A DNA stretch of 64,000 bases from Parcubacteria group bacterium Gr01-1014_8 (GCA_007376385.1 VMGC01000005.1:32001-96000), one strand, 5' to 3'. Numbered from the stretch's first letter, positions 1 through 64,000 are shown. The notes: generated by a model not told the origin, from the sequence alone. Numbers and translations are program-made.

Positions 1-91
1 GCTTTTGACTCTTTATCGGGCACATACACAAAATGCCACCCCCCATCTCCCGGATATTTCCAGAGTTTTCCTCTGAATATGCATCTTTTCA

Positions 92-388
92 TCAGTCGAG
101 TACTCGGACAAGTCTGGATCGCATAACGTTGTAATATGTATTGTCCGGGTACCGTTTATCTCTCGCCTTGACGAGTTCAGGTTTGAAGTCACGTATATCC
201 TCTTCGGACATGGTCTTGGGGCCTACCCAAGCTGTTTCGGTGTTGCCAACTTTATCGAGCTTTAAAACACGGAGTACAGTACCAGCGCGAATATTCCCAC
301 TGAAGAATCGAGCATGAGATGCATACTTAAGCATCGCAAAACATTCTTCCTCTATGGGTAAAGAAAGCCCTTCGTGCTGTTCTCCCAT
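92..388 (-). CDS. Hypothetical small protein (about 99 aa). The C-terminal part of the longer 92..826 ORF reads like a real protein; start chosen at the internal Met (MGEQHEG...).
   Basis: ORF track 92..826 (-). Plausible globular sequence only downstream of Met147. It is divergent from the operon at 595. No family recognised. Confidence 0.3.
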   Translation of the reverse strand: MGEQHEGLSLPIEEECFAMLKYASHARFFSGNIRAGTVLRVLKLDKVGNTETAWVGPKTMSEEDIRDFKPELVKARDKRYPDNTYYNVMRSRLVRVLD

Positions 389-416
389 GTAAGGCGCATT
401 GTACCGTTTGTCTAGC

Positions 417-524
417 TTATTTGCGAGCGTTGCGAGTAAAATGCAAAAGAGCACTTTTGCATTCCCGAGCCGAGGAGCAAACACAGGTTCAATACCTCGG
501 AGCAAGCTCCGAGGAACCTTTATT
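417..524 (+). ncRNA. Candidate small structured RNA, repeat copy 1. Order of parts: TTATTT box, GCGAGCGTTGCGAG, hairpin 441-462, CCGAGCCGAGGAGC, terminator-like hairpin 495-514, then UUUAUU.
   Basis: Near-identical copy at 38889-38996 and a diverged copy at 15593-15759 whose changes keep both stems paired (one as a G-U pair). Hairpin plus U-tract at the 3' end. Confidence 0.45.
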
Positions 525-594
525 TGTGAAGCGGGCAAATTCTCCCTGGACTTGAGACAGGGACAGGAGTAGAGTTGTCCGCATTTAGACTCGT

Positions 595-1110
595 ATGTTA
601 CGCCTTTTGACGCAGATGATCCGGACTGGCAAGAAGACCGAACCGGCTCCAATACTGGAGCCAATTGACGAGGTCGGGGAGAACCTCCGCAATGCCATTC
701 ATACGCTCTACGGAGGGCGTATGCTCCGTATCCGCCACGTGGATGCCGGCTCGACAAACGGAGAGGAATTCGAGATGACGGCGCTTGGCAACGCCTACTA
801 CGACATGGAGCGATTCGGACTTTCATTTGTTGCCTCTCCCCGGCACGCTGACATTTTGACCGTATCCGGGCCAGTAACGCGCAATATGGAACACGCGCTC
901 AAGACTGCGTATGAAATGACGCCGAAGCCTCGCATTGTCATCGCAGTCGGAGACGGCGCAATTGACGGAGGAATCTGGAAAGATTCGTACGCAATTGTGG
1001 GAGGGGTGAAGGATGTTATTCCGGTTGACGCCGAAATTCCCGGAGATCCACCGTCTCCGCTTGATCTGCTAAAAGGATTTCTAAATGTGTTGCAAGGCGC
1101 AAGAAAATAG
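595..1110 (+). CDS. NuoB/HycG-like hydrogenase small-subunit homolog in which all four N2 [4Fe-4S] cysteine ligands are replaced.
   Basis: GSCNGCE corresponds to GSTNGEE here, MGACALSGG to VGDGAIDGG, and PGCPP to PGDPP. The rest of the sequence aligns to NuoB/HycG (PKPRIVIAVG..., VIPVD). Confidence 0.8.
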   Translation: MLRLLTQMIRTGKKTEPAPILEPIDEVGENLRNAIHTLYGGRMLRIRHVDAGSTNGEEFEMTALGNAYYDMERFGLSFVASPRHADILTVSGPVTRNMEHALKTAYEMTPKPRIVIAVGDGAIDGGIWKDSYAIVGGVKDVIPVDAEIPGDPPSPLDLLKGFLNVLQGARK

Positions 1111-1115
1111 TTTTT

Positions 1116-3080
1116 ATGGTTGCGTCTTTTTTTGTTGCCTCGCTGATTTTGCCGCTTGTAGCAGGAGTTGCTGCGCTTCTTCTCCTGCGTACAAAAGCGG
1201 GTCACATGCTCACGCAATTGGTTTTTGCTCTCGGCGGCCTAAGCGGTGTCGTTGGCGCAACGTTGTTCTATGCGAGCGATGGAGCGAGCACCGTCGTTTT
1301 TCATACGGCACTCTTTAGTCTTGTTGTCGGGACGCTTTCAGTATTCTTTTTGGGAATTATATCCGTCGGTGTTCTTCTCACATCGTTGTATGCGCTTGAG
1401 GGTCTGCGCAGATACAAAAGCGTCTATTCACTCCCGTGGCTTGCCGTTGCGTCTGCTTTTTTCATATTCGGCATGCAGGCAACGGTCATGGCCTCCTCTG
1501 TTGCGGGTTTTCTCGTTGCGTGGGAGTTGATGTCCGTCGCCGCATATTTCCTCGTTATAGCGGATGGCACTGAAGAATCACTGCATGCAGGCTTCTCGTT
1601 TTTTATCATGGCGCACATCGGGTTCGCGAGTCTTGTCGCAGGATTTCTACTTCTTTCTGCGGGCAATCCCTTTGCAGAGTGGCCGGAAGTAGCGCTCGCC
1701 GCAAAAACCATGACGCCGGCGACGCTCTCCGTCGCGTTCTCGCTTTTATTCATCGGCTTCGGCTCAAAAGCGGGTCTTGCCCCGCTCCATCAGTGGCTGC
1801 CCATGGCGCATCCGCAAGCGCCGAGCCACGCTTCGGCGTTGCTATCCGGCGTCATGTTGAAAGTCGCGCTTTTTGGGTTCATTCAATCGCTGTTCTTGTT
1901 TCCATCGGTTCCCCTATCATGGGGCGTTGTTGTCCTTGTGGTAGGACTCGTGTCGGCTTTCTTCGGCGTTCTGCACGCAGTCGTCGAGAGCGACATGAAA
2001 CGAGTACTCGCATGGAGCAGCATCGAGAACATGGGCCTTATTTTCTCTGGCGTAGGCGCAGCAATGATATTGCGCACGTTGCCGTACGAGGCAGGACCCG
2101 TACTCGCATCATCTATCGCCATTTTCGTTGCGCTCCATATCATCAATCACTTTCTCTTCAAGAGCGGGCTCTTCATGGCTGCGGGCGTTATCGTATCGGA
2201 AGTGCATTCTCGTGACATGGATATCATGGGGGGTTTAGCGCAAAAGTGGCCCATCTTCTCCGGCGTTTTTCTAGCTCTCGCGCTCGCAGCGGCAGCGTTG
2301 CCTCCGTTCGGTACATTCTTTGGCGAGTGGATGTATCTGCAATCTCTCGCACTTGCGCTTGTCGGTCTGCCTTTGCCGCTTTCCGTCGTTGCGGGACTCG
2401 TCCTCGCAGCCGTCGCATTGGTGAGCGGCCTTGCTATCGTTGCGTTCGTAAAAATGTTCTCAAGCGTCTTTTTAGGGAGAGCTCGAAATGAACATGCGGA
2501 ACATGTGGGGATGATGCCAATGTCTCTTATGTGGCCGCCAATGGTGTGCGCGATTCTTTCGATTGTTGCCGGGGTGCTTGCATTTCCTTTTTTTTCATCG
2601 CATTTTATGGATGGCGCGAGCATCATGCAAGATGTCGTTATCGTACAAGGCGCCTCCATGAACGCTTGGATCCTGTGGGCGCTTATCGCGGGTCTTGCGA
2701 TCATAGCGCTTCTTCTCGCGCGTTTTCTTCGCGTGCCGGTTCGCATTACGGATACGTGGGATTGCGGGCAGCCGCTCACGTCGCGAATGGAATATACGGC
2801 AACTGGATTCTCGGCACCGTTCCGCTTTTTCTTCCGTGCGTTCTTAGTATCGCGAAAAGAAATGATCGTTACGCCTATCTCTTCAGAGAATCCGTGGATA
2901 GCGAACCGGCGTCTCGAGTGGAGCATTACCTCAACATGGGAGCGGCTCTTTTATCGCCCCGTCGGGCAGGCATTGCTTCGTTTTGCTGAATACGCGCGCA
3001 AGTTCCAAAGCGGCGTCGTCCAGATGTACCTTTTGTTTGTTGTTATCGCTCTTGTCGGAGCATTCATTTTTGCGCTATGA
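1116..3080 (+). CDS. HyfB/HycC-like (NuoL/MrpA family) antiporter-type membrane subunit.
   Basis: 654 aa polytopic protein with the WLPMAHPQAPSHASALLSGVMLKVALFG motif typical of HycC/HyfB. Confidence 0.8.
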   Translation: MVASFFVASLILPLVAGVAALLLLRTKAGHMLTQLVFALGGLSGVVGATLFYASDGASTVVFHTALFSLVVGTLSVFFLGIISVGVLLTSLYALEGLRRYKSVYSLPWLAVASAFFIFGMQATVMASSVAGFLVAWELMSVAAYFLVIADGTEESLHAGFSFFIMAHIGFASLVAGFLLLSAGNPFAEWPEVALAAKTMTPATLSVAFSLLFIGFGSKAGLAPLHQWLPMAHPQAPSHASALLSGVMLKVALFGFIQSLFLFPSVPLSWGVVVLVVGLVSAFFGVLHAVVESDMKRVLAWSSIENMGLIFSGVGAAMILRTLPYEAGPVLASSIAIFVALHIINHFLFKSGLFMAAGVIVSEVHSRDMDIMGGLAQKWPIFSGVFLALALAAAALPPFGTFFGEWMYLQSLALALVGLPLPLSVVAGLVLAAVALVSGLAIVAFVKMFSSVFLGRARNEHAEHVGMMPMSLMWPPMVCAILSIVAGVLAFPFFSSHFMDGASIMQDVVIVQGASMNAWILWALIAGLAIIALLLARFLRVPVRITDTWDCGQPLTSRMEYTATGFSAPFRFFFRAFLVSRKEMIVTPISSENPWIANRRLEWSITSTWERLFYRPVGQALLRFAEYARKFQSGVVQMYLLFVVIALVGAFIFAL

Positions 3081-3163
3081 CCCCATGAGAGAAACGATCT
3101 AAATTCTTATGAATCACACCAATTGTAACGAGATGCAGTGCTTCGCTCAGGATCATATCTATT

Positions 3164-3180
3164 TTTCTCACGGGGTATGA
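3164..3180 (+). promoter_or_regulatory. Conserved 17-bp intergenic motif, copy 1 (TTTCTCACGGGGTATGA); the ATG of the HycD-like gene is embedded in it.
   Basis: Matches the motif family TTATCTCAYGGGGTATA. Confidence 0.4.
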
Positions 3181-4124
3181 CCGTCACGATACTCATTTTG
3201 CAGTTCTTCTTAGTGCTCGCGGCAGCGCCCGCGACGGTGGGGATCGTGCGTAAAATAAAAGCGCGCTTTCAGAACAGGCGCGGCGCACGCATCACGCTTC
3301 CATACTGGTCGCTCCTTTCGTTGCTTCGAAAAGAAATGACCATCACGCGGCACAGTTCGTGGGTGTTTCGCATCGTTCCGTTCGTGGTCTTTGGAAGCGC
3401 ACTCGCGCTAGCAGCGCTTATTCCTTCTTTTGCTGTAGGAATTCTGGCCGCGAGCATGAGCAACATTTTTCTTGTCGGCGCCGTCGCCGCGCTCGGCTCC
3501 GCGTTCCTTGTTTTTGGCGGCATGGATACCGGAAGCACGTTCGGCAACATGGGCTCCAGCCGCGAGATGACGATAGCCTCATTGATAGAGCCTGCCGTAT
3601 ACGTATCGCTCGCTTCTCTTGCAACGCTCTCCGGTTCGTGGAGTTTGGATGGCATCGCACTATTTTTTGCCGCAAGTAAATGGGTGGAGATAATACTTCC
3701 GGCCTCACTTACGTTAGTGGCCCTCGTCTTTGTGCTGCTCGCAGAAAATGCGCGCTATCCGGTGGATAATCCTGCAACGCACCTTGAGCTCACAATGGTG
3801 CATGAGGCGATGGTCTTAGAATATTCCGGCCCATACCTCGCAATGCTCGAATACGCGTCGTGGATAAAATTGACTGCGATGCTGATGCTCGTGATGAATC
3901 TCGTAGCGCCGTGGGGTATTCTGACTTCTCCATTTGCTCTTGGGGCCACTCTCATCGCGCTCGTTGCATTTGCCATTAAGCTCGGCGTCGGTGCATTCGT
4001 CATTGCGTTCATCGAATCAACGATCGTAAAAATGCGCTTCTATCGAATGCAGGAATACATGTCTCTTGCGCTCATCGTTGCGCTCGGCGGTCTTGCTATT
4101 TCGCTTGTCTCAATTGCCGTATGA
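3177..4124 (+). CDS. HycD/HyfC (NuoH-like) membrane subunit.
   Basis: The N-terminus MTVTILILQFFLVLAAAPATVGIVRKIKARFQNRRG matches the HycD/NuoH start. Start set at the internal ATG at 3177 rather than the track start at 3138. Confidence 0.8.
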   Translation: MTVTILILQFFLVLAAAPATVGIVRKIKARFQNRRGARITLPYWSLLSLLRKEMTITRHSSWVFRIVPFVVFGSALALAALIPSFAVGILAASMSNIFLVGAVAALGSAFLVFGGMDTGSTFGNMGSSREMTIASLIEPAVYVSLASLATLSGSWSLDGIALFFAASKWVEIILPASLTLVALVFVLLAENARYPVDNPATHLELTMVHEAMVLEYSGPYLAMLEYASWIKLTAMLMLVMNLVAPWGILTSPFALGATLIALVAFAIKLGVGAFVIAFIESTIVKMRFYRMQEYMSLALIVALGGLAISLVSIAV

Positions 4125-4774
4125 GTGCGCAGCTTACATTCGACCTCCCGACATTATTTGCATGCGGCATGCTGCTTCTATCGTTGATAATGGTAAGCCG
4201 CATGCGTCTTTCGTCGCTTGTCGGTATTTTCCGTTACCAGAGCGCGCTTCTTGCCATCTATGCGGTCATCCTTGCGATCTCTCATGATGAACCAGAATTG
4301 CTCGCGGTCGCCCTTTTTATTGCACTTGTGAAAGTGGTCCTCATACCAGCGTTTCTCATTCGCGTCGCAAAGCAAAATGGCGTGTCAGAGAGGCTTGATT
4401 CGTATTTGCGTCCGACGACGTCCACATCAGTAGGTTTGGTTGCCATCCTTCTCGCGTTTGCCGGAGCAGAGGCGACATTTGCTACGAGCGCGGGGCTCAT
4501 CATAGTTGCGTGCGTTTTTGCTCTCATTCTGACGGGGCTTATTCTTCTCATTACGCGCAAAGACATGTTCGGGCAGGGAATCGGATTTCTCGTGATGGAG
4601 AACGGCATCTATGCATTCGGGCTCGCTCTTGCTGGCGGAATGCCCATCTTTGTCGAGCTTGCAGTTCTGTTTAACCTTCTTGCGCTCACCGTTCTGATGG
4701 TTCTGTTGTTCCGAGTCGCGCAAAAGGTCCACTCTTCTGTTTCAACCGAGCATTTTAAGCGACTCATCGATTGA
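4121..4774 (+). CDS. HyfE-like small membrane subunit (217 aa).
   Basis: Size, multi-helix hydrophobic profile and position between the HycD-like and HyfF-like genes. 4-nt ATGA overlap with the upstream gene. Confidence 0.6.
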   Translation: MSAQLTFDLPTLFACGMLLLSLIMVSRMRLSSLVGIFRYQSALLAIYAVILAISHDEPELLAVALFIALVKVVLIPAFLIRVAKQNGVSERLDSYLRPTTSTSVGLVAILLAFAGAEATFATSAGLIIVACVFALILTGLILLITRKDMFGQGIGFLVMENGIYAFGLALAGGMPIFVELAVLFNLLALTVLMVLLFRVAQKVHSSVSTEHFKRLID

Positions 4775-4775
4775 T

Positions 4776-6227
4776 ATGACTGTATCTCTGCTCCTCATGG
4801 TTATTCTTGTCGCTGCTGCGATGCCGTATCTCTGTGCCACAACGAAACAGGTGCGTTCGCTCGCGATGATAGGAAGTACGAGTATTTTCCTGCTTTCTCT
4901 CTTTGTCGGGATTCCGGCGCTGTTTGCTCCAGCCGCTGTTACCGGCGCGGGTTTGTGGTACATCGATGCTCTGGGCGGGTTCTTTGTTCTCTTGATCGGA
5001 TTCGTTCAGTGGACAGGGACGCTCGTAAGCATGACGTACATGAAGGAAGAAGAGGCGCACGGGACGGTAACCGCGGCTAAGGTCAAACGATACTTCGTAC
5101 TCTTGCATCTTTTCGTCCTCGCGATGATGCTTGCTGTCGTCTCGAATAACACAGGCATCGTGTGGGTTGCGCTCGAGGGCACGACGCTGGTGACGACACT
5201 CTTGGTCGGTTTTTACGAACGAAAAGAATCTCTTGAGGCTGCCTGGAAATATCTCATTCTGTGCTCATCGGGCATTGCGTTCGGATTCTTGGGAATTCTT
5301 GTCATGTTCTATGCGGCTTCGACGACGGGGGCGGAAGGCGTTATCGGCATGACGTGGTCAGGGTCGGCACTTCTTGAAGCGGCGCTTCCCGTAAGCGTCG
5401 TAAAGATAGCGTTTGTGCTCTTGCTGATAGGGTTTGGCACCAAGGTTGGTCTTGTCCCGATGCACGCCTGGCTCCCGGACGCCCATTCAAGCGCGCCATC
5501 GCCAATTTCTGGCATGCTCTCGGGGGTGCTTCTCAACGCCGCGTTATTGCCGATACTTCGTTTCAAAAATATTGTTGACGGCGTTGCCGCGCCTGGTTGG
5601 ACCGATCAGCTTCTCATCGTATTCGGGGTTCTCTCTATCGCGCTTCCTGCAGCGTTCGTACTTGTTCAGCGCGATTACAAAAGGTTGCTCGCATATTCGA
5701 GCATTGAACACATGGGGCTCATTACGCTGTCGGCAGGACTCGGCGCGATTGGTTCCGTCGCCGCGACAATTCACATTGCGGGTCACGCTCTCGCGAAATC
5801 TGCGCTCTTCTTTGCGGCGGGAAACATCCTCTTGAAATATCACAGCACTAAATTCGAGAATGTCTCGGGGGTTACACGCATATTGCCTTACACAGGAGGG
5901 CTCTTTCTCGTTGCATTTTTGGCGCTTCTCGGCGTTCCGCCTTCACCCTTGTTTGCGAGCGAATACTTTATGGCGGCTGCTGCGATAGGCACGCATCCCT
6001 ACGCCACCGGCGCCGTCTTTCTCGCCCTCACTATCGTATTTGCCGGATTTGTGCGGCTCTTGATGCCGATGTTGTTTGGGGAGAGTCCTGACAGAGGTGG
6101 GCGGGAGAGATGGAACATATCGCACACCGCTATCACGTTGAATATCGTTTTACTTATCGGACTTGGTATTGCTCTCTGGATTGCTCCTGGAGAGGCGATC
6201 ATCCAACGCATTGCAGAAATTATTTAG
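4776..6227 (+). CDS. HyfF/HyfD (NuoN/NuoM-like) antiporter-type membrane subunit.
   Basis: WLPDAHSSAPSPISGMLSGVLLNAALL motif; 483 aa polytopic protein. Confidence 0.8.
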   Translation: MTVSLLLMVILVAAAMPYLCATTKQVRSLAMIGSTSIFLLSLFVGIPALFAPAAVTGAGLWYIDALGGFFVLLIGFVQWTGTLVSMTYMKEEEAHGTVTAAKVKRYFVLLHLFVLAMMLAVVSNNTGIVWVALEGTTLVTTLLVGFYERKESLEAAWKYLILCSSGIAFGFLGILVMFYAASTTGAEGVIGMTWSGSALLEAALPVSVVKIAFVLLLIGFGTKVGLVPMHAWLPDAHSSAPSPISGMLSGVLLNAALLPILRFKNIVDGVAAPGWTDQLLIVFGVLSIALPAAFVLVQRDYKRLLAYSSIEHMGLITLSAGLGAIGSVAATIHIAGHALAKSALFFAAGNILLKYHSTKFENVSGVTRILPYTGGLFLVAFLALLGVPPSPLFASEYFMAAAAIGTHPYATGAVFLALTIVFAGFVRLLMPMLFGESPDRGGRERWNISHTAITLNIVLLIGLGIALWIAPGEAIIQRIAEII

Positions 6228-6231
6228 AAAT

Positions 6232-7752
6232 ATGACCATTCAATCACTCACACAAAGGATCGGGATCGCGGGAAAAGACTTCGTACTAGTTCCTCGTGAT
6301 GACCTGCACCGGCATGCAGAAGTTTGCGTTGAGGCAGGCGCTCCTCTCATGTTCATGTACGCAACAGAAGAGGCGAACGGATTTGTGGTACATGTAGTAT
6401 TTTCCGCAGAAGACGGCTTTCTGACATTGAAGGCGGAGCTGCCGCGCGATGATCCGACGTATCCGTCGCTCACTCGCAGTATCATGGCAGCGCATTGGTA
6501 TGAGCGATTGATGCATGACCAGTTCGGCATAGTTGCAGAGGGGCACCCCGACTGGCGACGACTCATACACCACGAGAATATCCCTGAAGGCACGCATCCG
6601 CTCCGTAAAGATTTTGCGTGGAATACGAAGCTTCCGCATGCGAATGTTCCGTACCCGATGCACGCAGTCACTGGAAAGGGAATTTATGAAGTTCCGGTCG
6701 GGCCGATACACGCAGGAATAATTGAGCCGGGCCACTTTCGTTTCAACGTTCGCGGAGAGAGAATTCTGACGCTCGAAGGAAAACTGTTCTTCAAGCATAA
6801 GGGCGTCGAGAAATTGGTTGAGGGAAAGACACCGGAGGAGGCTTTTCCCTTCATCGAAAGAATTTCTGGCGACATGGTCGCCGGGCATGCACTCGCGTTT
6901 GCGGAAGCTGTTGAAGCTGCATCTGGAGTCGCCATATCAGCGCGTGCGAAACATCTGCGTGTCCTGTGGAGCGAATTGGAGCGAGCAACGGCGCATGTTT
7001 TTGATATGGGGAATATGGGAGGCAACGGCACAGGATTTACATTCATGGCGGCACAAGGCTTTCGCATGGTCGAAGATATGCGTCGTTTGTATCAATCGCT
7101 CGTAGGGCACCGATTCTTGCGAGGCGCTATTGTGCTTGGCGGCGCGCATGATATTTCTGAGGGTGATGTTGAGAAGATCCGTGCCGTGATAGATGATATT
7201 GAGCGAGACATGAAAAAAGTTCTCGCAATTGCGTATGGAAGCGACGGGCTTATGGAGCGGTTTGAAACGACGGGAATTCTTTCACTTGAGGCCGCGAAAG
7301 CATACGGGGCGCGGGGAACGCCAGCGCGGGCGTCAGGGGTTACTCTCGATATACGAACGGGTCATCCCTATGCCGCGTACAAAGAGTTAGGAGTGAGCGT
7401 GGTGACTGAAAAAGGCGGCGATGTCGCGGCACGCTTCAAGGTCCGCGACAGGGAACTCACGGAGTCGTTCCGTCTTATCCGCGAAGTATTGAGAACTCTT
7501 CCGAAAGGCGAGGCGAAAACGAATTCCAATTTCAAACAGGGGAGTGCGCTCGGCGCAGTTGAATCATGGCGCGGCGCTATCATTGACTGGGTGAGGCTTG
7601 ATGCGGAAGGAAGAATTGACCGCTGTGCAATTTCAGACCCATCGTTCTGTAACTGGTCTCTTTTTGGCGAACTTGCGCCTGGCAACATTGTCCCGGACTT
7701 TCCTTTGTGTAATAAGAGTTTGAACCTTTCGTATTCAGGGACGGACCTCTAA
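6232..7752 (+). CDS. Fused NuoC-NuoD / HycE-like large-subunit homolog with both [NiFe] CxxC ligand motifs degenerate.
   Basis: The L1 motif RxCGxCxxxH reads RISGDMVAGH here. The L2 motif DPCxxC reads DPSFCN. Start set at ATG 6232 just after the upstream stop at 6227. Confidence 0.8.
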   Translation: MTIQSLTQRIGIAGKDFVLVPRDDLHRHAEVCVEAGAPLMFMYATEEANGFVVHVVFSAEDGFLTLKAELPRDDPTYPSLTRSIMAAHWYERLMHDQFGIVAEGHPDWRRLIHHENIPEGTHPLRKDFAWNTKLPHANVPYPMHAVTGKGIYEVPVGPIHAGIIEPGHFRFNVRGERILTLEGKLFFKHKGVEKLVEGKTPEEAFPFIERISGDMVAGHALAFAEAVEAASGVAISARAKHLRVLWSELERATAHVFDMGNMGGNGTGFTFMAAQGFRMVEDMRRLYQSLVGHRFLRGAIVLGGAHDISEGDVEKIRAVIDDIERDMKKVLAIAYGSDGLMERFETTGILSLEAAKAYGARGTPARASGVTLDIRTGHPYAAYKELGVSVVTEKGGDVAARFKVRDRELTESFRLIREVLRTLPKGEAKTNSNFKQGSALGAVESWRGAIIDWVRLDAEGRIDRCAISDPSFCNWSLFGELAPGNIVPDFPLCNKSLNLSYSGTDL

Positions 7753-7803
7753 CGATGCAACATATAGCGCACACCAAATCTTCAAAGTGTTACACTCTTT
7801 GTC

Positions 7804-8721
7804 ATGTATTGGGGAGAAGACCTGGATGAGCGCCTGTATGAGGGGATAGAGGAGACGCAGATAGAGGGTGTCGAGCCAATTCGAGCGGGACTACCCATAA
7901 CTCACTGGAGTTATTCGTCTCTCATGTGTTTTCTTAGGAATCCGCTGGCCTGGTATAAACGTTATGTCGAGAAGGTGTATGACACACCCTCGTCCCCCGC
8001 AGGTATTATCGGGCGCGCCGCGCACGTTGCGTTGCAGCATTTTTATGGTCTGCCTGTGCGTGACCGCACGCAGACAGGCGGCATCGCGAAAGGGGGAGCA
8101 ATAGATCTAGGTCTGGAATATTTGAGGAATGTGCCGGATTTTGAGGTGAATTTTGGGAAAGCGAAGACAAAAAGGGAAAAAAAGGAGAAACGAGCCAGCA
8201 TGGAGCGCGAATATCTGCAGGCGATCGGTTTTTATCTTGAAAAGCCGCCGAAGTATAATGTTGTTGCGATAGAGGAAAAATCAACGATAAAGGTAGATGG
8301 CCTCAAACTTCCCATACGCGCTATCTCTGACCTTGTGGTTCGTTCCGCCGTCGATAAAAAAGCACTCGACATCGTGGACCATAAATTCGTCGATTCGTTC
8401 AGTTCTCTTGGGGGACAAAAAACACTCTTTATCATACAAGCGATATTCAACTACTACACAGTCCAGAATACACACGGGAAGCCTGTGCGGCGTTTTATTT
8501 TGCAAGAGTGCAGAAAAAGAAGGAACGCGGATGGTAAAAGCCAGATGCGACGCTACATCATCGAATATGCCAAGTGCAAAGAAGAGTTCGCCATCTTTCA
8601 CCGTCTTATACGCGATGCGACTGCCGAAATAGCTAGAGAGCGGCTGTATCTTCCAAATCCATCCGACATGTTCGAAGGCGAGAATTCCTTCGACATCTAT
8701 AAACTTGGACTTGCTGGTTAA
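7804..8721 (+). CDS. PD-(D/E)XK-family nuclease (RecB/Cas4-like fold), standalone.
   Basis: N-terminal SYSSL..F...P..W signature, then D (AISDLVV) and a D-x-K motif (LDIVDHKF). No cas genes nearby. Confidence 0.5.
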   Translation: MYWGEDLDERLYEGIEETQIEGVEPIRAGLPITHWSYSSLMCFLRNPLAWYKRYVEKVYDTPSSPAGIIGRAAHVALQHFYGLPVRDRTQTGGIAKGGAIDLGLEYLRNVPDFEVNFGKAKTKREKKEKRASMEREYLQAIGFYLEKPPKYNVVAIEEKSTIKVDGLKLPIRAISDLVVRSAVDKKALDIVDHKFVDSFSSLGGQKTLFIIQAIFNYYTVQNTHGKPVRRFILQECRKRRNADGKSQMRRYIIEYAKCKEEFAIFHRLIRDATAEIARERLYLPNPSDMFEGENSFDIYKLGLAG

Positions 8722-9491
8722 TTGAGAAGGGTATCAATGAGCCCTTTGACGACATTGTACGGTTGCGCTCCTTCGACTGGCGTTTGTTCGCCGTCAGAGA
8801 TGAGGATCGAGTGAGGTGTACCTGCGCCGCCTGCCGCCGCTACTTCATCGTAATCTTTCTTAATGCGTGGGGCATTTTTTCCGCTGATAAGACAGTTTTC
8901 AAAGGCGGCCACATCGAGTCCGAGTCCTTTGGCTATATCGCTAAGTTGGCCCGCATCGGTGTTTGAGCGAGGCGGCTTTTGCGTATAGTACGGCTGTCCA
9001 TCCGGCCCGACAGGCGCGTCTTTTGGAGAGTTGTGGATGCCTATGTCCAGCGAGTTGTTGGAGGTCGTTGTTTCGTACACCTTGTCGGTGAATTTCCAGA
9101 ACATTTCATTTCCCCCCTGCTCCGCAGCGCATTCAAGCGCCTCCGCTTCCTTTTGAGCCTTAGGATGAAGCTGTTCTATAGGGAAGTGCCGATATACCCA
9201 CGCGACTTTGCCGCTTGAGCCGTATTCGGTCACGATTTGATGCATCGTTTCGTGGAATTGCTTGCAGAACGGGCATTCAGGGTCGGAAAATTCGACGATA
9301 ACTACTTCTGCATCCGGGTTCCCGAGAATATGGTCATCTGCTTGGACCTCTCGTATTTCAGTCAGAACTTGTCCCTGACCTTGCTGGGCTGGGCCTGCGG
9401 GCCGGCTATTAACAAAAAATAGTGCGCCTGCGATGAGGGCACCAGCGATGACAATTGATATCGGAATTGCTAATTTCTGAACTGTTTCCAT
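8718..9491 (-). CDS. Membrane-anchored DsbA-like thiol:disulfide oxidoreductase (thioredoxin fold, CPFC active site).
   Basis: N-terminal transmembrane helix, CPFC motif, DsbA-like length. Confidence 0.7.
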   Translation of the reverse strand: METVQKLAIPISIVIAGALIAGALFFVNSRPAGPAQQGQGQVLTEIREVQADDHILGNPDAEVVIVEFSDPECPFCKQFHETMHQIVTEYGSSGKVAWVYRHFPIEQLHPKAQKEAEALECAAEQGGNEMFWKFTDKVYETTTSNNSLDIGIHNSPKDAPVGPDGQPYYTQKPPRSNTDAGQLSDIAKGLGLDVAAFENCLISGKNAPRIKKDYDEVAAAGGAGTPHSILISDGEQTPVEGAQPYNVVKGLIDTLLN

Positions 9492-9553
9492 AGGAATGGT
9501 TATAAGAGTAACTGGAGGAGTATACCACGCACACCGGGGAGGAACTCAGCAAA

Positions 9554-10126
9554 CTAGAAACCGAGGGTCTGTGTCAAGGCCCTCCCTTCCCCTAGAAGCC
9601 ATTTTGTGGTGTCGAGCTTCACATCCTTGACCCTGCCCAGTTCTTTATATTTTAATGAGTTGTTTTTGAGGGCGTAATCGAAGATCTTCTTCGTTATTTC
9701 TACATCTTTCAGGCAGTATTCGCGAAGTTTCTTGATGTTGCCCTCGCGCCACCAGCGCATGGCATCGAGCCCGCTTCCGCTTTTTTTCGTGCCCAGCGTG
9801 CCCGCTGCGATAGAATCAAGCTTTACGCGTCGGCCAAGCGACGCCGAGACCTCGCTGAGGAGGTCAATCGAGCGCATCTTCGTAAGGTCGCCGGGGTAGT
9901 ATTTGTTCAAGACGGGAATATCGAAATGGTCTGAATTAAAGCCGACGAGGACATCGGTGCGCTCGAGAAGTTTCCAAAGGCGCGGCAGGTCATCCTTTAG
10001 GAATGAATCGTATTCATCGGTCGCAGAATCATGCGTGCAGCAGATCGTCATCTCAAGATCGCTTATGTTCCATACGCCGCGGGTGAATCCGCCGATGGTT
10101 TCGATATCGAATGTAACGATTCGCAT
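9554..10126 (-). CDS. DEDD-type 3'-5' exonuclease (DnaQ/RNase T-like).
   Basis: MRIVTFDIETIG... exo motif I, with later D and H motifs (FNSDHFD). Start taken at the internal Met. Confidence 0.6.
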   Translation of the reverse strand: MRIVTFDIETIGGFTRGVWNISDLEMTICCTHDSATDEYDSFLKDDLPRLWKLLERTDVLVGFNSDHFDIPVLNKYYPGDLTKMRSIDLLSEVSASLGRRVKLDSIAAGTLGTKKSGSGLDAMRWWREGNIKKLREYCLKDVEITKKIFDYALKNNSLKYKELGRVKDVKLDTTKWLLGEGRALTQTLGF

Positions 10127-10176
10127 CGGTAACGAGTATACCAAACGACAGCAGCTTCTCACTAACCTAGACTTGC

Positions 10177-11319
10177 TTAACTGCTCATTCCGCCTGCTAT
10201 TCCGTCTAGCTCTTTCTTGAGTGAGATAACGTTCGCTCTAATTTTTCTATATTCTCTCTCCGTGTTGTCGTCCCACGAGCTTTTTGTAGCGGCGTCTTGT
10301 AAATCTAGGAGCGCATTATCCTGCTGCACAATACGGTTTTCCAAATCATTAATTGCAGTCGGCGCTTCGCCTAGTTGCGCCCATTCGCGACTTCTTATTG
10401 TTGGAAAGCGCTCAAGCATCTCCTCGATATCGTCAGCGAGCGCTTTCATGAGGTCTTGAGGAGTTTTTTCCACTCTCCATTCTTTGGGTCTATCCGATTC
10501 AGCCGCTTCCGGTTCCGGTGCAGAAGCCGGTATCGCTATAACTGGTTTTTCGGCCGGCGGAGTTGGCACAATAACTTCGGGTTCGACTGCAGCCACAAAT
10601 TCCCTCGGTTCCTGATGCTCAACTACGGCTAGACCGTCCCAAGCAGGTTCTCCGGGAGTGTCTGCGTCTCCAGCGGCAGTGGGATATTTCAGGGGAGGTT
10701 CTGAATCCGGCTCGTCTGGCGGAGAGGGGGGATTCGGGACATCGGGAGGAGGAGCGGCTTTAAGCTTTGCGGCCTTCACCTCATCATATGCGGTATCGTA
10801 CGCATTTCGCTGACGAATTGTTTCCGGAAGTCGGGATGAAAATCGAAGACGCTGATAGAGTGAGTGGCCCAATTTCGCACCACCCTCTTGCTCATTACCG
10901 ATATGCTGGCAGACCGCACTCAATGTTGGTTCTATGTTATCACCCGCAAGTGCAAAAACTGCGGCGCGTATCGTTTTCTCCGTTACTGAATTAAGTCTCT
11001 CGGTGCCTTCCCTTTTTCGTCGAGAACCTTCCGTCATGGCCATAGCAGCAGATTGTTTTAAGCTTCTAGCTGGCGTATTGATGGCATTCGGGGCTACTTC
11101 CAGAAGAATTCTCATCTCATCAGCTGTCAGACCGTGTCTTGTTTTCAGATCATTCAAAAAAGATTGCTCCGTTTGCCTTTCAGGATTCTTAATAATTTGT
11201 ATTAACTGGCGAACTTCTGCGGGAGAAAGTCTCTGCTCGCCTAGAGCTTGAGAGATCTCCTGTTGCATTTGCTTTTGTTCTGATTGGGGGGCGCTGTCTT
11301 CGTTGCCGAAATCAGTCAT
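10177..11319 (-). CDS. Hypothetical protein with helical N- and C-terminal regions joined by a Pro/Glu-rich linker.
   Basis: 380 aa ORF, low-complexity PPPDVPNPPSPPDEPDSEPP linker, no recognisable family. Confidence 0.45.
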   Translation of the reverse strand: MTDFGNEDSAPQSEQKQMQQEISQALGEQRLSPAEVRQLIQIIKNPERQTEQSFLNDLKTRHGLTADEMRILLEVAPNAINTPARSLKQSAAMAMTEGSRRKREGTERLNSVTEKTIRAAVFALAGDNIEPTLSAVCQHIGNEQEGGAKLGHSLYQRLRFSSRLPETIRQRNAYDTAYDEVKAAKLKAAPPPDVPNPPSPPDEPDSEPPLKYPTAAGDADTPGEPAWDGLAVVEHQEPREFVAAVEPEVIVPTPPAEKPVIAIPASAPEPEAAESDRPKEWRVEKTPQDLMKALADDIEEMLERFPTIRSREWAQLGEAPTAINDLENRIVQQDNALLDLQDAATKSSWDDNTEREYRKIRANVISLKKELDGIAGGMSS

Positions 11320-11322
11320 AGG

Positions 11323-12585
11323 TTATCCCAATGAACTGAAGAGGTGTTCGGCAATTCTATCTGCTTGGAGCGTCATTTCGCTACCGTTTGCAAGGTTTTT
11401 AATCGTGTATTTACCGGAGTCGCGTTCTTTTTCGCCAACTGCGATAACGAATGGAACTTTCATTTTATCCGCCTGCCTCACTTGGTCGCCGATACGTTTG
11501 CCTGAGAAATTCACTGCGACCGTGACATCTTCTCGCCTGAGATCCTGAGCGAGTTTGTTGGCGTGTACCAATGCAGATGGTTCGACGACGCAGAGCATGA
11601 GCTCTGTAGCCGGAGCATATTTTGGGAGAAGATTGTGCGTTTCAAGAAAGTCGCGTGCGGTTACGTCTCCCATGGCAAAGCCAACTGCAGGAACCGATTC
11701 GCCTCCAAAAAGCGAAAGCAGATCGTCGTAGCGGCCGCCTCCGAACATGGAGCGTTTGTTCTCGCCTGATGTATCAAAGACCTCGAAAACCATGCCCGTG
11801 TAATAGTCGAATCCGCGGGTTACTGAGGTATCAACGACAGCATTGTTCACGCCGAGAGATTTGAGGGAAGCCATCAATTGCTCTAAATATGCCGTAGACG
11901 TCGTGCGAGCCAAGTGGTCTATCAGCTTCCCGCTGCGCTCTTTGCCCACTAGTTTTTGCAGCAGTTCTTTGAAATCGTCAATTTTGTCGCGGCGATCCAA
12001 GAGGCGGGTAGCCGCAGGACGGAGGTCTTTCTCGATACCGCACTCATTGAACGCGGCGTCGAGGAATCGCCGGTCTGATACGCGTATCTCAAAGTTGCGT
12101 TCGTCCGTTCCGAATGAGCGCATGATGGCATGCGCAAGGGCAATGACCTCCGCATCGGCTTCAATTCCCGCAGCTCCTACGATGTCTGCGTTGAGCTGCC
12201 AGTGTTCTCGGAGGCGTCCTTTTTGCGGACGTTCATATCGAAAGACGTTGGGGACCGAATACCACCTTGCGGGGAGGGAAAGCTCGCGCTTTTTTGCTGC
12301 AACCATGCGTGCGAACGTGGGAGTCATTTCGGGCCGCAAGGTAACTTCTCTATCGCCTCGGTCGGTGAATGTGTATGTCTGCTCATTCACAATTTCTTCC
12401 GATGTTTTGTTCCGGTAGAGCTCCGCCGGCTCTAGAACGGAGGCGTTGTACTCTTCATAGCCGAAAAGTTCGCACATGCGCTCCCAATGCTCAAAAATGT
12501 AGCGCTGGATGAACATGTCCTCGGGGTAGAAATCCCTGACCCCCTTATATGATTCCGTTGAAAGTTTCTTTTTGTCGTCGGCCAT
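11323..12585 (-). CDS. hisS: Histidine--tRNA ligase.
   Basis: Class II aaRS motifs and HisRS-specific N-terminus (GVRDFYPED...). Confidence 0.9.
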   Translation of the reverse strand: MADDKKKLSTESYKGVRDFYPEDMFIQRYIFEHWERMCELFGYEEYNASVLEPAELYRNKTSEEIVNEQTYTFTDRGDREVTLRPEMTPTFARMVAAKKRELSLPARWYSVPNVFRYERPQKGRLREHWQLNADIVGAAGIEADAEVIALAHAIMRSFGTDERNFEIRVSDRRFLDAAFNECGIEKDLRPAATRLLDRRDKIDDFKELLQKLVGKERSGKLIDHLARTTSTAYLEQLMASLKSLGVNNAVVDTSVTRGFDYYTGMVFEVFDTSGENKRSMFGGGRYDDLLSLFGGESVPAVGFAMGDVTARDFLETHNLLPKYAPATELMLCVVEPSALVHANKLAQDLRREDVTVAVNFSGKRIGDQVRQADKMKVPFVIAVGEKERDSGKYTIKNLANGSEMTLQADRIAEHLFSSLG

Positions 12586-12600
12586 ACGGGCTACTCTATC

Positions 12601-13824
12601 CTATGCAGCAGGAAGTTCAACGAAGAATTGGGCCCCCTTTCCATACCCTTCCGACGTAGCGCCAATCTTTCCGTCGTGGGCTTCAACTATCGATTTTGCC
12701 ACATAAAGACCATAACCCGTACTTTCAGGGTTCACTGATGATGAGTTTTTGCCTTTGCCGCCCTCGGTGAAAAGGATTTTCATGTCTTCTGGCGTGATAC
12801 CGACTCCCGTGTCTCTGACGGAAAAAACGATATTCGAACTGGTGTGAGTCAATAGGACGCGAATTGTGCCGCGTGCTGTGTAGTGGATCGCGTTATCGAT
12901 GAGATTGCGAAATACATGCCGGCGCAGTTTTGCCTCGTCGCCACTGCATGCGTACGAACCGCCCGCGATATCAACTTCGAATTTCAAACCTTTTTTTTCT
13001 GCAGAAGGGCGGATCTCGCTCGCTATCTCCTCGACTGACTTTCGCACGTCGAACGATTTTTTTTCAAGCTGCATCGTTCCTGTTTTGAAATTCGATGCAT
13101 CAAGAATGTCAGTGACCGTATCAACTCCCCTGCGGGTTTCCGATAGGGCAGAGTCTGCCATATTCTTGACTTTTGCCGGTACGGCGCCCAGGTCTCCTTC
13201 TGAAATAGTAGCGAGCGCTGCTTCGTTTTTCGTGAGATAGCTTTTTACCTCGTGCGTGATGACATGCAAGAGACTTTCTTGTTTCTTGTTTGTTATCTCG
13301 AGTTCTTCGGTGCGGCCGAGCTGTCTCAATATCGCATTTCGCGCTTTCTCAGGATTCGGAATTCCCTCGGCTTTTGCGTATTCGTCGGTGGGGCCCGCTG
13401 TCTGTATTTCGATGGAGCCGTAGCCGAAGAAGTGTTGGACAATGTTCTCGGTTTTTACCGTTATCTCTTGCACCTTGTCCAACCCCCACGTCGCTATCTG
13501 CCGATTGAAGAGCCCGACTTGGTCGATGTTCACGATGCGCTTATTCGTTACTATCCAAAGGTCGAGGTAGTAATCCGTCCATAAGACGAACAGAGCCATC
13601 CACACGATGAGAAACCACAACGCGCTCCCAAAACTTGCTATCGAGCCGTATCCGATGGTATCCAGATACATCGAAGGAATGGTGGCGAGGATAAGCGGGA
13701 CAACAATGACCGGGAGAAGCCCGAGGACGAGGGTGCCGGCAGTATCTCGAAGCAGGATCATCCAGTGCTTGCGAAGTTTAATGACGATGTTCTCTCCGGG
13801 CTCTATTTTGATGTTCGGGATCAT
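12601..13824 (-). CDS. Sensor histidine kinase with an N-terminal membrane-embedded bPH (YdbS/YdbT-like) domain.
   Basis: HisKA H-box (HEVKSYLT) and HATPase_c (DTGVGI, GYGLYVAKS). The N-terminus has two transmembrane helices followed by a PH-like segment (WIVTNKRIVNIDQ). Confidence 0.75.
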   Translation of the reverse strand: MIPNIKIEPGENIVIKLRKHWMILLRDTAGTLVLGLLPVIVVPLILATIPSMYLDTIGYGSIASFGSALWFLIVWMALFVLWTDYYLDLWIVTNKRIVNIDQVGLFNRQIATWGLDKVQEITVKTENIVQHFFGYGSIEIQTAGPTDEYAKAEGIPNPEKARNAILRQLGRTEELEITNKKQESLLHVITHEVKSYLTKNEAALATISEGDLGAVPAKVKNMADSALSETRRGVDTVTDILDASNFKTGTMQLEKKSFDVRKSVEEIASEIRPSAEKKGLKFEVDIAGGSYACSGDEAKLRRHVFRNLIDNAIHYTARGTIRVLLTHTSSNIVFSVRDTGVGITPEDMKILFTEGGKGKNSSSVNPESTGYGLYVAKSIVEAHDGKIGATSEGYGKGAQFFVELPAA

Positions 13825-13827
13825 GAA

Positions 13828-14050
13828 CTAGGAGAGGGCGATTATCGCGGCGAACATGGTCGAAAGAAAAAGAAAACAGCCTCCTGCGTATATCACCACA
13901 GCAAAGGTCGCTACGAAGGCATTCATCGAAAAGCGCACCCAGTGGTAGGAAAGGATGATGCCTAAGATGATTGAGAGCGCTGCGGTTGCAACAAACATGA
14001 CCCACATCAGCGTTGTGACGAACTGGCCGGAGAGTACTCCTTCAGGCATG
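13828..14050 (-). CDS. Small hydrophobic membrane protein (about 74 aa); start assumed at the internal ATG.
   Basis: Two predicted transmembrane helices. The track ORF extends upstream across the promoter-like motif, so it is trimmed to the ATG at 14050. Confidence 0.35.
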
Positions 14051-14112
14051 CCGGTATTATGCCATTTTGGAGGACTGTGCGGACCTCCTCGACGTGAATA
14101 GCGAGGGGGTGG

Positions 14113-14130
14113 TATACCCCGTGAGATAAC
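14113..14130 (-). promoter_or_regulatory. Conserved motif, copy 2 (minus orientation); divergent partner of copy 3.
   Basis: TATACCCCGTGAGATAAC on the plus strand, upstream of the minus-strand small membrane-protein gene. Confidence 0.5.
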
Positions 14131-14198
14131 TGTTTTCGAGCTACACAAGATGTTAGGACACAGTAAAATATTTAATTCGTCAACAAGCTATACACGTC

Positions 14199-14216
14199 TT
14201 ATCTCATGGGGTATAG
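14199..14216 (+). promoter_or_regulatory. Conserved motif, copy 3 (plus orientation); its TATAGT ends 11 nt before the ATG of the SET-domain gene.
   Basis: TTATCTCATGGGGTATAG. Confidence 0.5.
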
Positions 14217-14227
14217 TCTCTCCCTCT

Positions 14228-14656
14228 ATGCGTGCGCAAATACTGCAGACGCGGTTTGCTATTCGACGCTCCAAGCCGGGCCTGGGCTATGGGTTATTTG
14301 CCACGAACGCGATACCTGCAGGAGAGTTCGTGCTCGAATACAAAGGGCGTCACGTACCGACGGAAACGGCGGACAAGCTCAAAACTAAGTACCTTTTTGA
14401 GATAGACAGCTCATGGACCATCGACGGTTCAACAAGGGCGAATACTGCGCGATACGTGAATCACTCCTGCGCCCCGAATTGCGAGGCAGACGTACGAGAT
14501 GGGAAAGTGCTTATTTTTGCCAACCGGGAGATCGAGGCGGGGGAGGAGCTGACAATCGATTACGGAGAAGAATATTTCAAAGAGTTCATTGAGCCGCACG
14601 GCTGCAAGTGCGACCGCTGCAAGCACCCTCGGCTCGCATTCTGGCGCCGCTCGTGA
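14228..14656 (+). CDS. SET-domain protein (lysine methyltransferase fold) with a post-SET Cys cluster.
   Basis: GLGYGLFA, NHSCxPNC, ELTIDYG and C-terminal CKCDRC motifs. Confidence 0.7.
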   Translation: MRAQILQTRFAIRRSKPGLGYGLFATNAIPAGEFVLEYKGRHVPTETADKLKTKYLFEIDSSWTIDGSTRANTARYVNHSCAPNCEADVRDGKVLIFANREIEAGEELTIDYGEEYFKEFIEPHGCKCDRCKHPRLAFWRRS

Positions 14657-14669
14657 TAGGATTTTTGCC

Positions 14670-15044
14670 ATGAATAAAACAACAATGTTCTGGGCTATCG
14701 TTGTGCTGCTCATCATCGGCGGTCTCGGCGCATCGTGGTATATGAAAACCCTGCCGGGCCAGTACGACGCGCTCGCACAGTGTTTAAAGGACAAGGGCGC
14801 TCTTTTTTACGGCGCGTTCTGGTGCCCTCACTGCCAAGAACAAAAAAAGATGTTCGGCAATTCTGCTAAGCTTTTGCCGTACGTCGAGTGTTCGCTCGCT
14901 GACCAAAAAACACAAACTCCTATCTGTATTGAGAAAGAGATAAAGTCATATCCGACCTGGATATTTGCCGATGGAAGCAAATTGACCGGCGAACAGCAGC
15001 CGAAAGTATTGGCGGAGAAGACCGGTTGTTCAATGCCGGAATAA
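14670..15044 (+). CDS. Membrane-anchored thioredoxin-like protein (WCPHC), probable partner of the downstream DsbB-like oxidase.
   Basis: N-terminal transmembrane helix then FWCPHCQEQ. Confidence 0.7.
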   Translation: MNKTTMFWAIVVLLIIGGLGASWYMKTLPGQYDALAQCLKDKGALFYGAFWCPHCQEQKKMFGNSAKLLPYVECSLADQKTQTPICIEKEIKSYPTWIFADGSKLTGEQQPKVLAEKTGCSMPE

Positions 15045-15045
15045 C

Positions 15046-15582
15046 ATGTCGGTGGGAGATCTTAATTCACTTCTCGCCCTTGGCACGCTCGCCATTCAGA
15101 TAGCCAGTGCGGTTTTGTTGGCGGTGTATTTTTTACCGAATCTTATTCCCGGTGCGTATGAAATACGTGCGTATGTGGGAAAGTGGGGAATTGCATTGGG
15201 ACTCGTTCTCATTCTGACAACAGCAGCGGCGAATCTTTACTACGAATCGTTTGGATTTGAGCCATGCTATTGGTGTTATTGGCAGAGGATTTTTCTGTAC
15301 CCGCAAGCTGTTTTGTTCGGAGTTGCTCTTTGGAAACGTGACATGCAAATTGCCGATCATTCTATTGCGTTATCGATTTTTGGAGCGGGCGTTGCTCTCT
15401 ATCACCACGCACTTCAAATGCTTCCCGGTAGCGGTCTTCCATGCCCGTCTGTAGGTGTCTCCTGCGCCACGCGCATCCTGTTCGAATTCGGCTACATTAC
15501 GTACCCTCTGATGGCGTTTTCGCTGTTTGCGTTTCTTATCGTGTTGATGTTGTTCGTGCGGTCTTCCTATCAGGCAAAATAA
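15046..15582 (+). CDS. DsbB/BdbC-family disulfide bond formation protein.
   Basis: Four-transmembrane-helix protein with PCYWCYWQRI (compare BdbC PCVLCWYQRI) and a second Cys pair in the later periplasmic loop (CPSVGVSC). Confidence 0.65.
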   Translation: MSVGDLNSLLALGTLAIQIASAVLLAVYFLPNLIPGAYEIRAYVGKWGIALGLVLILTTAAANLYYESFGFEPCYWCYWQRIFLYPQAVLFGVALWKRDMQIADHSIALSIFGAGVALYHHALQMLPGSGLPCPSVGVSCATRILFEFGYITYPLMAFSLFAFLIVLMLFVRSSYQAK

Positions 15583-15592
15583 TCTCTGCGAA

Positions 15593-15759
15593 ATTATTGG
15601 CGAGCGTTGCGAGTGAAATGAACGTGTACTCATGTTCATTTCCGAGCCGAGGAGCCAAAATACGGTTAATACCGCGCAGCAAGCTGCGCACGTGTGCGAG
15701 CGAAGCGAGCTCATCAGCAGGTCCAGGGCTTTGCCCTGGGGTTTAATACCGTTTATTTT
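15593..15759 (+). ncRNA. Candidate small structured RNA, repeat copy 2 (diverged, with an extra 3' hairpin and U-tract).
   Basis: Same architecture as 417-524. Stem 1 ATGAACGTG/CATGTTCAT (one G-U pair) and stem 2 GCGCAG/CTGCGC with the conserved CAAG loop. Ends with CCAGGGCTTTGCCCTGG plus TTTATTTT. Confidence 0.4.
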
Positions 15760-16241
15760 CAGCAACCGATCATGAGGCTGCCTCCCGTTTGAATGCGTAT
15801 CATGCCGGGATCTTGTCGTATTGGGGGGCCGGCCTCCAGATACGCACACACTTTCCAGTTGTGGCTTGTTGCGGGGTATACGTTGCCCGTTTCTGTGAAT
15901 ACTGTGTATTCGCACGGGGCAGATGACGATGAAGTGCAGATTGCCGTCGGTCTCGTGGGGTCTTTGTATGCGCTAAGGTCGGGTCCGCTTCCAGCACATG
16001 TATAGGCTGCGTCGCCGGCCGCTGTGCAGCCTGTGAACACTATTGGGCGGCTGTTATCTTCTCTGAGAGCTACGGCATTCGCTATCTGGCGAAGGTCCTG
16101 GATCCGGCGTGAATCGCGACTCTTGATGCGAGCAGAACTCAATGCGACAAACGCGATAGATGCGAGGATCGCAATGATACTCACAACGACAAGAAGTTCG
16201 ATGAGACTGAAGCCGGATTCTTTGGGAGAAGTTCCTCTCAT
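15759..16241 (-). CDS. Type IV pilin / pseudopilin (prepilin N-terminal methylation domain).
   Basis: MRGTSPKESGFSLIELLVVVSIIAILASIA prepilin leader and cleavage motif. Confidence 0.8.
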   Translation of the reverse strand: MRGTSPKESGFSLIELLVVVSIIAILASIAFVALSSARIKSRDSRRIQDLRQIANAVALREDNSRPIVFTGCTAAGDAAYTCAGSGPDLSAYKDPTRPTAICTSSSSAPCEYTVFTETGNVYPATSHNWKVCAYLEAGPPIRQDPGMIRIQTGGSLMIGC

Positions 16242-16300
16242 GATGCATTGAGTACGATTATTGTAGCCTTGTTTAGGTTCGGTACGGCCTGTTTTGTGGA

Positions 16301-16855
16301 CTAGTGCGATTGGTTTTGCGATGCGAATTCCATGAACGTTGCCAGGAATTTCTTCAGCGACGCGATTGTTCTCTCGTCTGTAAGTTCCAAGTTCTCATCG
16401 AATTTCTCCTTTGCTGCCCCAAGATAGAATTCCGGCTGGCCCATGACCTTTGCGTCGAAATAGCCAAGGACGCGGCGTACATCGTATTGCGCAAACGATG
16501 CTCCACGAGGACCAGAGGAAGCACCGAGTATGCCGACGGGTTTTTTATCCCACGACAGCGGGTCGCTCTCCGGCCTCGAACTCCAGTCGAGGAAGTTTTT
16601 TATAGGGCCCGATGGTGTGCGATTAAATTCTGGTACGGCAAGCAAAACTCCATCTGCGGCCTTTATTTTTTCACGAAGCTCAGCAGCCAAAACAGGGAAA
16701 TTCGAGGCTTCAAGGTCTTGATCAAAGACAGGGAGTCCATCAATAGAAACAATTTCAATGTTCACGCCTTCGGGAGCGAGTTTTTTTGCTGCTCGTAGAA
16801 GTGCCGAGTTGTACGAGGCTTTTCGAAGACTGCCGGAAAATGCGACGATGTTCAT
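16301..16855 (-). CDS. NADPH-dependent FMN reductase (flavodoxin-like fold).
   Basis: MNIVAFSGSLRKASYNSALLRAA... typical of the NAD(P)H-dependent FMN reductase family. Confidence 0.75.
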   Translation of the reverse strand: MNIVAFSGSLRKASYNSALLRAAKKLAPEGVNIEIVSIDGLPVFDQDLEASNFPVLAAELREKIKAADGVLLAVPEFNRTPSGPIKNFLDWSSRPESDPLSWDKKPVGILGASSGPRGASFAQYDVRRVLGYFDAKVMGQPEFYLGAAKEKFDENLELTDERTIASLKKFLATFMEFASQNQSH

Positions 16856-16982
16856 ACTAGTGGGAGTATACACGTATCGTGGGCAGTCTGCTCAATGTTC
16901 CTGAAATATGAACATACCATCTTGTAGCCGGTCGGCACCATTAAGGTATGCTGAGTCTTTCGAAAAGTCGTGATACGAAAGG

Positions 16983-18635
16983 TTAAACACTCGTTTTCAC
17001 CATGTATTTTTCAATATCTGCTACGGTGCCTACGACTTTCTTACCGGGATTGAAAACGTTGTGAGGATCGAAGATGTGTTTCGTCTGCGAAAAGAGCTCG
17101 AGCATCTTTGGAGAGAACATTTCACTCAAAAAGGGCGTACGGATGATGCCGTCGTTATGTTCACCCGTCGTCGAGCCGTGATATTTTTTCACCAGTTCAT
17201 ACACCTTTGGGGCGAGTTCCAGGATCGTTCCGTGTACGTCTGGTTTTGAGAGATCCACGAGCGGGAATATATGAAAATTACCGTTGCCGATGTGTCCCGT
17301 GACGGCGTATATAAATTTCTCTTTATCAAGGAGGGCAAATAGTTGCGGAAGAAATTCAGGGTATGTTTGCGGAGGCACCACGAAATCATCAATAAACGCA
17401 GCAGCCGTAAGTCCGGGGAGTTTTTTTCTCAGGATAGCGAATGCTTCTCGTCTAACGACCCAGTATTTCTCCGCGGCTTTTTTATTTCTGGCGATGCGCG
17501 CTTCAACAGCGAGTCCCTCGAGGGCTCTCTCGGCTGCGAGCGCTCTGTGGAGCGCTTTTACCTGCGTATCTTCAGAAAATTCTGCCATCAATACAAGTTT
17601 TGGTATGCCGCCGCGCAATACGAGACCTACTTCCGGCAGGAAAGAGAAACCGAGGCGTATTGCTCTTGAGAGTCCCATTTGTGCTAAGAGTTGCGGAAGC
17701 AACCTTATCGCAAGTTTGAACGTATGGTCATCATAGGATTCGAATGATTCCGGATCGTTTTCAAGGATACGACGAACAACTTCCGGCAGTATCGCGAGGT
17801 CAGACAAAAATATGACAAGCATAGAACGATGCCGTCTTAACGTCACAAGTCCCAGCTTCATACGCGTCACGAGTCCCAGCGTTCCCTGCGAGCCAGTGAT
17901 GAGTTTCGTGAGGTCGAACACGTCGCTTTCCCGATCGTACACATTCCAAAGCGCATACCCAGCGGAGTTTTTTGATACGCGAGGCGTTGCAGCTCTTATT
18001 TCCTGCCAATTATTTTGGATGAGCTCATGCATGCGGCGGTAGACTTCACCCTCGAAATTCTGCTCCTCTTTTTTTGATTCGAGGTCATTTCGGGAGAGCG
18101 GGCGGATGGTTGCTTTTGAACCGTCGGAGAGAATAACGTCCAGCTCGCGAACATAGCGGTCCGTTTTGCCATAGCGAAGAGTGAGTTCGCCTGCAGAGTT
18201 ATTGGAGACAATGCCGCCGAGCGCGCATAACTCGCGCGAGGCTGGGTACGAGGGGAGCAGCATGCCCGTTTTTTCCAGTGTTTGTTTCTCGAAATCACGG
18301 TAGTACATGCCGGGCTCTGCGACGGCATAGTCCGAACCGACGTCAAACATACGGTTCATGTATTTAGTGAACGAAACGACTATCGAGTCCGTGAGAGGTC
18401 CGCCAGACATGTCGGTTCCCGCACAGCGGCCAGTTACCGAGATATGTTGGCCTTTCTTCTTCTCTTGCGCGACAAATTTCACCACGGCAGCGACATCGTC
18501 GGCGTTTTTGGGGTACACGACGAGCGAAGGCTTCCGTTCAAAAATACTGGTATCGCGGCTGAAATCGTGCAGAGTTTTTATGTCGTCAGCGACGTCTCCT
18601 TTTATGAGAGCGGCGACCTTCTCGCGAAGCATCAT
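16983..18635 (-). CDS. FAD-linked oxidase (GlcD/D-lactate dehydrogenase-like, PCMH-type FAD-binding domain).
   Basis: N-terminal FAD-binding domain motifs (VVYPKNADDVAAVVKF, TGRCAGTDMSGG), 550 aa. Confidence 0.75.
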   Translation of the reverse strand: MMLREKVAALIKGDVADDIKTLHDFSRDTSIFERKPSLVVYPKNADDVAAVVKFVAQEKKKGQHISVTGRCAGTDMSGGPLTDSIVVSFTKYMNRMFDVGSDYAVAEPGMYYRDFEKQTLEKTGMLLPSYPASRELCALGGIVSNNSAGELTLRYGKTDRYVRELDVILSDGSKATIRPLSRNDLESKKEEQNFEGEVYRRMHELIQNNWQEIRAATPRVSKNSAGYALWNVYDRESDVFDLTKLITGSQGTLGLVTRMKLGLVTLRRHRSMLVIFLSDLAILPEVVRRILENDPESFESYDDHTFKLAIRLLPQLLAQMGLSRAIRLGFSFLPEVGLVLRGGIPKLVLMAEFSEDTQVKALHRALAAERALEGLAVEARIARNKKAAEKYWVVRREAFAILRKKLPGLTAAAFIDDFVVPPQTYPEFLPQLFALLDKEKFIYAVTGHIGNGNFHIFPLVDLSKPDVHGTILELAPKVYELVKKYHGSTTGEHNDGIIRTPFLSEMFSPKMLELFSQTKHIFDPHNVFNPGKKVVGTVADIEKYMVKTSV

Positions 18636-18737
18636 CGGAAAATTATAGCCCGACGAAGCGAGTGAAGCGAGAGCTTTGTTCTCGTTTCCGAGTAAGCGCA
18701 GATCAAACGAAAACGGCGACTATCTTATGGAGAGTCT

Positions 18738-20096
18738 CTATTTTTTCTTCTCCAGGGTTTCGAGGAGTTTATCAATCAGTAATTCCGTCTCAGCAGGGTT
18801 TTGTACTTGTCGGGTATCCACGCCAGCTTCCATTACGGTATAATCGTTGCCGCCCGGGTAGATGGCGTCTCCGATAAAAAGCATTTCTTTCGGCTGCACA
18901 CCTAAATTTTTTGCTAGCCAGAGAGCGCCGTAGGCTTTATTGATGCCTTTTGGAGTGATATCGATGGTCGTTGTTCCGCCGATGCCAAGTTCAAATTCCG
19001 GCAATCGTTTGTGAAGTGCCTCTTTCAGTTTTTTGCGTTTCGTCATATCGGGGTCCCATGCTCTTTTTTCTGCTTGGGTCGCTTCGAGTCCGCATGCCGT
19101 GAATACTATCTTCGAATCTCTCTCGAGTATCTCGGGTCGATATTTCGGGTTTTCATCAATTATTTTTACCTCACCGAGCGCTTCCTTGACGGCAGCTACC
19201 ACTTTTGTCCGCTCCTCTCCGGTAAATTTCATATGGTATTGGCTTTTCCACGAGCCATCTTCGAGCATGTGTGCTTCCGCAGAGGCGTTTGAGAATACAT
19301 AGAGCCTTTTCGCATGAGGATGTTTCTCAAGGGCTGGGAGAAACGCTTTTTCAATACGGGTGAACCCCGCCGATGAAAGGATGGCGACGGGAACGTGTTC
19401 AAGAAGGCGAGAAAGTTTGTCCACCATGTCAGGCGTTGGCGGTTGCCAGCTCTCGGCGAGCGTGTCGTCTAGGTCAAAGAGCACTGCCCGCGGAGATTTG
19501 AGATGGCTGTATCGATGTTTCCAAAACTCTCGCGCTAGGGGAAGGGTAGTGACGAAAATAATAGCGAGGACGACAAATTCGATATAATCGGCGGTTTGCG
19601 GTAGTACTTCTCCGAGCGTGTAGCCGAGGTACGATATACCGCTGGCCCAGAGCGCGCCTCCAAGCATGTTGTAGAACATGAATGTGCGATAATCCATGTT
19701 CGCAACGCCTGCGAGAATGGGTGCGAACGTGCGGACAATGGGGACAAAACGTGCGAAAAAAATTGTACGCGTGCCATATTTCGCATAGAAACGTTTGGTG
19801 CGCTCCAGGTATTCTTGCTTAAAAAAACGTGAATTAGGTTTCTCGAAAAAACGAACTCCGACTTTTGCTCCGAACCAGTATCCAACGTTGTCTCCAAGTA
19901 TTGCGGCGATGGCGACCAAGGGCACGATGATACGGATATCAAGAAATCCCTGGGACGCCAAAAAGCCCGCGGTAAAGAGGAGGCTCGCACCGGGAAGAAA
20001 GAAACCTATGATAAGACCGGATTCGGCGAAAATGATGGCGAACAGGCCTGGATAGCCGATGAGCTGTATCAGCTGGCCCAAATCATAAGGGAGCAT
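18738..20096 (-). CDS. DedA-family membrane domain fused to a C-terminal HAD-superfamily hydrolase domain.
   Basis: N-terminal DedA signature (GYWFGAKVG, TIFFARFVP), then FDLDDTL HAD motif I and later GDAIYPGGND motif IV. Confidence 0.7.
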   Translation of the reverse strand: MLPYDLGQLIQLIGYPGLFAIIFAESGLIIGFFLPGASLLFTAGFLASQGFLDIRIIVPLVAIAAILGDNVGYWFGAKVGVRFFEKPNSRFFKQEYLERTKRFYAKYGTRTIFFARFVPIVRTFAPILAGVANMDYRTFMFYNMLGGALWASGISYLGYTLGEVLPQTADYIEFVVLAIIFVTTLPLAREFWKHRYSHLKSPRAVLFDLDDTLAESWQPPTPDMVDKLSRLLEHVPVAILSSAGFTRIEKAFLPALEKHPHAKRLYVFSNASAEAHMLEDGSWKSQYHMKFTGEERTKVVAAVKEALGEVKIIDENPKYRPEILERDSKIVFTACGLEATQAEKRAWDPDMTKRKKLKEALHKRLPEFELGIGGTTTIDITPKGINKAYGALWLAKNLGVQPKEMLFIGDAIYPGGNDYTVMEAGVDTRQVQNPAETELLIDKLLETLEKKK

Positions 20097-20105
20097 GGGC
20101 TGATA

Positions 20106-21380
20106 CTACACGAAAGAGTCAGGAATGGGGAATTTCTTGCACATCTTTCGGATGTCTTCGCGTACCCGTCTGTGGATTTTTTTATCACTTTTGTTTTCAA
20201 GTGTCTCTATCATGAGTTCCGCCACTTTTGCGCACTCTTTTTCTTTGAAGCCGCGCGTCGTGATGGCGGGCGTGCCAAAGCGGATACCTGACGGGTCCAT
20301 GGGGCCGCGCGTGTCGTCTGCGATCGAATTCTTGTTGAGCGTGATGCCGACTTCGTCGAGAAGCGTCTCTGCTTCTTTTCCGGGGATGCCAAGCGAACCG
20401 TAGACGTCGGCGAGAATGAGGTGGCTGTCCGTACCGCCCGTTATCATTCGAATATTACTTATCTTGAACACCTTTTCCATCGCCTTTGCGTTTTTTAAGA
20501 TTTGTTTGGCATACGTGCGGTACGCAGGTTTCAATGCTTCGCCGAAACAAACTGCCTTTGCAGCGATGGTATTCATCAGGGGTCCTCCCTGAAGTCCGGG
20601 AAAGATGGATTTATCTATCTTCTTCGCGATTGTTTCGTCTTCACGTGTGAGGATCATACCGCCGCGAGGCCCCCGCAGCGTCTTGTGCGTCGTTGTGGTC
20701 ATGATGTCGAAGCCATCGTCAAACGGATTTCTCATCGCTTTGCCCGCGATAAGTCCTGCGATGTGTGCGATGTCCATAACAGCGAGAGCGCCGACTTCCC
20801 GTGCGATCTCGACAAATTTTTTGTAGTTGAGTTCGCGCGGATATGCAGAGTAGCCGGCAAGGACTATTTTTGGCTTCTCGCGCTTTGCGACGTGCAGCAT
20901 CTCGTCGTAGTCTATCTCACCCGTATCGACATTTTTCATTTTGTAACGTACGAATTTGTATATCTTTGTGAGATATGTGACGGGGTGTCCATGCGTAAGG
21001 TGACCGCCATGCGAGAGGTCCATGCCGAGGATAGTGTCTCCCGGTTCGAGGAGCGCAAAATACATACCAACGTTTGCCGGTGCCCCGGCATGCGGCTGGA
21101 CGTTGACGAATGTGCAGTTGAAGAGTTTCTTGGCTCGGTCCCGTGCAATGTCCTCGACAATGTCGGTGTATTTCTGACCGCCATAATAGCGCCTGCCGGG
21201 GTAGCCTTCTGAATATTTATTCGTGAGGTTCGAGCTGTTTGCTTCGCGAACTGCCTGAGAGACGTAGTTTTCGGAGGGAATCAATTCGAGGCCTTCTGCT
21301 TGTCGCTCTTCCTCGCCCATAAGCGCTTTGTATACGATCGGGTCTTGTTTTTTGACGTGTGGATATAATTTCTTGTTCAT
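20106..21380 (-). CDS. glyA: Serine hydroxymethyltransferase.
   Basis: LIPSENYVS and TTTTHKTLRGPRGG motifs. Start placed at MNKKLYPH... Confidence 0.9.
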   Translation of the reverse strand: MNKKLYPHVKKQDPIVYKALMGEEERQAEGLELIPSENYVSQAVREANSSNLTNKYSEGYPGRRYYGGQKYTDIVEDIARDRAKKLFNCTFVNVQPHAGAPANVGMYFALLEPGDTILGMDLSHGGHLTHGHPVTYLTKIYKFVRYKMKNVDTGEIDYDEMLHVAKREKPKIVLAGYSAYPRELNYKKFVEIAREVGALAVMDIAHIAGLIAGKAMRNPFDDGFDIMTTTTHKTLRGPRGGMILTREDETIAKKIDKSIFPGLQGGPLMNTIAAKAVCFGEALKPAYRTYAKQILKNAKAMEKVFKISNIRMITGGTDSHLILADVYGSLGIPGKEAETLLDEVGITLNKNSIADDTRGPMDPSGIRFGTPAITTRGFKEKECAKVAELMIETLENKSDKKIHRRVREDIRKMCKKFPIPDSFV

Positions 21381-21421
21381 AAGAAAATGTTGGCGGCTAA
21401 AAGTTATGTAAGGCACCTAAA

Positions 21422-22447
21422 TCATATGCGAATTATATTTTCTTTTTTCTGTTCCTCAAAACCTCCGATCGTCGCGATATCAGCCTTGAGGGATGGATGT
21501 GATCTGTAGTTCTCGAGTGTAATGTCGGCTTGGGTAAATGTATCAATATCCTTCACGCCGGGATTCAGGCGAACCGTTGGGAAAGGGTATGGGTCGCGCT
21601 CCACTTGTTCTTTCATTTGGTCGAAGTGGTTCGAGTAGATATGTACATCGCCGAATGTATGTACAAACTCTCCCGGCGGGATGTTCGTCACTTGAGATAC
21701 TAAGAGAAGCAGCAACGAGTAGCTTGCGATATTGAACGGGACACCAAGAAAAAGATCTGCGGAGCGCTGGTACAAGCCCAAATTGAGCTTGCCGTTTGCG
21801 ACCTGGAACTGGAACATCGTGTGGCAGAACGGCGGAACATGCGATTTTTGTCCTTCCGAGGCCATTTCGTAAATGAAATCGGGATTCCAAGCGCTTACGA
21901 CGTACGATTTGCGGTCCGGCTTTGACTTCAGCCCGGAAATAACCCAACTTAATTGATCTATCTCACGCCCATCTTTTGCAGGCCAGCGGCGCCACATGCG
22001 GCCGTAAATTGTAATAAGGTCTGCCCATTTTACGACGAATGGGTCGCTCGCGGGCGTCTCTGTAAGCTTCGCAATGAATTCCTGCTGGGTCGCGTACTTC
22101 TGTTTCTCCGTATTCCACATCTGATAGTGCTTCCATGCCCACTCATCCCAGATATGAATATTCTGGTCGAGGAGCGGCTTGATGTTCGAGTTTCCTGAAA
22201 GGAACCACAGTAGTTCGACGACGATGCCGCGCCAGAACGTCTTTTTTGTCGTCAGGAGGGGAAAGTCTTTGCTGACATCGAAACGAATTTGCCGTCCAAA
22301 AACGGACCTGATGAACGGCGGCTTTTCACCCTTCTGTGTGTATCCTTCCAGAACGACGTTATTAAAGAAAAGTTCTTTGTCCGCGCCGTTCTTTAGTATA
22401 TCCCGGCAAAGATCTAGGTATTGAAATTCTGGATGGCGCACGCTCAT
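21422..22447 (-). CDS. thyA: Thymidylate synthase (long form with insertion).
   Basis: PPCHTMFQFQV..LYQRSADLFLGVPFNIASY active-site region. Confidence 0.9.
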   Translation of the reverse strand: MSVRHPEFQYLDLCRDILKNGADKELFFNNVVLEGYTQKGEKPPFIRSVFGRQIRFDVSKDFPLLTTKKTFWRGIVVELLWFLSGNSNIKPLLDQNIHIWDEWAWKHYQMWNTEKQKYATQQEFIAKLTETPASDPFVVKWADLITIYGRMWRRWPAKDGREIDQLSWVISGLKSKPDRKSYVVSAWNPDFIYEMASEGQKSHVPPFCHTMFQFQVANGKLNLGLYQRSADLFLGVPFNIASYSLLLLLVSQVTNIPPGEFVHTFGDVHIYSNHFDQMKEQVERDPYPFPTVRLNPGVKDIDTFTQADITLENYRSHPSLKADIATIGGFEEQKKENIIRI

Positions 22448-22459
22448 GTTTGGAGGATA

Positions 22460-23023
22460 TCACAATTTCTTCCGCCTGTTTTTACGTTTAGCGGGGGCAA
22501 AATGCTTCCAGTTGTCCTTGGCGAAACGACCAACCTCCTTATAGCTTTGTTCTGGCGGAGAGGTGAGTTCGGAAAAGGTCAGCTGTGCAATGTCCATGCC
22601 GGGGCGCAAGATGATGGGTACCGTGTTTTGATTAGTGAGCTCAAGGGTGATGTTGAGGAAGTGACCGGGATTTATGATGCCGGCGGTGTTGTGAACCATA
22701 AGACCGATGCGTGCAAGAGATGATTTACCGCTGAGTTGGATGAGGTAATCATTCGAACCAAAGAACTCTTTCGACGCTGCGAGCACCGATATTCCGGGGC
22801 GGAGGATGAATTCATGACCGTCTTTCACTTTAACTTCGCGGGTTTTTCCATACATTCGTTTTTGAGGGTCGATGAAGTCCGTCGCGTAGATGTCACTCAG
22901 CTGGAAAGCATTTCCAAGGCGGATGTCGTAGGTTGCTGGCTGAAGTCTTTTGCGGTCAAATGGCTTGATAGTGATCGTGCCTGCTTTCACGGCTTTCTCG
23001 ATATCGGTGTCGGAGAGATACAT
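22460..23023 (-). CDS. dcd: dCTP deaminase.
   Basis: MYLSDTDIEKAV... GISVLAASKE...; about 188 aa from the internal Met. The track ORF extends upstream but that part is non-homologous. Confidence 0.8.
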   Translation of the reverse strand: MYLSDTDIEKAVKAGTITIKPFDRKRLQPATYDIRLGNAFQLSDIYATDFIDPQKRMYGKTREVKVKDGHEFILRPGISVLAASKEFFGSNDYLIQLSGKSSLARIGLMVHNTAGIINPGHFLNITLELTNQNTVPIILRPGMDIAQLTFSELTSPPEQSYKEVGRFAKDNWKHFAPAKRKNRRKKL

Positions 23024-23034
23024 AGTCGGATGGG

Positions 23035-23709
23035 CTATTCTATAACAAAAATCTTTTCCGTGCCGTAGTATTCCGGCCAATGTTGATTGTAATAGGCGAA
23101 CATGCGGGCGAGGCGGTCTTGTTTTAATTCGTCGACATGTAGTTCCTGCATGAGGTTTCGTATCTCTCCCTCGACCTGTTTTGTCTCTGTGCCGGTGTCG
23201 ACGACACGTTCGAATTCGGCCAGCCATCCATATCCAGCATTTTTGTCGAGCGTAACGTTCGTCCCCTTGCATACATACTCTTCGCGCTCTCGTGACCACT
23301 TAGCTTCGTATTCAAAACCCGACGATATGACAAGTTTATCGAGCTCATTCAGCGTGAGCGGCACCTTCTCCTCAAACTCCTGGCGAGAAATACCGTTTGC
23401 GCTCGTTGTATCGTCCACTGATGCTTTTACAACCAAGAGTACAGTTCCGTCCTTATCGCGGGTACGTACAGAAAATTCCTTTGCGTGCTCAGCTAGGTCG
23501 TTTAGCCGCGTTTGCGCATCTTTTGATAGGAAGGGTGCTGCAGCTTCGCTGAGCTTAGCTAAGGTCCCACTCTTGAAATAGTGGTTGAGTTGTTTATTTC
23601 TTGATCGCAGTTTAACGCTTGAGTCTGCCGCCCTCATCGCTGCGCGCACCTCGTTTGCTCTCTCAGATGACCCGAGAAGCGATTTTATCTCAACTTCGAT
23701 GGAATGCAT
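23035..23709 (-). CDS. CYTH-domain protein (triphosphate tunnel metalloenzyme / CyaB-like).
   Basis: N-terminal IEVEIK motif characteristic of the CYTH tunnel; 224 aa. Confidence 0.55.
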   Translation of the reverse strand: MHSIEVEIKSLLGSSERANEVRAAMRAADSSVKLRSRNKQLNHYFKSGTLAKLSEAAAPFLSKDAQTRLNDLAEHAKEFSVRTRDKDGTVLLVVKASVDDTTSANGISRQEFEEKVPLTLNELDKLVISSGFEYEAKWSREREEYVCKGTNVTLDKNAGYGWLAEFERVVDTGTETKQVEGEIRNLMQELHVDELKQDRLARMFAYYNQHWPEYYGTEKIFVIE

Positions 23710-23721
23710 TGTCAGAGTATA

Positions 23722-24252
23722 TCAATTCGAGACCTTATACCGAAGAAGAAGGGTCCCGCTTTTGTTCAGCTTTTTGAAACCGATGAATCGCAGCTGTATT
23801 TGTTTGAATGTGCCGTCGAGTATTGGAAGTCCTGCGCCAAATGCCTTCGGCTCAACGGTAACGTGGATCTCTGAGACGAGCTTAGCCTTAAGGAACGCCG
23901 CGTTCAGCCGCGGACCTCCTGCAAGCACTGCCTGTCGGTATCCTGCTTTTTCGAGCGCAGCGATCAGGCGGACAGGCGAGAGCGAAGTGAATTCGAGTTG
24001 TCCCTTAACCTCATCTTTTTTAAGTTTCCAGGGTTGACTGGTCATCACGAGCCGGCGAATTTTTGATACAAGTTTCAATTGCCTGCGGTGCGCAAGGTAT
24101 GTATTGCGCCCAATGATAACAACGCCAAGTTTTCGGATGAGACTCCGAAAATATTTCTGGTCCTCTGCGGATGCCCAGACATGGGGCTGTTCTCCGCGCG
24201 GACCCGTGATCCTTCCATCTGCGGACGCGACGACAGCGAGGATAGTTTTCAT
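23722..24252 (-). CDS. RibD C-terminal-domain / DHFR-like reductase.
   Basis: MKTILAVVASADGRIT... AVLAGGPRLNAAFL, typical of the RibD_C/DHFR-like family. Confidence 0.6.
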   Translation of the reverse strand: MKTILAVVASADGRITGPRGEQPHVWASAEDQKYFRSLIRKLGVVIIGRNTYLAHRRQLKLVSKIRRLVMTSQPWKLKKDEVKGQLEFTSLSPVRLIAALEKAGYRQAVLAGGPRLNAAFLKAKLVSEIHVTVEPKAFGAGLPILDGTFKQIQLRFIGFKKLNKSGTLLLRYKVSN

Positions 24253-24258
24253 GGGTTT

Positions 24259-24948
24259 TTAGGCAGGATCACGCTTGAGCCAGTGAACGCCTGCGTACAC
24301 AAGCGGTGTTACAAGTGCGGACATGACGTTTTTCAACATCCAATACGGAAGGATGATGCTCCAAAGAAACGCGGCATTATCACCGAACGATGTACCGAAC
24401 GAATAGAACGCGAGAACAATGAATACGACCGTGTCGACGAATTGCGCCAGAATATTCGAGACATTGTTGCGGAGCCACAATTTTGAAGCTCCGAGCGCTT
24501 GCCGTATACGCGAGAACAGATAGACGTCGAAGAATTGCGAAATGGCGAACGCTGCAAGCGAGGCGAGGGACATGCGGATAGAGAACGTGAAGATGGTGTC
24601 ATACGCGGCTTCTGATGAAGCGAATCGTGTGGAAGGCGGAAGCGCGGTAACTAAGAGCGCATAGAGGAGAAGGAGCACTATGGCAAAAAGACCGGAGCGA
24701 ACGACGCTGCGGGCGCGTGCGGGCCCGAATACTTCCGTGATGATGTCGTTGATGGAAAATATGAGCGGGACCGTGAAAATCGCAACTGATGCGTTAAGTC
24801 GGAACGGCCACTCCAAAAGCGGAAACGTTTTCGCGCCCATTAACTCGGCTGCGGCAACGCAGAAAATGTAGACAGCGATGAGCAGGTCCATCCTTCTCAT
24901 CCCAAAGAACGTCGCTGAGGGACCTTGCACGCTTTGTGCGGGAGGCAT
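24259..24948 (-). CDS. YhhQ/DUF165-family membrane protein (queuosine-precursor transporter family).
   Basis: Polytopic membrane protein with YhhQ-like conserved segments. Start taken at MPPAQ..., 7 nt downstream of a TATACT hexamer. Confidence 0.55.
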   Translation of the reverse strand: MPPAQSVQGPSATFFGMRRMDLLIAVYIFCVAAAELMGAKTFPLLEWPFRLNASVAIFTVPLIFSINDIITEVFGPARARSVVRSGLFAIVLLLLYALLVTALPPSTRFASSEAAYDTIFTFSIRMSLASLAAFAISQFFDVYLFSRIRQALGASKLWLRNNVSNILAQFVDTVVFIVLAFYSFGTSFGDNAAFLWSIILPYWMLKNVMSALVTPLVYAGVHWLKRDPA

Positions 24949-24955
24949 GGCGGGC

Positions 24956-24975
24956 AGTATACCCCATGAGATAGG
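24956..24975 (-). promoter_or_regulatory. Conserved motif, copy 4 (minus orientation); its TATACT is 7 nt before the ATG of the YhhQ-like gene.
   Basis: AGTATACCCCATGAGATAGG on the plus strand. Confidence 0.5.
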
Positions 24976-25042
24976 CACGTTCTACCATCTCGAGTGGCGG
25001 AATGTTGCGACGCCTGTTCAGATCTTCAAATAGAGAACTCAT

Positions 25043-25061
25043 TTATCTCACGGGGTATAAC
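25043..25061 (+). promoter_or_regulatory. Conserved motif, copy 5 (plus orientation); its TATAAC is 6-8 nt before the ATG/GTG in front of DHFR.
   Basis: TTATCTCACGGGGTATAAC. Confidence 0.5.
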
Positions 25062-25102
25062 GTGCAAATGTGCGACTGCAACAAGCGGGTATACTGAGAT
25101 GC

Positions 25103-25699
25103 ATGGAGAAGGCGGAACGTTGTGCAATTCATAATCAGCGTCAGCCTTGTGGAATATGCCGGGTGCTGCGGAATCAAAGGATTGGCCCTGAAAAGGGCAC
25201 AGGAATAGTTTCCGCTATCGCGGCAATCGGAAAGAATAGAGAACTTGGAAAAGGAAATGAATTGTTGTGGCGCATACCTGATGATATGAAGCGGTTCAAG
25301 AAGCTCTCGATGGGGCATCCAATAATTCTCGGGCGAAAAACATTTGGATCCATCGTCAGGGCTATCGGGAAACCACTGCCTGGACGCACAAATATCGTGG
25401 TGACGCGTGATGCGAAGTGGTCGTACGACGAAGTAATTGTTGCAAAATCTCTTGAAGAAGCGCTAGAAAAGGCCAAAGGTGCACCTGGTTCGGAAGAGAT
25501 CATTATCGGCGGGGGCGCGCAGATATACAAACAAGCACTTCCGTACACAACCAGGCTCTATTTGACATTGATAGATGATGAGGGCGAGGCGGATTCTTTT
25601 TTTCCGGAGTATGAGGATGAGTTTACGATCAAGCTCAACGAGGAAAGGCACGAGTGGAACGGCTTGAAATACGTGTGGGTCGACCTCGAGAGAACTTGA
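25103..25699 (+). CDS. folA: Dihydrofolate reductase; start codon uncertain (ATG 25103, GTG 25070 or GTG 25163).
   Basis: IVSAIAAIGKNRELGKGNELLWRIPDDMKRFKKLSMGHPIILGRKTFGSI. The homologous core begins near 25205, so any of the upstream starts gives an N-terminal extension. Confidence 0.75.
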   Translation: MEKAERCAIHNQRQPCGICRVLRNQRIGPEKGTGIVSAIAAIGKNRELGKGNELLWRIPDDMKRFKKLSMGHPIILGRKTFGSIVRAIGKPLPGRTNIVVTRDAKWSYDEVIVAKSLEEALEKAKGAPGSEEIIIGGGAQIYKQALPYTTRLYLTLIDDEGEADSFFPEYEDEFTIKLNEERHEWNGLKYVWVDLERT

Positions 25700-25729
25700 A
25701 AACGAGGGGAAAATGGTGTACTCTCTGGC

Positions 25730-28729
25730 ATGATAACGCGGGTTACGGTACGGGCGAAGAGAGAAGATGCTCGGGCCGATGGATACCTGCGAACTCTCAA
25801 AAATAGGTTTCCCAAGGTCAAACTGAAGGGCGTGGCTGTAACGGAGGCCTATACCATTGATGCCAAACTTTTGCCGAAGGAACTTGAAAAAATCGCGAAG
25901 GGTCTCGCAAATCCGATAATAGAAGAATATGCTACAAAGGGCGTATTAGCCCCCGAAACTTTTTCTGTAGCAGTAGAGATAGGATTCTTGCCGGGTGTTA
26001 CTGATAATGTCGGACACACGGTGAGGGAAATGATAGAGGATACGACAGGACGCAAATTTAAAGACGCCGCCGCCGTCTATACTTCGAGATTTTTGTTTCT
26101 TACGGGTTCGACAGCGACTGATGAAGCCGCAAGAATGGCGCGGGAATTTTATAACCCGCTTATCCAGCGCGCGTCGGTGCTTTCGTATTCTGAGTTTAAG
26201 AAAGGTGTACCGATCATAGTACCCAAGGTTGAACTGCACAGCACAGTAAAAACGGATGAGGTGAATTTAGAAGTCGATGACGATGAGTTGATGAGAATAG
26301 GCAAGGAGGGAATTGTGAACAAGGACAACACAAGACAAGGACCGCTCGCCCTCTCTCTTCGCGCGATGCACATCATTCGCGATTATTTTCGTACGATTGG
26401 CAGGGATCCAACTGACGTTGAACTCGAGGCACTCGCGCAGACATGGTCCGAACACTGCAAACACACGATCTTCGCCGACCCCCTGGATGAGATAGAGGAG
26501 GGAATTTACCGGCGATATATCAAAGGTGCAACGCAAAAGATACGGAAAGACAAGGGTAAGAAAGATTTCTGCGTGTCGGTATTCACCGATAACTCTGGCG
26601 GGATCGCTTTCGACGATAAATATCTCGTCACACACAAAGTCGAGACGCATAATTCGCCATCAGCTCTGGATCCATTCGGCGGCGCGATAACGGATATCGT
26701 TGGTGTGAATCGCGATTGTCTTGGGTTCGGATTAGGTGCAAAACCAATTGCAAACGTGTACGGATTTTGCGTTGCTGATCCGACTGACGAGACGCCTTAT
26801 TTTCGCGACAAAGAAAAAACACAACCGCTTCTCTCCAACCGACGAATTCTTGAAGGGATCGTTCAGGGCATCAATGCAGGTGGAAACCAGAGTGGTATTC
26901 CCACTCCTCTTGGTTTTGTTGCTGTTGACCCAAGCTTTCGCTCAAAACCTCTGGTGTATGGCGGAACGGTCGGACTTATTCCAAGAAAATCTCACGGGCG
27001 AAAGCTTCACGAAAAAGAAGCGCGCGCTGGCGATTACGTAGTGATGATAGGCGGGAAGGTTGGTCTCGACGGCATACACGGTGCCACATTTTCCTCGGAG
27101 GCCTTGGCGAAGGGTTCGCCTGCGACGGCCGTGCAGATAGGCGACCCCATTACGCAAAAGAAATTCTCCGACGCTATCGTACGAGAAGCGCGGGATGCAG
27201 GTCTTTTCAACAGCATTACCGATAACGGCGCAGGCGGACTCTCGTCGTCGGTGGGTGAGATGGCGAAAGACTCCGGTGGGTTTGTCGTCGACTTGGAAAA
27301 AGTCCCACTCAAATACCCAGGACTCTCTCCGTGGCAGATATGGATATCAGAATCGCAAGAGCGCATGACGCTCTCGGTACCGAAGTCGAAATGGAATGCG
27401 CTGAAGAAAATATTTGATAGGCACGGAGTGGACGCGTGGCGAATAGGCGAGTTCACAAAATCAGGTAAAGCAATTGTGAGGTGGAGGGGGACGAAGGTGA
27501 TGGATATGGATATGAAATTCCTTCATGACGGCCGTCCCATCGAGGAGCAGAAAAGCCAGCCAGTCTTGAGGACATTCGCGGAGCCGCTTCCTGAGGAGCG
27601 GCCGAAAGATCTAGGAAAGACGCTTGTCGAAATGCTCGCTCGGCCGTCTATTGGCAGTATCTCGTTTATCTCACAACAGTACGACCACGAAGTTCTCGCG
27701 ATGGCTGTTACAAAACCATTGCAAGGACGGGGGAGAGTGAATGCGGATTCGGGAGTAATCCAGCCGTTGCCTCACTCCAATCGCGGCGTGGTGCTCGCGC
27801 ATGGATATGCACCGTGGTATTCGAACATTGATACATATGCGATGGCAGCAGCTTCCATTGATGCGGCGATTCGAAATGCGGTTGCTGCAGGCGCATCGCT
27901 CGACCATTTGGCGATACTCGACAACTTTTGCTGGTCGAGTTCGAACGAGCCGGGGCGCTTATACGAATTGAAACGTGCAGCCGAGGCTTGCTACGACATT
28001 GCGGTTGCCTACGGCACGCCATATATATCAGGCAAGGATTCAATGTTCAATGATTTTCGAGGATATACGGAGAGTGACGTGCAGATCCACATCGCGGCGC
28101 TCCCGACGCTTCTTATTTCCGCTATCGGCGTGATTCCCGACGTCCGTAAGGCCGTCACGCTCGACGCAAAACAGCCGGGCGACCTTGTCTATCTTATCGG
28201 CGATACTAATGACGAACTCGGTGCATCCGAATATTTCACAATGCTCTCTGAACGTACATCGACCTACGAAGTCGATAGGGATGACCGACATACGATGTCG
28301 AACATTGGAAGCAATGTCCCGCGCGTGGACACGACGAAAAATATGAAAACATATAAAGCTCTTGAAAAAGCGATACAGAAAGGCCTTGTCGCATCAGCAA
28401 TCTCTGTTGGGCGCGGAGGACTTGCCGTCGCGCTCGCGAAAACTGCAATAGCAGGGAAGTTGGGAATAAACGCGGACCTGACGAAGTTGCTTGGCACTGC
28501 AGGAACGGATGACTCAAGACTGTTCTCGGAAAGCCAAGGGCGTGTTCTCGTGAGCGTAAACTCAAAGCTGAAGCGGGAATTCGAGAAATCATGTCAAGGT
28601 TCAACCTTGACATTAGTGGGCGAGGTGATGAAAAGGAATTCGCTCGAAGTAGACCTTTCGGAGAAGCGGCTGAATATTCCGCTCAAAATGCTCTCGGCAG
28701 CATATCAGAAGCCGTTCAAAAATTGGTGA
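25730..28729 (+). CDS. purL: Phosphoribosylformylglycinamidine synthase, PurS-PurL fusion (FGAM synthase II).
   Basis: 999 aa. PurL AIR-synthase-like repeats (HNSPSALDPFGGA, ISGKDSM) with an N-terminal PurS-like module. Confidence 0.85.
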   Translation: MITRVTVRAKREDARADGYLRTLKNRFPKVKLKGVAVTEAYTIDAKLLPKELEKIAKGLANPIIEEYATKGVLAPETFSVAVEIGFLPGVTDNVGHTVREMIEDTTGRKFKDAAAVYTSRFLFLTGSTATDEAARMAREFYNPLIQRASVLSYSEFKKGVPIIVPKVELHSTVKTDEVNLEVDDDELMRIGKEGIVNKDNTRQGPLALSLRAMHIIRDYFRTIGRDPTDVELEALAQTWSEHCKHTIFADPLDEIEEGIYRRYIKGATQKIRKDKGKKDFCVSVFTDNSGGIAFDDKYLVTHKVETHNSPSALDPFGGAITDIVGVNRDCLGFGLGAKPIANVYGFCVADPTDETPYFRDKEKTQPLLSNRRILEGIVQGINAGGNQSGIPTPLGFVAVDPSFRSKPLVYGGTVGLIPRKSHGRKLHEKEARAGDYVVMIGGKVGLDGIHGATFSSEALAKGSPATAVQIGDPITQKKFSDAIVREARDAGLFNSITDNGAGGLSSSVGEMAKDSGGFVVDLEKVPLKYPGLSPWQIWISESQERMTLSVPKSKWNALKKIFDRHGVDAWRIGEFTKSGKAIVRWRGTKVMDMDMKFLHDGRPIEEQKSQPVLRTFAEPLPEERPKDLGKTLVEMLARPSIGSISFISQQYDHEVLAMAVTKPLQGRGRVNADSGVIQPLPHSNRGVVLAHGYAPWYSNIDTYAMAAASIDAAIRNAVAAGASLDHLAILDNFCWSSSNEPGRLYELKRAAEACYDIAVAYGTPYISGKDSMFNDFRGYTESDVQIHIAALPTLLISAIGVIPDVRKAVTLDAKQPGDLVYLIGDTNDELGASEYFTMLSERTSTYEVDRDDRHTMSNIGSNVPRVDTTKNMKTYKALEKAIQKGLVASAISVGRGGLAVALAKTAIAGKLGINADLTKLLGTAGTDDSRLFSESQGRVLVSVNSKLKREFEKSCQGSTLTLVGEVMKRNSLEVDLSEKRLNIPLKMLSAAYQKPFKNW

Positions 28730-28730
28730 T

Positions 28731-29039
28731 ATGACTGACCATCAACGCACACCTCAGGATATCGGAAAATCAATTCGCAAGGCCCGCGAGGAACTAGAAC
28801 AGGTCTTGCAAAAGGAGGGAAATGCGCACGGAGGCCTTTTCATTGACCAGAAGGTTACAAAATGGCTAGAGAATATGAGGACAAAGCACGCAAACTTTGA
28901 GAAGGTAAAAGCGTACCACATCATGGACCGTAGAGGACCACCTCCGGACGCACTAATTGATGATTTTTCCGGCGAAGATTCGGTACTTAAGTTTTTTGAC
29001 AAAATTCTGGAAGATGATCGTTCCAGCAGAAAACCATGA
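28731..29039 (+). CDS. Hypothetical small protein intercalated between purL and purQ.
   Basis: 102 aa ORF, tightly coupled (2 nt after the purL stop; its own stop is 1 nt before the purQ ATG). No family recognised. Confidence 0.4.
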   Translation: MTDHQRTPQDIGKSIRKAREELEQVLQKEGNAHGGLFIDQKVTKWLENMRTKHANFEKVKAYHIMDRRGPPPDALIDDFSGEDSVLKFFDKILEDDRSSRKP

Positions 29040-29040
29040 T

Positions 29041-29811
29041 ATGAAAAAACCTAACGTACTTGTATTTTCAGGATATGGGCTCAATTGCGAGGAGGAGACG
29101 AAAGTTGCTTTTGAGATGGCGGGGGCAAAGGCTGACATTGTTCACATCAACGACCTCATCGCGAAGCCGTCAATTCTAAAGAATTATCAGATTGCGTCGA
29201 TTCCGGGCGGATTTGCATATGGTGATGATACGGGTGCAGGGAAAGCGTACGGAAACAGAGTAAAACAGCATTTGAGCAAAGAGCTTGAGGCCTTTCTTTC
29301 CCGCGACACGTTGATGATAGCAATTTGCAACGGGTTTCAAGTTGCAACCAGTGCAGGTATTTTGCCAGGAGCTCTGATCGCGAATGATTCTGCGCGGTAT
29401 ATCTGCCGGTGGGTTGATTTAGAGGTCAAAAGTAGTAGTCCATGGCTAAAAGGGATCTCACGACTCTCCGTTCCGATCGCGCATGGGGAAGGGAAATACT
29501 TTGCAGACAAGAAAACACTTGAAAGTTTGAAGAAAAACGGCGCGCTTGCGCTTCGATATACAAAAGGAGAAATATCGAAGCATTTTGATTTGCCGGCGAA
29601 TCCAAATGGTGCACTCATGGATATAGCCGGAGTAACGGCGCGCGATGGGCGAGTTCTCGGCCTCATGCCGCATCCAGAGCGAGGAGTTAGATTTACGCAA
29701 CTTCCGCACTGGACGTACCTAAAAGAGCAATATGTTCGCGCTGGTAAGAAATTGCCCGCAGATGGTCCAGGGATTCAGATATTCAAGAATGCCGTGAAAT
29801 ATTTTAGATAA
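29041..29811 (+). CDS. purQ: FGAM synthase glutamine amidotransferase subunit.
   Basis: MKKPNVLVFSGYGLNCEEE...; class-I glutamine amidotransferase Cys (IAICNGFQ) and His. Confidence 0.85.
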   Translation: MKKPNVLVFSGYGLNCEEETKVAFEMAGAKADIVHINDLIAKPSILKNYQIASIPGGFAYGDDTGAGKAYGNRVKQHLSKELEAFLSRDTLMIAICNGFQVATSAGILPGALIANDSARYICRWVDLEVKSSSPWLKGISRLSVPIAHGEGKYFADKKTLESLKKNGALALRYTKGEISKHFDLPANPNGALMDIAGVTARDGRVLGLMPHPERGVRFTQLPHWTYLKEQYVRAGKKLPADGPGIQIFKNAVKYFR

Positions 29812-29828
29812 GTTATGATGCTATCCAT

Positions 29829-30179
29829 ATGACGGACGGTAAACAAACACCTAACGCCGATCGTCGCAGTCTATCGCAACGACTCACTTTCGGGTTCTCG
29901 GATCTAAAGTTCTCAAGAACAATGTCTCATGAAAAAATGTGTGATCTCATCCGCTCGGAGTCGGAGAAAATACATGATGAACGAGCGAAATATCTGTACA
30001 TTGTTCGTTCTCTATTTGAGATCGGAGATGAACGGGGCAGAACGTTAAGCAATGAAGAACTTGCAATACTTGATAAAAGTATTAGAGGGGAACGCTTTAC
30101 AAAAGAAGAGGAAGACGTATTGTCTAAAAATGAGGCGGAATATATGAGCGATGCATTCGCAAGAACTAATACAATATGA
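29829..30179 (+). CDS. Hypothetical small protein intercalated between purQ and purE.
   Basis: 116 aa ORF overlapping the purE start. Begins MTDGKQTP, loosely like the other intercalated ORF (MTDHQRTP). Confidence 0.4.
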   Translation: MTDGKQTPNADRRSLSQRLTFGFSDLKFSRTMSHEKMCDLIRSESEKIHDERAKYLYIVRSLFEIGDERGRTLSNEELAILDKSIRGERFTKEEEDVLSKNEAEYMSDAFARTNTI

Positions 30180-30709
30180 CTAAAATGTTTGTCGGTATTC
30201 TCATGGGTTCGGATTCGGATCTGCCGGTCATGAAAGATGCGGCGGAGGTGCTGGAACAGCTGGGTGTTGCGTCTGAAGTGCACACGCTTTCGGCCCATCG
30301 AACACCAGAATCGGTTGTTGAATATGTTCAAAAGAGCGAAGCGGCAGGGTACAAAGTATTTATATGCGGCGCCGGAGGCGCCGCTCACCTTGCCGGCGTG
30401 GTTGCGGCTCACACCGCTTTGCCGGTCATCGGTGTTCCACTTATGAGTGCAAAAATGGGCGCGGCCGGCCTCGACGCGCTGTTCGCGACCGTTCAGATGC
30501 CTCCCGGAATTCCAGTAGCCACCGTAGGCATAAATGGGGCAAAAAATGCAGGTATCCTTGCGGCGCAGATAATCGGCGCGGGGGATGAGACCATTCGAAA
30601 GAATGTCATCGCGTATAAAGAAAAAATGGCGAAGGATATTGTCGCAAAGGACGAGAAACTTCAAGAGATGGGGTTCAAAAAATATCTTGAAGATGCCGGT
30701 CTCATATGA
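30176..30709 (+). CDS. purE: N5-carboxyaminoimidazole ribonucleotide mutase.
   Basis: VGILMGSDSDLPVM...GAGGAAHLAGVVAAHTALPVIGVP. Confidence 0.85.
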   Translation: MTKMFVGILMGSDSDLPVMKDAAEVLEQLGVASEVHTLSAHRTPESVVEYVQKSEAAGYKVFICGAGGAAHLAGVVAAHTALPVIGVPLMSAKMGAAGLDALFATVQMPPGIPVATVGINGAKNAGILAAQIIGAGDETIRKNVIAYKEKMAKDIVAKDEKLQEMGFKKYLEDAGLI

Positions 30710-31749
30710 GTGATCCAAGGTCATCATACTTAAGCGCGGGCGTAAACAGAGACACAGAGAATGAGACAAAAGAGGAGATGGCTTCCGCGCTCGAGACCAG
30801 CGACAAACGAGTGCTCAATAAGATAGGCGCATTCGCGAGTCTTTACGACGGGTCGTTTCCTGAATACAAACATCCAGTTTTGGTGCTGAAAACTGAAGAA
30901 CCCGGCACGAAACAGCTGCTCGCATTCAAGCATGGCAGCGTTGAATCTATCTGTCACGATCTGGTTAATCATCTCGTCAACGATTGCATCGTGATGGGCG
31001 CAAAGCCGCTCTCAATTCAAGATTGCATAGTGTGCGGCAAGGTTGAGAAACCCATCGTTCTACGCATGGTGAACGCGTTCGCAGAAGCCGCGAAAAACAA
31101 TGAATGTACATTAACGGGAGGTGAGACATCGTGGCAGCCAAAGGTGATCCCAGAAGGCACATACATTCTGACGGCGAGCATTGTTGGCGTTGTCGAGAAA
31201 GAACGCATCATCGATGGCTCAAAAATACAAGAGGGCGATACAGTATTAGCGCTCGCATCAAGCGGAGTGCATACCAATGGAATTTCGCTTGTGCGAAAAA
31301 TTCTGGAAGATTCGCCGGATATTTTGAACGAACAAGTTAACGGCAAGCCTTTCATCGATGCGGTGCTTACTCCTCATCGAGCCTACTACACGGCTCTTAA
31401 GGGTCTATTCCCGCGAGATGAACTCGTCGGATTGGCGCACATTACGGGCGGCGGGATTCAAGAGAATTTGAACAGGATACTTCCCGATGGGCTCAGTGCT
31501 CAAATTGAGCTTCCCAACATCCGTATTCTTCCAATATTTAAGACGTTGAAGAAATTTGGCACGCTCGAAGAGAGCGATATGCTTCGCACATTCAATATGG
31601 GAGTTGGCGTTACGGCAGTAGTAAGACCGGAGTTCGTATCCGACGCAATCGCACATTTGAAACGATCAGGAATCAGCGCCTACGAGATAGGCACGATAAA
31701 GGCGGGAAATGGGCATGTCGAATTTACAGGTGCTCTCAATTGGAGTTGA
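30706..31749 (+). CDS. purM: Phosphoribosylformylglycinamidine cyclo-ligase (AIR synthetase).
   Basis: SYLSAGVNRD N-terminus and PurM family motifs. Confidence 0.85.
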   Translation: MSDPRSSYLSAGVNRDTENETKEEMASALETSDKRVLNKIGAFASLYDGSFPEYKHPVLVLKTEEPGTKQLLAFKHGSVESICHDLVNHLVNDCIVMGAKPLSIQDCIVCGKVEKPIVLRMVNAFAEAAKNNECTLTGGETSWQPKVIPEGTYILTASIVGVVEKERIIDGSKIQEGDTVLALASSGVHTNGISLVRKILEDSPDILNEQVNGKPFIDAVLTPHRAYYTALKGLFPRDELVGLAHITGGGIQENLNRILPDGLSAQIELPNIRILPIFKTLKKFGTLEESDMLRTFNMGVGVTAVVRPEFVSDAIAHLKRSGISAYEIGTIKAGNGHVEFTGALNWS

Positions 31750-31750
31750 T

Positions 31751-32707
31751 ATGGCCGACGTGCTCAAAGAGACAAATTTTACATGGCTTGGAAAGAAAAA
31801 GGCCGGAAAGGTGCGCGATATTTATGACCAAGGAGACAAACTTATTTTAATAACGACGGACAGGCATTCATCCTTTGACCGCATCATCGCGCACATACCG
31901 TGGAAGGGACAGGTATTGAATCAGATAAGTGCGTGGTGGTTCGAGAAAACGAAAGACATCATATCGAACCACGTCATCAGCATTCCAGACCCGAATGTGA
32001 CAGTCGCGACGAACATGAAGATGGTGCCTGTCGAAGGTGTTGTTCGCGGATACCTGACGGGCGTTACTGATACGGCGATATGGACGCGATACTCACGTGG
32101 CGTGAGGGATTTTGGGGACGTCGTGCTGCCGGATAGGATGAAGAAAAACCAGAAACTGCCGCAGCCTATTTTTGACCCGACAACAAAGGAAGAGACGCAC
32201 GACAGGACGCTCACACCTGCTGAGATGATCGCAGAGGGGTTTATTACCGCGGGACTTTTTGAGAAAGTAAAAGAGAAGGCACTTGCGCTTTTTGCCCGTG
32301 GGCGGGAGCTTGCTGCAAAGAGCGGGCTCATTCTCGTTGACACAAAGTATGAATTTGGAACTGACGAAAAGGGAGAATTAGTTCTCATTGACGAAATACA
32401 TACCCCGGATTCGTCCCGCTATTGGTATTTAGAGTCGTATGAACAGCGTTTTGCGGAAGGTAAAGAGCCGGAGTATTTCGACAAAGAATTCTTGAGACTA
32501 TGGTTTAAAAATAACTGCGATCCGTACAAGGATGCGGTCTTGCCCGAAGCTCCTGATGAGTTAGTGCAGGAAATGTCTCGCAGGTATATTCAGATGTACG
32601 AGCAGATAACGGGCCTGAAATTTATTCCTGGCGATGTCCCGGTGGAAGCACGATTGGAGAAGAATCTGCAGCGATACCGAATTTATATATCATATTCCGA
32701 TTCGTAA
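31751..32707 (+). CDS. purC: SAICAR synthetase.
   Basis: GKVRDIY...LILITTDRHSSFD motif. Start ATG is 2 nt after the purM stop. Confidence 0.85.
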   Translation: MADVLKETNFTWLGKKKAGKVRDIYDQGDKLILITTDRHSSFDRIIAHIPWKGQVLNQISAWWFEKTKDIISNHVISIPDPNVTVATNMKMVPVEGVVRGYLTGVTDTAIWTRYSRGVRDFGDVVLPDRMKKNQKLPQPIFDPTTKEETHDRTLTPAEMIAEGFITAGLFEKVKEKALALFARGRELAAKSGLILVDTKYEFGTDEKGELVLIDEIHTPDSSRYWYLESYEQRFAEGKEPEYFDKEFLRLWFKNNCDPYKDAVLPEAPDELVQEMSRRYIQMYEQITGLKFIPGDVPVEARLEKNLQRYRIYISYSDS

Positions 32708-33792
32708 TAGGCCTGATAGTAACCTGAAGATGTTTCCCAGTACTCATATGTATCTTGAGGATACGTTGTTTGCTCAAGTTGGACAGAAGCTGGGTCCTGG
32801 CTCCACGGCATTTGACCGCACATGCCGCTATCAGGCCCGTATTCTCCGCACCAACTGTCGTCGGGGGCTAATGGCTCCGGCACCCTCCATTCCTCGGTCG
32901 GTTCATTTGGATCAATATATCCGTACGGGGGTTGATTTGGGTCATCACCAGGCACTTGATCGTCATCACCGCACCAATAGTCCCACATGCATGGGTCATG
33001 CACGTCTCCTTCCAGCTCGACTTCGTGAGCAGTGTCATAGCCACACCAATAGTCCCACCAGGAACACCCGTCTGTGTCTATGATGTCTTCTGTGTACACG
33101 TTGTCATGAAAATCGTCATATTCATCCCATTTGTCGTCGTAGTATATGGTCTCCTCAGAATAGGAGTTCTGCGCGCTATTTGAAGAATTTCCATAAAAAG
33201 GCGAGAACAGAGTATTTGCAACGGCAGGGAAATAGCCATACGGGAAAGTTTTTGCTGATACGTTTACATGTGTGGTCTGAACACATGGCACCCCAACACC
33301 TTGCGCGGTGAGCGTGTAGCTCATTGTTCTCGTCGGATTCACGGCGCGAGTGCCGCTTGGGGGAACACTCCCGAGATTCGTGATGAAGAGTTGCGATGCG
33401 TTCGATGAACCCCACGTGATTGTGGCGCTATGACCTTGTTCGATGTTCTGCGGCCACGCAGATATAAAACAGGATGGGCTACGAGCCATCACTGTGACCT
33501 CAGTGAAGCAAATGTGGTGGTCGGCACCTTTTCTGACGGTAAGCGCGAATTTTTTTGAGGCGGTGACTTGTACTGTTCTCCGGCCTGAAATAGGGACACT
33601 GCCGATGCCCTCAAGGGACGCGCTGGTTGCTCCGAACGAGGACCACGTCAGAGTTACGTTCTGTCCTGCCGCGACACGTTCAGGCGAAACTCGAATGGAA
33701 CAGCGGATATTGTCGCTGCTTTGCGCGGAGGCTGTAACTGGGAACAGCACCGCAACGAGTACACACAAAAGGGCGCGTCCAATAAACGCCAT
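32683..33792 (-). CDS. Secreted hypothetical protein with a signal peptide, Ig-like middle region and an acidic/aromatic C-terminal tail carrying repeated W-x-Y-W-C-G motifs.
   Basis: MAFIGRALLCVLVAVLFPVTASA signal peptide. C-terminal WWDYWCGYD, WDYWCGDDD, SWCGEYG and MCGQMPW repeats. Confidence 0.55.
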   Translation of the reverse strand: MAFIGRALLCVLVAVLFPVTASAQSSDNIRCSIRVSPERVAAGQNVTLTWSSFGATSASLEGIGSVPISGRRTVQVTASKKFALTVRKGADHHICFTEVTVMARSPSCFISAWPQNIEQGHSATITWGSSNASQLFITNLGSVPPSGTRAVNPTRTMSYTLTAQGVGVPCVQTTHVNVSAKTFPYGYFPAVANTLFSPFYGNSSNSAQNSYSEETIYYDDKWDEYDDFHDNVYTEDIIDTDGCSWWDYWCGYDTAHEVELEGDVHDPCMWDYWCGDDDQVPGDDPNQPPYGYIDPNEPTEEWRVPEPLAPDDSWCGEYGPDSGMCGQMPWSQDPASVQLEQTTYPQDTYEYWETSSGYYQAYYESEYDI

Positions 33793-33798
33793 GCAGAC

Positions 33799-33820
33799 AG
33801 TATACCCCTGAGATAAATCC
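33799..33820 (-). promoter_or_regulatory. Conserved motif, copy 6 (minus orientation); its TATACT is 6 nt before the ATG of the secreted W/C-rich protein.
   Basis: AGTATACCCCTGAGATAAATCC on the plus strand. Confidence 0.5.
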
Positions 33821-33862
33821 TTTAGGGCGAAGCACCACCCCTTCACTGTGGAGAAGTTTTCC

Positions 33863-33885
33863 AGTTAGCCCCGTGAGATAAAGCG
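33863..33885 (-). promoter_or_regulatory. Conserved motif, copy 7 (minus orientation, variant TTAGCCCCGTGAGATAA); divergent partner of copy 8.
   Basis: Core CCCCGTGAGATA conserved. Confidence 0.4.
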
Positions 33886-33949
33886 ATTAAATATTGCTAG
33901 TCGTGTCGAGATTGATAATATTGTTTGGGCGATGCAAACACTCGTTTTT

Positions 33950-33970
33950 TGTTATCTCATGGGGTAAAAT
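33950..33970 (+). promoter_or_regulatory. Conserved motif, copy 8 (plus orientation, ends TAAAAT), 33 nt upstream of purB.
   Basis: TGTTATCTCATGGGGTAAAAT. Confidence 0.5.
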
Positions 33971-34003
33971 GCTACATTAGATAGGAAACACACACGTTTT
34001 TAT

Positions 34004-35404
34004 ATGCCTCTTCACACATTGCAGGCGATAACGTCACTCGATGGTCGTTACCGCATGCTTGTTGAAGACTTGGCTACACACCTCAGCGAGTTTGCACTCC
34101 ACAAAAACAGACTCCGAGTTGAGTGCGAGTATCTGATCGCGCTTTCTGAGGAAAAGAAGGTAGGCGTGCGAAAGCTAACAGAAGAAGAAAAGAAGACGCT
34201 CCGTTCGATGGCGGAGAATTTTTCTCTCGAGGATGCCGCAATTGTGCAAAAAATAGAAAAAGAAGGAAGAAATGGTATTCCCGCGACAAATCACGACGTT
34301 AAAGCTGTAGAGTATTTTCTCAAATTGAAACTCGATGAGACCTCCCTCAAAGATGTGCGCGAGTGGGTTCACTTTGCGCTTACGTCTGAAGATATTAATT
34401 CGGTCGCGTACGGTCTGATGCTCCGAGGAGCGCTCGAGGACGTCATACTGATGACGCTCGACGACGTTAGAGGCGTTCTTGAGGATCTCGCGAATGAATA
34501 TGCTTCAACGCCAATGCTTGCGCGAACACACGGACAGCCGGCGTCGCCCACAACCTTCGGCAAGGAGATGCGTGTTTTTGAAAGGCGGCTGGAGAAGCAG
34601 TTGAAGGGTGTCGGCATAAGCCCCATCCTCGTAAAATTTGGCGGTGCTACAGGAAATTGGAATGCTCACTCTGTTGCCGTGCCCGATGTTGATTGGCATG
34701 AGTTTAGCAAAAGATTCATAGAGAGTTTTAATAAAGATTCAGCGGTGCCGCTCGGGCTTAATGATGCGACAACTCAGATTGAACCTCACGATACATACGC
34801 TGAGCTTTTCGATGCGATGCGCCGTATCAATGTCATTCTTATCGATCTATCGGAGGATATGTGGCGATACATAAGCGATGGATGGGTTACGCAGAAGCCG
34901 AATGAGGGAGAGATAGGCTCTTCCGCCATGCCGCATAAAGTAAATCCGATTGATTTTGAAAATGCGGAAGGGAATTTGGGAGTGGCGAACGCGTTGTTCA
35001 ATCACTTTTCGAATAAGCTCCCGATCTCCCGTTTACAGCGCGATCTTTCCGATTCGACTGTCGAGCGCGTTTTTGGTTCGGCATTTGCGCATTCGCTCGC
35101 GGCATACAAATCCTTGTTGAAGGGACTAGGAAAAATAAGCGTGAATAAAGATGCGCTCCAACAGGCACTCGACGCGCATCCCGAAGTTTTGTCGGAAGCG
35201 ATTCAGACGGTTCTTCGAAAAGAGGGAGTTGAAGTCCCATACGAAAAACTTAAAGAACTGACAAGAGGGAAGAAAGTGACCCTCTTAGATTTTGCTAAAT
35301 TTATTGCGGAACTGGACATTTCTGATGCGGTAAAGGAAAAGTTGAAACAACTGAGACCGCACAATTACACTGGATTGGCATCGAAGATCGCAAGGCAAAA
35401 ATAA
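34004..35404 (+). CDS. purB: Adenylosuccinate lyase.
   Basis: SLDGRYR..., SSAMPHKVNP fumarase/lyase signature. Confidence 0.9.
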   Translation: MPLHTLQAITSLDGRYRMLVEDLATHLSEFALHKNRLRVECEYLIALSEEKKVGVRKLTEEEKKTLRSMAENFSLEDAAIVQKIEKEGRNGIPATNHDVKAVEYFLKLKLDETSLKDVREWVHFALTSEDINSVAYGLMLRGALEDVILMTLDDVRGVLEDLANEYASTPMLARTHGQPASPTTFGKEMRVFERRLEKQLKGVGISPILVKFGGATGNWNAHSVAVPDVDWHEFSKRFIESFNKDSAVPLGLNDATTQIEPHDTYAELFDAMRRINVILIDLSEDMWRYISDGWVTQKPNEGEIGSSAMPHKVNPIDFENAEGNLGVANALFNHFSNKLPISRLQRDLSDSTVERVFGSAFAHSLAAYKSLLKGLGKISVNKDALQQALDAHPEVLSEAIQTVLRKEGVEVPYEKLKELTRGKKVTLLDFAKFIAELDISDAVKEKLKQLRPHNYTGLASKIARQK

Positions 35405-35887
35405 CTTTTTCGGACATTTCACAGGTGTGCAGTATCCGAGAAAGCGGGGAACTTGACGTTCCCCACCTGTCGGTCATGTTGTCACGAAATACTGTCAGTT
35501 GTGAACTGGACAGTCGCGGGCGGCCGCATGACCAGTGCAGGTACACACCTTTTTAGGGGTGGGTGGAGGTTTGATCCTCGCCGGTTCCGGCCCTTCACCA
35601 AGACGATGGTTATCGTAGTGGCTTCGCGGCGGTTGTACCGGTTTCTCTCCCTGTGCCATTTTCACCTCCATGGCGGTTAGGGTTGAAGTTCGTCCTCTCG
35701 CACTGCGAGAGGCAACTGGGCGAACTTGCTGGTATAGAATCGGCTCCGCCGATACACACCAGTCTTATCGCCTCATCCGTACGTCTGTTTCGCACGGATG
35801 AGGCGATAACCCCAGATAAAGAACATCCGCTCTTACGTAAAAGTCACCCCTCACGTAAGAGGGGATCGAGTTGATACGGTTGTTGTA

Positions 35888-36202
35888 TCAGCGCGCTCCT
35901 CTCCCACGGGAGATAAGAGCGCCATGATGCAGGCGCGGAATAATGGTCTTGTAGCCACCTTTCCCTTTTTGAAGCCATTTTGAGACGCGGGCGATGGTGG
36001 TCGAGCTGAATCCCGTTGCTTTCTTTATATCTGAATAGGGGATATTTTCACTAAGCATTTCCGCAGTTTTGAGACGACCGGCAAATTCCTTGAGCTCGCT
36101 TTTAGTGAGAAGGTCGCGCAAAAAGCACCGTACTTCTTCAGTGGAGCGTAGCGCCAAAATGGCGGCTATCAATTGTTTACTTTCCAGGCTTTTCCAGTCC
36201 AT
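35888..36202 (-). CDS. TrpR-like YerC/YecD-family DNA-binding protein.
   Basis: 104 aa with helix-turn-helix (SDIKKATGFSSTTIARVSKWL). Confidence 0.6.
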   Translation of the reverse strand: MDWKSLESKQLIAAILALRSTEEVRCFLRDLLTKSELKEFAGRLKTAEMLSENIPYSDIKKATGFSSTTIARVSKWLQKGKGGYKTIIPRLHHGALISRGRGAR

Positions 36203-36240
36203 TCGACCACTTTACTAGAGTAAAGCGATGTGTCAAGACA

Positions 36241-36648
36241 TTACAGTGCCTCTATTCTGAATGACTCGAAACTCACGTCCATGAAATCGGTGCGGACGCC
36301 TGCACGACCCGCTTCAATAATAGGAGGTGTTCCGCCGAACACTCTACCGTCGTCTTTTGCTTCCAGAAGCTTTTTCCAAGTTGTCTCGCCGCTCTTTTGC
36401 ATGAAGAGATTGATCGTAATAGAGCCGTCGGCGTTGCGCACATTTTCGACTCGCAGACCTATCCACGTCTGATGGGGAAGCATGTTTATTTTCTCTCCTT
36501 GCACGTACGAACCGGCGAATATCTGCTTTTGTGCCATCGTGTAATATGTGCCTTTGTATTTTTTCTTTATGACCGCCGTACCATCGACGCGAATGCCGGC
36601 GTAGTACAGAGTGTCTTTGTCTATATAGCGGCTCATAAGCAGGATCAT
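36241..36648 (-). CDS. Hypothetical protein (start placed at the internal Met).
   Basis: ORF track 36241..36756. The upstream in-frame part looks non-coding (GC-rich hairpins). No family recognised. Confidence 0.35.
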   Translation of the reverse strand: MILLMSRYIDKDTLYYAGIRVDGTAVIKKKYKGTYYTMAQKQIFAGSYVQGEKINMLPHQTWIGLRVENVRNADGSITINLFMQKSGETTWKKLLEAKDDGRVFGGTPPIIEAGRAGVRTDFMDVSFESFRIEAL

Positions 36649-36967
36649 GATCAACGAGGGGCTTAGCCTGATAAATGAGGCGCATTCATGTACGCCGGGG
36701 AGACCGTGCCCCCTCAGGCCGCACGATCTCCCCGGCTTACACGACCAACTTCGCATCAGAGTTGGCTGATACCTCGGGCGTCACCTGTGTCATAGGCTAG
36801 TATCGTCAACTGCTAATTTTGAGGCGACAGGTGCCGCAGAGACATAGATCCCTGCGGGTCTGTGCGCTCATAAAGGAACTAGCTCTCCGAACACTGTACA
36901 GAAAAGTTATGAACCATGTATGAAGAAAGACTTAGTTGATATTTTTTGCTGAATATCAGCGCTTGTA

Positions 36968-37984
36968 TCAGAGGAGGTTGTTTGGCCTGTGGGAATAATC
37001 GACGGCTATTTCGTCACTGCCCCTGTCGCTCCGTCCTTTTTGGTCCTTATCTTCATTGCCGGCAGGGAAGAGCACTGTCACCGAAGTACCTCGTCCTTCT
37101 GCGCTCCTCACTGATATTTTTCCACCGTGCTGCTTTACAAGTTCGCTCACAATGGTAAGACCGAGCCCGCTTCCTCCTGAAACGCGATTGCGCGAGCGAT
37201 CCGCTCGATAGAACGGCTCGAAGATACGGAAGAGATCTGAGCGGGCGATGCCGGTCCCTGAATCCTGGATGGAGAGCTCTATCGTATTAGGGCCCGTGCC
37301 CTCCACTGTGATGCCGACCCGACCTTTTAGGGATGAGTACGTTATTGCGTTCTTCAAGATATTCGTGACTATCTGTTCAAGAGCGGCTGAATTTCCCCAT
37401 ACAATGCGCCAATCACTCATGCGCGTCGTGACTTCGAGGTGCTTACGTTCTGCAAGTCCACGCATCTTTTTTGTCACATTCTCTACAATGGTGCCGAGGT
37501 CTACATTGTCGAATTCAATACGTTCCGGCCGCACGGAATTAGAAAGCGTGAGCAGGTTATTGATGATATCCGAGATGCGGTCAAGCTCTTCGACGTTGCT
37601 TGTCATGATATCCCGCAGTTCTCGGTTCATATCAGCGTCGAACAATGCCACCTCAGTGTTTGTCTTTATTGTGGAGAGTGGCGTGCGAAGCTCGTGTGCG
37701 ATATTGCCGATGAATTGTTTTTGAGAATTTAGCGCATTTCGCACGGGACCCAGCGTGACGTATGCGATGACGTACGAAAATAGCATCGTGATCCCGATAA
37801 CGCTGGTGATGACGATAATGACATTACGCGTCTGCAAATACTGGAGTTCGGACACGATGTTCGCACCTATCGTGCTTGGTGCGATATTCGATGTCGCGCT
37901 TTCCACGATGCCGAGGGAAAGCACGTTGACCACGTCTTGGTACAAGAATGAGAGCGAAATGGCTGCGATAGCGAGGACGAGCAT
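36968..37984 (-). CDS. Sensor histidine kinase (HisKA plus HATPase_c); start uncertain within 37984-38140.
   Basis: NIAHELRTPLSTIK H-box, DSGTGIA, GGSGLGLTIV. The track ORF overlaps the response-regulator gene by more than 100 nt, so a later Met is used. Confidence 0.7.
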   Translation of the reverse strand: MLVLAIAAISLSFLYQDVVNVLSLGIVESATSNIAPSTIGANIVSELQYLQTRNVIIVITSVIGITMLFSYVIAYVTLGPVRNALNSQKQFIGNIAHELRTPLSTIKTNTEVALFDADMNRELRDIMTSNVEELDRISDIINNLLTLSNSVRPERIEFDNVDLGTIVENVTKKMRGLAERKHLEVTTRMSDWRIVWGNSAALEQIVTNILKNAITYSSLKGRVGITVEGTGPNTIELSIQDSGTGIARSDLFRIFEPFYRADRSRNRVSGGSGLGLTIVSELVKQHGGKISVRSAEGRGTSVTVLFPAGNEDKDQKGRSDRGSDEIAVDYSHRPNNLL

Positions 37985-38048
37985 TCCAAAGCTGCACTGC
38001 AGGGCCAGCACGTTCACTTCTGTGCGGAAGAACGGCTCGTATCTATAT

Positions 38049-38723
38049 TTATCCGCGAAGCCGATAACCAATCCCACGGACCGTTTCCAGAGGGTTTTCG
38101 CTCTCTCCACTGCCAAGCTTTTTTCGAAGATTTTTAACATGGACGTCAACGACATTACTGAATGAGGCATAATTAAAATCCCATAGATTAGTTAATAGAT
38201 CTTCCCGATTCACGACCTGATTCGGGTGCCGCATGAAATACTCCAATAATCCAAATTCTTTTAGCGTAAGCGGTATCTCTTCCCCGTCTCTTTTCACTGT
38301 CCGTTCGACCGGATTGAGTTCGATGTTGCTCACGGAAATGATCTTGGGCACTGTTTCCGTCGGGCGGCGAAGCAGAGCGTGCACTCGTGCAGCTAGTTCC
38401 TTGAAAGAAAACGGCTTGACGAGATAATCATCGGCGCCGGAAAGCAAGAGTTCCACTTTACGATCTGTTTCGTTGCGAGCGGTAAGAATAAGAATTGGCA
38501 CTGTGACGCCCCATTCCCTGACGGTTTTGCATATTTCTGCGCCGTCCATCGAAGGAAGCATCAGGTCTAGAATAACAAGGTCGTAATCGCTTCGGTGAAG
38601 GGAGATGCGGTTCAATGCCTTCTTGCCGTCATGGATCGTGTCCACGGTGTACCCCTTTAGACTTAAGCCGCGGGCCAGCGCATCAGCTAACTTTTGTTCG
38701 TCCTCAACAAGTAATATTTTCAT
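38049..38723 (-). CDS. OmpR-family response regulator.
   Basis: MKILLVEDE...DLVILDLMLP receiver domain and winged-helix C-terminus (VRGIGYRL). Confidence 0.85.
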   Translation of the reverse strand: MKILLVEDEQKLADALARGLSLKGYTVDTIHDGKKALNRISLHRSDYDLVILDLMLPSMDGAEICKTVREWGVTVPILILTARNETDRKVELLLSGADDYLVKPFSFKELAARVHALLRRPTETVPKIISVSNIELNPVERTVKRDGEEIPLTLKEFGLLEYFMRHPNQVVNREDLLTNLWDFNYASFSNVVDVHVKNLRKKLGSGESENPLETVRGIGYRLRG

Positions 38724-38888
38724 GGTCGTGCATTGTTTTCTGCTAAGCTAAAAAGAACCGCCTTCGCGAAGTATAGAGCGGAAAGATGAAGACTTCATGA
38801 GATTACAGACGAAAACAGGTCCGCATCTCTTACGTTGGGTCTCTGAAAGAGCCATGGCGTGGCTCAATGCAGGCGCAATGTGTGTGAT

Positions 38889-38996
38889 TTATTTGCGAGC
38901 GTTGCGAGTGAAACGCAAAAGAGCACTTTTGCATTTCCGAGCCGAGGAGCAAACACAGGTTCAATACCTCGGAGCAAGCTCCGAGGAACCTTTATT
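38889..38996 (+). ncRNA. Candidate small structured RNA, repeat copy 3.
   Basis: About 96% identical to 417-524 over roughly 105 nt. The 3' hairpin plus TTTATT overlaps the stop codon of the convergent permease gene. Confidence 0.45.
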
Positions 38997-39774
38997 GCTT
39001 AAGACCTAGCCCTGTGCGGATGAAGTACCAATTGGCAGCAATGAGGATAGCCACTAACACTACAAGTATCGAGACTGACATGTAGAGGGAAACGTCAGTA
39101 ATGCCGAGGAATCCGTAGCGGAAACCGTTGATGAGGTAGAAAAGGGGATTTGCGTACGTTATCGCCTGCCACCAATCGGGAAGCGAATGGACCGAGTAGA
39201 AAATACCACCGAGGTAGACGAGTGGTGTCAGGAAGAATGTGGGGACGATGTTGATGCCATCGATCGTTTTCGCATAGATGCCGTTCACGAGTCCTGCGAG
39301 AGCGAAAACGAGTGCGGTGAGGAGGGCGAATCCTAGGATGACGAGGACGCTATGAATGGTGAGCGAGAGGCCAGTGAAAAAGAGTGACACCATAAGCACT
39401 AGTGCGCCGACGAGGATGCCGCGTATCACGCCTCCGCCAACAAAGCCAGCAATAAGAAGCCATGGCGGCGTAGGGGAGACGAGAATTTCATCGATCGAGC
39501 GTGCGAAGAATTTTGACGTAAAGAACATGAATGACGTATTCGCGTATGATGTTGTGACGATAGCGAGCATCACGAGACCGGGAACGACGAATGTCATGTA
39601 ATCGACACCTTGCATGTCACCAATACGGGAGCCAAGCACGGTTCCGAACACGAGAAAGTAGAGAGTGGAAGTGATAACGCTCGGAAGAAATGTCTGGACC
39701 CAAATGCGGAACATGCGGACAATGTCCTTTCGTATCATGGTGTAGAACGCGATCCATTTTTGGTAGGGAGTCAT
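38992..39774 (-). CDS. ABC-2-type transporter permease.
   Basis: 260 aa, six predicted transmembrane helices, ABC-2 family features. Confidence 0.75.
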   Translation of the reverse strand: MTPYQKWIAFYTMIRKDIVRMFRIWVQTFLPSVITSTLYFLVFGTVLGSRIGDMQGVDYMTFVVPGLVMLAIVTTSYANTSFMFFTSKFFARSIDEILVSPTPPWLLIAGFVGGGVIRGILVGALVLMVSLFFTGLSLTIHSVLVILGFALLTALVFALAGLVNGIYAKTIDGINIVPTFFLTPLVYLGGIFYSVHSLPDWWQAITYANPLFYLINGFRYGFLGITDVSLYMSVSILVVLVAILIAANWYFIRTGLGLKQ

Positions 39775-40433
39775 ATTGCGATGAATGATGCCTTTAATTT
39801 CTCATTTTTATCCAAAAGTTCATCAGGAAGTAAACCTAAAATCGCGTTGTAGCAGTAAATAGCCCATTCGCGCCTCTTTTTGTCGTCAATTTTAAGGATC
39901 GCCTGACGTAAAAGCTTGGGGTCAAACTTGACTGTTAATTCTTTATCGTCCTTGTCACCCGCCCAAAAGGCAGGTTCAAAATCGAAGAATTTCCGCTTTC
40001 CGTCTGCATCGCGCGATGAATTGAGTGCCTCAAATTCCCCCCGAAATCCTGCTTTTTTAACTTTTGTGATAATCGATTTGTATTCTGGCGACGACTCTAT
40101 TTGCTGCCATTCGCCAGCAAGCTCACGCCATACAGGATCATCCTTTGGGGTCCCGCTCTTAATGAGTTCCTGATATTTTGCATGCGTTTCGTCGTGCGCG
40201 ACCCGATCGACGAGAACGTTAACCGTGCCGCTTTCGTCAAGTCCCGCGCCATGCGTGTCCGGAAATACCTCTGGGAAAAGAAGATGATGCAACTTTATGA
40301 AATAGTAAAACGATTTTGCCTCTGCCCCAGAAGCACCTTTTATACCCCCAACTTCAATCCGAAGAACGCCTTCCTTATATTCAAATGCCTTCTTATTTGA
40401 GCCGACCGCAATTGCTTCTCCGGTACTTTTCAT
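39771..40433 (-). CDS. Hypothetical soluble protein encoded between the ABC ATPase and permease genes.
   Basis: 220 aa, overlapping start and stop with the flanking ABC genes. No family recognised. Confidence 0.45.
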   Translation of the reverse strand: MKSTGEAIAVGSNKKAFEYKEGVLRIEVGGIKGASGAEAKSFYYFIKLHHLLFPEVFPDTHGAGLDESGTVNVLVDRVAHDETHAKYQELIKSGTPKDDPVWRELAGEWQQIESSPEYKSIITKVKKAGFRGEFEALNSSRDADGKRKFFDFEPAFWAGDKDDKELTVKFDPKLLRQAILKIDDKKRREWAIYCYNAILGLLPDELLDKNEKLKASFIAI

Positions 40434-40434
40434 A

Positions 40435-41196
40435 CTATTTTTCGCTGGTGAGTTGGAGGAACACTTCTTCTAATTTTCCGCCGCGGATGCCGCCTTGGTG
40501 TGCTTTTTCGTCGTGAAGCGCAAGAATCTCCTCTTTTGTCCCAGAAGCGACGATCTGGCCTTTGTTGATGATAGCGACATGCTTCGCCAGCTGTTCGGCT
40601 TCTTCAAGGTAGTGGGTGGTGAGAAGTATTGTAAGTCCTTCGCTTGTGAGTTTGCGGAGGTACTCCCACATGCCGCGGCGCAGCTCCACGTCCACTCCCG
40701 CTGTTGGTTCATCCAGAATGAGGAATCGCGGTTTGTGTACGAGTGCGCGGGCGATCATGAGCCTGCGCTTCATGCCGCCAGATAATTCCATTGCGCGGCC
40801 GAGCATCTTTTCGCCAAGGCCAAGATCTTTGAGGAGCTGCTCGGCGCGCGGCCGCGCAATGGAGCGAGGAATCCCATAGTAGCCACCCTGGTTCGTTACG
40901 ATGTCGAGCGGTTTTTCGAATGGATTGAAGTTCAGCTCTTGACCAACAAGTCCTATCTGCGCTTTTGCGACTTCTGTTTCTTTATCAATGTCGTGACCAA
41001 AGACGGACGCTGAGCCTGATGTTTTGTTCACGAGACCCGTCACGATACCGATAATGGTGGTTTTTCCGGCGCCGTTGGGACCAAGGAGAGCGAAAAAATC
41101 ACCTGCGGGGACAGTGAGAGAAACTCCTTTCAAGGCCTCTGTTCCAGTTTTGTAGACTTTCTTGAGGTCTTTGACAACGAGTGCTGGGGTCTCCAT
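40435..41196 (-). CDS. ABC transporter ATP-binding protein.
   Basis: Walker A GPNGAGKTT, LSGGMKRR signature, Walker B LILDEPT. Confidence 0.85.
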   Translation of the reverse strand: METPALVVKDLKKVYKTGTEALKGVSLTVPAGDFFALLGPNGAGKTTIIGIVTGLVNKTSGSASVFGHDIDKETEVAKAQIGLVGQELNFNPFEKPLDIVTNQGGYYGIPRSIARPRAEQLLKDLGLGEKMLGRAMELSGGMKRRLMIARALVHKPRFLILDEPTAGVDVELRRGMWEYLRKLTSEGLTILLTTHYLEEAEQLAKHVAIINKGQIVASGTKEEILALHDEKAHQGGIRGGKLEEVFLQLTSEK

Positions 41197-41286
41197 ACAG
41201 CACGACAGTGTAACATACGTGTCATTTTGGCTGGCAGTGGCGCGAGGCATTCTCTAATTCGCGCGAATTAGAGGATAGTTGCGGAG

Positions 41287-42684
41287 TTAATGTCCGGAGG
41301 TGTCCCATTCCTCGCCGACGCCCTTGAAGTGCGCGAGTTTTTCTCGGAAAAGCGCTTTTATTTTTTCGAGTGTATCATGGGTCTTTGCCTCGAAGCGAAG
41401 CACGAGTGTTGGTGTGTTCGAAGAGGCGCGGACAAGTCCCCAGCCGTCGTGTGCATAGACACGTGCGCCGTTTATATCAACGACCTTGTAGCCATCATGT
41501 TTGAACATCTTTACCAGCTCATCGACAATCTTGTATTTTTCCTCATCAGTCGTTTTGACTTGGATAGTCGGAGTGGCGATGTAATAGGGAGTCGTCGCGA
41601 CCAATTCCGAAAGCGTTTTCGTATGTGATGAAAGATATTCAAGCAGTTTGAGGGCGGCGAAGAACGCATCGTCAAACCCATAGAAATCATCGCCGAAGAA
41701 AATGTGTCCGCTCATTTCTCCGCCGAGCGCGGCATCCACTTCCTGTAGCTTCGCTTTGATATACGAATGTCCCGTTTTCCACATAATAGGGACGCCGCCG
41801 TGCATGGCAATATCTTCTGGAAGCGCTTGGGAGACTTTCACATCGAATACGATCTTGGATCCAGGTTTCTTTGCCAAAACCAATCGAGAAAGAAGCATAA
41901 GATAGCGATCTGGCCAAACGATATTACCTTTCTCGTCTACGACACCGAGCCTATCGCCATCACCGTCGAACGCGAGTCCGATGTCGCACGCGTTTTTCAA
42001 GACCTGCACGACGGTGTCGTTCATCATCGCTTCGCCATCCGGATTCGCTGTGTAATTCGGATAGCTTGGATCGACGTTTGTAAGATGTTCTACGATTTCG
42101 CAACCGGTTTTCCGGAATAATTCCGGCGCGAACATTCCCGCGGTGCCGTTCCCCGTATTTATCAGCACTTTTAGTTTTTTCTTGATTAATGTTCGACATA
42201 CGATGTCGGTCATATATTCCTTGGCTATGTCGTCCTTTCGAATGTTCGACATCGTATGTCGAACATAGTCCTCTTTTTCGATGATTGAATAGAGAGTTTT
42301 GATTTCGTCCGGGCCGAGGGTCTCGGAGAAATTAATTCCTAGCTTGAGGCCGTTCCACCCGGCAGGATTATGACTGGCCGTTATCATGCAGAGGCCACGC
42401 GCTTTGAAATGGTATTGCGCCCAGTAACTCATCGGGGTTGTGACCGTGCCGATGTCTATGATGTCCACGCCTGATTCCGCCAGGGCTTTTTTTGCCTGTG
42501 CTGCGAAACTTTCGGATGTCTCGCGCGCATCGTTTCCGACAACAGCGTTCGTGATATTCGCATCGCGAAGCATTTTTCCAAATCCTCTCGCGATGTGGTA
42601 TATGGAGTTCTCGTTCAGCTCGTCGTCCGATTCACGGCCGCGAATGTCGTATTCGCGGAACATTGTTTTTTTAAGAGAGGCCAT
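41287..42684 (-). CDS. Phosphoglucomutase/phosphomannomutase (alpha-D-phosphohexomutase).
   Basis: ITASHNPAGWNG active-site loop and DGDGDR metal-binding loop. Confidence 0.85.
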   Translation of the reverse strand: MASLKKTMFREYDIRGRESDDELNENSIYHIARGFGKMLRDANITNAVVGNDARETSESFAAQAKKALAESGVDIIDIGTVTTPMSYWAQYHFKARGLCMITASHNPAGWNGLKLGINFSETLGPDEIKTLYSIIEKEDYVRHTMSNIRKDDIAKEYMTDIVCRTLIKKKLKVLINTGNGTAGMFAPELFRKTGCEIVEHLTNVDPSYPNYTANPDGEAMMNDTVVQVLKNACDIGLAFDGDGDRLGVVDEKGNIVWPDRYLMLLSRLVLAKKPGSKIVFDVKVSQALPEDIAMHGGVPIMWKTGHSYIKAKLQEVDAALGGEMSGHIFFGDDFYGFDDAFFAALKLLEYLSSHTKTLSELVATTPYYIATPTIQVKTTDEEKYKIVDELVKMFKHDGYKVVDINGARVYAHDGWGLVRASSNTPTLVLRFEAKTHDTLEKIKALFREKLAHFKGVGEEWDTSGH

Positions 42685-42718
42685 TGAAAAATAGTATCAC
42701 AGCGGGGTATTTTTTAGT

Positions 42719-43495
42719 TCAGCCGCGAGCAAAACGAGAACGCCGACGTTCTCGAAGCCACGTCATAAAAAGGCGAAGCATTATGTATAAGACGAGCGCC
42801 ATCAGTCCGTAAAAAAGTATCTGGATGCGCAGGACCATGAGCGCGCCTCGGAGAATTTTGTTCCAGATATTTGATAACAGGGAACCCGATGAGCTTACTG
42901 CGGCAACTGAAGGATCCGATGCACTCAGCACTTCGCCTTCGCTAGAGACAGGGCTTTGTGCAAGCTTTTTTTCTACCGCGGCGATTGCCTCGCTCCGCAC
43001 GTGTTCTGTGAGAACGAAGGCTCTGCTCGAAATGTTGAGCACGGTCGGTTTTGCTGCACGTACGCCCTCTTGGAGTGCAGATGCGACATTGGATGCAGTG
43101 TGCGCAGCTGCGCTCGGCGGCGGGGCCGCCGCGACAGAAAATGAAAGAGGATCATATACGCACGATGTGGACGCATGTGCAGATGATGCGTGCGCGGAAA
43201 GGGAATGCACGCCGGCAGCAGCTTTCCATGTAACCGATGCGATTGCCGGCTCACCCGCGTTCATCTGCACATGTTGGTCACCAATAATGGAGCCATCAAT
43301 TTCGAATGTGACTGCTTTTGTTTGCGGCTCTCCCGAATTGTTGTGCACTATCGTATAGAACGTTACGGATTCGTTCTCAACTACGGTTTCGCGCGAGATC
43401 CACAATGCATTTGGGGCGCACGGCGCTACGTCAGCATATGCAAAGAGAGGCAGCGCGGTTGCGAGAATGAGAAGCGAGATGTGCACCGTGCTCAC
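42719..43495 (-). CDS. Hypothetical Ala/Ser-rich exported protein with a C-terminal transmembrane anchor.
   Basis: Signal-peptide-like N-terminus and a hydrophobic C-terminal helix followed by an RRRSRFARG tail. Confidence 0.45.
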   Translation of the reverse strand: MSTVHISLLILATALPLFAYADVAPCAPNALWISRETVVENESVTFYTIVHNNSGEPQTKAVTFEIDGSIIGDQHVQMNAGEPAIASVTWKAAAGVHSLSAHASSAHASTSCVYDPLSFSVAAAPPPSAAAHTASNVASALQEGVRAAKPTVLNISSRAFVLTEHVRSEAIAAVEKKLAQSPVSSEGEVLSASDPSVAAVSSSGSLLSNIWNKILRGALMVLRIQILFYGLMALVLYIMLRLFMTWLRERRRSRFARG

Positions 43496-43521
43496 CTTAC
43501 CAGTATATCGTGCTGTATCAT

Positions 43522-43801
43522 GAAAGGCGTGAAGGCGTTAAAAGCAGTTGCACACGGCAGAGTACAGATGGTGATGTATCGAGACTATGCCCAGCGGAAG
43601 GCGAGGAAGTTGGGAATTGTAGGGACAGTGCGAAATGTGCCCGATGGAACAGTTGAAGTGATAGCAGAGGGAGAAGATGCAGTGCTTCGAGACTACATTG
43701 AGCGTCTAAAACGAGGCTCCATACTTTCCAAGGTGACGGCACTTGAAGTGACGTGGCAGCTGCCGACGCGTCTCTTTCACGATTTTACGATCCTCTATTG
43801 A
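43522..43801 (+). CDS. Acylphosphatase.
   Basis: HGRVQMVMYRDY and GTVRNVPDGTVEV motifs. About 93 aa from the internal Met of ORF 43190..43801. Confidence 0.65.
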
Positions 43802-44238
43802 GCGGTCATTGCTCTGAAGTCAAAAAACAGCAGGAAATGGGCAGCTGATCTTCTTTCATCACGTCTATCGATATGTCGCCATAATATTATAAGGTTTACC
43901 CACCTCCTGTACACTTTGTGTGAGCGGAAATTATCAGTTTTCGTACACAAAGTATGTCGAGAGAAAAGGGCTTCAAGATAGTCGAGGTTCCCGTTACGTG
44001 GTAGAATGACGCGCAAACGAAACTTACATTATTCAGGACTTCTCAGATGCTTCTCGATATCATTCGGATCAGATTTCACTTGTTGTAAAAAAGGCCGTCC
44101 CGTCGATCCCTGCGCCAAGAGCCCAGGGCGTTCTCAGTGCGAACCAGTAAAGAATTCCGCGCTAACTGGTGAGAGAGGATGTCGCAGATATACACACGGG
44201 AGCCCGTCGTTCTAGGGCATTGTGTTAATCTTCACCAT

Positions 44239-45342
44239 ATGAGACCAAGCCGTGTGCTCGTGTCTTTCGTTGTCGCGCTCGTACTCATTGTTCCTGCTGC
44301 CTCGCACGCGCAGATCGCTGAAAATATTCAGAATAGTTTGTTTGCCCTTTTCAATCAGATCATCGGGCTCCAGAAACAGCTTATCCGGGACATTGACAAA
44401 CAACTCTCTGCCGTCCGGTCGGAACTTGATATGAACAAAGGCATGCTTGCGTACGCAAATGGGCAGCTTTCCGCACTCGGAAAACAAGTCTCGTCGACGC
44501 AATCGGAATTAAGCGATGTGAAGAGCCAGCTTGCTACATGCAAGAATCAACTGCCTCCGCCGAAACCCGCTTCGTGTACTTGGAGCAATGGTGTGACGTA
44601 TCCTGACGGATCGATCATTCCGTTTATGCCAACCGGAGGATATAATTTTTCGTCGTCTGCAGTTCCTGCTTCGGCCATGGCTGTGTGTATGGCGCCCTGT
44701 GGCGGGTATGTCGTGTACTATAAGTGTCAAAATGGCGATTGGGTGCAAGTTACCACCGGATATCCGAATCCGTATCCCATCGCCCTGAAGCCTGTCATAT
44801 ATCTGTATCCAACCAGCACGCAGGAAGTAACAGTGAAGTTGAAATACAGGGGCGAACTCGCATATACCTATCCAGAATACGATACGGCTCTTGGCGGGTG
44901 GAGAGTGATAGCAGAGCCGAGCGGCACGCTCACAAATCTCGCAGACAGCAGAGAGTACAGCTATCTTTTCTGGGAAGGGAAAGAGTATCCGATACACATA
45001 GATGAAGCGCGAGGATTTGTCGTGAAGGGAAGCGATACTCGCGCATTTCTCCAAGCCAAGTTGGCAGAGCTCGGTCTCCTTCCTCGCGAATACAACGAGA
45101 TGATCGTGTACTGGCTCCCAAAAATGCAGGACAACCCCTATACTTTTGTTCAGTTTGTCGGTGAAGAATATACATCGAGCGCTTCCCTTTCCATTTCTCC
45201 AAAACCTGACTCAATACTGCGCGTGTTCATGGCAATTAAACCCCTGGATAGCTACACGGAAGTCATACCGCAAAAAATAGAGCCGTTCGAACGAAAAGGA
45301 TTCACCGTTGTCGAGTGGGGAGGTATGGAGATCACAGAATAG
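44239..45342 (+). CDS. Secreted hypothetical protein with an N-terminal coiled-coil.
   Basis: MRPSRVLVSFVVALVLIVPAASHA signal peptide. No family recognised. Confidence 0.55.
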   Translation: MRPSRVLVSFVVALVLIVPAASHAQIAENIQNSLFALFNQIIGLQKQLIRDIDKQLSAVRSELDMNKGMLAYANGQLSALGKQVSSTQSELSDVKSQLATCKNQLPPPKPASCTWSNGVTYPDGSIIPFMPTGGYNFSSSAVPASAMAVCMAPCGGYVVYYKCQNGDWVQVTTGYPNPYPIALKPVIYLYPTSTQEVTVKLKYRGELAYTYPEYDTALGGWRVIAEPSGTLTNLADSREYSYLFWEGKEYPIHIDEARGFVVKGSDTRAFLQAKLAELGLLPREYNEMIVYWLPKMQDNPYTFVQFVGEEYTSSASLSISPKPDSILRVFMAIKPLDSYTEVIPQKIEPFERKGFTVVEWGGMEITE

Positions 45343-45523
45343 CAGCGGAATTACTTACTGGTTTGCATCAAGAACGCCTCGCGCTTTGAGCGCGGGGATG
45401 GATTGATGTACTTTCAAATAAGTGCGGCCGGTGGGCCGCTCCTATTCCAGCAAAGAACCCATGGTCCTGCGCCTAAAGAGCGCATCCCTAACACCTTGCG
45501 CTCTGTGGTGCAGGGTTCTTTAC

Positions 45524-46801
45524 TCATTCTGTTCGGAATATTCTATAAATGGCGCCAGCGCGGTCGTCGGAGACGAACATCGTGCCGCCGGGTTCGACGA
45601 GAATGTCGACGGGACGGCCTATAACCTCGCCGTCTTTCATGAAGCCGGTCATAAAATCAACCGGAGCAAGCGGATTTCCTCCGGAGTCGAAGGGAATTCG
45701 TACTATTTTGTATCCCGTCAGGACAGAGCGATTCCATGAACCGTGGTATGCGACTAAGAGATCGAACCAGTAATCCTCGGGCCATCCTTCTTCAGGAATG
45801 AACGCCAATCCTAGCGGAGCGGAATGTGCCTGTAGGTCAATGTACGACGGCGTTTCAAACGGCTCCATGCATGGATTACGTATATAGGTGTTTTTATCAA
45901 ATACGTTGTCGTGGATATTTTTTCCATAGCAGATAGGCCAGCCGTAATTTCCGCCCTCTTTGATGATGTTCACCTCGTCCGGCGGAACATCGTCGCCGAG
46001 GAGGTCGCGCCCCATGTCAGTGCCCCATAGCTCTCCGGTCACCGGGTGAATGGCCATAAAGACCGTGTTGCGGAGGCCGCGCGCGAATTCAGCCGGTTCA
46101 TCAAATGCGCTTCCTGGAAAATCGAGTGCAAGTATCTTTGCATTGCGCGCATCGGTTTCATTGCATGCATTGCATGAGGAACCAACTGCAATGAGCAAAC
46201 GTGTGCCGTCCGGGTGTGCTAAGAGAGTTCGCGTGACATGTCTTCCGCCCGTGGGAAAAGATGCAAGTGTTTTCGGCAGTGTTGCTGTAAACGTGTCGGG
46301 GTCGTAGGCGTACGATTGGAGCACATCTTCTTCCGCGACATACATTCTGCAGTCGTTTCCTGCCTGCGCCGAGGCTTCGGCAGGCAGGCCGAATTCGCCT
46401 GCCCCGTTAGAGGCCACAGGCTCTCTAATGGGGTCGCACCGGAACAAGATCCCGTGCGGAGCGTTCAAACCAGTCAGGATGTCTACGATGCGGTCGGCTT
46501 TTTTGTCGCCATCTTTGTCGGGCAGCGCCACGATGCGTCCTTCCGACATAAGAGACGCAACGAGGGTTCCTTTAACGTCGCGGGCCAAGACGCGAGCGCC
46601 GGGTGTATCGTCCGAATACACTGATACGGCAAACCCTTCGGGCACTTTGAATGGAAGTTCCCCATCATCCGCAGGAAGTGCAGGCGGAGATTTTGCGAGC
46701 GGGACTGCGCCTATCACGTTGCGGTACACATGTGGACCGAACCAAAGGAGGGCTATCGCTGCGAGCGAGAGCAACAGGATCGCAATAGTACGCGTTGGCA
46801 T
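45524..46801 (-). CDS. Soluble PQQ-type glucose/sorbosone dehydrogenase-like beta-propeller protein.
   Basis: N-terminal transmembrane/signal segment. GSDH family motifs (LNAPHGILF). Confidence 0.65.
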   Translation of the reverse strand: MPTRTIAILLLSLAAIALLWFGPHVYRNVIGAVPLAKSPPALPADDGELPFKVPEGFAVSVYSDDTPGARVLARDVKGTLVASLMSEGRIVALPDKDGDKKADRIVDILTGLNAPHGILFRCDPIREPVASNGAGEFGLPAEASAQAGNDCRMYVAEEDVLQSYAYDPDTFTATLPKTLASFPTGGRHVTRTLLAHPDGTRLLIAVGSSCNACNETDARNAKILALDFPGSAFDEPAEFARGLRNTVFMAIHPVTGELWGTDMGRDLLGDDVPPDEVNIIKEGGNYGWPICYGKNIHDNVFDKNTYIRNPCMEPFETPSYIDLQAHSAPLGLAFIPEEGWPEDYWFDLLVAYHGSWNRSVLTGYKIVRIPFDSGGNPLAPVDFMTGFMKDGEVIGRPVDILVEPGGTMFVSDDRAGAIYRIFRTE

Positions 46802-46805
46802 GTCA

Positions 46806-49445
46806 TTAGTGGCCGTCGAACGAGCGGAAGAGCCACTTGGTTGTCTCAACGATGGTCATATTAAGGAAGACCCACACGACAACTATCCATAAGAGTGACA
46901 GAGGCGGCACGACTTCGATGTGGAAAATATGCCGAAGAGGTGCAAATGCCACCGTAGCGATAAGAAGACCAACACCAATAACGACGCTCCAATTCAGTTC
47001 GCGATTAGAGAATATGGGGTACGTGAACAAGGGACGCCGCAGGGAGCGGAAGCAATACGCGACCGCGAGTACATACGAAGCGAAGCAGAGAAACAAAATA
47101 GAACGCGCTTCTTCAACAGGAATGCCAGCGTACAGCAAGAGCCAGTACAGCGCAAAGAGAAGAGGGGCTGTCACTGCACCAATGCCTATGGTGAGAATGC
47201 GCACTTTTGTGTCGAAAATCGCACCAGCCCCGCGCGTTCTTGAAGGCTGCTCGTTATACAAGGATTCGAACGCATACGAAAGAGCGGGGAAACTGCCAGT
47301 TATGAAATTCACCCAAATTATCTGCAAGGCGGTAAGGGGGAGCGGCAAGCCAATGAGAAGAGCGCCGCCGATGAGGACAACCTCGTCGAAACAGCTTGTC
47401 ATCAAATAGACGAACGCCTTTCGAGTGTTCGCAAGAATGCGCCGGCCTTCTTCTATCGCTGCAACAATAGTTTTGAAGTTGTCATCGAGGAGCACGATGT
47501 CAGCGACGCTTTTTGCGACATCTGTGCTGCTTCCGAGCGCGATGCCGATATCAACTGCTTTTAGCGCAGGTGCGTCGTTTACGCCGTCGCCCGTCATTGC
47601 GACTACTTCACCTTGCTTTCGATAGAGCATGCCGATGCGCAGTTTATCTTCCGGCGTAACGCGCGCGAATATCTTTATGTTCGGCAGTATTGTTGTTAGC
47701 TCTGTGTCCGTCAGTTTTCGGATCTCCTCGCCGGAGATAGCATGGCCGTCGTGAACATTCCATCCGAGTTCGTGCGCTATCGCAACCGCGGTTCCTTTCA
47801 GATCTCCCGTAACCATGACCACGCGTGCTCCGAGGTGTTCTATGCGCTGGAGCGCGCTTTTTGCTTCAGGACGTATAGGATCCCTGAACATAAGAATGCC
47901 CCGAAAGTCGAGCTTTTGTGCGTCTTTTGCGGAGAGCTCTTTTGCATTTTGAGGTCCTTTTAGTTTGGCGATGCCGAGCAATCGTTTGCCTTCGGAGCTG
48001 ATAGCGTGCACTCTTTTTTCAAGTGACAGGAATTCATCTTTCGTTATATCTGAGTGCGCGAGCAGGATCTCCGGCGCGCCTATGACATAGTGCTCTTCTC
48101 CTTTGCTTTTCACGATGGAAAATTTGTTTGTCGAGTTGAACGCGAGTAGGGGGGGATGCTTTTCTTGCATGAGTTCAGCGACATCTATTCCTTGGTGAAC
48201 GGCGGCATGCGCGATGGTTACGTCGAGCGACCTGCCGGAGAATTTTGGATGTGTTTTTGATTCTGAATCGTCGACGGTGACGTCAATGCCGAGGATTGCG
48301 GCCTCGAGTATGGCGCGCTTTTCAGGCGAGAGATTTGTGTCTCTGTCAGAAAGATGGGGGCTTTCCTGCGGCGAGGAGTTGGATAGGAGTTCGTGCTTGG
48401 TCTCGATACCGACGAGCCGCATGTTTGCTTGCGTTAGAGTACCCGTCTTATCTGTCATGATGATAGTTGCAGAACCGAGTGTTTCTGCTGCGGCAAGATT
48501 GCGAATGACGCCTTTTCTCTCTGCGAGCCTTTGGACTCCTATCGCTAGAATGACGGTGAGCGCGATGGGAAGCGCTTCGGGAACGGCGCCTACAGCGACA
48601 GCGGATGCGATGAGGAGCATTTCAATGAGGGGAATTCCTCTCGCAAGTCCGATGAAGAACATCCCCACGACGAGTACCGAAATGCCGAGAAAAATGAACC
48701 ATGCGATATTCCACAGTGCTTTTTGGAGAGGCGTTGGCTCATGGCCCGTGTGAGTGACAAGGGACGCGATTCGTCCGATCTCGGTTGCTCCGCCGACAGC
48801 GGATACGACGGCGGTTCCATGTCCATCAACAACGAGGGTGCCGGCGAATGCCATGTTGACCCTCTCCGAAACGCTTGATGCCTCCGAAACGACACGCGAT
48901 TCTTTTTGAACAGGCAGGGATTCCCCGGTCAGGATGGCTTCATCGATGAAAAGATTATTCTCGGTGAGAATGCGAGCGTCGGCCGGTACGCGGGCGCCAT
49001 ACGATAGCCGGATGATGTCGCCTATGACGAGTTGTTCTGAATCAACTTCTTGTTCGACTCGCTGTCGAATGACGCGTGCACGTTCCTTTATGTATGTTGT
49101 TAATTTTTCTAGCGTATTCTCTGCCTGATATTCTTGATAGAAGCCAAGAGCTGCGTTCACAAAAATGGCGAGCAAGATGACAGAGGAGTCTATCCATTCT
49201 TTCAGAAGAACGGTGAGCCCCGCCGCAACCAAGAGCATGAAGATAAGAGGACTCTCGAATTGACGCCACAAAATAGCAAGCGCATTCAGGCGCCCCGATC
49301 TTGGAAATGCATTCGCACCGAAGCGCGAGAGACGGATCGCTACTTCAGCGTCGCTCAATCCTTCACTTTTTGCGTGGTGCAGCAGTAAGGCCTCATCCGT
49401 CGACAGTGCCCACACGTGCTGCTGCACAAGAGGATGATCCTTCAT
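46806..49445 (-). CDS. P-type cation-transporting ATPase (type II, Ca2+/Mg2+-like).
   Basis: DKTGTLT phosphorylation motif, TGDGVNDAPAL hinge, 10 predicted transmembrane helices, 879 aa. Confidence 0.9.
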   Translation of the reverse strand: MKDHPLVQQHVWALSTDEALLLHHAKSEGLSDAEVAIRLSRFGANAFPRSGRLNALAILWRQFESPLIFMLLVAAGLTVLLKEWIDSSVILLAIFVNAALGFYQEYQAENTLEKLTTYIKERARVIRQRVEQEVDSEQLVIGDIIRLSYGARVPADARILTENNLFIDEAILTGESLPVQKESRVVSEASSVSERVNMAFAGTLVVDGHGTAVVSAVGGATEIGRIASLVTHTGHEPTPLQKALWNIAWFIFLGISVLVVGMFFIGLARGIPLIEMLLIASAVAVGAVPEALPIALTVILAIGVQRLAERKGVIRNLAAAETLGSATIIMTDKTGTLTQANMRLVGIETKHELLSNSSPQESPHLSDRDTNLSPEKRAILEAAILGIDVTVDDSESKTHPKFSGRSLDVTIAHAAVHQGIDVAELMQEKHPPLLAFNSTNKFSIVKSKGEEHYVIGAPEILLAHSDITKDEFLSLEKRVHAISSEGKRLLGIAKLKGPQNAKELSAKDAQKLDFRGILMFRDPIRPEAKSALQRIEHLGARVVMVTGDLKGTAVAIAHELGWNVHDGHAISGEEIRKLTDTELTTILPNIKIFARVTPEDKLRIGMLYRKQGEVVAMTGDGVNDAPALKAVDIGIALGSSTDVAKSVADIVLLDDNFKTIVAAIEEGRRILANTRKAFVYLMTSCFDEVVLIGGALLIGLPLPLTALQIIWVNFITGSFPALSYAFESLYNEQPSRTRGAGAIFDTKVRILTIGIGAVTAPLLFALYWLLLYAGIPVEEARSILFLCFASYVLAVAYCFRSLRRPLFTYPIFSNRELNWSVVIGVGLLIATVAFAPLRHIFHIEVVPPLSLLWIVVVWVFLNMTIVETTKWLFRSFDGH

Positions 49446-49453
49446 TGCCTACC

Positions 49454-49476
49454 AGTCTACCCCATGAGATAAGACC
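49454..49476 (-). promoter_or_regulatory. Conserved motif, copy 9 (minus orientation); its TAGACT is 8 nt before the ATG of the P-type ATPase.
   Basis: AGTCTACCCCATGAGATAAGACC on the plus strand. Confidence 0.5.
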
Positions 49477-49537
49477 AAAACCTTCCCGCCCTAATCGGTG
49501 TGAGTAAGGGAATAATTTTGTCTGAAAAGACCTATTT

Positions 49538-49558
49538 TCTTATCTCACGGGGTATAGA
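49538..49558 (+). promoter_or_regulatory. Conserved motif, copy 10 (plus orientation), about 155 nt upstream of the LTD-domain secreted protein gene.
   Basis: TTCTTATCTCACGGGGTATAG followed by ATGATGA. Confidence 0.5.
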
Positions 49559-49713
49559 TGATGAATTGTCATGTGCAGGCGAGACGCCAAGGCCGAGACG
49601 GGCGGCCGCCCCTCAGTTATGCACATCATTTTCTGCCATCATGATTTTTCGCCTGGTATTGTGTATGTATTATTCCCGCGCGGTTCATGGGCGCGCTTAG
49701 CATCACTTTCTGT

Positions 49714-51459
49714 ATGATGCATCATGCTCGCAGTGTCTCGCTCGTGTTTGTATTAGCCGCGCTCCTCACGTTTTCTGTTTTCGCGCCGACCGTTGTCATG
49801 GGCGACAGTATCACGTCTCGTCTATGTGAGAGGCAACACAGTGTCGGCATTCGTTTAGCACGCCTGCTAATTGATCCGGAAATATGCAATCCTGCGCCTC
49901 CTCCTGCCACGATTCTCGATTTTTCAGCTTCACCTCCTAGCATAGAAGCAGGGCAGAGCTCGTTGCTTTCGTGGGATTCTACAAATGCAACTTCTTGCAC
50001 TGCGTCCGATGGGTGGAGTGGCGGCAAGTCAGAGGACGGCACGCAAAGTGTTTCTCCTGCCGTTACGACCGCCTACACGCTTTCATGTACCGGTGCAGGC
50101 GGGACGGTTACAAAAAGCGCAACAGTTACGGTGACCGCTGCCCCGATCGCTCCGACGCTTACGCTTGTAAAGGATCTCCCGAACGATAGCGGAGGAAATG
50201 CCGTCGCCGCAGATTTTCAGGCAAAGATAGACGGCGTTAATGTTCCATGGAGTTCAGCACAAACGGTTTCGGCTGGCCCCCATACTGCATCTGAAGTTAC
50301 GCTTCCCGGCTATACGGCGAGCGTGTGGGGCGGAGATTGCGCGGAGGATGGAACAATAACGCTTGCAAACGGAGAAAATAAAACATGCTCCATCACCAAC
50401 GACGACCAGCAGGCGACGATGACAGTCATCAAGCATGTGATAAACGATAACGCCACTCCTGGCACGGCGACGGCCGCAGACTTCGCGATATTCGTCCAAG
50501 GAGTTTCAAAGCCGGGGAGCGAGAGCGGCACTATATACAACGTTAATCCCGGTTCATACGTTGTTGCTGAAGTTCTTGTGTCAGGCTACGAAGGAATTTC
50601 ATCGGTGGGGGATTGCGCCGGCACGATAGCGCTCGGCGAACATAAGACATGCACGATAACGAACGGCGACATCGCACCCGAACTTCCAACAGTTCTCTTT
50701 TCTGCGGATCCTTTAACAGTACACGAAGGCAGTCTCATAGATGCGACATCTACTCTGACGTGGGATTCAACGAATGCTGATTCCTGTGTTGCATCGAATG
50801 GTTGGAGCGGAGCGAAGGTGGCTGACGGCGCGGAGGTCGTTCAGCCCACCGCTACGACATCAATAACGTATGTCATTACTTGTTCGGGGCCTGGCGGCAC
50901 GGTCGCAGGTTCTGCAACGCTCGCCGTTGTTCCACCTGCGGCTGTCGGAAAGCTTCTTATTACAGAAGTGTTGTATGACGTAGACACGGCGACGCAGGGA
51001 GCAGAGACTGCAGACGAGTGGGTAGAACTGTTCAACGGCACTGACGCAGAAATAGATCTCACTGGATATGCTCTCAAAGATAACAACGGGACAATAGGCG
51101 ATGCATTTCCGCAAGGCACGATCATTCCGGCTAATGGCTTTCTAGTTGTACTTGCGAGCGATACGACAGCAGGGTTCTGGAGTATCCCGCAAGGCACACA
51201 AACGCTGGTAGTAGATGGAGACATCGGAGGAAACGGGCTCGCGAATGGCGGTGACCGCATCGTTCTACACGATGCCCAGGACGCTGTTCTCGACAGCGTG
51301 AGCTGGGGAACAGATGAAACAGCGTTCGCTCCGTCGGTGCATCCAGACCCGACATCAGATGATTTTGAAGGAAGCTCAATAGGACGAACGAACAATACGA
51401 CCGACACAGGCGCTGCTGCTGACTGGGAAGAGAAGACAACGCCGACACCGGGGGCGTAG
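49714..51459 (+). CDS. Large secreted protein with repeated Ig-like/beta-sandwich modules and a C-terminal lamin-tail-like (LTD) domain.
   Basis: Signal peptide. C-terminus LLITEVLYD...EWVELFN...GYALKDNNG...GDRIVLHDAQDAVLDSVSWG is typical of LTD. Confidence 0.55.
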   Translation: MMHHARSVSLVFVLAALLTFSVFAPTVVMGDSITSRLCERQHSVGIRLARLLIDPEICNPAPPPATILDFSASPPSIEAGQSSLLSWDSTNATSCTASDGWSGGKSEDGTQSVSPAVTTAYTLSCTGAGGTVTKSATVTVTAAPIAPTLTLVKDLPNDSGGNAVAADFQAKIDGVNVPWSSAQTVSAGPHTASEVTLPGYTASVWGGDCAEDGTITLANGENKTCSITNDDQQATMTVIKHVINDNATPGTATAADFAIFVQGVSKPGSESGTIYNVNPGSYVVAEVLVSGYEGISSVGDCAGTIALGEHKTCTITNGDIAPELPTVLFSADPLTVHEGSLIDATSTLTWDSTNADSCVASNGWSGAKVADGAEVVQPTATTSITYVITCSGPGGTVAGSATLAVVPPAAVGKLLITEVLYDVDTATQGAETADEWVELFNGTDAEIDLTGYALKDNNGTIGDAFPQGTIIPANGFLVVLASDTTAGFWSIPQGTQTLVVDGDIGGNGLANGGDRIVLHDAQDAVLDSVSWGTDETAFAPSVHPDPTSDDFEGSSIGRTNNTTDTGAAADWEEKTTPTPGA

Positions 51460-51471
51460 TATACTGAACGC

Positions 51472-52602
51472 ATGCAAAAGAAGTTCTTAGCTGCCGGGGC
51501 TGTCGCCCTGGTGCTCATTCCGGTCGCTGTGTTTGCTGCGACGTTTAGAACAGGAGAGCAGCCCACCATCCCTTCTGGTACGACGATCAATGACGACCTG
51601 TATATTGCGGGCGGGAACGTTACGCATGCAGGCGTCGTCACAGGAGATCTTATCGCGGCTGGCGGCTCTGTTCTTGTCAGCGGAGATGTTCGAGGCGATG
51701 CGCTTGTGTCGGGAGGAAACGTAACGATACTCGGCGCAGTTTCTGACGACGTTCGAGCGGCGGGAGGCAATGTGGTCATCAATGGAGCTGTCTCGAGCGA
51801 CGTCGTTGCTGTCGGTGGGCAGCTTACTATCGCGGGTCCGGGGATTGGCGGAGATGTACTTGCCGCGGGCGGCACCGTCCGAATAGATGCGCCGGTTGTG
51901 GGCGATGTTCTCATTACAGGAGGAGACGTTTTTATCAACGCGCCGATCAAAGGAAAAGTAGACATCGAAGCCGATAAAGTCACGATTGGAAGCGCTGCGG
52001 TCATTGCGGGCGATCTAACGTACCGTGCGGGCAAGGAAGCTACAATAGAAGAAGGAGCACAGGTAAAAGGAACGACCACTCACACACTGAGGGCCGACAT
52101 AGGAAGAGCCGCTAAGAAGGGTATCGCAGCATTCGTATCGGCGTGGCTCGTCATGAAGCTTCTGATGCTTCTCGCGGGAGCATATGCGTTCTTCTATCTT
52201 TTCAAGAAGTATACGGAGACTATCGTGAGGGATTCCCTAAGCGATCCAATGTCGCAGCTCGGAAGAGGCCTTGTCTCATTCATCGTGTGGCCAGTTGCCG
52301 GCGTCATTCTGCTCGCGACTGTGGTAGGGATGCCTCTTGGCATCATGGCGCTTCTCGGGTACGGGATACTTCTGATATTTGCTCACATCATGGCGCCGAT
52401 CGCGATAGGAAGCTTGCTCTATGCGTGGGCGACAAAAAGCGCCTACCAGGTTACATGGCAGACCATACTGCTTGGAGTAGTCGCGTATTTTGTTCTCGGC
52501 TTCGTTCCAATAGTGGGTTGGATAATACGATTTGCATTCATGTTGCTGGTCTTAGGAGCGGGCCTCAGTCTCAAGTGGAATCTTGCCAAAGAGTGGAGGT
52601 AA
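51472..52602 (+). CDS. Bactofilin-like polymer-forming (beta-helical repeat) domain fused to a C-terminal polytopic membrane domain.
   Basis: Signal/transmembrane N-terminus. About 150 aa of VxGDxxxxGG beta-helix repeats, then four to five transmembrane helices. Confidence 0.5.
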   Translation: MQKKFLAAGAVALVLIPVAVFAATFRTGEQPTIPSGTTINDDLYIAGGNVTHAGVVTGDLIAAGGSVLVSGDVRGDALVSGGNVTILGAVSDDVRAAGGNVVINGAVSSDVVAVGGQLTIAGPGIGGDVLAAGGTVRIDAPVVGDVLITGGDVFINAPIKGKVDIEADKVTIGSAAVIAGDLTYRAGKEATIEEGAQVKGTTTHTLRADIGRAAKKGIAAFVSAWLVMKLLMLLAGAYAFFYLFKKYTETIVRDSLSDPMSQLGRGLVSFIVWPVAGVILLATVVGMPLGIMALLGYGILLIFAHIMAPIAIGSLLYAWATKSAYQVTWQTILLGVVAYFVLGFVPIVGWIIRFAFMLLVLGAGLSLKWNLAKEWR

Positions 52603-52603
52603 A

Positions 52604-53749
52604 TCAAATAACTATCTCCTTTGGTTTAGGTCGCAGGTTGTAATTCGAACTCATGGCGTACCCGTACGCGCCGGCGTCGGCGAAAAGGAGAAGATCGCCA
52701 AGGCGAGGCGCGGGGATAGGACGGTCTTTGCAGAACACGTCTCCTGATTCACAGATGTATCCCGCAACGGTGATAGGCTGGACTTTTCCTCGTGGATTTG
52801 TGAGGTTGAAAATGTGATGGTATGAATCGTACATTGCGGTGCGGATGAGATGATTGAAACCGGAATTTATGCCGACGAAGGTGTGCGCCGGTGTTTTCTT
52901 AATATCCACTACTTCCGCAAGTAGTGCGCCTGCCGCCGCGACAATATAACGGCCAGGCTCGACCGAGAATTCCAGTTTCCTTCCGTAGCTTCTTGAGAAA
53001 TCTGTAAAGAGAGATGTCATGTCTTTCCCGAGTACGCGGAGGTCCAGCGGTTTCTCCTTCGGATGATAGGGGATGCCGAAACCTCCGCCGAAATCGAGGA
53101 ATTCCAAGTCAGAAAATTCTCGAGCCGATTGGAGGAGTAATTTCATTGCTCTGATGAATGCTTTGGGGTTCAGGATGTTAGAGCCAATATGCTGATGAAG
53201 CCCGACGATGGTTAGTTTGTAATGAACAGCGATCTTCTTTGCCTCTGCAAGTTGAGAAAAATGAATGCCAAATTTGCTTCCCACCCCGCCGGTGATCACG
53301 TGTGAATGATGCCCTGCGCCGAATCCACGATTCACGCGGATTGAGATACGAGAGCCCGGTTTTGCTTCGCCCCACCACTTAATTTGATTGATAGAGTCGA
53401 GGTGGACTCGAACGCCAGTTCGCATTACCGCGAGCAGTTCTTCACGAGGGATATTGCTGCATGTGTATGAGATGCGGTGAGGCGGGAATCCGCCCGCAAG
53501 CGCCGCGTGTACTTCGCCGATGCTCACTGCTTCGCAGCTCGCGCCCTCTTTTCTTAGAAGTTTTAAGATGTCTTTGTTCGCGTTCGCTTTGCTCGCGTAA
53601 AATATCGTTGTGTTGGGATAGGGAATTGCATCCCGTAATGAGCGATAGGCATGCGCGACGAGATCTTCTCGATACACGTACAGAGGAGAGCCATATTTTC
53701 TTACAAGCTTTTTCGCAACAGCAGAGGAAATTATTGGCAGCTTTCTCAT
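52604..53749 (-). CDS. lysA: PLP-dependent Orn/DAP/Arg decarboxylase family 2 (diaminopimelate decarboxylase-like).
   Basis: YASKANAN PLP-lysine motif, GGGFGIPY and CESGD motifs. Confidence 0.75.
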   Translation of the reverse strand: MRKLPIISSAVAKKLVRKYGSPLYVYREDLVAHAYRSLRDAIPYPNTTIFYASKANANKDILKLLRKEGASCEAVSIGEVHAALAGGFPPHRISYTCSNIPREELLAVMRTGVRVHLDSINQIKWWGEAKPGSRISIRVNRGFGAGHHSHVITGGVGSKFGIHFSQLAEAKKIAVHYKLTIVGLHQHIGSNILNPKAFIRAMKLLLQSAREFSDLEFLDFGGGFGIPYHPKEKPLDLRVLGKDMTSLFTDFSRSYGRKLEFSVEPGRYIVAAAGALLAEVVDIKKTPAHTFVGINSGFNHLIRTAMYDSYHHIFNLTNPRGKVQPITVAGYICESGDVFCKDRPIPAPRLGDLLLFADAGAYGYAMSSNYNLRPKPKEIVI

Positions 53750-53775
53750 TTCTCCAGTATAGCCAAATTAACAAA

Positions 53776-54456
53776 TTAAGCAGGAGGCGCAGTTTCTTCT
53801 TGTTTTGGCGGCTGCATATCGGCGAGCCGAAGAAAAAAGAACATCGAGATGGCACCTATGATGCTCATGGCAAAGAAAATTAGCCCGACATTGAGAAAAC
53901 TCATGTCCTCAAGAAGGAGTGAGCCTGATGCGGTGAGAAGAATGGTTGGAACGAGACTGACGCCTATGTGGATGACTATATAGGGAAGGAATGAAAGGCG
54001 GGTGAGCCCTGCGGCATACGCGACAATGTCTTGCGCGGTTATGAGGAGTACGCGCGTGATGAGGAATCCTTTTACCGTACCCATCATTGAAAGAATCCGT
54101 CCCAGTAAACCAGAATCACCGACCATGCGTTCAACGAACGCCCGGCCAAGTCGTCTGCTGATATAGAACGCGACGGTGCCGCCGATAGCGTCCCCAATAA
54201 CGAGATAGACGAGCGCCTTCCAAAATCCGAAGAGCGCGCCTCCAAGGGGATAGAGGAGCGCCCCAGAGAGCGGCGCAAAGATGATGGTAGAAGCTTTTGC
54301 CGCAATGAGTATGACGGGGCCCAAGACGCCAGCGCCCTCGATCCACGTGCGAAGCGAGTCGTTGCCGTAGGTCTGTATGGCGAAATACAAACCCGCGATG
54401 GTCACGACGAACAGCGCAGTATTTAGAAATAGATCCTTGCGAAAGAAATCAGGCAT
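53776..54456 (-). CDS. DedA/TVP38-family membrane protein.
   Basis: LYPLGGALFGFW...GDAIGGTVAFYISRRLGR signature. Start at MPDFFRK. Confidence 0.7.
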   Translation of the reverse strand: MPDFFRKDLFLNTALFVVTIAGLYFAIQTYGNDSLRTWIEGAGVLGPVILIAAKASTIIFAPLSGALLYPLGGALFGFWKALVYLVIGDAIGGTVAFYISRRLGRAFVERMVGDSGLLGRILSMMGTVKGFLITRVLLITAQDIVAYAAGLTRLSFLPYIVIHIGVSLVPTILLTASGSLLLEDMSFLNVGLIFFAMSIIGAISMFFFLRLADMQPPKQEETAPPA

Positions 54457-54474
54457 ACGTATTAAGAAGCGAGC

Positions 54475-54497
54475 AGTATACCCCGTGAGATAATAAA
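54475..54497 (-). promoter_or_regulatory. Conserved motif, copy 11 (minus orientation); its TATACT is 18 nt before the DedA ATG.
   Basis: AGTATACCCCGTGAGATAATAAA on the plus strand. Confidence 0.5.
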
Positions 54498-54600
54498 ATC
54501 TAAGCAGCGCCGTTAGGCAAACCATAAGCGTCTCATCTTTGCGCGGAGCACTTTCCACCCTGCTCCCTTTCCTTAGGTGAAGAATTTCGAGCACGATCAA

Positions 54601-54636
54601 ATACCTTAAGTGTGCCGACCGGCACACTTAAGGTAT
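54601..54636. repeat. Perfect 36-bp palindrome (16-bp arms, 4-nt centre GACC).
   Basis: ATACCTTAAGTGTGCC GACC GGCACACTTAAGGTAT, read directly from the sequence. Intergenic between divergent genes. Confidence 0.9.
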
Positions 54637-54893
54637 TTATGTGGGTATACTCTCGGGAAAACAATCTATCTATTCTATTTTCAAGTATTGCAGTATCTTT
54701 TGAAGTTTTTCGTCTTCGATGCGGGCAAGACGCATTTGCAGCTCTTGTATTTCTTTTTTTTCTGCCAGGTTGCAGGCCTCCATTGTATAGGGGCATTATA
54801 GGCCTGTCGCTGCAAGGGGGGATAGTCACAGGGGTTCATATCCACGCGCGCATGGATTTTTTTGAAACAAAGCCAGGTATACTGGAGGATACT

Positions 54894-55484
54894 ATGGCGA
54901 AAGAACATTTGGCAACGCGACTCCACGAAAAAATGAAAGAGGTATTGTTGCATCCCGACCTGCCCGGACCCTCTGAACACTACTATATGATCCGCGGGGG
55001 GAGCGACATGCGGAACGTAACGGTGTGGGAGTCGGGAAAAGTCGGCGATGAATATATAAAGACGTATGGACACTATCATATAGGAGAGCTTGATGAGACC
55101 TATTGGATACTTCTCGGCGAAGGGGTCGCGCTCCTCCAAAAGTTGGTGGAGATAGATGGGAAGCCGCAGCCCGATAGAGTGGAAGAATTTAAAGCCGTGA
55201 AAGTGAAGACGGGGGACTCGGTTTATATGCCGTCCGGATACGGGCACCTTGTTGCAAATACTGGAAGCACGTATTTTGTGACCGCAGACAACAGCCCAGT
55301 TGATTTAGGAGACAAGGACCCAATTTCGATGCCAGGCCACGCTGATTACGAAATGGTTCGCCTCATGCGCGGATTTGCATACTATGTCGTCGAACGAAAC
55401 GGCGCGCCGGCACTTTTGAAAAATCCGTTATATAAAGAAGTGCAGAAAACAGATTTTGGAGGTGTTCCTATCGTAGAACAATAG
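54894..55484 (+). CDS. Cupin-type (archaeal-like) glucose-6-phosphate isomerase.
   Basis: TYGHYH...GE...MPSGYGHLVANTG cupin metal motifs. Preceded by TATACT then GGAGG. Confidence 0.55.
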   Translation: MAKEHLATRLHEKMKEVLLHPDLPGPSEHYYMIRGGSDMRNVTVWESGKVGDEYIKTYGHYHIGELDETYWILLGEGVALLQKLVEIDGKPQPDRVEEFKAVKVKTGDSVYMPSGYGHLVANTGSTYFVTADNSPVDLGDKDPISMPGHADYEMVRLMRGFAYYVVERNGAPALLKNPLYKEVQKTDFGGVPIVEQ

Positions 55485-55489
55485 AATAC

Positions 55490-56728
55490 ATGTCTGAAAA
55501 GAAATTTCCTGAAGGATTTTTATGGGGCGCAGCGACTGCTTCGTACCAAGTTGAAGGCGGTATCGAGAATTGCGACTGGGCGAAAGCTGCTCGAGAAGGG
55601 AGGGTGCCAGAGTGCGGGCGAGCGTGCGACCACTACAATCGCTATGAAGCCGACTACGATATTGCAAAATCACTCGGGCACAACTGTCATCGGATCTCTA
55701 TCGAGTGGGCGCGTCTAGAGCCGGAGGAGGGGAAATTCGATGAGAAAGAAATTGAACACTACCTGGCTGTTCTTGCTGCACTCCGCGAGCGCCGCTTGAA
55801 GCCGTTCATCACGCTTTGGCACTTTACACTTCCGCAGTGGTTCGCCGACAAGGGCGGATTTGAACACCCTGATGCTCCGGAAATATTCGCACGGTACTGC
55901 GGATATGTCGCGCGAAAATTGGGGAATGATTGCCGTCATTTCGCGACCATCAACGAGCCCATCCCCTATGCTTCCAACGGTTGGCGGCGCGGGATATGGC
56001 TTCCATTTAAGAAGTGGCCGGGAATTGACACCATAGCGATCGCAACCTCAGGTCGCGAATTAGACCCGAGGCCAGAGACGAGCATAGCGAATATCTTCAA
56101 GTATTTTTCAGTCATAAATACGCTCATTCGCTCGCACAACGCGGCGTATGATGCGATAAAGAAATCGGCGTTCGGAGCAGAAGTGGGCATCGTACACCAA
56201 GTCCTTCTATTCCACTCGAATGGAAATCCATGGAATGTACTCCTGGCGCGCTTAATGAATTGGCACTTCACGCATTATTTTATAAAGCGTGTTTATAAAA
56301 AGTGTGACTCGATTGGCGTTAATTATTACTTGCACAAGAAATTCGGCGATACCGTCGTCTATGACAAGACGGATATGGGTTGGGACGTATATCCGGAGGG
56401 AATCCGCGAGGCGCTGCTTATGGTCAAGCGCTACGGACTGCCGCTGTGGGTCAGCGAGGCGGGTGTCGCGGACGCGAAAGACACAATTCGTGCCGAATAC
56501 ATCAAGGGGCTCGTTCGCGGCACGTATGACGCGATGCAGGAGGGCGCCGATGTGCGCGGTTTTATGTACTGGTCGCTTCTCGACAACTATGAATGGGCGT
56601 CCGGATTCGGGAAACGGTTCGGACTTGTGGAGATAGATTACGATACGCTCGAAAGGAGAGTCCGTCCGTCGGCGTACGTGTATAAACAAATCATCGAACA
56701 GAATGGCTTGGTAGACTCCGTGAGATAA
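55490..56728 (+). CDS. Glycoside hydrolase family 1 (beta-glucosidase-like).
   Basis: FLWGAATASYQVEGG N-terminal signature, TINEP acid/base and VSEAG nucleophile regions. Confidence 0.85.
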   Translation: MSEKKFPEGFLWGAATASYQVEGGIENCDWAKAAREGRVPECGRACDHYNRYEADYDIAKSLGHNCHRISIEWARLEPEEGKFDEKEIEHYLAVLAALRERRLKPFITLWHFTLPQWFADKGGFEHPDAPEIFARYCGYVARKLGNDCRHFATINEPIPYASNGWRRGIWLPFKKWPGIDTIAIATSGRELDPRPETSIANIFKYFSVINTLIRSHNAAYDAIKKSAFGAEVGIVHQVLLFHSNGNPWNVLLARLMNWHFTHYFIKRVYKKCDSIGVNYYLHKKFGDTVVYDKTDMGWDVYPEGIREALLMVKRYGLPLWVSEAGVADAKDTIRAEYIKGLVRGTYDAMQEGADVRGFMYWSLLDNYEWASGFGKRFGLVEIDYDTLERRVRPSAYVYKQIIEQNGLVDSVR

Positions 56729-56797
56729 ATTCGTTGCGCTTGGCGGGGAGGCTTCTCGCATATTGCCAACATTCGACTGTGAAAAAGTCCGCGCGCA

Positions 56798-56816
56798 TTA
56801 TCTCATGGGGTAGAAT
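56798..56816 (+). promoter_or_regulatory. Conserved motif, copy 12 (plus orientation); its TAGAAT is 6 nt before the ATG of the DMT-like gene.
   Basis: ATTATCTCATGGGGTAGAAT. Confidence 0.5.
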
Positions 56817-56822
56817 AGGTCA

Positions 56823-57731
56823 ATGTCAACCTGGCTTGGGCTTGCTGTATTTGCCCAGTTTTTGTTTGCTGTATCCGTGCTTGTCGACAAGCACATTGTG
56901 CTTCACAAAGAGCACATCGGGAAACCCGTTGTTTATGCCTTTTATGTTTCCTTGCTCTCAGGATTCGTTATAGTGCTTGCGCCTTTTGGGTTTGTATCAT
57001 TGCCAAGCTTGCTGGTTCTTGCGTACTCGCTCGTCTCGGCGATAACATTTCTTGTAGCCATCTATTTTCTTTACTCCGCGCTCAGTATTGCTTTCGCGTC
57101 CGACGTGGCGCCTGTTGTTGGCGCCGTCTCAGCGATCTCGACGCTTGTCCTTGCGGCTATTTGGATAGATGGAGATGTTACTGGTTTTCTTGTTTTACCG
57201 GTAGCGCTCCTCATTTCAGGGACCGCACTCATATCGCATTTTCACTTTACGAGACGCGCGCTTCTCTTTGTTGTCTCGTCCGGCGCTATGTTCGGCGTGA
57301 CGGTCTTTTTGAGCAAGCTTATTTTCATAGAAACTAACTTCATTGATGGCGTGTTCTGGACCCGCATGATGAATGTTGTTGTCGCGCTTTTCTTGCTTTT
57401 AATTCCTTCGATACAGCTCGCGATATTCACGGGTGGTCGGCACTCTTCTCACGGAGCAAAATTTCTTGTTATTGGCAATAAGATAGTCGCGGGGAGTGCG
57501 AGCGTGTTGACGGCGTTTGCAGTGAGTCTTGGCAGTGTGTCTGTCGTGAACTCGCTCGCGGGGCTTCAGTTCGTATTTTTATTTGCACTTACGTACCTCC
57601 TTTCCAAGTCGATGCCGGGGCCAAGTAAAAATACTTCGCACATCCATGTCGGATTTTTGCACACAGCGATCGGAGTTGTTCTCATCGTTCTCGGTCTTGC
57701 ACTGCTGTACGCCGGTCACATCAATGCATGA
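56823..57731 (+). CDS. Polytopic membrane protein (DMT/EamA-like).
   Basis: 302 aa, about 10 transmembrane helices. The start sits 6 nt after a TAGAAT hexamer. Confidence 0.5.
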   Translation: MSTWLGLAVFAQFLFAVSVLVDKHIVLHKEHIGKPVVYAFYVSLLSGFVIVLAPFGFVSLPSLLVLAYSLVSAITFLVAIYFLYSALSIAFASDVAPVVGAVSAISTLVLAAIWIDGDVTGFLVLPVALLISGTALISHFHFTRRALLFVVSSGAMFGVTVFLSKLIFIETNFIDGVFWTRMMNVVVALFLLLIPSIQLAIFTGGRHSSHGAKFLVIGNKIVAGSASVLTAFAVSLGSVSVVNSLAGLQFVFLFALTYLLSKSMPGPSKNTSHIHVGFLHTAIGVVLIVLGLALLYAGHINA

Positions 57732-58720
57732 TGCGTTTTTTTAAATGGGTTTTGTTGTTCCTCGCTGCCCTTGCGGCGGCAGTAGCCCTGCTATCGATAC
57801 GACCAGCGCCCGAGCGCATCATCTACGGAATGTCGTTCACTAAGTTGCATGCCGATGAGCTGAAGCTGGATTGGAAAGTAGTCTACAAAGCAATACTTGA
57901 TGATATGGGAGTGCGCAAATTAAGGCTTGCAGCGCACTGGCCAATGACAGAACCGCAGCGTGACCGATATGATTTTGCAGCCATGGACTATCAAATACGG
58001 GAAGCGTCAAAGAGAGACGCAGAAGTAGTACTTGCAGTCGGGCGCCGGCTTCCTAGGTGGCCGGAATGCCATATACCTTCGTGGGTAGGGAATATGTCCT
58101 GGGAAGAGCAAAAGATGGAGCTGCGTCAGTACATCACGGCAGTTGTTGAGCGATACAAGGGCGAAAAAGCAATAACGCATTGGCAAGTCGAGAACGAACC
58201 GTATTTAAGTTTGTTTGCGACTGAAATATGCGGAGAACTGGACGAAGACTTTTTGAAGGAGGAAGTAGCGCTCGTAAGATCACTAGACTCGTCGCGACCC
58301 ATTCTTGTGACGGATAGTGGAAATCTCGGAACATGGTTTCGACCATATCGGCTTGGCGATGTCTTTGGAACCAGTGTGTATGTGCATTTTTGGACACCGG
58401 AGCTTGGTCAATTCAGGACGGTTCAGCCTCCTGCACTCTATCGAGCGAAAACAAACCTGATGCGGCTTTTATTCGGAAAGAAAGAGGTGTTTCTCATTGA
58501 GCTCTCAGGAGAGCCGTGGCTTGTTGAGCCGGTCCGGGATGTACCCATAGAAACGCAACTTAGTCGCATGGATATTGATAAATTCAACGATATTGTAGAG
58601 TACGCAGAGAAGACGCACTATGAGGAGCAGTATCTGTGGGGGGCAGAGTGGTGGTACTACATGAAATTACACGGTCATCAAGAGTTCTGGGAGCGCGCTA
58701 AAGAGTTGTTTGATGAGTGA
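57728..58720 (+). CDS. Secreted TIM-barrel glycoside hydrolase (GH5-like clan, ENEP motif).
   Basis: Signal peptide. WQVENEP acid/base motif and a later ELSGEPW candidate nucleophile. Confidence 0.55.
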   Translation: MMRFFKWVLLFLAALAAAVALLSIRPAPERIIYGMSFTKLHADELKLDWKVVYKAILDDMGVRKLRLAAHWPMTEPQRDRYDFAAMDYQIREASKRDAEVVLAVGRRLPRWPECHIPSWVGNMSWEEQKMELRQYITAVVERYKGEKAITHWQVENEPYLSLFATEICGELDEDFLKEEVALVRSLDSSRPILVTDSGNLGTWFRPYRLGDVFGTSVYVHFWTPELGQFRTVQPPALYRAKTNLMRLLFGKKEVFLIELSGEPWLVEPVRDVPIETQLSRMDIDKFNDIVEYAEKTHYEEQYLWGAEWWYYMKLHGHQEFWERAKELFDE

Positions 58721-58778
58721 CCCGCGGGAGTGTGAGTAGTTGGGGAGAGCGACAGTATTTGTGTGGCACAATAGACGA

Positions 58779-59591
58779 ATGTCCTTTGTGATATTCGATT
58801 TGGGCGGTACCAACTTGCGCATAGGTGTCTCGCGCGATGGCAGCAAAGTAGACGACATGAAGTCTGTGCCGACGCCGCCGAAATTTGAAGACGGCGTTAA
58901 TACTATTGATAGCGTCGGCAAAGAGTTGCTTGGAGGAAATACGGCGACCGCTGTTGCAGGCGGTATCGGATGGTCACTTGATCAGAGCCGCTCCTCAATT
59001 TTCAATTCAACGAAGAAAAATCTTATGGATTGGAGCGGAAAGCCGCTTAGAGATGAGCTTGCAGCCAGGTTCAAAGCGCCGGCAACTCTCTATAATGACG
59101 TTGCCCTTGTCGGTCTTGGGGAAGCACACAGCGGGGCAGGGAAGGGTTCATCTATTCTTGCGTACGTTACAGTTTCGACTGGAGTCAACGGCGTTCGCAT
59201 CGTAGATGGGAAAATAGACAGAGCGACATACGGGTTTGAAACAGGAAAGCAGATAATTTCTGCAGGAAAATTAGAAGATCTCGTATCAGGTACTGCGGTG
59301 ACAAAAAAATTTGGCATCCACCCGAAGGACCTGGATTCGCTCGATGAGAGAAATAAACTCGGCGACTTGCTTGCAGAAGGCTTATTCAACACCATTCTGC
59401 ACTGGTCGCCGGATACGATCGTTCTCGGAGGTTCGATGATAATTGGCAAGAATCCGATTCCGATCCCGCGGGTGATGGAGTCTCTGGCGAGAATCCAAAC
59501 AATTTATCCGACAACGCCGCGCATCGTCATGGCGGCGCTTGGTGACAATGGCGGACTGGAAGGCGCCCGCGTTCTCGCAACAATGAGGTAA
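58779..59591 (+). CDS. ROK-family sugar kinase-like protein.
   Basis: MSFVIFDLGGTNLRIG N-terminal ATP-binding motif and ROK-like glycine motifs. Confidence 0.65.
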   Translation: MSFVIFDLGGTNLRIGVSRDGSKVDDMKSVPTPPKFEDGVNTIDSVGKELLGGNTATAVAGGIGWSLDQSRSSIFNSTKKNLMDWSGKPLRDELAARFKAPATLYNDVALVGLGEAHSGAGKGSSILAYVTVSTGVNGVRIVDGKIDRATYGFETGKQIISAGKLEDLVSGTAVTKKFGIHPKDLDSLDERNKLGDLLAEGLFNTILHWSPDTIVLGGSMIIGKNPIPIPRVMESLARIQTIYPTTPRIVMAALGDNGGLEGARVLATMR

Positions 59592-59608
59592 ACCCCGTGA
59601 GATAGGAC
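59588..59608 (-). promoter_or_regulatory. Conserved motif, copy 13 (minus orientation, variant); overlaps the stop codon of the ROK gene. Divergent partner of copy 14.
   Basis: GTAAACCCCGTGAGATAGGAC on the plus strand. Confidence 0.35.
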
Positions 59609-59672
59609 ATAGTCCATCGCTCACACGACGTCGTTATGCTACCAACATTGGATGCTTAGCGGGGGTCAGATT

Positions 59673-59693
59673 GCATATCTCATGGGGTAAACT
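59673..59693 (+). promoter_or_regulatory. Conserved motif, copy 14 (plus orientation); its TAAACT is 7 nt before the ATG of the 33-aa micro-ORF.
   Basis: GCATATCTCATGGGGTAAACT. Confidence 0.5.
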
Positions 59694-59700
59694 GATAGAG

Positions 59701-59802
59701 ATGCTACGCATGAAAAAAGCGTATCTCTATATCGGAGCGTTGTTATTTCTCGCGGGTGCCACCGCGCAGTTTGTTCACGCACAGTATGGTGCTCTCGAAT
59801 AA
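59701..59802 (+). CDS. Candidate 33-aa hydrophobic micro-protein (MLRMKKAYLYIGALLFLAGATAQFVHAQYGALE).
   Basis: ATG lies 7 nt after the TAAACT hexamer of the conserved motif. Below the ORF-track size cutoff; speculative. Confidence 0.3.
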   Translation: MLRMKKAYLYIGALLFLAGATAQFVHAQYGALE

Positions 59803-59847
59803 TGGGCGTACAATGAAGATACGTTATCCATAAGACCATTCGTGCGT

Positions 59848-60006
59848 ATGGCGGAAATAGCATATTGCGTAAAGTGCAAGCAAAAGAGGGAGATGAAGGA
59901 TGCGAAGGAGGTATCGTTTGCCGGGAAAGGAGGCAATCAACGCCGAGCGATGCAAGGCATATGTCCGGTGTGCGGAACAAAGATGTTTAAGATACTGGGG
60001 AAATAA
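59848..60006 (+). CDS. Small zinc-ribbon protein (52 aa, CxxC...CxxC).
   Basis: MAEIAYCVKCKQK...GICPVCGTKMFKILGK, followed by a strong terminator. Confidence 0.45.
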   Translation: MAEIAYCVKCKQKREMKDAKEVSFAGKGGNQRRAMQGICPVCGTKMFKILGK

Positions 60007-60023
60007 AGGTTCCTCAAAAAAAT

Positions 60024-60048
60024 CGCCCCACGTGGGGGCGGTTTTTTG
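60024..60048. terminator. Bidirectional rho-independent terminator.
   Basis: CGCCCCCACGTGGGGGCG hairpin flanked by an A-run upstream and a T-run downstream. It sits between convergent small genes. Confidence 0.65.
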
Positions 60049-60062
60049 TCATTCAGTCCTTC

Positions 60063-60266
60063 TCACGCGGCGACTGTTCTTTCTTCTATCATCTGGTGAT
60101 AGTCCGCCACAGGAATAAGCGGTTCACCAGGATGTTTTTTCTCCATGTGCATTTGAATTCCGGTTGTGAACATCATGCCTTTTAGCATCGCGATAGCGCC
60201 GTCGCGATTTGTTGCGTCAACGGTCATGATCTCACCGCAGTCGCACTTCATGTTAAATATCGCCAT
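60063..60266 (-). CDS. DUF1059-like small metal-binding protein.
   Basis: MAIFNMKCDCGEIMTVDATNRDGAIAMLKGMM...HMEKKHPG pattern. Confidence 0.5.
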   Translation of the reverse strand: MAIFNMKCDCGEIMTVDATNRDGAIAMLKGMMFTTGIQMHMEKKHPGEPLIPVADYHQMIEERTVAA

Positions 60267-60366
60267 ATATGTCTTGTTAGCGAGTAGTGGATGTAACTCT
60301 ACCCTTAGCTTTATTGCGGTGCAACAACCAGAATTTCATAACAAACAGATCTTGGGGGGCAGATTC

Positions 60367-60484
60367 ACCACACGGGTACTTCCATTTCACTAACATCGGG
60401 GTACCGATGAAGTGAAATTGGTCGCACCACACGGGTACTTCCATTTCACTAACATCGGGGTACCGATGAAGTGAAATTGGTCGC
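60367..60484 (+). repeat. Exact tandem duplication of a 59-nt hairpin-forming unit, 95-210 nt upstream of glnA.
   Basis: Unit 60367-60425 repeats exactly at 60426-60484. Each unit contains ATTTCACT...AGTGAAAT around the inner palindrome CATCGGGGTACCGATG. Confidence 0.85.
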
Positions 60485-60577
60485 AGCACGTATGCACCGC
60501 TTTGTCTATCTAGACGAGTTCACGCTCTGTTCTATAGTTCCTACTATAAATTATCAATACATTATACTAATTCCGGC

Positions 60578-62017
60578 ATGAATAATACTAAGAACTCCCT
60601 CAAGGATTTTCTTGAGATCCCGTACCAGAAGCTTGAACAGATGAATGTGAAAGCAAAGGAGCGAGCGGAGAAAGCGACAGATAAAGAATTGGAAAAAGAA
60701 TATACGGCATGGCTAAAAAGGGAAAAAGGCATCAAAGCAGTAACGCTTTGTTTCTCCGACATCGAAGGCAGGCTTCACATGCTGGACTATGACAAAAAGT
60801 TCCTCTTGGATTCTCTCTCGAACCTGACGTTCGACGGCTCGTCGATCCGCGGATTTACTCCCCAGCATGAGTCCGACTTGCGGCTTGAAGTAGATTGGTC
60901 AAGCATACGCTACTTTCCCTCAGACGTGTTCGGACCCGGTAAAGTCATCTTCTTTGCGTCAGTCTTGAACAGAGATAGGACACCCTACTTCTCTGACTTC
61001 AGGGGCCGATTGAAAGCATACACAGCCTCCCTCAAGAAAAAGGATGGGCTCACCGCATATGCTGCTCCCGAGATCGAAGGATTTCTCGTAGATGAAACAA
61101 ACAGCGAACAAAATTACCGTATTCACGGCGGCTTTAAATTGGTATCGACTGGAGGCTACTTTCACTCACTGCCGATGGACCCCCTGCGTGTTTTTATAGA
61201 CAACGCTGCGGAAGCGCAAAGAGCAATGGGCTTTAAGAATGAGAAAGACCACCCCGAAGTCGCACCCTCACAGTTTGAAATGAACTTCTCCTACGCGGAA
61301 GTCGTGCGCGCGGCAGACAACATCCAGCTCTACAAACTCGTCTGTAGGCAAGTGGCGCGCAACATGGGACTCACTGCTTCGTTCTTGCCCAAACCCTTTA
61401 CCGGCATCAATGGCTCCGGTATGCACACGAACTTTTCGCTTGCAAAAAATGGAAGGAACATCTTCTACGACCCGAAGGGCCAGGACGGTCTTTCCAAGAT
61501 CGCGTGGGACATGATAGCGCGCCTCCTCAATCACGCGCCGGAAATATGCCTCATCCTGAACTCCTCGGTGAACAGCTATCGCCGGCTTGACCCGCACTTC
61601 GAGGCGCCGAACCAGATCAAAGTCTCGCCTATTGATCGCGGTTCGATGATACGTATCCCGATAGGAAACGAGAGAACCGCACGCATCGAGCTTAGGTCCG
61701 TCGCGCCGGATGCGAACCCGTACCTCGTCTTGTTCACGATGTTGAAGGTGGGGCTGGAAGGAAAAAAGCTCGAAAGGGACGCAAACAAACGCGACCGCAT
61801 CCGTTTTCTTCCCGACAATGCCTACGACGCGATTTCCCTCTTCAAGGCGAGTAAATTCCTGACAGAGGCGCTCGGCGAGGAAAGCAAGGACAAATTCGCC
61901 GCTTACAAACAAAACGCCGCTGACCGTTCTCCGAAAGCTCTCGGCGCAATTATCAAGGATTCGGAAATAATTTATCACCACGAGGTAACCAACCAATATC
62001 TATGGAACAACTTTTAG
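60578..62017 (+). CDS. glnA: Glutamine synthetase type I.
   Basis: FDGSSIRGF...; GS catalytic-domain motifs (NGSGMHTNFS). Confidence 0.9.
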   Translation: MNNTKNSLKDFLEIPYQKLEQMNVKAKERAEKATDKELEKEYTAWLKREKGIKAVTLCFSDIEGRLHMLDYDKKFLLDSLSNLTFDGSSIRGFTPQHESDLRLEVDWSSIRYFPSDVFGPGKVIFFASVLNRDRTPYFSDFRGRLKAYTASLKKKDGLTAYAAPEIEGFLVDETNSEQNYRIHGGFKLVSTGGYFHSLPMDPLRVFIDNAAEAQRAMGFKNEKDHPEVAPSQFEMNFSYAEVVRAADNIQLYKLVCRQVARNMGLTASFLPKPFTGINGSGMHTNFSLAKNGRNIFYDPKGQDGLSKIAWDMIARLLNHAPEICLILNSSVNSYRRLDPHFEAPNQIKVSPIDRGSMIRIPIGNERTARIELRSVAPDANPYLVLFTMLKVGLEGKKLERDANKRDRIRFLPDNAYDAISLFKASKFLTEALGEESKDKFAAYKQNAADRSPKALGAIIKDSEIIYHHEVTNQYLWNNF

Positions 62018-62031
62018 CACTGAAAAACAAA

Positions 62032-63360
62032 ATGGGTTTGCTGCAGAACGCCTTTCTTCTCTTCCTCGTCGGGTGCGCAGTCGGATACATCGCCATGTCG
62101 TTCGCGGGTGCTTCGGCGGGCGCGTTCGACCCAGCATCGATAGATACCGGCGACACGGCGTGGATGCTCGCATCAAGCGCGCTTGTGATGATAATGACGC
62201 CAGCGCTCGGTTTCTTTTACGGCGGCATGGTGTCGTCCAAGAATGTCGTCTCGGTCATCAAACAAACAGTCGTTATTCTTGCCCTGGTCAGCGTTCAGTG
62301 GGTGGTCATCGGCTACACGCTGGCATTCGGAACAGACGTGAGCGGCCTCATAGGAGGCCTGAACTATTTGGGATTACGCGACGTGGGGTTTGCGCCGAAC
62401 GTCGACTATGCGGCAACGATCCCGCATCTTGTGTTCATGATCTTCCAGGCGATGTTTGCCATCATCACGCCAGCTCTTATCATCGGGGCGTTCGTGGGCC
62501 GAATGCGATTCAGTACGCTCATCGTGTTTACTTTGTTATGGGTGACGCTCGTGTATGACCCGATCGCGCACTGGGTGTGGGGGGTCGGCGGTTGGATACG
62601 CACTATAGGCGCGCTGGATTTTGCGGGAGGCACGGTCGTTCACATGAGCGCTGGCTTTTCCGCGCTCGCGGCCGCAATTCTTGTTGGAAAGCGTCTGGAG
62701 CAGACAAACGGCGAGAGCGCCAACAACGTGCCGTTCGTTATTCTTGGCGCGGTCTTACTGTGGTTCGGCTGGTTCGGATTTAATGCGGGTTCTGCACTCG
62801 CGTCGTCCGCTCTCGCCGCAAGCGCATTCGTTGTCACCAACACTGCGGCTGCGGCTGCCGCTCTCACATGGGTTGCGCTTTCGTGGATAGAGAAAAAGAA
62901 GCCCTCGGCCATGGCTGCCGCAATCGGTGCAGTCTGCGGCCTTGTCGCGATAACGCCAGCGTCCGGCTACGTCGGTCCCATTGCGTCCATATCTATCGGC
63001 ATCATTGCCGGCGTCATCACCTATGTCGCGGTTTATATTCGGAGCAGGAAAATGAAAATAGATGACACGCTCGATGTGTGGGCAGCTCACGGAGTCGGAG
63101 GTCTCGCAGGCGCGGTCCTGACCGGATTCTTTGCCGAAAAAGCGATCAACGCAGCGGGGAATAATGGTGCGCTCTTCGGGAATCCGGAGCAATTGGCAAT
63201 TCAGTTGATCGCCGTTCTTGCGGTGGGCCTCTACGCTTTTGTGGTGACATACATTCTTCTGAAGCTCATTTCTTTCGTGATGCCGCTGCGCGTCACGTCC
63301 GCAGACGAGCACGAAGGCCTCGATAAGTCATCGCACGGCGAGGAGGGGTACCGCTTCTAA
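62032..63360 (+). CDS. amt: Ammonium transporter.
   Basis: DFAGGTVVHMSAGFSALAAAILVGKR signature. Confidence 0.9.
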   Translation: MGLLQNAFLLFLVGCAVGYIAMSFAGASAGAFDPASIDTGDTAWMLASSALVMIMTPALGFFYGGMVSSKNVVSVIKQTVVILALVSVQWVVIGYTLAFGTDVSGLIGGLNYLGLRDVGFAPNVDYAATIPHLVFMIFQAMFAIITPALIIGAFVGRMRFSTLIVFTLLWVTLVYDPIAHWVWGVGGWIRTIGALDFAGGTVVHMSAGFSALAAAILVGKRLEQTNGESANNVPFVILGAVLLWFGWFGFNAGSALASSALAASAFVVTNTAAAAAALTWVALSWIEKKKPSAMAAAIGAVCGLVAITPASGYVGPIASISIGIIAGVITYVAVYIRSRKMKIDDTLDVWAAHGVGGLAGAVLTGFFAEKAINAAGNNGALFGNPEQLAIQLIAVLAVGLYAFVVTYILLKLISFVMPLRVTSADEHEGLDKSSHGEEGYRF

Positions 63361-63391
63361 GATCGTGAGAGCACTTTGCAATGAACACAAA

Positions 63392-63421
63392 CAGCCCCGA
63401 CATTTTGTCGGGGCTGTTTTT
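63392..63421 (+). terminator. Rho-independent terminator after amt.
   Basis: CAGCCCCGACA TTTT GTCGGGGCTG followed by TTTTT. Confidence 0.65.
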
Positions 63422-63426
63422 GCCCT

Positions 63427-64000
63427 ATAAACCTCCGGCGTTAGCCGGAGTGTACGTTTGAAGGCGAAGCCGTATGCTAAAGCCGTCCGGCAGGACGGCT
63501 TTAGCAATAACCATACGCATGTCATCACACAAACGTACAATACGCACATTATCACACTGCTTTTACGACCTGAAATACCATCTGGTATGGACACCAAAGT
63601 ACCGAGGAAAGGTACTGACAGCACAGAAGGTGAAAGATGAGTTGCGGAGAATCTTCGAGACAATCTGCAAGTGGAAACACTGGGAAGTCATCGAACTGAA
63701 CATTCAAGACGATCACGTACACTTCTGCATCCTCACGACACCGAGAGACTCCATCTCATATACCATGCAAATACTGAAGGGGAAGTCGTCTGCTTGGCTC
63801 AAGAAGAAGATCAAACGGGCACACGGTCTGTACGAAAAAGAATCTCTGTGGGCGAGGGGTTACTTTGTCTCTACGATCGGCATCGACGAGCACCTCATAC
63901 GTCGGTACATCAAGCATCAACACCATCACAATCAAACAGACCAACCAAGTCTGTTTGACAAGCTGCTCTCTTAACAACCGCGGCCGCCCTGCCGGCGTAG
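63427..64000 (+). mobile_element. IS200/IS605-family element (left end with subterminal hairpins plus tnpA); the right end is beyond the window.
   Basis: Hairpins CTCCGGCGTTAGCCGGAG (63433-63450) and AAGCCGTCCGGCAGGACGGCTT (63479-63500) upstream of a Y1 HUH transposase gene. Confidence 0.7.
63519..63974 (+). CDS. tnpA: IS200/IS605 TnpA (Y1 HUH transposase).
   Basis: LKYHLVWTPKYR, DDHVHFCILTTP (HuH motif) and catalytic-Tyr region (RGYFVSTIG). Confidence 0.85.
   Translation: MSSHKRTIRTLSHCFYDLKYHLVWTPKYRGKVLTAQKVKDELRRIFETICKWKHWEVIELNIQDDHVHFCILTTPRDSISYTMQILKGKSSAWLKKKIKRAHGLYEKESLWARGYFVSTIGIDEHLIRRYIKHQHHHNQTDQPSLFDKLLS

Follow-up and report, generated by a model that had tools for sequence, protein, structure and literature searches.

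A small structured repeat with signs of mobility between converging DsbB-family and pilin genes in a Parcubacteria genome

What occupies the interval between two converging genes in the genome of 'Parcubacteria group bacterium Gr01-1014_8', and is it a gene in its own right? We addressed this question in a window of 64,000 nucleotides from this genome, whose relatives are Kaiserbacteria. A DsbB-family gene (15046-15582, + strand; PF02600, E 2e-9; gene call in L001) and a prepilin-type (N_methyl) gene (15759-16241, - strand; PF07963, E 1e-8) converge on an intergenic element at 15594-15756 on the + strand, referred to here as copy 2. The stop codon of the DsbB-family gene lies 11 nt upstream of copy 2, and that of the pilin gene (TCA on the + strand) begins at 15759, so that the pilin gene runs towards the 3' end of the element. 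The two Pfam matches bear out the position between dsbB-like and pilin genes that was proposed in an earlier, sequence-only reading of this locus.

A repeat search of the window returned a single family, at 417-531, 15594-15708 (65% ungapped) and 38889-39003 (95%). Two blocks recur in it on the + strand, GCGAGCGTTGCGAGTGAAA three times (near 423, 15600 and 38895) and TCCGAGCCGAGGAGC three times (near 464, 15641 and 38936), where dinucleotide shuffles would lead us to expect 0.04 and 0.19 occurrences, respectively. Copy 1 (417-523, + strand) is a compact copy of the long type that lies between the start of a - strand gene and a NuoB-like gene in a hydrogenase-like operon. It is 95% identical to copy 3 (38889-38995, + strand), whose terminal TTA is the TAA stop codon of a convergent ABC-2 permease gene. 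Copy 2 is also of the long type, with an expanded 3' domain between its 5' and 3' TTAT, and scores 90.8 bits with R2, the second of our covariance models, which includes the helix P1 described below. Over the first 70-100 nt it is 73-77% (~74%) identical to copies 1 and 3, so the earlier estimate that about 30% of its positions differ was a fair one.

The family extends beyond these three copies. A scan for the two-block pattern identified genuine relatives in a Parcubacteria MAG (L010), a second CPR MAG (L036/L037), a Hainich groundwater contig (L041) and a JGI metagenome (L044/L045). Genuine loci were 3/37 in GTDB genomes, 3/6 in JGI metagenomes and 0/2 in IMG/VR, and the rest were chance occurrences in GC-rich DNA. 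Covariance models added a decayed fourth copy in the window (18643-18728, + strand), a fifth copy in the same genome ~3.1 kb past the end of the window (c4, L046 15136-15242), a diverged copy in L050 and a Kaiserbacteria copy in L058. The decayed copy reads TTAT...GCGAG, a new 11-bp hairpin, then CGAG...TTAT. It scored 22.4 bits (E 1.4e-4) with model R1, which was built without it; its 46.3 bits with R2 are circular, as it is a member of the R2 seed alignment. Across ~300 kb of related DNA, R2 found no further diverged copies. Upstream of copy 3 lies a relic of an older, TTAC-type copy (38827-38853, + strand), in which CTCTTAC is followed by GGTCTCTGAAAGAGCC. The relic can be aligned with the L058 copy, which lies at the orthologous response-regulator locus, over the 5' junction and the 3' part of that copy, with a score that 1/300 shuffles equals.

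No known family accounts for these sequences. A search of the whole window against Rfam 15 gave nothing at the gathering thresholds; at E<=10, copy 2, L041 and L044 had no match and copy 1 only sub-threshold ones of 12.6-14.4 bits. BLAST searches of plasmids and phages gave no match, IMG/VR held no true viral-contig match, and no description of such an element from Patescibacteria or Kaiserbacteria turned up in a literature search. The element is a new family, absent from Rfam, of small mobile structured repeats in several Parcubacteria/Kaiserbacteria genomes. Its members measure ~85-165 nt, contain no genes and are non-autonomous. In the 5' domain that follows the TTAY 5' junction of each copy, a basal helix (P1) and the hairpin P2, of 12 bp, lie on either side of an invariant purine-rich internal loop (GAGCGUUGCGAGN / CGAGCCGAGGA). 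The helix P3 then closes a 3' domain, which tolerates inserted hairpins, and each copy ends in (T)TTAY.

In copy 2, all parts of which are given on the + strand, the 5' junction is TTAT (15594-15597), at a position where every family copy has TTAY. The fourth base of this motif is also the first to pair in P1 (pair 4-66), as U-A in six sequences and C-G in four. P1 joins UUGGC (15597-15601) to GCCAA (15654-15658) and is recovered by the minimum free energy (MFE) fold. Inside it, the 5' strand of the internal loop, GAGCGUUGCGAGU (15602-15614), is invariant in 9/11 family members, and the GCGAG adjoining P2 in 11/11. P2, previously called stem 1, occupies 15615-15642 and has 12 bp (15615-15626 with 15631-15642) and the loop UACU. 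The 3' strand of the internal loop, CGAGCCGAGGA (15643-15653), is invariant in copy 2 and eight other members; c4 has a single C-to-U difference there, which retains G16.U55.

The 3' domain of copy 2 is closed by P3 (ACGGU, 15662-15666, with ACCGU, 15748-15752), which appears in the MFE folds. Within it lies P4, previously called stem 2 (GCGCAG-CAAG-CUGCGC, 15674-15689), as found both in alignments and in the fold of the whole element. It is followed by an insert missing from copies 1 and 3 (15690-15722), which carries a third CGAG-N-CGAG module, GCGAGCGAAGCGAGCUC, and has homologues in L045 (ACGAGCGCGGCGAGUUC) and L050. The hairpin P5 (CCAGGGC-UUU-GCCCUGG, 15723-15739) has counterparts in L045 and L050 with other stem sequences. 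The element then ends at the 3' junction, where TTAT (15753-15756) is followed by TTT up to 15759. The added 3' hairpin of the sequence-only reading is thus real and corresponds to P5, but the U-rich tail does not directly follow it, as it comes after P3. Likewise, the CAAG tetraloop of P4 is conserved among the three copies in the window but not family-wide, being replaced by CUUG in a copy outside the window and by UU in L045. P3 itself varies widely, with AGGUU/AACCU in copies 1 and 3, AAACCGG/CCGGUUU in L036/L037 and AAAUCGGC/GCCGAUUU in L058. It encloses one hairpin in copies 1, 3 and c4, three in copy 2, L045 and L050, two inserted hairpins in L058 and a tetraloop alone in L036 and L037.

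How well is this fold supported by the divergence of copy 2? Relative to copies 1 and 3, P2 has three double substitutions and one change from A-U to G.U, and all its pairs are kept. There are two double substitutions in P4 (compared with CCUCGGAG-CAAG-CUCCGAGG), one compensatory double change in P1 and two in P3, and zero changes in the loop strands. Both stems named in the sequence-only reading are therefore still paired, stem 1 fully and stem 2 in 6/8 pairs. In an algorithmic alignment made with MAFFT, the substitutions fall in the stems as compensatory pairs, to which nearly all of the stem changes belong, and not outside the stems, the placement that would have refuted the sequence-only reading. 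The description of copy 2 as the informative, diverged copy is borne out, and its substitutions are compensatory in every helix. From this we conclude that selection maintains a folded single strand of the element, either RNA or single-stranded DNA.

The rest of the family points in the same direction. In the eight conserved copies, double changes affect 8/12 pairs of P2 while 95% of the cells pair; in the alignment of 11 sequences they affect 10/12. P1 shows both-sided change in 4/5 of its pairs, with the variants UUUGC/GCAAA, UUGGC/GCCAA, CUGGC/GUCAG, CGGAC/GUUCG and CUGGC/GCCAG (positions 4-8 with 62-66). For P1, P1b and P2 together, 14/20 pairs are doubly changed among 11 members and 94% of the cells are paired. 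None of 500 shuffles paired as well, and sliding the partner strand gave only 28-55% pairing. Unguided MFE folds of copy 2, L045 and L058 recover P1, P2 and P3, and thermodynamic folds of the same three sequences also give GC..G/C..GC pairs beside P2. Mismatch types in the helices (11 G.U versus 6 A.C, p = 0.33) do not significantly indicate which strand folds.

P1 is a newly recognised covarying helix that encloses both conserved blocks and so makes them the opposing strands of an internal loop. This revises the earlier view that they are single-stranded: their GAAA/UUUC portions lie within stem 1, and the remainder forms the internal loop that the 5-bp P1 closes. GCGAG and CGAGC beside P2 persist even in decayed copies, and, judged from their sequence, can pair with each other as C-G, G.A, A.G and G-C.

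Next, we turn to how the copies came to occupy their sites. The copies c1, c3 and c4 are 91-96% identical, and this identity stops exactly at TTAT on both sides, where unrelated flanks begin. At the 3' end, 6/7 long-type copies have TTAT (L050 has TTCAT), and 4/5 short-type copies have TTAC or GTAC (L041 has TTAG). Short-type copies in other genomes both start and end with TTAC, and the last base of the two junctions matches within most copies. One copy, c4, sits in the 3' end of an RluD-like pseudouridine-synthase gene whose deposited protein ends with ...REFICERCE. Deleting L046 15140-15242 in silico restores an in-frame tail that ends with ...REFIAPPPKDFR and fits the C-terminal motif F-[TIV]-A-P-L-P-x-D-F, found in nearly all of 58 aligned orthologues; the empty site reads GAATTTATAGCGCC. 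Because this deletion restores the conserved C-terminal motif, c4 is direct evidence of insertion, with boundaries defined to the base pair. The element inserts at TTAY.

Other loci show sites with and without the element. Removal of copy 2 in silico leaves 17 nt between the dsbB and pilin stop codons, with the empty site AATTATTTTCAGC. In three relatives, the interval from dsbB to an FAD-oxidase gene has no element, and the genes there overlap or the interval holds other genes. Between thyA and dcd, L050 carries a diverged copy where the window has a 12-nt spacer. A TTAC-type copy is present beside the response regulator in L010 and L058, where the window has only the relic and, 35 nt beyond it, copy 3 as a separate insertion. 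Contigs from independent short-read assemblies (Logan) terminate inside copies. We conclude that the element is very probably a mobile structured repeat. The best overall explanation for copy 2, which we consider probable when the inferred mode of mobilisation and the terminator role discussed below are included, is that it is an old, diverged insertion.

These observations bear on whether the element could be a gene. One alternative is a family of stand-alone, trans-acting sRNA genes that have their own promoters, end in a 3' hairpin and U-tract, and use the purine-rich blocks to bind targets or a protein. The strong covariation of the two-domain fold, the terminator-like 3' end of copies 1 and 3, and the invariance of the loop sequences across genera would all suit such genes, as would the fact that in the window, L010 and L058 a copy precedes the same OmpR-type regulator operon in divergent orientation. 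The overall layout of Hfq-type sRNAs is similar too, with ~110 nt, a structured 5' domain, a linker, and a terminal GC-rich hairpin with a U-rich tail. However, no sigma-70-like promoter is found upstream of copies 1-3, where similarity begins abruptly at TTAY, and upstream sequences are unrelated among eight copies. Several copies lie 8-28 nt from a neighbour's start codon and one starts 3 nt after a tRNA. The supposed 'seed' blocks are enclosed by P1 and P2, c4 is inserted within a coding region, orthologous sites in relatives lack the element, and decayed copies and relics exist. Even the regulator-side copy in the window is a new insertion beside a relic and not an orthologue, and two other regulator loci have no copy (it is present in 3/5 genomes). 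We therefore regard a family of sRNA genes as unlikely, and copy 2 is probably not a stand-alone sRNA gene. What stands of the sRNA-like element first proposed is its folded strand, which covariation places under selection; its sharp ends, missing promoter, insertion, empty sites and decayed copies speak against a gene.

A small protein-coding gene (..ASVASEM....FPSRGA..IPRSKLR..) is almost certainly not the explanation. One frame is open through copies 1-3, and the stem-2 differences are synonymous in that frame. The stem-1 differences, on the other hand, compensate for one another in the fold but are non-synonymous (QKSTFA versus NVYSCS), copy 3 has no ATG, and no ribosome-binding site is evident. 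The L050 copy is frame-shifted relative to the conserved CCGAG block, and this shift between homologous copies effectively refutes a peptide gene. Alternatively, a cut-and-paste DDE transposase that duplicates a 4-bp TTAY target might have spread the element as a conventional miniature transposon. TTAY does flank most copies on both sides, a feature that fits a 4-bp target duplication by another enzyme type as well as it fits insertion next to a TTAY motif, and precise loss of one TTAT together with the body restores the interrupted gene. Yet terminal inverted repeats are lacking, and the only repeat at the ends is the direct TTAY. The covarying stems point to folding of a single strand, for which a DDE enzyme has no need. 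Among the ORFs of the window that were scanned with Pfam or covered by precomputed Pfam gene calls, none is a DDE transposase; several long ORFs match no Pfam family. We consider this origin rather improbable. A gene-less IS200/IS605-type element that bears an omega-RNA guide scaffold for a TnpB or IscB acting in trans appears more improbable still. Known gene-less derivatives of IS200/IS605 elements often encode omega-RNAs that are acted on in trans (PMC10055086), and the element has both a defined fold and a TAM-like motif at its end, but no TnpB or IscB was found within 82 kb, the element is shorter than known scaffolds and has no Rfam match, and its terminator-like 3' stem would halt transcription ahead of a flank-derived guide.

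Returning to the mobile, folded repeat, which enzyme might move it? By analogy with known systems, an IS200/IS605-like HUH (Y1) transposase would act on the element in trans and move it as single-stranded DNA. In this 'peel-and-paste' scheme, insertion would take place 3' of the TTAY motif, and the subterminal hairpins and conserved loop of the element would form the recognition structure. Transposition of IS200/IS605-type elements proceeds through single strands, with insertion 3' of a motif of 4-5 nt (PMC3597680, PMC10055086). An intact IS200-type Y1 (HUH) transposase gene is present in the window (63474-63974, + strand; PF01797, E 2e-34; NF033573, 127 bits), on the same strand as all copies, and enzymes of its class are candidates for moving the element. 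In 82 kb of the source genome, each of the five copies lies on the G-rich strand. The orientation bias is weak in other genomes, where GC skew on the element strand is positive at five loci, about zero at two and negative at one. The linkers are asymmetric, with 17 nt from TTAY to the P2 foot and 9 nt from the P4 foot to the end (4 nt from the P3 foot). A left linker longer than the right one is also found in IS608 (19 versus 10 nt) and in such elements generally (15-16 versus 8 nt) (PMC3597680). No terminal inverted repeats exist, and the 5' end, UUGCGAGCG, is unrelated to the reverse complement of the 3' end, AGGUUCCUCGG.

The left-junction motif of IS608 is TTAC, as in the short-type copies. 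In IS608, the left and right end hairpins resemble each other, unlike P2 and P3/P4 of the element, and P2 and P4 are unrelated in sequence. We also considered guide/cleavage complementarity of the IS608 kind. AAUA, 5' of the P4 foot, complements UUAU position by position in long-type copies, but TTAC types lack a counterpart and we rejected this candidate; the complementarity in long-type copies is possibly a coincidence.

The closest parallel is with PATEs, gene-less derivatives of IS200/IS605 elements that are mobilised in trans by TnpA, of which there are about 50 in Geobacillus stearothermophilus (PMC10055086). The element resembles them in its small size, the lack of an ORF and of terminal inverted repeats, its structured subterminal hairpins, its longer left linker, the presence of a Y1 gene in the same genome, and the restoration of the target upon removal. 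Like PATEs it has a left-junction motif of 4-5 nt, here TTAT or TTAC; TTTAT and TTCAT are the documented transposon-adjacent motifs of ISGst elements (PMC10055086). Unlike in PATEs, the left and right hairpins of the element differ from each other and from the resident IS200 ends (CCGGC-GTWA-GCCGG; the model gives this region ~7 bits), the most conserved part is the large internal loop and not the hairpins, both ends carry the same TTAY, and no cognate transposase or autonomous parent was identified. A PATE of the resident IS200 was rejected, as the hairpins do not match those that flank the transposase gene at the one locus of this IS on record. It is also conceivable that the invariant loop, kept across genera, reflects a function at the RNA level and not recognition by a transposase. 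On balance, mobilisation in trans by an IS200/IS605-like HUH (Y1) enzyme, in a manner like that of PATEs, may be the mechanism, but we put it forward tentatively and do not file the element as a PATE.

Other families of small repeats are less similar. REP and BIME sequences are structured intergenic repeats present in many copies, whose spread is attributed to a domesticated Y1 HUH protein, RAYT (PMC3333891, PMC8266576). As with the element, they fold as single strands and often lie at gene ends, where they affect transcript ends. However, a REP is a single palindrome of 20-40 nt that bears a GTAG-type tetranucleotide at its 5' end, and REPs cluster as inverted pairs, whereas the element is a two-domain unit of 105-165 nt that occurs singly. 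The Y1 protein of the window is likewise not a RAYT, as it scores 127 bits as IS200 and 35 on REP_Tyr_transpos (cut-off 80). The bcr1 repeats of the Bacillus cereus group, the Rickettsia palindromic elements and the Correia and ERIC repeats are ~100-150 nt long, fold as RNA and use short AT-rich targets, which for bcr1 is TTTAT. They sometimes land in ORFs and can supply terminators or processing sites. Most of them differ in having terminal inverted repeats or in lacking a conserved internal loop, and none is known from the Candidate Phyla Radiation. The element shares no sequence similarity with them, with no match in Rfam, plasmids or phages.

What might copy 2 do where it now lies? The sequence-only reading suggested that it doubles as a terminator for the two converging genes, and this is plausible on the basis of its sequence. 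Having crossed the 5' domain, a dsbB transcript would reach an intrinsic terminator made of P3 and UUUAUUUU, and the converging pilin transcript would be blocked from the other side by the same GC-rich hairpins. In a simple terminator scan, copies 1 and 3 were terminator-like on the + strand and copy 2, where P3 is followed by UUUAUUUU, was not called. A convergent gene ends at or near the 3' end of the element in 9/12 copies, and the terminal TTA serves as the stop codon of that gene in copy 3, L037 and L041.

The mobile element could be kept for a role of its RNA in cis, as a portable two-way terminator or 3'-end protection whose loop is a protein-binding platform. The frequent abutment on convergent gene ends, with three stop codons supplied, argues for such a role, and so does the GC-rich closing stem followed by UUUAU(U) in all long-type copies. 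Read by eye, CC-GAG-GA-GC facing GC-GA-G matches a k-turn consensus on paper, and GCGAG/CGAGC reads as tandem sheared G.A pairs. Short-type copies, however, end in UUUAC with no U-run, relatives cope with overlapping convergent genes that have no element, and L058 breaks the closing pair of the proposed k-turn, which makes this reading doubtful. It overlaps with the old, diverged insertion favoured here and differs from it only in the target of selection. A related view gives the loop itself a wider role. With its two facing CGAG/GA modules, it may form the k-turn-like core of structured non-coding RNAs that would be a new class in Parcubacteria, although we think this unlikely. It could, for example, be a scaffold binding a protein or nuclease, spread by the element and used in trans, and the copy at the OmpR operon would then be a functional locus. 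Across genera, the loop is better conserved than the protein genes beside it and all helices around it covary, which is the pattern expected of a functional RNA.

Small mobile repeats have scarcely been described in the Candidate Phyla Radiation, whose genomes of ~1 Mb are thought to be streamlined. The family described here remodels gene ends: in a pseudouridine synthase it has taken the place of the conserved C-terminus, and it gives convergent genes their stop codons. It also misleads gene callers, with three deposited or called ORFs running into copies, and breaks short-read assemblies at its copies. For genome scanning it carries a warning that strong covariation and a terminator-like tail alone do not make an sRNA gene. 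The conserved loop and its covarying helices provide a testable target, which may lead to an unrecognised single-strand transposase system or to a new RNA-protein module.

Beyond the three copies of the small mobile structured repeat, a decayed fourth copy is located at 18643-18728 of the window, where it lies between the start of the FAD-oxidase gene and the end of the VTT/PMM gene. TTAT is kept at both of its ends and the GCGAG-hairpin-CGAG core is retained, with a stem sequence that is wholly new. Upstream of copy 3, an older copy of the TTAC type survives as a relic (38827-38853), reduced to the 5' junction and 16 nt from the 3' domain; the homologous copy at this regulator locus in a Kaiserbacteria genome (L058) is intact.

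Copy 1 is followed immediately downstream by an operon (595-7752) with NuoB-like, NuoL/antiporter-like, NuoH-like and NuoC/D-like members, a make-up similar to that of a group-4 membrane-bound [NiFe]-hydrogenase or a complex of the Mrp type. A related genome has an array of AAGTATCAA / TTGATACTT repeats upstream of its FAD-oxidase gene (L050 12200-12340); this array has no relation to the mobile element. Some 95 nt ahead of the glnA-amtB genes, a 59-nt unit is perfectly duplicated in tandem (60366-60483). Both units fold into a long hairpin (CCAUUUCACU...AGUGAAAUUGG), and a comparison of this duplication with Rfam at E<=10 returned only noise. The amtB terminator immediately precedes a Y1 transposase gene of the IS200 type (63474-63974), which is intact and encodes the HVH and GYF motifs; the locus continues in L046 (11417-12050), the record of the same genome that runs past the window end. 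This gene is flanked on the left by the hairpin CTCCGGC-GTTA-GCCGGAG and on the right by a similar one, TGCCGGC-GTA-GCCGGCA, and a single locus of this IS200-type element is recorded.

Other copies of the repeat abut or enter genes. On a Hainich groundwater contig, the copy at L041 860-1025 begins 3 nt past the discriminator base of tRNA-Gly(CCC), and the TTA at the end of this copy serves as stop codon for a convergent gene, by its sequence a putative HxlR-type regulator. Automatic gene calls extend into, or right through, element copies. One reaches into copy 1 (window 92-505, minus strand, equivalent to L062 8977-9390), and its N-terminus is probably over-extended; another, L050 16134-16364, is a spurious 76-aa 'protein' from an element copy. 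A fifth copy, outside the window (L046 15136-15242, approximately window-equivalent 67137-67243), carries the P4 hairpin loop CUUG, the reverse complement of CAAG. It is inserted within an RluD-like pseudouridine synthase gene, at the 3' end, and the deposited protein has an element-derived tail, CERCE, that replaces the conserved APLPxDF motif.
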